Part shown: piece by piece, positions 1-8,126 of the stretch | Layout of the letters: each line of letters starts with the position of its first letter | Numbering within the stretch: position 1 is the first letter of the stretch | Assembly (NCBI GenBank): GCA_020697515.1 | Contig: JAIXNB010000001.1 | Span: 1-8,126 of the forward strand | Source: Nanobdellota archaeon | GTDB taxonomy: Archaea; Nanobdellota; Nanobdellia; Nanobdellales; Nanobdellaceae | DNA: 8,126 bases | Reading direction: 5' to 3' | The notes under the pieces: model-generated | What the model saw: only the letters and a program-made list of their open reading frames with translations | The model's database searches: none | What the model was told of the DNA's origin: nothing | Translations under genes and position numbers: made by a program

Positions 1-441
1 CTTAGGTGGTCTAGGGACTCTAGATTCTTCTACAAAAAATGTATCTATTCCAGAATATGGATCGTACACCCCTAATCCATTCGGCCCTACAATTTTCATA
101 TATCCTTTATATTCTAAAATTTGCATTTCCAAATCTTTCCTCCCAGCTTCAGAAAATCCTGCCGAGATTATAATAGCATACTTAACTCTCTTTTCTGAAG
201 CCTCTTTTATAACTGCGGGAACTTTTTCAGCCGGTATGGCTATTACTACTAAATCTATATCCTCTGGTATATTCCTAATTGAAGGAAAGCAAGGAACCCC
301 AAGAATTTCTTTATATTTAGGATTTACTGCAAAGATTTTTCCTTTAAATCTCCGAATAAAATTTTTTAAAATTATGTTGCCAGCTTTTCCATCTTTTGGT
401 GAGGCTCCAATAATTGCCACAGAGTTTATATCTCTGAACAT
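1..441 (-). CDS. NDP-forming acyl-CoA synthetase (ADP-forming acetate--CoA ligase type) alpha subunit. Only the N-terminal CoA-binding part (147 codons) is present and the gene runs off the left window edge.
   Basis: Not in the ORF track because no stop lies in the window. Manual minus-strand translation from ATG (441-439) gives MFRDINSVAIIGASPKDGKAGNIILKNF..AVNPKY..IDLVVIAIPAEKV..KYAIIISAGFSEAGR..KIVGPNGLGVYDP and stays open to position 1. An in-frame TAA lies 9 codons upstream of the ATG. The motifs (S-V-A-I-I-GAS, VNP, SAGF-E-G, GPN-x-G) are the hallmarks of the CoA-binding/CoA-ligase domains of archaeal ACD alpha subunits. Confidence 0.85.
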   Translation of the reverse strand, partial: MFRDINSVAIIGASPKDGKAGNIILKNFIRRFKGKIFAVNPKYKEILGVPCFPSIRNIPEDIDLVVIAIPAEKVPAVIKEASEKRVKYAIIISAGFSEAGRKDLEMQILEYKGYMKIVGPNGLGVYDPYSGIDTFFVEESRVPRPPK

Positions 442-465
442 ATTTTCAGTAGTTATTTCGCAAAT

Positions 466-480
466 TTTAATTATTTACCA
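466..480 (-). promoter_or_regulatory. Putative TATA box for the acyl-CoA synthetase gene
   Basis: The minus strand reads ..gtggTAAATAATTAAAAtttgc.., about 28-36 nt upstream of the ATG at 441. This spacing fits an archaeal TATA box with a very short or absent leader. The call rests on position and composition only. Confidence 0.35.
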
Positions 481-733
481 CTTCAGTATTTTTAAATCAT
501 GAAAAGTATCGCCTAGAGCATTTTTAAGGATCCTTATTTTTACAACGTTTGATTCTTTAGTTGTTTTATCCACATGTCCGATAACCCGTTTTTCCGATCC
601 AAACAGTAGTTTTAGTGTTGATACACACCCTTCTGATTCTCCTTAAGGTCCTTTCCTTCGGCTTCTTATAATAAACCGGTGTTAGCATCCCTATATCTCC
701 TAAGAGTCTATAAAAATTTAAAGGTTAAACCTG

Positions 734-1156
734 CTAGCTCGTTATATCCTCAATAAAATACCCATTGTAGTAAATTCTAACTATCGTGCAGTTTTGATCT
801 ACTTCCACAAAGTTTTTAACTAACCCTTTTCTAAATTTTTTACATTGATTTTCTGGCAGGTTATCCTCCGGACTTCTTGGAACATGTACAACATCACATA
901 CCCAGTCAGAGTAGTGCCAATAAGTAATTAAACTAGGTATTTCTGATAGGCATTCTGAAGATAAACTTCTATTTTGTTGAGATAGGATATCCTTAGCATA
1001 TAAACAAAGTTGTCTACAAGTTTCTGCAACCTGGTAAGCCACTTTCATTTCATTCTGACTAGAATCTCCAACAATGGAGGAATATCCTAAGTATGAAAAT
1101 ATAATAGATAATGTTAAAACTATTGCAAGGATGATAGACCTTCTCTTTTTATCCAT
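734..1156 (-). CDS. Hypothetical membrane-anchored or secreted Cys-rich protein (140 aa); possible pilin-like or exported subunit
   Basis: This is a track ORF. Its N-terminus, MDKKRRS-IILAIVLTLSIIFSYLGY, is a short basic head followed by about 18 hydrophobic residues. The remainder is a roughly 110-aa polar domain with exactly six Cys (ETC, QLC, SEC, WVC, NQC, QNC). Its ATG overlaps the stop of the upstream gene (TAATG at 1154-1158), which implies translational coupling. Confidence 0.7.
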   Translation of the reverse strand: MDKKRRSIILAIVLTLSIIFSYLGYSSIVGDSSQNEMKVAYQVAETCRQLCLYAKDILSQQNRSLSSECLSEIPSLITYWHYSDWVCDVVHVPRSPEDNLPENQCKKFRKGLVKNFVEVDQNCTIVRIYYNGYFIEDITS

Positions 1157-1845
1157 TAAGGTCTTCTTATGCTATCTCTTAAAAGTTTTATCTCCTCTAT
1201 AGTTTCTTTTAGCTCTTTTACAGATTCTGATATAGCAGGGATCATTGTACGTACCAATTTGTGTAGGGCCTGTACTTCTACTGTGGCTTCTTTTATACCT
1301 TTATCATATTCTTCTATCTTTTTGATAAGAGTGTTATACAGGTTGTCAACCTTATCGGACAATTTCTTCACATCTTCTTTAATTTGTTCTATCTCAAATG
1401 ATAATCTCTCCTTTGCTAAGTTCAGATCATTTATTTTCTGATCTAGGATTTGTATTTTTTCTTCTACAACTTTCTCAGCTATAGCTTGGATATATGAGTC
1501 CCAATCAAAATCTTGGGAGGTATAACTTTGAGTATATTGATATTCGTACTGATTTTGTGTCTGTTGTTGATCTTGGAATGTAGAGGACATTTGAAATGGT
1601 TGTGTATGAGTTTGGACATTTTGGAAGTCTATTCCAAAGCTCTGATTAAAGTTTGTAGATTGGTTTCTGGATGGATACATTTGGAAACTATTAGAGAATT
1701 GTGATGGAGATACTCTAGGTTGTTCTGGAGTTAAAGCCGGTTGTGGTTGTTCTAAATTAAAGTTCAGATCTTCCTCAGTTTTTGTTTCTTTTTTCTTTAA
1801 GAAGGAATCAAACAACCCCATGTTATATAATAGATTTTTCTTCAT
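1156..1845 (-). CDS. Hypothetical protein (229 aa, or 221 aa from Met9) with an amphipathic N-terminus, a Gln-rich low-complexity domain and a C-terminal coiled coil
   Basis: This is a track ORF. There are two candidate starts. ATG 1845 overlaps the upstream gene by 23 nt. ATG 1821 (MGLFDSFLKKK...) lies one nt after the upstream TAA (1823-1825). Residues 31-111 contain 20 Gln of 81 by hand count, no Lys, and four FQ motifs. Residues about 117-229 are K/E/I/L-rich with heptad character (EKIQILDQKINDLNLAKERLSFEIEQIKEDVKKLSDKVDNLYNTLIKKIEEY...). Confidence 0.75.
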   Translation of the reverse strand: MKKNLLYNMGLFDSFLKKKETKTEEDLNFNLEQPQPALTPEQPRVSPSQFSNSFQMYPSRNQSTNFNQSFGIDFQNVQTHTQPFQMSSTFQDQQQTQNQYEYQYTQSYTSQDFDWDSYIQAIAEKVVEEKIQILDQKINDLNLAKERLSFEIEQIKEDVKKLSDKVDNLYNTLIKKIEEYDKGIKEATVEVQALHKLVRTMIPAISESVKELKETIEEIKLLRDSIRRP

Positions 1846-2200
1846 TTTTTAACATTTCCTTTACCTTATTTTCAACAATTTTGTTAATCAATTCTATAGC
1901 CTCTTTCTTAGTAAGAAAATCGAATGGATTTATGAGATCTAGATATCTCTCTATAACTTTAACTCTATCATTTGTTGCAAATAGGGGAAGTTGATCTAGT
2001 ATAGCATTTACCTTCAAATTTAATTCTTGTATATCCTTTCTTAATCCTGAGATCTCATTGTTTATTTGATTTATTTTCATTTCAACCTCTTTATCCTTTT
2101 CAACAAAATTAACCTCCAAATTTTCAATTAATTGCCTTAATATATTAAGTCTGTCCTCTATAATTCTCAAGCGCCTCTCGATATCTTGCATTTCTTGCAT
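1823..2200 (-). CDS. Hypothetical coiled-coil protein (125 aa), possibly FlaC/ArlC-like
   Basis: This is a track ORF. It has a long heptad-like segment (IERRLRIIEDRLNILRQLIENLEVNFVEKDKEVEMKINQINNEISGLRKDIQELNLKVNAILDQL) followed by ERYLDLINPFDFL (NPF at nt 1922-1930). It is the first gene of the minus-strand trio and starts 36 bp from the divergent ATPase gene. Confidence 0.75.
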   Translation of the reverse strand: MQEMQDIERRLRIIEDRLNILRQLIENLEVNFVEKDKEVEMKINQINNEISGLRKDIQELNLKVNAILDQLPLFATNDRVKVIERYLDLINPFDFLTKKEAIELINKIVENKVKEMLKNEEKSII

Positions 2201-2236
2201 TTTTTTATATTATTTGGAAGATCATATATATTTTAT
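2201..2236. promoter_or_regulatory. Compact bidirectional promoter spacer with back-to-back TATA-like boxes
   Basis: The whole spacer is ttttttatattatttggaagatcatatatattttat. TTTTTTATAT (2201-2210) lies about 30 nt upstream of the + strand ATG at 2237. On the minus strand, AAAATATATA (about 2225-2234) lies about 29 nt upstream of the minus-strand ATG at 2200. Both geometries predict near-leaderless mRNAs. Confidence 0.45.
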
Positions 2237-4468
2237 ATGGTCATTAGGACTTCTGTAGAGTATATTGGTAGTGGGAAGGTTCTTATAATAGATGCTAAAG
2301 AATACCCTAAACTTGCCACCATAGAAGATGATCCTAATATAATGAGCTTGTGTATCCAAAAGATATCTGAAGATCCTACTATAATTGAGATAAATATTGA
2401 ACAAGAAGAGTTGATATCATATTATGAGGATACAATCATGATATTAAAACAATTTGCAGATGTATATCTAAAGATTAAGCAAATTTTGAGAGAGTACTAT
2501 AGTTATTTGTTATCAGCTAATCCATTATTTCATGAATACAAAAATATATTAGATGTGTTGGATAGAGAGTATTTATACGATCCTATAGGAGCATATGTTA
2601 AAGTGAAAAGGTGGTATAGGAGGTTAAACTTATTAATATCACAAAATCCAAATTTAGAAAGAAGTGCAATACCTTTAATACAACTTATTTCAACATTTGT
2701 TAACACATTTGAAAGCTTATCTTTATATGAGTATATAAAAGATTTTATTCCTGGTTATAAAATAGGAGATCGTTCAATATATAAAAGATTATTTGTTGCA
2801 GACATCAAACCGAAGTTTATTTCTATAAAATATCTTTCTAAAATACCAGAAGATGCTGAAATTATAGAAACGTATTCTATAGATAATGAAACAGAAGTTA
2901 CAATATTCAGAAAGCCTAATGAGATTATTCGTTATTATTATATTTTCCCAGAGGAGTATAAATTATATGAAGAAGAGTTGATGTTGATAAATAAAGCTAG
3001 AGAAGTTCTTATACAATACCAACCAAAGAGGGAAGACTACCTCGATCCTGAAAGATTAAAAGAGATCTATGAGAAAATTATAGATAATATCTTAATTAGC
3101 CTCTCAAAGACATATAATGTGGTTCTAACCCAAAATAAAATCAAGAAGTTGAGAAGTGTCCTAATCAGATACACTATTGGGTTTGGAATCCTAGAGAAAG
3201 TTGCAAAAGATGAGAACGTACAGGATATTTTTGTAAACCCTCCTCCTGGAACTAATCCAATAAGCCTTATACATGCAAATTATGATTTATGTATTACAAA
3301 TATTATACCTACAAAAAGAGAACTAGAGTCATGGGCTACAAAGTTGAGGTTAATTTCTGGTAGACCATTTGATGAATCAAATCCTGTTTTAGATACTGAA
3401 GTATTCATAAACGATATAAGGTTAAGAGTAGCTGCAATAATGGAACCATTAAGTCCAAAAGGTCTGTCCTATGTGTTTAGAAGGCATAGAACAAAACCAT
3501 GGACCATGCCATTGTTTATAAAGGAAAAAATGATCAGTTCTATAGCAGCAGGCTTATTATCATTTTTAGTAGAAAATGGGAGATCTATATTAATTGCGGG
3601 TACGAGAGGCGCGGGTAAAACATCTTTACTAACATCTCTTATGCTAGAACTACCAAGAAATACCCGTATAATTACAATTGAAGACACCTTGGAGATTCCT
3701 GTAAATTACATTAGAAAATTGGGTTACAACATCGTCTCTATGAAAGTACGAAGTCCGTTTTCTCTTCAAACTTCAGAACTTAGTGCAGAAGATGGTGTTA
3801 GAGTATCCTTAAGATTAGGAGACTCTGCTATAATCTTGGGTGAAGTTAGATCAAAGGAAGCGAAAACTTTGTACGAAGCCATGAGAGTCGGAGCTTTAGC
3901 TAACGCGGTTATGGGGACAATTCATGCAGAGAGTCCATATGGCGTTTTTGACAGAGTCGTGAATGATTTAGGTGTGCCAAAAACTTCCTTTAAGGCAACT
4001 GATATCATAGTTATTGCAAATCCAATAAAAGATCCATCCGGGTTGAGAAAGTACAGGAGAGTCATAAGGATAACAGAAGTTAGAAAGCATTGGGAATCTG
4101 ACCCCCTAAAGGAAGGGGGTTTTATGGATCTAATGGTTTACGATACAGATAAAGATATTCTTAGGCCAACACCTAGTTTATTGAATGGAGATTCTGATAT
4201 TCTTAAATCCATTGCCTCAAGAATAAAGCTACTAGCAGGATCTTGGGAACGTCTTTGGGATAATATAGAAATAAGGGCTAAAACAAAGGAATTGTTAGTT
4301 GAATATTCTATTAAGTATAATAAACCATACCTACTAGAGGCAGATTTCGTTGTAAAATCTAATGAAATCCTACATAAAATAATAGAGAGATGTTTGCTAG
4401 AGTATGGAGATATATCCAAGGAATATATAGTTAATGACTTTAAAAGATGGTTGGGGCAGCAGATCTAA
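2237..4468 (+). CDS. Type II/IV secretion-family ATPase, FlaI/ArlI-PilB (VirB11/GspE superfamily) type, 743 aa with N- and C-terminal extensions
   Basis: The track ORF opens at TTG 2186; I prefer the first ATG at 2237 (MVIRTSVEY...). Walker A is GTRGAGKTS (nt 3599-3625). The Asp box is RIITIEDTLEI. Walker B is DSAIILGEVR (nt about 3831-3860). The His box is GTIHAES. Upstream motifs typical of FlaI-like N-domains are also present: YYIFPEEYKLYEEELMLINKARE, RYTIGFGILEKVAKDENVQDIFVN and SYVFRRH. Confidence 0.93.
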   Translation: MVIRTSVEYIGSGKVLIIDAKEYPKLATIEDDPNIMSLCIQKISEDPTIIEINIEQEELISYYEDTIMILKQFADVYLKIKQILREYYSYLLSANPLFHEYKNILDVLDREYLYDPIGAYVKVKRWYRRLNLLISQNPNLERSAIPLIQLISTFVNTFESLSLYEYIKDFIPGYKIGDRSIYKRLFVADIKPKFISIKYLSKIPEDAEIIETYSIDNETEVTIFRKPNEIIRYYYIFPEEYKLYEEELMLINKAREVLIQYQPKREDYLDPERLKEIYEKIIDNILISLSKTYNVVLTQNKIKKLRSVLIRYTIGFGILEKVAKDENVQDIFVNPPPGTNPISLIHANYDLCITNIIPTKRELESWATKLRLISGRPFDESNPVLDTEVFINDIRLRVAAIMEPLSPKGLSYVFRRHRTKPWTMPLFIKEKMISSIAAGLLSFLVENGRSILIAGTRGAGKTSLLTSLMLELPRNTRIITIEDTLEIPVNYIRKLGYNIVSMKVRSPFSLQTSELSAEDGVRVSLRLGDSAIILGEVRSKEAKTLYEAMRVGALANAVMGTIHAESPYGVFDRVVNDLGVPKTSFKATDIIVIANPIKDPSGLRKYRRVIRITEVRKHWESDPLKEGGFMDLMVYDTDKDILRPTPSLLNGDSDILKSIASRIKLLAGSWERLWDNIEIRAKTKELLVEYSIKYNKPYLLEADFVVKSNEILHKIIERCLLEYGDISKEYIVNDFKRWLGQQI

Positions 4469-6438
4469 GTAGAATAAAAAAAGAATACGACTTATACAGA
4501 GAGTATTACTTTGGGAATAGTGTAAAAATTTTTGAAAAGTTGGCAAAGCTCGCGGGCAAATATATAAAAATAAAAGTAGATCCTAAGAAGAAAAAAGAAT
4601 ACGAGAAAATCAATAGTGAGGTCCATTTAAAAGTTACAATAGAAGATATTTATGCCTTGGCTTCTCTATCTCTAGTTATATCCGTTATTATAGGACTGTT
4701 ACTCCTTATATTCTTAAAAAATCTTTTAATTGTTGTATTCTTTGCGATAATAGGTTTTCTTTTATATAATTTAATAATATATTATCCATCATTACTTTAC
4801 CAGATTCTTGAAAAGAAAAAGGAGGGGCAACTGGTCTTGGCAGTAATGTTTCTAGCAATGAAGTTATTAGAAAATCCTAATCTTGAGGTAGCATTTGAAC
4901 ACACTGCTAAGCATTTATCACCCCCACTAAATCTAGACTTCCTAAGATTATTGTGGGATACATACAATAAGAAATATGCATCGCTGTATGAAGCTATAGA
5001 TATTTACTTAAAGAGATGGGAAGATAAAGCATACCACTTCGTTATCGGAATGCAATTGTTAATATCTTCCCTATATGAAGTTGAACAAGTTAGAAGGGAG
5101 ATGTTAATAGATAAAGCAGTGGAGGAGATGCTGAATCATTTATATGAGCGAATGTCTTTTTATGTTAGGGAACTTCAAAGTCCGATAAACCTAATATATA
5201 TGCTTGGAATAGTACTCCCGACCCTTTTGTTAACTTTATTCCCCTTAATATCTGTATTAATGGCAGATATCTTCTCACCGGGTTTCCTTTTATTTATGTT
5301 CGATGTAGCTATCCCATTCATTGTATTTATACTTATAAAGCAATATATTGAAGCCAAAAGAATAGAAGCTGTGTCTAAAGAAGATTTATACTTCTATTTA
5401 TACTTAAAGAAGAATGATATTAAATTTAAAATAATTTCAATTATGGCGGGGATCTTTATTACAATTCTAATCTTCTTTGGAGCAATATTCTTCTTAAAAA
5501 ATTTAATATTTGAGTATAGTATAATAGCCATTCTTGTATCCGGGATATTTATTTTATCATTAGGCTTAGGGATATCTTTCGGGAGTTTTCTTTACTATAA
5601 TTTTTATAGATCATTTGATAAAAGGTTGGATATAATTGAAAAAGAGTTATCATCCTTCTTATTTTCCCTAGGTAATGCTCTAAATAAAAACATCCCACTA
5701 GAATCTGCTATTATCTCTATATATCCAAGATTTAAGAAAAAAGAAATAGGAAAGTTTATTGCAACAATATATAGGAATATAAGGATATTTAATATGTCTA
5801 TATATGATGCAATTTTTGATAAAGAAAGAGGAGCACTAATAAAATTCCCATCCTCATATTTAGAAGCTGCTATGGAAGTTATCATAGAAAGTTCTAAAGT
5901 ATCTCCAAAATCAGCGGCAAAAGCCGCTATAGCTATCTCAAGATACTTTTTATATTTGGAGAGAGTAAAGCTTAGACTTTTAGATCTAACTGCAGAAGTT
6001 ACTTCACAAATGAAATCTTTAGCAAAGATATTAGCTCCAACAATATTAGCTATAATTGTTGCTGTTGCTATCATGTCATTAGTGATTCTCTACAAGTTAG
6101 GAATAGCCATAGAAAACATTAGAGATGTATACTCTATAGGAGGAGAGTATGATTATTATTCTTTTGTTTCATTAGAGATTCTCGATCTTCTTACATTTAA
6201 AGGTACAGTCTCTCCAGCCACAATCTACATAGTAGTTGGTATATTCAATATAGTATCAACAATATTAATTGCATATATGCTCAATATTATAGAAAATGGA
6301 AAAAATACTATAAAAGAGAAGAAGTATATCTATGAATACCTATTGGTATCTTCTATACTATTTTTTATAGTAGCTACATTTGGAAGTATTGCACTTTGGA
6401 TGTTTGCGGAAACTATGATGTCAGCGATAATATCTTAG
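4447..6438 (+). CDS. Polytopic membrane platform protein, FlaJ/ArlJ-TadC/PilC (T2SS-F) type, 663 aa
   Basis: The ATG at 4447 overlaps the ATPase stop by 22 nt. I count about 9 hydrophobic segments by eye, arranged 2+4+3. They are separated by two soluble blocks of about 120-130 aa (residues about 125-250 and 395-520). The second block contains LSSFLFSLGNALNKNIPLESAI, which is typical of the duplicated cytoplasmic T2SS-F domain. The position directly downstream of the secretion ATPase is the conserved arrangement. Confidence 0.88.
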   Translation: MVGAADLSRIKKEYDLYREYYFGNSVKIFEKLAKLAGKYIKIKVDPKKKKEYEKINSEVHLKVTIEDIYALASLSLVISVIIGLLLLIFLKNLLIVVFFAIIGFLLYNLIIYYPSLLYQILEKKKEGQLVLAVMFLAMKLLENPNLEVAFEHTAKHLSPPLNLDFLRLLWDTYNKKYASLYEAIDIYLKRWEDKAYHFVIGMQLLISSLYEVEQVRREMLIDKAVEEMLNHLYERMSFYVRELQSPINLIYMLGIVLPTLLLTLFPLISVLMADIFSPGFLLFMFDVAIPFIVFILIKQYIEAKRIEAVSKEDLYFYLYLKKNDIKFKIISIMAGIFITILIFFGAIFFLKNLIFEYSIIAILVSGIFILSLGLGISFGSFLYYNFYRSFDKRLDIIEKELSSFLFSLGNALNKNIPLESAIISIYPRFKKKEIGKFIATIYRNIRIFNMSIYDAIFDKERGALIKFPSSYLEAAMEVIIESSKVSPKSAAKAAIAISRYFLYLERVKLRLLDLTAEVTSQMKSLAKILAPTILAIIVAVAIMSLVILYKLGIAIENIRDVYSIGGEYDYYSFVSLEILDLLTFKGTVSPATIYIVVGIFNIVSTILIAYMLNIIENGKNTIKEKKYIYEYLLVSSILFFIVATFGSIALWMFAETMMSAIIS

Positions 6439-7089
6439 GTAGAAATGTGTAATCGCATTTATTTTTCTATTTAATATGTCATCTATTAATCTAGGACATG
6501 CAAAGACAACCCAAAATTCTATTTGAGGAAAGTTCTGAAATTCATCAAAATCTATATTATCCGTAATAAATAAGTATACATCTTTATTTTCATCTTTTAG
6601 AATTTTCTTCCAATATAACAACTTGTTATAAAAATACTGTCCAGGTTTTACCGATGTAACAAGACCTACAACTTTACTACTTTTTAATTTATTGAGTAAA
6701 ATATAGATTCTTTTCATGAATATGGGATCGGGAGATAAAACTTTAATATCTCCTGTTAATGGGCTATAAACTATTACTTTTTTGTCAAACCTACGAGCAA
6801 TCTCTGTAGGATGAAATAACCCTTCTCCAATAAATAATATAGTGTCTACAGGAATATTAGCTGCTAAAGGATCACAACCAAGAACCTGCATACTATATTC
6901 CATATATGGACTTTTTCCAATATGAACTATATATCCTCTTTTGGATAATTCTTCTTTGATTATTTGAGCAATATCTAAAAATTGTAAAGTAGTGGTTACT
7001 CCAATTTCTTTTGGTAATATATCTAACAATTTGTTAAAATTTTTCAGTTCATTGATTCTATATCTAATCTCGATATAATATATATCCAT
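6421..7089 (-). CDS. dph2: Dph2-like 2-(3-amino-3-carboxypropyl)histidine synthase (diphthamide biosynthesis), domains 2-3 only (222 aa); N-terminally truncated or split
   Basis: The segment EIGVTTTLQFLDIAQIIKEELSKRGYIVHIGK..MQVLGCDPLAA..ILFIGEGLFHPTEIA..VVFACPRLIDD matches, from memory, the central and C-terminal parts of archaeal Dph2 (..IIVTTTAQH..QVLGC..LFIGSGIFHP..VVVACPR.. in the Pyrococcus enzyme). The roughly 100-aa first domain with the first Fe-S Cys ligand is absent. The gene's 3' end overlaps the convergent platform gene by 18 nt. Confidence 0.8.
   Translation of the reverse strand: MDIYYIEIRYRINELKNFNKLLDILPKEIGVTTTLQFLDIAQIIKEELSKRGYIVHIGKSPYMEYSMQVLGCDPLAANIPVDTILFIGEGLFHPTEIARRFDKKVIVYSPLTGDIKVLSPDPIFMKRIYILLNKLKSSKVVGLVTSVKPGQYFYNKLLYWKKILKDENKDVYLFITDNIDFDEFQNFPQIEFWVVFACPRLIDDILNRKINAITHFYLRYYR
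6458..6466 (+). terminator. Oligo-T tract, candidate archaeal terminator for the ATPase/platform operon
   Basis: The sequence tttattttt lies 20-28 nt after the TAG at 6436-6438. Archaeal termination commonly occurs at T-runs. The tract lies inside the convergent Dph2-like CDS, so the evidence is positional only. Confidence 0.3.
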
Positions 7090-7333
7090 ATATATTTCTA
7101 ATTTAGTTTAAACCTTAGTTTTACTATCCTCTATATATCTATTTCTATCCAAAGTTTTTAAGATATTTCGTTGTATACATACTCACTAATACATAATAGA
7201 TTGTTAAGGGTTAACTAGCACTAAATTAAGCTAAAAAATGGTTTTTGTAAAACTTAGTTGTGATAGATATATTTCTTAGAACATCTCTTCTTGAGGTAGA
7301 TATTAGTTATGGAAGTCTAAATTAAAATTCTAG

Positions 7334-7813
7334 TTATTTACTTTGTAGTTTTTGATATAATTTAAATATTCTATCTCCATAATAGTGTAAATTTCTTATT
7401 ACTTTACCTTTATTCATCTTTTGTATCTCTTCGTAGGCATATAAGGATAATCCTAAAGCTAATAATTTCTCATCTTCAGAAATTATGATAACTGCTTTAT
7501 CTCTCTTTATTTCTTTATCAACCTTTGTTATCCCTGGTCTAAAAACATCTGCACCATTTAATATTTTCTCCTTTGCCCCTCTATCTACAACTATATATGG
7601 GATCTTAAAATCATGATCTATTAGTAACAAGAGTGTAGGAAATATTTTCTTACCATAAATAAATGCAATAGGTTTGCGATTTAATATATACACTCTATTT
7701 TTATCATCAAAGATAATATTTTCTTTTTTTAATTTAACTCTGAAATATATAGAATACTCTTTCTCTAGAACCTCTTGTAGTATTCTTTTTTCTTTATTAG
7801 ATAATGGTCGCAT
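7334..7813 (-). CDS. PUA-domain RNA-binding protein (MCT-1/Tma20-like small archaeal PUA protein), 159 aa
   Basis: This is a track ORF with ATG at 7811-7813. The C-terminal half, VVDRGAKEKILNGADVFRPGITKVDKEIKRDKAVIIISEDEKLLALGLSLYAYEEI..KGKVIRNLHYYGD, carries the characteristic PUA pattern (V-D-x-GA-x-x-x-L-x-GA-D-V-x-x-PGI ... A-x-G). The size and pre-PUA N-terminal half fit the standalone archaeal family. Confidence 0.85.
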   Translation of the reverse strand: MRPLSNKEKRILQEVLEKEYSIYFRVKLKKENIIFDDKNRVYILNRKPIAFIYGKKIFPTLLLLIDHDFKIPYIVVDRGAKEKILNGADVFRPGITKVDKEIKRDKAVIIISEDEKLLALGLSLYAYEEIQKMNKGKVIRNLHYYGDRIFKLYQKLQSK

Positions 7814-7823
7814 AAACTTTTAA

Positions 7824-8126
7824 TTAATTAATATACATAAGCCTCTCCACCCCAAAGGACGGAGCTTCCTCCGTTCTACCTCTCTTTACAGTTACGGCTT
7901 TATACGAAGGTTTGGGGGGCTCACTCCTCTCCCATCCCGACGGACTCATTATCTGTCGGGCTATATTTATTGCGAAGTTCAGATCTCTATTATATTTTAA
8001 TCTACAATTAAAACATACGATCATTCTACCTTCAATTCGGGTTTGAAGCAGTTTCTGATTTAGGTAGCATTTAACCATTTTCAATATTTTTTAATACCCT
8101 TTAGAGCAATTAGGTATGCGAAAGAA
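7824..8126 (-). pseudogene. tnpB: Decayed 3' remnant of an IS200/IS605-family tnpB (OrfB/IS1341-type) gene, running off the right window edge
   Basis: The track ORF (TTG start at 8084) encodes ..RMIVCFNCRLKYNRDLNFAINIARQ... This is the second Cys pair of the OrfB zinc ribbon followed by the RuvC-III D-R-D-x-N-A-A-x-N-I motif. Manual upstream translation (8126-8085) gives FFRIPNCSKGY*KI, a degenerate first 'CSKCGY' Cys pair interrupted by an in-frame TAA (8091-8093). There is therefore no intact full-length ORF. Confidence 0.7.
7841..7960. ncRNA. G+C-rich structured element at the 3' end of the tnpB remnant (omega-RNA / sotRNA / HgcC-like candidate); strand unresolved
   Basis: I count 67 G+C in 120 nt (56%), against 11 G+C in 60 nt for 7341-7400. 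Hairpin A pairs 7857-7864 with 7869-7876 around a 4-nt loop. Hairpin B pairs 7936-7943 with 7953-7960 around a 9-nt loop. A 7-bp long-range helix, CCCCAAA 7850-7856 with TTTGGGG 7911-7917, encloses hairpin A. The motif CCTCTCC occurs twice (7842-7848 and 7925-7931). Confidence 0.5.

Follow-up and report, generated by a model that had tools for sequence, protein, structure and literature searches.

The locus described here raises the question of what membrane machine is encoded by a secretion ATPase and a polytopic protein whose genes face away from those of two coiled-coil proteins and a Cys-rich ectoprotein, and of whether this set belongs to an archaeal type IV filament system that is already known. 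The stretch of DNA studied (hereafter, the window) is 8,126 nt long and derives from a nanoarchaeon of the Nanopusillaceae type; the locus, at positions 734-6438, consists of two operons facing apart, with the following features:

734 to 1156, minus strand: CR gene, encoding a membrane-anchored ectoprotein of 140 aa
1156 to 1821, minus strand: CC2 gene, encoding a coiled-coil protein of 221 aa
1823 to 2200, minus strand: CC1 gene, encoding a cytoplasmic coiled-coil protein of 125 aa
2201 to 2236, no strand: divergent spacer of 36 bp, with putative back-to-back promoters
2237 to 4468, plus strand: secretion ATPase gene, encoding a protein of 743 aa of the T2SSE/VirB11 superfamily
4447 to 6438, plus strand: platform gene, encoding a polytopic membrane protein of 663 aa

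Organization of the divergent locus

A first-pass annotation had given the gene junctions and a 36-bp divergent spacer, and all of these coordinates were borne out on the sequence. The ATG of CC1 is the complement of positions 2198-2200 and that of the ATPase gene lies at 2237, leaving the 36-bp gap. A TTG at 2186 was considered as an alternative start for the ATPase and rejected, as the ATG of the 743-aa form is called in three independent assemblies; the N-termini of orthologues also align to the ATG at 2237. On the minus strand, CC2 and CR are joined by TAATG (1158-1154), in which stop and start overlap by 1 nt, and CC1 and CC2 by TAA-c-ATG (1825-1819). For the latter junction an overlap of 23 nt had been offered as the other option; the ATG at 1821, giving a CC2 of 221 aa, is the better start, because a family-wide motif (M-x-L-F-x-x-KKK) then begins at residue 1, and the overlap is therefore unlikely. 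The ATPase and platform genes overlap by 22 nt (4447-4468), which couples their translation. On an identical contig of 25 kb, the flanking genes are those for acetyl-CoA synthetase, POR, Dph2 and PUA.

Of seven Nanobdellales loci that were checked, five have a spacer of 36-40 bp, and in the remaining two it measures 86 and 91 bp. Two A/T-rich, TATA-like boxes are conserved in the five compact spacers; in the window they read TTTATATT at 2204-2211 and ATATATATTTT at about 2224-2234, the centre of each box being about 29 nt from the ATG that it would serve. The spacer presumably holds two archaeal promoters set back to back, from which leaderless mRNAs would be made; since it is so compact, shared regulation is forced in those five loci.

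The ATPase is a T2SSE-family enzyme other than the archaellum ATPase

Judged by its sequence, the ATPase is a genuine member of the T2SSE family, which upholds its earlier description as a FlaI/PilB-like secretion ATPase. The Pfam model T2SSE (PF00437) matches residues 391-594 with 69.6 bits (cut-off, 24.9), and the Walker A (GTRGAGKT, 455), IITIED (478), GEVR (535) and TIH (561) motifs are all intact, with core residues that are invariant across 10 orthologues. In addition, the protein carries about 200 aa of extra, conserved sequence at its N-terminus and is extended by about 50 aa at its C-terminus; inteins occur in the ATPase of some lineages.

Among NCBIfam models FlaI (NF058587) ranks first, with 142.6 bits against an equivalog cut-off of 550 and only residues 208-689 aligned; a TadA-type model is also among the best (121.6 bits), and BasE, the bindosome ATPase (NF053672), gives 60.8 bits and does not reach its cut-off of 1000. 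The best match in a sequence search of the PDB was A. fulgidus GspE2 (2OAP; 112.9 bits), with CpaF also among the best (about 80 bits); S. acidocaldarius FlaI scored 77 bits. In N. aerobiophila, the orthologue carries the annotation 'flagella-related ATPase FlaI'. An ArlI/FlaI identity was considered and rejected, both on the FlaI score and because the archaellum-clade ATPase of Nst1 is another protein (see below); the enzyme is not the archaellum ATPase. No arl genes were found in the window, nor within 10 kb of the locus in Nanobdella or Nanoclepta. The best relative in a plasmid database comes from Haloterrigena and is an ATPase whose N-terminus is Cys-rich, to which the window ATPase aligns in hhalign with an E of 1.9e-56.

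The platform

The designation of the protein encoded 3' of the ATPase gene as a FlaJ/TadC-like platform is sustained by gene context and by homology to a haloarchaeal platform, but not by a family model: Pfam and NCBIfam scans of the window protein gave no match. Among 62 orthologues, T2SSF (PF00482) was seen below threshold in 23 (best E, 1.2e-4). In per-protein scans the scores were 13-17 bits (cut-off, 25.2), and matches fell at N-domain as well as C-domain positions. The AF2 model (pLDDT 87.3; pTM 0.83) consists entirely of helices, about 7-9 of which are TM helices, and shows two helix bundles on the cytoplasmic side; a Foldseek search with it against the PDB returned nothing at E<0.001, the PilC model 3jc8_Ca being fourth with a probability of 0.47. 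JGI labels two platform homologues TadB. Aligned by hhalign with the platform adjoining the Haloterrigena ATPase, the window protein gave a probability of 99.7% (E 6.4e-27 over 494 columns), and the platform gene lies downstream of the ATPase gene in 64 of 66 loci. The assignment of the polytopic protein as the platform of this ATPase is supported.

Two coiled-coil proteins accompany the ATPase and platform

That two of the minus-strand genes encode coiled-coil proteins free of TM segments proved correct, and the two co-occur with the ATPase and platform across Nanoarchaeia. CC1 is heptad-rich over residues 1-41 and has a conserved C-terminal motif (LPLFAT..VK.IE.YLDLINPFDF); in Pfam and the PDB it has generic coiled-coil matches only. 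CC2, heptad-rich over residues 116-174, is made up of a basic amphipathic N-terminus (MGLFDSFLKKK), a linker rich in Gln, Ser, Asn and Pro (22% Gln) and a C-terminal coiled-coil of about 105 aa. Its N-terminal motif is kept across orthologues, and in Woesearchaeota a further small helical motif replaces the Gln-rich linker. The CC2 family profile gathers 400 proteins, among which no specific Pfam domain was found; the named members, including Nst1_445, are all from Nanoarchaeota or Woesearchaeota.

The pair had been likened to ArlX or ArlC/D/E. Homology, tested with FlaC_arch (PF05377) and Arch_fla_DE (PF04659), was not found, so the likeness is one of analogy only: FlaC_arch gave an E of 0.097 on CC1 and matched 9 of 51 CC1 orthologues, fewer than unrelated coiled-coil families do, and Arch_fla_DE never matched the coiled-coil proteins. 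CC1 and CC2 were rejected as ArlX or ArlC/D/E on these grounds and for want of the TM segment that ArlX needs. Comparison with defence and phage families gave no match beyond coiled-coil noise.

Relatives of the ATPase occur in at least 593 species genomes. CC1 lies divergently upstream of the ATPase gene in 42 of 56 loci, some of them in Woesearchaeota, and CC2 upstream of it in 41 of the 56; in about 25% of loci the two genes are not present within the 8-kb flanks. The arrangement recurs in species-level genomes with an ATPase identity of 45-62%, and by this measure is confirmed as being beyond chance. Between Nanobdellales and Woesearchaeota the identity is 45-49%, a level at which the ATPase can be said to evolve slowly.

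The idea that the whole minus-strand trio keeps company with this ATPase clade holds for CC1 and CC2 but fails for CR, which adjoins CC2 only in Nanobdellales (loci L001-L014). CR has a single N-terminal TM segment (residues 7-25) and six conserved Cys (residues 47, 51, 69, 87, 105 and 123). A phmmer search of 1.84 billion representatives found 405 cluster representatives at E<=1e-3, the named family members being from Micrarchaeota or 'archaeon'; N-termini vary, with a lipobox-like form in 70 of the best 150 of these 405 relatives. CR orthologues have no G or A at position -1, where the [KR][GA] cleavage motif of a class III signal peptide calls for one, and Foldseek with the AF2 model (pLDDT 91.7) found no PDB neighbour and no pilin among the matches. 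CR was rejected as a type IV pilin or archaellin on these three counts. It is a member of a separate, widespread secreted family. Of the exported subunit proposed earlier, the membrane-anchored Cys-rich ectoprotein stands; its membership in the machine is doubtful, because the operon is shared only in Nanobdellales.

No pilin genes in cis

Pfam and NCBIfam scans of nine window ORFs, which include all genes called in matching assemblies, revealed no archaellin, pilin, KaiC/ArlH, ArlF/G or A24 peptidase. The absence of pilin, ArlH, ArlF/G and prepilin peptidase, already noted for the window, extends to the flanks. In about 1 Mb from 83 loci, a class III signal-like N-terminus was found in only three ORFs, none of them adjacent. 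In previous work, no A24 peptidase was found in the two nanoarchaea analysed, and the nanoarchaeal clade 4/4F ATPase was without identifiable pilins (Makarova et al., 2016; PMC4858521).

Placement among known systems

The claim that the component set matches no characterised archaeal system is not supported for the core, which has already been catalogued. In Nst1, the orthologue of the window ATPase is EOD42408 (Nst1_443), two accessions from Nst1_445. The GI spacing of the ATPases of Makarova et al. fits the FlaI paralogue tags of Podar et al. (Nst1_088, 227 and 260), and the clade-4 entry 490715604 would therefore fall at about Nst1_440-443; from accession and GI spacing, we infer that the Nst1 orthologue is the nanoarchaeal clade 4/4F ATPase. 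In the published tree, the Nst1 clade-4 entry pairs with N. equitans 41615211, and the pair stands next to a clade-4 group of Halobacteria and Thermoplasmatales; the archaellum-clade ATPase of Nst1 is a separate protein, GI 490715305 (Makarova et al., 2016; PMC4858521). The FlaJ of Nst1 (549 aa; GI 490715622) is likewise distinct from the window-type platform, and N. equitans is without archaellum genes. Two type II/IV secretion components have been regarded as a common gain of Nanoarchaeota (Podar et al., 2013), and two T4P systems plus the archaellum have been described (Jarett et al., 2018).

The closest known systems include the nanoarchaeal secretion ATPase of clade 4/subclade 4F with its TadC-like platform (PMC4858521), whose haloarchaeal counterpart is PilB2/PilC2. 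The ATPase core and the platform of the Haloterrigena pair are clearly homologous to the window proteins. A Cys-rich N-terminus is described for the 4F ATPase (PMC4858521) and is present in that of Haloterrigena, the 4F and window ATPases both having an extra N-terminal region, and a cytoplasmic coiled-coil partner, of family arCOG07564, is reported at haloarchaeal 4F loci (PMC4858521). Unlike these, the window locus has no CetZ, CBS or SMC neighbour, and whereas the Haloterrigena locus has pilin-like genes (DUF7311, DUF7382), the nanoarchaeal loci have none nearby. The archaellum motor (ArlI/ArlJ) shares with the window locus the ATPase superfamily and the order of ATPase then platform, and its cytoplasmic coiled-coil scaffold is a plausible functional analogue of CC1/CC2; the window locus differs in having no ArlH, ArlF/G or archaellin nearby, and in an ATPase longer by about 200 aa at the N-terminus. 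The likeness to the bacterial Tad/Flp core (CpaF, TadB/TadC) lies in the CpaF and TadA-type matches given above, in which the curated cut-offs were missed; Tad/Flp has TadB and TadC where the window locus has one fused platform of about 660 aa, and there is no Flp pilin, TadV peptidase or secretin at the latter. Our verdict, reached on sequence grounds, is that the locus represents a known orphan system together with a newly delineated accessory pair, CC1 and CC2. The pairing of the ATPase and platform with two coiled-coil genes appears to be what is new here.

A model for the machine and its alternatives

We consider it probable that what this locus encodes is the core of a membrane machine of the type IV filament kind, conserved throughout the class Nanoarchaeia and apart from the archaellum. 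How the complex would assemble, what CC1 and CC2 would do and what the substrate may be are proposed here by analogy. A presumably hexameric T2SSE ATPase would dock beneath the polytopic platform, and ATP hydrolysis would drive the insertion or extraction, by the platform, of subunits held in the membrane or of some other substrate, a step modelled on ArlI/ArlJ, PilB/PilC and CpaF/TadBC. CC1 and CC2, made from the shared bidirectional promoter, would form a system-specific cytoplasmic scaffold or adaptor, with CC2 held at the membrane via its basic amphipathic N-terminal motif and the pair probably touching the clade-specific stretch of about 200 aa at the N-terminus of the ATPase. Extra terminal domains on non-archaellar ATPases have been proposed as interfaces for subsystem-specific accessories (bioRxiv 10.64898/2026.04.22.720090). 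Filament subunits, if any, would be encoded at other genomic sites, and CR would be a lineage-specific neighbour outside the core.

The FlaI annotation in N. aerobiophila and the first rank of FlaI among NCBIfam models, together with the archaellated state of Nanobdellales and the marginal FlaC_arch matches of CC1, could be taken to mean that this is the archaellum motor itself, with the ATPase as ArlI, the platform as ArlJ, the coiled-coils as divergent ArlC/D/E or ArlX, and the arl genes scattered by genome scrambling. We regard this as very improbable, given that the 142.6 bits scored with FlaI do not reach the cut-off of 550, that Nst1 has a separate archaellum-clade ATPase and FlaJ, that N. 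equitans retains an orthologue (if the clade mapping holds) while lacking archaellum genes, and that FlaC_arch does no better than other coiled-coil families and Arch_fla_DE never matched. Unlikely, in our view, is that the ATPase and platform do constitute a filament machine but CC1 and CC2 beside them serve another process (division, membrane remodelling or chromosome handling) and merely use the same promoter region. The divergent adjacency is kept in lineages with ATPases 45-62% identical to that of the window, and nanoarchaeal gene order is generally thought to be poorly conserved; moreover, the 36-40-bp spacer imposes shared regulation in five of seven Nanobdellales loci, and no defence or phage family matches the pair beyond noise. 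What speaks for such bystanders is that they have no detectable homology to pilus or archaellum accessories, that the flanks of about a quarter of loci do not contain them, and that N-terminal motifs of the CC2 type resemble membrane-binding helices of many unrelated scaffold proteins.

Filament assembly might also have been lost, leaving a pilin-independent translocase or extractor of proteins, lipids or other cargo at the host contact, with the coiled-coils as cargo adaptors. The host must supply lipids and metabolites to these organisms, large additional regions are present in both the ATPase and the platform, and cognate pilins are neither present in cis at the 83 loci nor recognised for the clade in nanoarchaeal genomes, in two of which no A24 peptidase was found. 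Yet archaeal pilins are often encoded apart from the core machinery, Nanobdella has several unassigned archaellin-like or pilin-like proteins and a second filament type, and we know of no T2SSE/T2SSF-type machine that works without pilin-like subunits; we rate this possibility as distinctly unlikely.

Implications for nanoarchaeal biology

Nanoarchaeia, like other DPANN archaea, spend their lives attached to hosts. It is a speculative and rather unlikely extension of the reading favoured here that the four-gene module is the motor building or powering the nanoarchaeal host-contact apparatus, a candidate being the filament of about 8 nm through the cone-shaped attachment organelle of Nanobdellales; if true, the module would be a machine that defines the lineage and is used to parasitise other archaea, the two coiled-coil proteins making up its cytoplasmic anchoring ring. 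Whatever it builds, the spread of the module over at least 593 species genomes, its retention in N. equitans (if the clade mapping holds), its slow evolution and the ATPase inteins of some lineages together suggest that its function is a core one and not that of an optional pilus. The four-gene unit provides concrete targets for the Nanobdella and YN1/YN4 co-cultures, and CC1 and CC2 provide two new marker families for surveying archaeal type IV filament systems.

Gene organization of the locus

The window has a low GC content (23-40% across 500-bp windows) and its sequence occurs identically on three metagenome or MAG contigs; the nearest relatives of its proteins carry the labels Nanopusillaceae, Nanobdella aerobiophila, Nanoclepta minutus and Nanobsidianus stetteri. 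The main features are as follows:

734-1156, minus strand: CR, Cys-rich membrane-anchored protein
1156-1821, minus strand: CC2, Gln-rich/coiled-coil protein
1823-2200, minus strand: CC1, coiled-coil protein
2237-4468, plus strand: T2SSE ATPase
4447-6438, plus strand: platform, polytopic protein
6421-7089, minus strand: Dph2 fragment
7334-7813, minus strand: PUA protein
7824-8084, minus strand: TnpB remnant

The junctions described in the first-pass annotation are all present: a 36-bp spacer between CC1 and the ATPase gene (2201-2236), TAATG at 1158-1154, TAA-c-ATG at 1825-1819 and a 22-nt overlap of the ATPase and platform genes (4447-4468). The ATG at 1821 is preferred as the start of CC2 because the family-wide motif M-x-L-F-x-x-KKK then falls at the N-terminus. 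The stop/start overlaps within each operon indicate that translation is probably coupled. Seven Nanobdellales loci were compared: the CC1/ATPase spacer measures 36-40 bp in five and 86 and 91 bp in the remaining two. It holds two conserved TATA-like boxes, which lie about 29 nt away from their respective putative start codons, an arrangement that fits a back-to-back promoter pair yielding leaderless transcripts. The reported absence of a pilin, ArlH, ArlF/G and prepilin peptidase from the window was borne out, and none turned up in 10-kb flanks either. Scans for Rfam families and tRNAs gave no match anywhere in the window, the 292-bp intergenic region at 442-733 included.

The Dph2 fragment (6421-7089, minus strand; 222 aa) corresponds to positions 64-270 of the 302 in the Pfam profile, and its 3' end overlaps that of the platform gene convergently by 18 nt. 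Its orthologues are similarly short (225 aa in Nanobdella, 211 aa in Nanoclepta) and Dph2 is listed as a split gene in the nanoarchaeote Nst1 (Nst1_222 and Nst1_440; Podar et al. 2013); thus, the piece looks like half of a split gene that Nanobdellales have conserved. The 86-aa ORF at 7824-8084 (minus strand) resembles TnpB/Cas12f-type nucleases at their C-terminal end only (NCBIfam TnpB, E 4.6e-4) and looks like a decayed IS200/IS605 remnant. Going by the gene call on the identical contig L001, the window begins within the 5' portion of a gene for an ADP-forming acetyl-CoA synthetase subunit (CoA_binding; 1-441, minus strand). An 88-aa ORF antisense to it (236-502, plus strand) is probably spurious.

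A conserved unit of four genes

When one genome per species was scanned, at least 593 genomes were found to encode a relative of the ATPase. Nearly all of the best 80 loci, at 45-62% identity, are labelled Nanoarchaeota, Woesearchaeota or Nanopusillus; the other labels among these 80 (many 'uncultured Methanosarcinales', one 'Armatimonadota' and one 'archaeon') are taken to be mislabelled bins. To assess synteny, an HMM was built for each of the five families and searched against six-frame ORFs from the fetched loci (83 non-redundant ones); the denominators are loci with enough flank:

Platform: downstream of the ATPase gene in 64/66 loci, within 150 bp in 54
CC1: divergent, upstream of the ATPase gene in 42/56 loci
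CC2: divergent, upstream of the ATPase gene in 41/56 loci
CR: adjoins CC2 in Nanobdellales loci only

These counts show that the conserved unit consists of four genes, not five. Of the three minus-strand genes proposed in the first-pass annotation as system-specific accessories, CC1 and CC2 remain candidates for that role, and CR, linked to the unit in Nanobdellales loci only, is a doubtful one. A screen for class III signal peptides over about 1 Mb of loci returned three ORFs, none adjoining the module. In Woesearchaeota, polytopic membrane proteins of about 190 aa, with no Pfam match, are encoded convergently on CC2 (98 copies in 32 loci), three of them in tandem at locus L007 (5212-5793, 5811-6473 and 6476-7012, plus strand); this family is a possible additional part of the module in that lineage.

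The ATPase and the platform

The ATPase scores above the Pfam T2SSE threshold and keeps the Walker A, Walker B, GEVR and His-box motifs, but falls below the curated FlaI equivalog cut-off (NCBIfam; 142.6 bits versus 550). As the FlaI model covers only residues 208-689, about 200 N-terminal residues lie outside it and form a clade-specific region. Among PDB sequences, Archaeoglobus fulgidus GspE2 (112.9 bits) is matched better than Sulfolobus acidocaldarius FlaI (77 bits). Two longer orthologues, P0025 (917 aa) and P0116 (1279 aa), carry intein and LAGLIDADG domains (PF14890, PF14528), so that the ATPase hosts inteins in some lineages.

The 663-aa product of 4447-6438 is termed a putative platform from its context and homology. 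It has no Pfam or NCBIfam match, and an NCBIfam scan of 62 orthologues gave none. Sub-threshold T2SSF matches were found in 23 of the 62 (best E 1.2e-4), at both positions expected of a twin-domain architecture; hhalign of the N-terminal against the C-terminal half (E 0.34) gave no signal of the internal duplication typical of T2SSF, and profiles of four or 62 sequences found no relevant match among PDB sequences. A confident AF2 model built from 72 sequences (pLDDT 87.3, pTM 0.83) is all-helical and polytopic, with two cytoplasmic helix bundles; in a Foldseek search of the PDB it matched a PilC model weakly and nothing significantly. Since a haloarchaeal platform homologue also lacks a T2SSF match, the platform clade seems to be generally divergent.

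Placement among known systems

Five secretion ATPases have been catalogued in Nst1: three in clade 2, one in the archaellum clade (GI 490715305) and one in clade 4 (GI 490715604), the last being sister to an N. equitans protein, with Thermoplasmatales and Halobacteria as neighbours; for this clade no cognate pilins were recognised in nanoarchaeal genomes, and the haloarchaeal version is accompanied by a coiled-coil cytoplasmic protein, arCOG07564 (Makarova, Koonin & Albers 2016, PMC4858521). The FlaI paralogues of Nst1 are named Nst1_088, 227 and 260 (Podar et al. 2013). The GI gaps among the three clade-2 entries (137 and 33) parallel the locus-tag gaps (139 and 33), which places the clade-4 entry at about Nst1_440-443. 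The Nst1 orthologue of the window ATPase, EOD42408, lies two accessions before the CC2 orthologue, EOD42410 (Nst1_445), and should therefore be Nst1_443. From accession and locus-tag numbering rather than from a tree, we thus infer that the window ATPase belongs to the nanoarchaeal clade 4/subclade 4F group.

Independent support for this placement comes from the top non-DPANN relative in a plasmid search, a Haloterrigena ATPase (229 bits; hhalign E 1.9e-56) whose N-terminus is Cys-rich. The platform adjoining it matches the window platform family by hhalign (99.7% probability, E 6.4e-27, 494 columns). On the Haloterrigena turkmenica plasmid pHTUR04 (locus L089, 7365-8431) a CDC48-type AAA ATPase and two small proteins, DUF7382 and DUF7311, each with an N-terminal TM segment, flank the pair, whereas nanoarchaeal loci have no such pilin-like neighbours. 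Two T4P systems besides the true archaellum have been described in Nanoarchaeota (Jarett et al. 2018); the N. equitans proteome paper makes no mention of an ATPase of this type.

The coiled-coil pair

Both CC1 and CC2 have strong heptad regions, lack TM segments and match only generic coiled-coil families and peptides. The archaellum scaffolds ArlC/D/E and ArlX, raised earlier as a precedent, found no echo in the profile check, nor was a link found to phage families or defence systems; when all five proteins were scanned with PADLOC and PHROGs, coiled-coil or P-loop noise was the sole result. A PDB match of CC2 to a 'short tail fiber' (E 4.5e-6) was rejected, the alignment being confined to heptad-repeat sequence.

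CC2 consists of an N-terminal motif, a linker and a coiled-coil domain of about 105 aa. The motif is conserved, taking the form MGLFDSFLKKK in the window and MALFGKKK, MAFFKFGKKKK or MALMDIFKKK in other members. Its hydrophobic positions are i, i+1, i+4 and i+5, and it is read as a putative membrane-binding or docking helix. In Woesearchaeota the linker holds a conserved motif of about 40 aa, P.EQVL.M..QG.SNNQII..LQ.QGY...QIFDAM (e.g. L007 7018-7638, minus strand), read from its sequence pattern as probably helical and without a Pfam or PDB match; in Nanobdellales, where the linker is Gln-rich, this motif is replaced by a Gln/Asn-rich low-complexity stretch. Some woesearchaeal orthologues are labelled MerR-like by JGI. 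The CC2 family has 400 detectable members, the named ones all Nanoarchaeia. A weak motif common to CC1 and CC2, [IV]K[AV][ML]EK[VY]...P (hhalign E 4.4e-4, probability 33%), gives only a hint that the two might be distant paralogues.

The Cys-rich protein

CR has a single N-terminal TM helix and six conserved cysteines. An exhaustive phmmer search defined a family of 405 cluster representatives, the named ones labelled Micrarchaeota or 'archaeon', with the consensus C..LC...GPCLS..DWVCDVAH.PR...DN.PENQC..FR.G.A.HFVEVD..C..I.; in its DWVCDVAHxPR...DN.PENQC part, the His, Pro, Arg and Asp are nearly invariant (window 734-1156, minus strand; proteins P0375-P0524). Nearly half of the best 150 of the 405 members have lipobox-like signals. 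The AF2 model is confident (pLDDT 91.7) and shows, besides the TM helix, a helix of 29 residues and a small sheet; Foldseek found no neighbour and no pilin match in the PDB. A pilin identity was rejected, the class III-like leader MDKKRRS not being kept in orthologues or in the wider family. CR represents a separate family without annotation, whose members are small and secreted or lipid-anchored, and the place of CR in the CC2 operon is specific to Nanobdellales.

Discussion

The first-pass annotation held that this component set matches no characterised system, which stands only in the sense of systems studied by experiment; the core ATPase/platform pair is already catalogued. Against the literature searched, the four-gene unit, the two coiled-coil families, the CC2 domain layout, the scale of conservation and the demotion of CR to a lineage-specific neighbour appear to be new.

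The module is probably a type IV filament-type motor, with ATPase and platform working as in other members of the superfamily and CC1 and CC2 acting as a dedicated cytoplasmic scaffold or adaptor. The coiled-coil proteins would probably bind the extra N-terminal region of the ATPase; the same idea has been proposed for extra domains of non-archaellar ATPases (Sivabalasarma and Albers 2026, bioRxiv 10.64898/2026.04.22.720090). Genes for any filament subunits would lie in trans. For Nanobdella, several archaellin-like proteins without an assignment are reported, along with a second type of filament. In Nanobdellales an 8-nm filament has been seen to run through the cone of the attachment organelle, and a role for the module in this organelle is an attractive conjecture.

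What the first reader, a model, noticed from the sequence alone, without database searches (positions are those of the whole stretch)
1513..1755. Gln-rich, Lys-free prion-like domain with repeated FQ motifs inside an otherwise K/E-rich protein
**Seen:**
- Residues 31-111 of the 229-aa protein read LEQPQPALTPEQPRVSPSQFSNSFQMYPSRNQSTNFNQSFGIDFQNVQTHTQPFQMSSTFQDQQQTQNQYEYQYTQSYTSQ.
- This segment has 20 Gln in 81 residues (hand count), many N/S/T/P, regularly spaced aromatics and no Lys.
- The dipeptide FQ occurs four times (SFQM, DFQN, PFQM, TFQD).
- It sits between a short amphipathic N-terminus (MGLFDSFLKKK) and a coiled coil of about 110 aa.

**Established:** Q/N-rich domains with aromatic 'stickers' drive amyloid, hydrogel or condensate formation in eukaryotic and some bacterial proteins. 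They are uncommon in the K/E/I-rich proteomes typical of AT-rich archaea such as this one.

**Inference:** This is a flexible, self-associating linker, which could form a mesh or condensate at the base of the ATPase/platform complex. The MGLFD-type N-terminus resembles the membrane-binding amphipathic helices found at the start of PspA/Vipp1-type proteins. That resemblance is from recollection only.
Basis: partly seen in the sequence, partly recalled or inferred. Interest (0 to 1): 0.6.

Follow-up and report, generated by a model that had tools for sequence, protein, structure and literature searches.

The report
Gln-rich disordered tether in nanoarchaeal coiled-coil protein
The glutamine-rich stretch is real: it is the disordered linker of a protein found once in nearly every sampled genome of this nanoarchaeal phylum, beside an unusual secretion-type ATPase. 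It most likely acts as a flexible, low-charge tether between a membrane-binding tip and a long coiled coil, and prion-like behaviour has not been shown.

Summary
**Observation: confirmed.**
- Window 1513-1755 (-) encodes 81 residues with 20 Gln, no Lys and four FQ. This is the most Gln-rich window in a proteome with 2.1% Gln and 9.8% Lys.
- The four FQ and the aromatic spacing are explained by composition (P about 0.06 each).
- The true start is probably M9 (MGLFDS), giving 221 aa.

**What it is.**
- AlphaFold gives residues 1-110 as disordered and 115-227 as one long helix.
- In orthologues the linker keeps its composition (Q 20-34%, P, F/Y, almost no K). Its sequence diverges and it gains and loses residues freely.
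- A profile of the C-terminal coiled coil hits 290 of 301 sampled genomes of the phylum, almost always once.
- In 17 of 20 diverse genomes the gene lies beside a second coiled-coil gene, a long (about 750 aa) secretion ATPase and a PilC/GspF-like membrane protein.
- Across the family the linker is P/Q-rich and K-poor, 11-252 aa long.
- The N-terminus (consensus MALFG-L/F-GKKKEE) resembles this genome's own SepF membrane-targeting end.

**Best reading.** A ZipA-like flexible tether joins a membrane-binding tip to a scaffold coiled coil of a type IV filament-like machine.

**Not supported or untested.** PspA/Vipp1 membership is not supported. Condensate or amyloid behaviour is untested.

First readers of this scan noted the same architecture in several other genomes.

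The parts
1156..1821 (-). Gene for the tether/coiled-coil protein, 221 aa from the probable start M9. The longest ORF starts at 1845 and gives 229 aa. The stop codon is 1156-1158.
   Evidence: ORF list and translation. The same-genus orthologue L043:1041-1718 begins MGLFDS one base after the upstream stop. The window reads TAA-c-ATG at 1825-1819.
1789..1821 (-). N-terminal motif MGLFDSFLKKK: a hydrophobic pair plus a basic cluster, a candidate membrane-targeting sequence.
   Evidence: Family consensus is M-A-L-F-G-(L/F)-G-K-K-K-E-E. 158 of 254 members have a hydrophobic pair followed by a basic pair within 16 residues. It resembles the N-terminus of this genome's own SepF.
1756..1788 (-). Short charged spacer ETKTEEDLNFN between the motif and the Gln-rich segment.
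   Evidence: Translation. Orthologues have an acidic run here, KKEEEEE.
1513..1755 (-). The finding: an 81-residue Gln-rich, Lys-free, aromatic-bearing disordered linker.
   Evidence: Counts and statistics. AF2 pLDDT is 34-41. Composition is conserved in orthologues and sequence is not.
1159..1512 (-). Conserved C-terminal coiled-coil domain (residues 112-229) with invariant EYDKG and RTMIPAISES motifs.
   Evidence: Alignment A2 has 77% mean column identity. AF2 gives a single helix 115-227 with pLDDT above 90. The heptad signal is continuous with two register shifts. The profile hits 290 of 301 genomes of the phylum.
1823..2200 (-). Upstream partner gene: a 125-aa coiled-coil protein with a conserved KYIxLWxPxxFVT-type motif (YLDLINPFDF in this genome).
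   Evidence: It is adjacent to the target in 18 of 20 diverse loci. Alignment A4. FlaC_arch matches are only weak.
734..1156 (-). Downstream 140-aa gene with an N-terminal hydrophobic segment and a Cys-bearing ectodomain. It was found here, in the same-family genome G248 and next to the same-genus orthologue.
   Evidence: ORF. A homologue was found in L018 and in none of the other 19 diverse loci. It is present next to the same-genus orthologue.
2237..4468 (+). Divergently transcribed long (743 aa) T2SSE/FlaI-like secretion ATPase.
   Evidence: Pfam T2SSE 2.7e-19. NCBIfam FlaI scores 142 bits against a cut-off of 550. Orthologues at E about 1e-190 to 1e-300 lie in 17 of 20 loci. It is distinct from two shorter T2SSE paralogues in this genome.
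4447..6438 (+). 663-aa polytopic membrane protein in the 'platform' position.
   Evidence: No Pfam or NCBIfam match, and no T2SSF match even at E <= 1. The AF2 model (pLDDT 81) has cytoplasmic domains that match the OutF, EpsF and PilC cytoplasmic domains, with TM by target 0.56-0.68.

Best explanation
The Gln-rich segment is the intrinsically disordered linker of a three-part protein.

**Part 1: N-terminal motif.** MGLFDSFLKKK is a short hydrophobic-plus-basic motif. It most likely binds the cytoplasmic face of the membrane, as the N-terminal targeting sequence of SepF does.

**Part 2: linker.** About 90 residues are nearly uncharged and Lys-free, and rich in Q, N, S, T and P with scattered F and Y. 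They act as a flexible tether.

**Part 3: coiled coil.** A 115-residue, highly conserved coiled coil probably pairs with the adjacent 125-aa coiled-coil protein. Together they would form a cytoplasmic scaffold at a type IV filament-like machine, made of a long secretion ATPase and a PilC/GspF-like membrane protein.

Selection acts on the linker's composition and disorder, not on its sequence or exact length. The Q/aromatic-rich flavour is the Nanopusillaceae version of a phylum-wide P/Q-rich linker.

**Shown here:** disorder prediction, conserved composition, phylum-wide single-copy distribution and synteny.

**Inferred:** membrane binding, pairing with the neighbour, contact with the ATPase, and the tether role.
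For: **Disorder plus helix.** AF2 gives pLDDT below 50 for 1-110 and above 90 for the 115-227 helix. Heptads are continuous.

**Composition is conserved, sequence is not.**
- Most Nanopusillaceae linkers have Q 20-34%, P 8-21%, aromatics 13-21% and K 0-3%.
- Where the C-domain is 88% identical, the linker is 45% identical with 31 gap positions.

**Family-wide pattern (249 members).** Median linker length is 50 aa (range 11-252). Means are P 21%, Q 14.5%, K 1.1% (median 0) and D+E 10%. The C-domain has K 12.5%.

**Selection against mutational bias.** The genome is about 30% G+C and K-rich. Yet 17 CAA codons, each one base from AAA (Lys), sit in a stretch with no Lys.

**N-terminal motif.**
- The motif is conserved and resembles the SepF N-terminus of the same genome.
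- Five of 20 homologues of the partner protein carry their own MxLFxKK plus P-rich N-terminus.

**Distribution and synteny.**
- The C-domain profile hits 290 of 301 genomes, nearly always once.
- The partner is adjacent in 18 of 20 loci. The ATPase and membrane protein lie within 9 kb in 17 of 20.
- The ATPase, the partner and the target are all retained, dispersed, in the 490,885-bp genome G059.

**Analogues in the literature.**
- The ZipA P/Q domain is a flexible tether (PMC6904479).
- ArlX is a membrane-anchored helical scaffold that binds ArlI and ArlH (PMC10117864).
Against: - No experiment or expression data: no RNA run was listed.
- Membrane binding rests on resemblance only. The hydrophobic moment of the motif is modest (0.29). 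About a third of family members lack a recognisable motif in the called ORF.
- Pairing with the neighbour and contact with the ATPase rest on gene order alone.
- The linker has few charges (fraction of charged residues 0.09) and about 14% aromatics. From established polymer physics of disordered proteins, that predicts a compact, sticky chain rather than an extended spacer. A purely passive tether may therefore be too simple.
- The membrane protein is not a recognisable T2SSF by sequence.
Confidence: 0.6

Rival explanations
1. Cohesive, prion-like or FG-nucleoporin-like domain. The uncharged Q/N-rich chain with spaced F/Y 'stickers' self-associates. Many membrane-tethered copies would then form a gel, condensate or amyloid-like mesh around the cytoplasmic face of the machine, concentrating or filtering its clients.
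For: - Composition: Q 25%, aromatics about 14%, charged fraction 0.09, no Lys.
- Aromatic gaps are more even than shuffles in 12 of 14 related linkers.
- The same-genus orthologue has an even denser F-Q-Q pattern.
- The coiled coil would make the domain multivalent.
- Archaeal Q/N-rich domains can form amyloid in tests (10.1101/2020.07.20.212902).
Against: - Outside Nanopusillaceae the equivalent linker is P/Q/G/M-rich with only about 6% aromatics, and can be as short as 11 aa. Cohesion is therefore not a family-wide requirement.
- Q+N is 27 per 80, under the classical threshold.
- The FQ enrichment and the spacing are individually non-significant.
- The Pro content (8-21%) disfavours amyloid.
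- No predictor or experiment was run.
Confidence: 0.17
2. Carrier of short linear motifs. The linker is disordered, but its job is to present short binding motifs (for example the Y-P-x-R-x-Q / PYRYQ(D/E)PF patch) to a partner such as the ATPase's extra N-terminal region.
For: - A PYRYQ(D/E)PF-like patch is shared by a subgroup of orthologues. It aligns loosely with MYPSRNQ in the target.
- The linker evolves more slowly among close relatives than a free spacer might: 0.52-0.80 identity where the C-domain is 0.83-0.93.
Against: - The patch is not conserved across the genus (P0002, L043) or the phylum.
- Low-complexity alignment inflates identity.
- Linker length varies more than 20-fold.
Confidence: 0.1
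3. Neutral low-complexity filler. The segment is a lineage-specific expansion with no role beyond separating two functional ends.
For: Sequence and length are poorly conserved and indels are frequent.
Against: - The composition runs against the genome's A+T and Lys bias, and is maintained in 14 Nanopusillaceae orthologues and, as P/Q-rich and K-poor, across 249 family members.
- There is no DNA repeat that would mark a recent slippage expansion.
- The linker is retained even in the roughly 0.49-Mb genome G059.
Confidence: 0.08
4. PspA/Vipp1/ESCRT-III-like membrane-remodelling protein, as the MGLFD start suggested to the first reader.
For: The protein is helical.
Against: - No PspA_IM30 or Snf7 hit at E <= 0.1.
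- AF2 shows one continuous helix, not the alpha1-alpha2 hairpin.
- The tip is separated from the helix by about 100 disordered residues.
- The family consensus tip is MALFG(L/F)GKKK, not a long amphipathic helix.
Confidence: 0.03

Closest known systems
ZipA (E. coli FtsZ membrane tether) P/Q domain
   Same: The order of parts matches: an N-terminal membrane anchor, a short charged stretch, about 100 unstructured P/Q-rich residues acting as a flexible tether, then a C-terminal partner-binding domain (PMC6904479).
   Different: - ZipA has a true transmembrane helix and a globular FtsZ-binding domain. Here the anchor is at most a peripheral motif and the C-terminal part is a coiled coil.
- There is no sequence homology.
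- The context is a secretion-ATPase locus, not the divisome.
SepF N-terminal membrane-targeting sequence
   Same: Both are very short N-terminal hydrophobic-plus-basic peptides followed by a linker. This genome's own SepF (Pfam 2.7e-12) starts MISLLSLFKKRKNGEEEE, compared with MGLFDSFLKKK or MINLFKKxKKEEEEE in the target family. The Haloferax SepF peptide alone localises GFP (PMC8187382).
   Different: The C-terminal domains are unrelated. Membrane binding of the target's motif is untested.
ArlX (FlaX) and ArlCDE, cytoplasmic scaffolds of the archaellum motor
   Same: Both are membrane-associated or cytoplasmic helical/coiled-coil proteins encoded next to a FlaI-type ATPase. ArlX forms rings around the ATPase and binds it through its C-terminus (PMC10117864).
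   Different: - ArlX has an N-terminal transmembrane helix and no long disordered linker.
- The target has no FlaC_arch or Arch_fla_DE match.
- The ATPase here is a separate, longer paralogue. It is retained in the 490,885-bp genome G059, which I take to be Nanoarchaeum; that genus is reported to lack archaellum genes.
Q/N-rich prion-like domains (yeast-type; archaeal candidates found with PLAAC)
   Same: Both are Q/N/S/T/P-rich and predicted disordered, with few charges and interspersed aromatics. Candidate domains are known in archaea and are densest in two Nanoarchaeota proteomes (10.1101/2020.07.20.212902).
   Different: - Q+N is 27 per 80, below the classical cut-off.
- PLAAC was not run and no aggregation data exist.
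- The segment sits as a linker between two functional ends, not as a terminal regulatory domain.
Cohesive FG (GLFG-type) nucleoporin domains
   Same: Both are uncharged, Q/N/S/T-rich spacers with Phe every few residues, grafted onto a coiled-coil anchor (established knowledge, from memory).
   Different: The segment has only one FG dipeptide. There is no repeat unit and no transport channel is known. The resemblance is compositional only.

Membership tests
Q/N-rich prion-like domain | At least 30 Q+N in an 80-residue window (classical Q/N-rich criterion, recalled from memory) | tested here: not met
   The maximum is 27 Q+N per 80 residues.
Q/N-rich prion-like domain | Predicted intrinsic disorder and low charge | tested here: met
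   AF2 pLDDT is 34-41 across the segment. The fraction of charged residues is 0.086.
Q/N-rich prion-like domain | PLAAC HMM core score above threshold | not testable with these tools
   PLAAC, IUPred and FuzDrop are not available here.
Q/N-rich prion-like domain | Self-templating aggregation or amyloid formation | not testable with these tools
   This needs recombinant protein.
PspA/Vipp1/ESCRT-III | Match to the PspA_IM30 or Snf7 profile | tested here: not met
   Neither family appears among the Pfam matches listed at E <= 0.1 for the target. Neither is among the 25 most frequent families listed for 40 family members.
PspA/Vipp1/ESCRT-III | Helical hairpin core directly after the N-terminal amphipathic helix | tested here: not met
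   AF2 gives a single helix 115-227, and about 100 disordered residues separate it from the tip.
SepF-type N-terminal membrane-targeting sequence (functional class) | Short N-terminal hydrophobic segment with adjacent basic residues at the very start of the protein | tested here: met
   The target starts MGLFDSFLKKK. The family consensus is MALFG(L/F)GKKKEE. This genome's SepF starts MISLLSLFKKRK.
SepF-type N-terminal membrane-targeting sequence (functional class) | Binds membranes, and is sufficient to localise a reporter | not testable with these tools
   Only the hydrophobic moment could be computed: 0.29 for the target and 0.32 for the genome's SepF.
Archaellum scaffolds ArlC/D/E and ArlX | FlaC_arch or Arch_fla_DE profile match | tested here: not met
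   The target has no such hit. The neighbouring 125-aa family matches FlaC_arch in only 2 of 20 members, at E >= 0.011.
Archaellum scaffolds ArlC/D/E and ArlX | N-terminal transmembrane helix (ArlX) | tested here: not met
   The sequence has no hydrophobic stretch of transmembrane length.
Archaellum scaffolds ArlC/D/E and ArlX | Encoded with the archaellum ATPase ArlI, ArlH and archaellins | tested here: not met
   - The ATPase scores 142 bits against the FlaI cut-off of 550.
- It has two shorter paralogues elsewhere in the genome.
- The module persists in genome G059, which I take from its size to be Nanoarchaeum. That genus is reported to lack archaellum genes (PMC13718433).
Accessory protein of a type IV filament-like machine (by association) | Conserved gene neighbourhood with a secretion ATPase and a platform-type membrane protein | tested here: met
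   Found in 17 of 20 loci from diverse families of the phylum and in L001. The cytoplasmic domains of the membrane protein match the GspF/PilC domain folds.
Accessory protein of a type IV filament-like machine (by association) | Physical interaction with the machine | not testable with these tools
   No multimer prediction or experiment is available.

The most novel reading that the evidence does not exclude
Many copies of this protein are pinned to the membrane by their N-terminal tips and bundled by their coiled coils. Their uncharged Q/F/Y-rich chains form a cohesive gel or condensate at the cytoplasmic mouth of a phylum-specific, probably essential type IV filament-like machine. That would be an FG-nucleoporin-like selective or recruiting phase in a hyperthermophilic, genome-reduced archaeal symbiont.
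Probability: 0.1. Interest if true: 0.85.

Novelty: new variant of a known kind. Interest (0 to 1): 0.5.

Why it matters
**An unnamed, near-universal family.**
- The protein family has no Pfam, NCBIfam or PDB relative.
- It is present once in about 96% of sampled genomes of a whole archaeal phylum of tiny symbionts.
- It stays glued to an unusual long secretion ATPase even in the most reduced genomes.
- That pattern marks a core, unexplained piece of nanoarchaeal cell biology, possibly linked to host contact or uptake.

**A design rule.**
- The Gln-rich linker shows the layout: a peripheral membrane tip, a low-charge P/Q linker, then a coiled coil.
- The same layout recurs in at least two other proteins of the same genome and in the partner protein in other lineages.

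**Selection in a hot, A+T-rich setting.**
- The organism appears to come from a hot vent and is A+T-rich.
- A Lys-free, 25% Gln chain there is clearly held by selection.
- This makes it a good test case for what disordered linkers must do at high temperature.

The finding itself is a compositional variant of a known kind of element, not a new mechanism.

Tried and rejected
- **Family searches on the C-domain.** Pfam, NCBIfam and the PDB sequence profile gave only generic coiled-coil noise. The DUF7310 hit is non-specific: it rings in 12 of 14 control genomes.
- **FlaC/ArlC relationship of the neighbour.** Too weak to claim.
- **Target and neighbour as paralogues.** hhalign probability is 24%, so not shown.
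- **FQ motif and aromatic periodicity.** Not beyond composition.
- **DNA slippage origin.** No tandem repeat.
- **Expression.** Only DNA runs from hydrothermal-vent metagenomes hold the locus. No RNA run was listed.
- **'Paralogue' status of the two other proteins with the same layout.** There is no significant similarity: BLASTP E = 0.019 in a coiled-coil stretch and HMM scores at or below 10 bits. They share architecture only.
- **Papers.** Papers on Nanobdellota attachment organelles and on complete genomes do not mention this locus.
- **Fold search of the target model.** Not run, because a single long helix gives meaningless matches.
- **A wasted call.** One self-comparison was uninformative.
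- **Outside the phylum.** I did not search there. All named hits are Woesearchaeota or Nanoarchaeota.
Full report
**1.

- Residues 31-111 correspond exactly to window 1755-1513. They contain 20 Gln, 11 Ser, 8 Thr, 7 Pro, 7 Phe, 6 Asn, 5 Tyr and no Lys, with FQ four times.
- The window is contig C14 of a 469-kb, 55-contig assembly. Database names for close homologues place it in Nanopusillaceae.
- Crude ORFs of that assembly give a background of 2.1% Gln and 9.8% Lys. The 81-residue segment is the most Gln-rich in the genome; the runner-up has 14 Q.
- On that background, P(>=20 Q) is about 4e-16 and P(no K) is about 2e-4.
- No tandem DNA repeat underlies the segment. 17 of 20 Gln codons are CAA, one base from the Lys codon AAA.

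- Four FQ dipeptides are what composition gives: 1.7 are expected and P = 0.06. [FY]Q is not enriched in 14 related linkers.
- The 'regular' aromatic spacing is only a weak, consistent trend. The gap CV is below the shuffle mean in 12 of 14 linkers, with single P values mostly above 0.05.

Q+N peaks at 27 per 80 residues.

The start is most likely M9 (window 1821).
- The upstream gene ends TAA at 1825-1823, followed by c-ATG.
- The same-genus orthologue starts MGLFDS immediately after its upstream gene's stop.

**2. Anatomy**

- AlphaFold2 with a 15-sequence alignment gives pLDDT below 50 for residues 1-110. It gives a single helix 115-227 with pLDDT above 90.
- Heptad scoring finds a continuous a/d pattern from about 120 to 229. 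There are two register shifts, near residues 160 and 196.
- The protein therefore has four parts:
  - a short tip, MGLFDSFLKKK;
  - a small charged spacer;
  - a linker of about 90 residues with a charged fraction of 0.09, against 0.40 in the helix;
  - a coiled coil of about 115 residues with invariant EYDKG and RTMIPAISES motifs.

**3. Orthologues**

- Fourteen close homologues share the tip (MINLFKKxKKEEEEE, MGLFDS...) and the C-domain, which has 77% mean column identity.
- Most of their linkers are Q 20-34%, P 8-21%, F+Y 13-21% and K 0-3%. One subclade is poorer in Q and richer in Y, E and K.
- The linkers barely align. Where C-domains are 88% identical, the linkers are 45% identical with 31 gap positions.
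- The same-genus orthologue has an even denser F-Q-Q pattern.

**4. A large, unnamed, phylum-wide family**

- A profile of the C-domain finds 608 cluster representatives at E <= 1e-10 among 1.84 billion proteins. The domain is at or near the C-terminus in every hit listed.
- It hits 290 of 301 sampled genomes of the phylum, almost always exactly once.
- Named hits are all 'hypothetical protein' of Woesearchaeota or Nanoarchaeota.
- No Pfam, NCBIfam or PDB family matches beyond coiled-coil noise.
- Most members outside Nanopusillaceae carry four elements:
  - an N-terminal MALFG(L/F)GKKKEE;
  - a small helical module (…MRQQGxSNNQI…), which Nanopusillaceae lack;
  - a P/Q/G/M-rich linker;
  - the coiled coil.
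- Over 249 members the linker has a median of 50 aa (range 11-252). Means are P 21%, Q 14.5%, K 1.1% (median 0), D+E 10% and aromatics 5.8%.

**5. Genomic context**

- In the window the gene is the middle of a minus-strand trio: a 125-aa coiled coil, the target, and a 140-aa anchored Cys protein.
- The trio is divergent from a 743-aa T2SSE-type ATPase and a 663-aa polytopic membrane protein.
- The same arrangement occurs in a 30-kb relative.
- In 20 loci taken from diverse families, the 125-aa homologue is adjacent in 18. The ATPase (E 1e-190 to 1e-300) and the membrane protein lie within 9 kb in 17.
- The ATPase is not the archaellum motor. It scores 142 bits against NCBIfam FlaI's cut-off of 550. 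This genome has two further, shorter T2SSE ATPases.
- The long ATPase, the 125-aa partner and the target are all retained, scattered, in the single-contig 490,885-bp genome of the same order. That size equals the one I recall for Nanoarchaeum equitans. The genus is reported to lack archaellum genes (PMC13718433).
- The membrane protein has no T2SSF match even at E <= 1, although six T2SSF matches exist elsewhere in the genome.
- Its AF2 model (pLDDT 81) has cytoplasmic domains that superpose on the OutF, EpsF and PilC cytoplasmic domains, with TM by target 0.56-0.68. It is a divergent platform-type protein.
- Makarova et al. noted a nanoarchaeal ATPase in their clade 4F, whose halobacterial loci carry a coiled-coil partner (PMC4858521). 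I could not test homology to that partner.

**6. The N-terminal tip**

- 158 of 254 family members have a hydrophobic pair followed by a basic pair within 16 residues. The positional consensus is M-A-L-F-G-(L/F)-G-K-K-K-E-E.
- The genome's own SepF (Pfam SepF 2.7e-12) starts MISLLSLFKKRKNGEEEE.
- In Haloferax, the 12-residue SepF N-terminus alone localises GFP, and N-terminal tagging abolishes localisation (PMC8187382).
- Five of 20 homologues of the 125-aa partner carry their own MxLFxKK tip plus a P-rich stretch. This fits a membrane-tethered heteromeric coiled coil.
- Membrane binding itself is inferred. The computed hydrophobic moment is modest (0.29).

**7. Mechanism**

- The most economical reading is a tether: a peripheral membrane tip, then a flexible low-charge linker, then a coiled-coil scaffold at the ATPase/platform pair.
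- ZipA is the closest analogue for the linker: an anchor, a charged stretch, about 100 unstructured P/Q residues and a binding domain (PMC6904479).
- ArlX is the closest analogue for the role: a membrane-anchored helical protein that forms rings and binds ArlI and ArlH (PMC10117864).
- Selection clearly acts on composition. A Lys-free, CAA-rich stretch persists in an A+T-rich, Lys-rich genome, and the property is phylum-wide.
- The near absence of positive charge may keep the chain off the membrane and off nucleic acids. That is inference.
- The low charge and the 14% aromatics predict a compact, sticky chain rather than an extended one (established polymer behaviour of polar disordered tracts). 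Weak self-association in Nanopusillaceae therefore remains possible. I give the cohesive, condensate reading about 0.17.
- The PspA/Vipp1 idea fails both profile and fold tests.

**8. Limits**

- There are no expression data: only DNA runs from hydrothermal-vent metagenomes hold the locus.
- No disorder or prion predictor was available, and no multimer modelling.
- The family was not searched outside its phylum.
- Kinship among genomes means that the counts are not independent.

**9. Earlier notes of this scan**

- First readers flagged the same layout in several other genomes: a basic tip, a Q/N/P/aromatic linker and a coiled coil beside the ATPase. They sometimes noted a 'paralogue-like' second gene.
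- In this genome two further proteins share the layout, at contig C50:185-757 and C55:2-379.
- I tested them. They share architecture but no detectable homology with the target.
- The C-terminal part of the 191-aa protein is conserved in 18 of 21 relatives.

**Verdict**

The feature is real and under selection. It is best described as the disordered tether of a core, unnamed nanoarchaeal coiled-coil protein. It is a new variant of a known kind of element, with an open and testable possibility of cohesive behaviour.

Noticed in passing
L004:185-757 (-) = G000 contig C50; L005:2-379 (-) = contig C55: Two more proteins of this genome (191 aa and 126 aa) have the same layout: MIKLTLFGKKKEE or MVLDLLKKIFKRKEE, then a Q/P/T/S-rich linker (14 Q per 81 aa), then a C-terminal coiled coil. 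They show no significant homology to the target. The C-terminal part of the 191-aa protein is found in 18 of 21 relatives, and the 126-aa protein in 7 of 21.
   Followed up: partly
L004:6645-7025 (-) = G000 contig C50: This is the genome's SepF (Pfam 2.7e-12). Its N-terminus, MISLLSLFKKRKNGEEEE, closely resembles the tips of the target family.
   Followed up: partly
window 4447-6438 (+): The 663-aa membrane protein next to the ATPase fails the T2SSF Pfam model even at E <= 1, while six T2SSF matches lie elsewhere in the genome. Its AF2 model's cytoplasmic domains still match the GspF/EpsF/PilC domains with TM by target 0.56-0.68. It is a very divergent platform protein, conserved across the phylum.
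   Followed up: partly
window 2237-4468 (+); G059:C1:373252-375309; G248:C1:394043-396253: The long ATPase forms its own orthologue group (44-61% identity across the order). It is kept in a 490,885-bp genome where the module's genes are dispersed at about 373, 429 and 471 kb.
   Followed up: partly
window 1823-2200 (-) and alignment A4: The 125-aa partner family has a conserved A-x-K-E-D-V-x-V-L-x-K-Y-I-x-L-W-x-P-x-x-F-V-T motif after its coiled coil. In several non-Nanopusillaceae lineages it carries its own MxLFxKK tip and P-rich N-terminal extension. FlaC_arch similarity is marginal.
   Followed up: partly
P0019-P0138 (family members outside Nanopusillaceae): Most members carry a small helical module (…VLxMRQQGxSNNQIVxxLQRxGY…IFDAMNQAD) between the tip and the linker. 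It gives weak DUF7626/UBA-like Pfam hits. It is missing in Nanopusillaceae and no copy was found elsewhere in this genome.
   Followed up: partly
P0152 (381 aa, ENA metagenome): One family member has a different N-terminal half. By eye it contains a J-domain-like stretch with a YHPD motif, ahead of the same C-terminal coiled coil.
   Followed up: no
The genome search family code f26: Seven of the 11 genomes without a C-domain match belong to one family (f26). Only 7 of its 13 sampled genomes match, all weakly (E 1e-8 to 1e-12). That lineage has either diverged or lost the protein.
   Followed up: no
window 1513-1704 (+): A 63-aa Leu-rich ORF lies antisense to the Gln-rich segment. It is the mirror image of the CAA codons (TTG = Leu) and is almost certainly not a gene.
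   Followed up: no
window 734-1156 (-); L043:1744-2178: The 140-aa anchored Cys-rich protein downstream was found here, in the same-family genome G248 and next to the same-genus orthologue, and in none of the other 19 diverse loci. The trio is therefore a Nanopusillaceae elaboration of a phylum-wide pair.
   Followed up: partly
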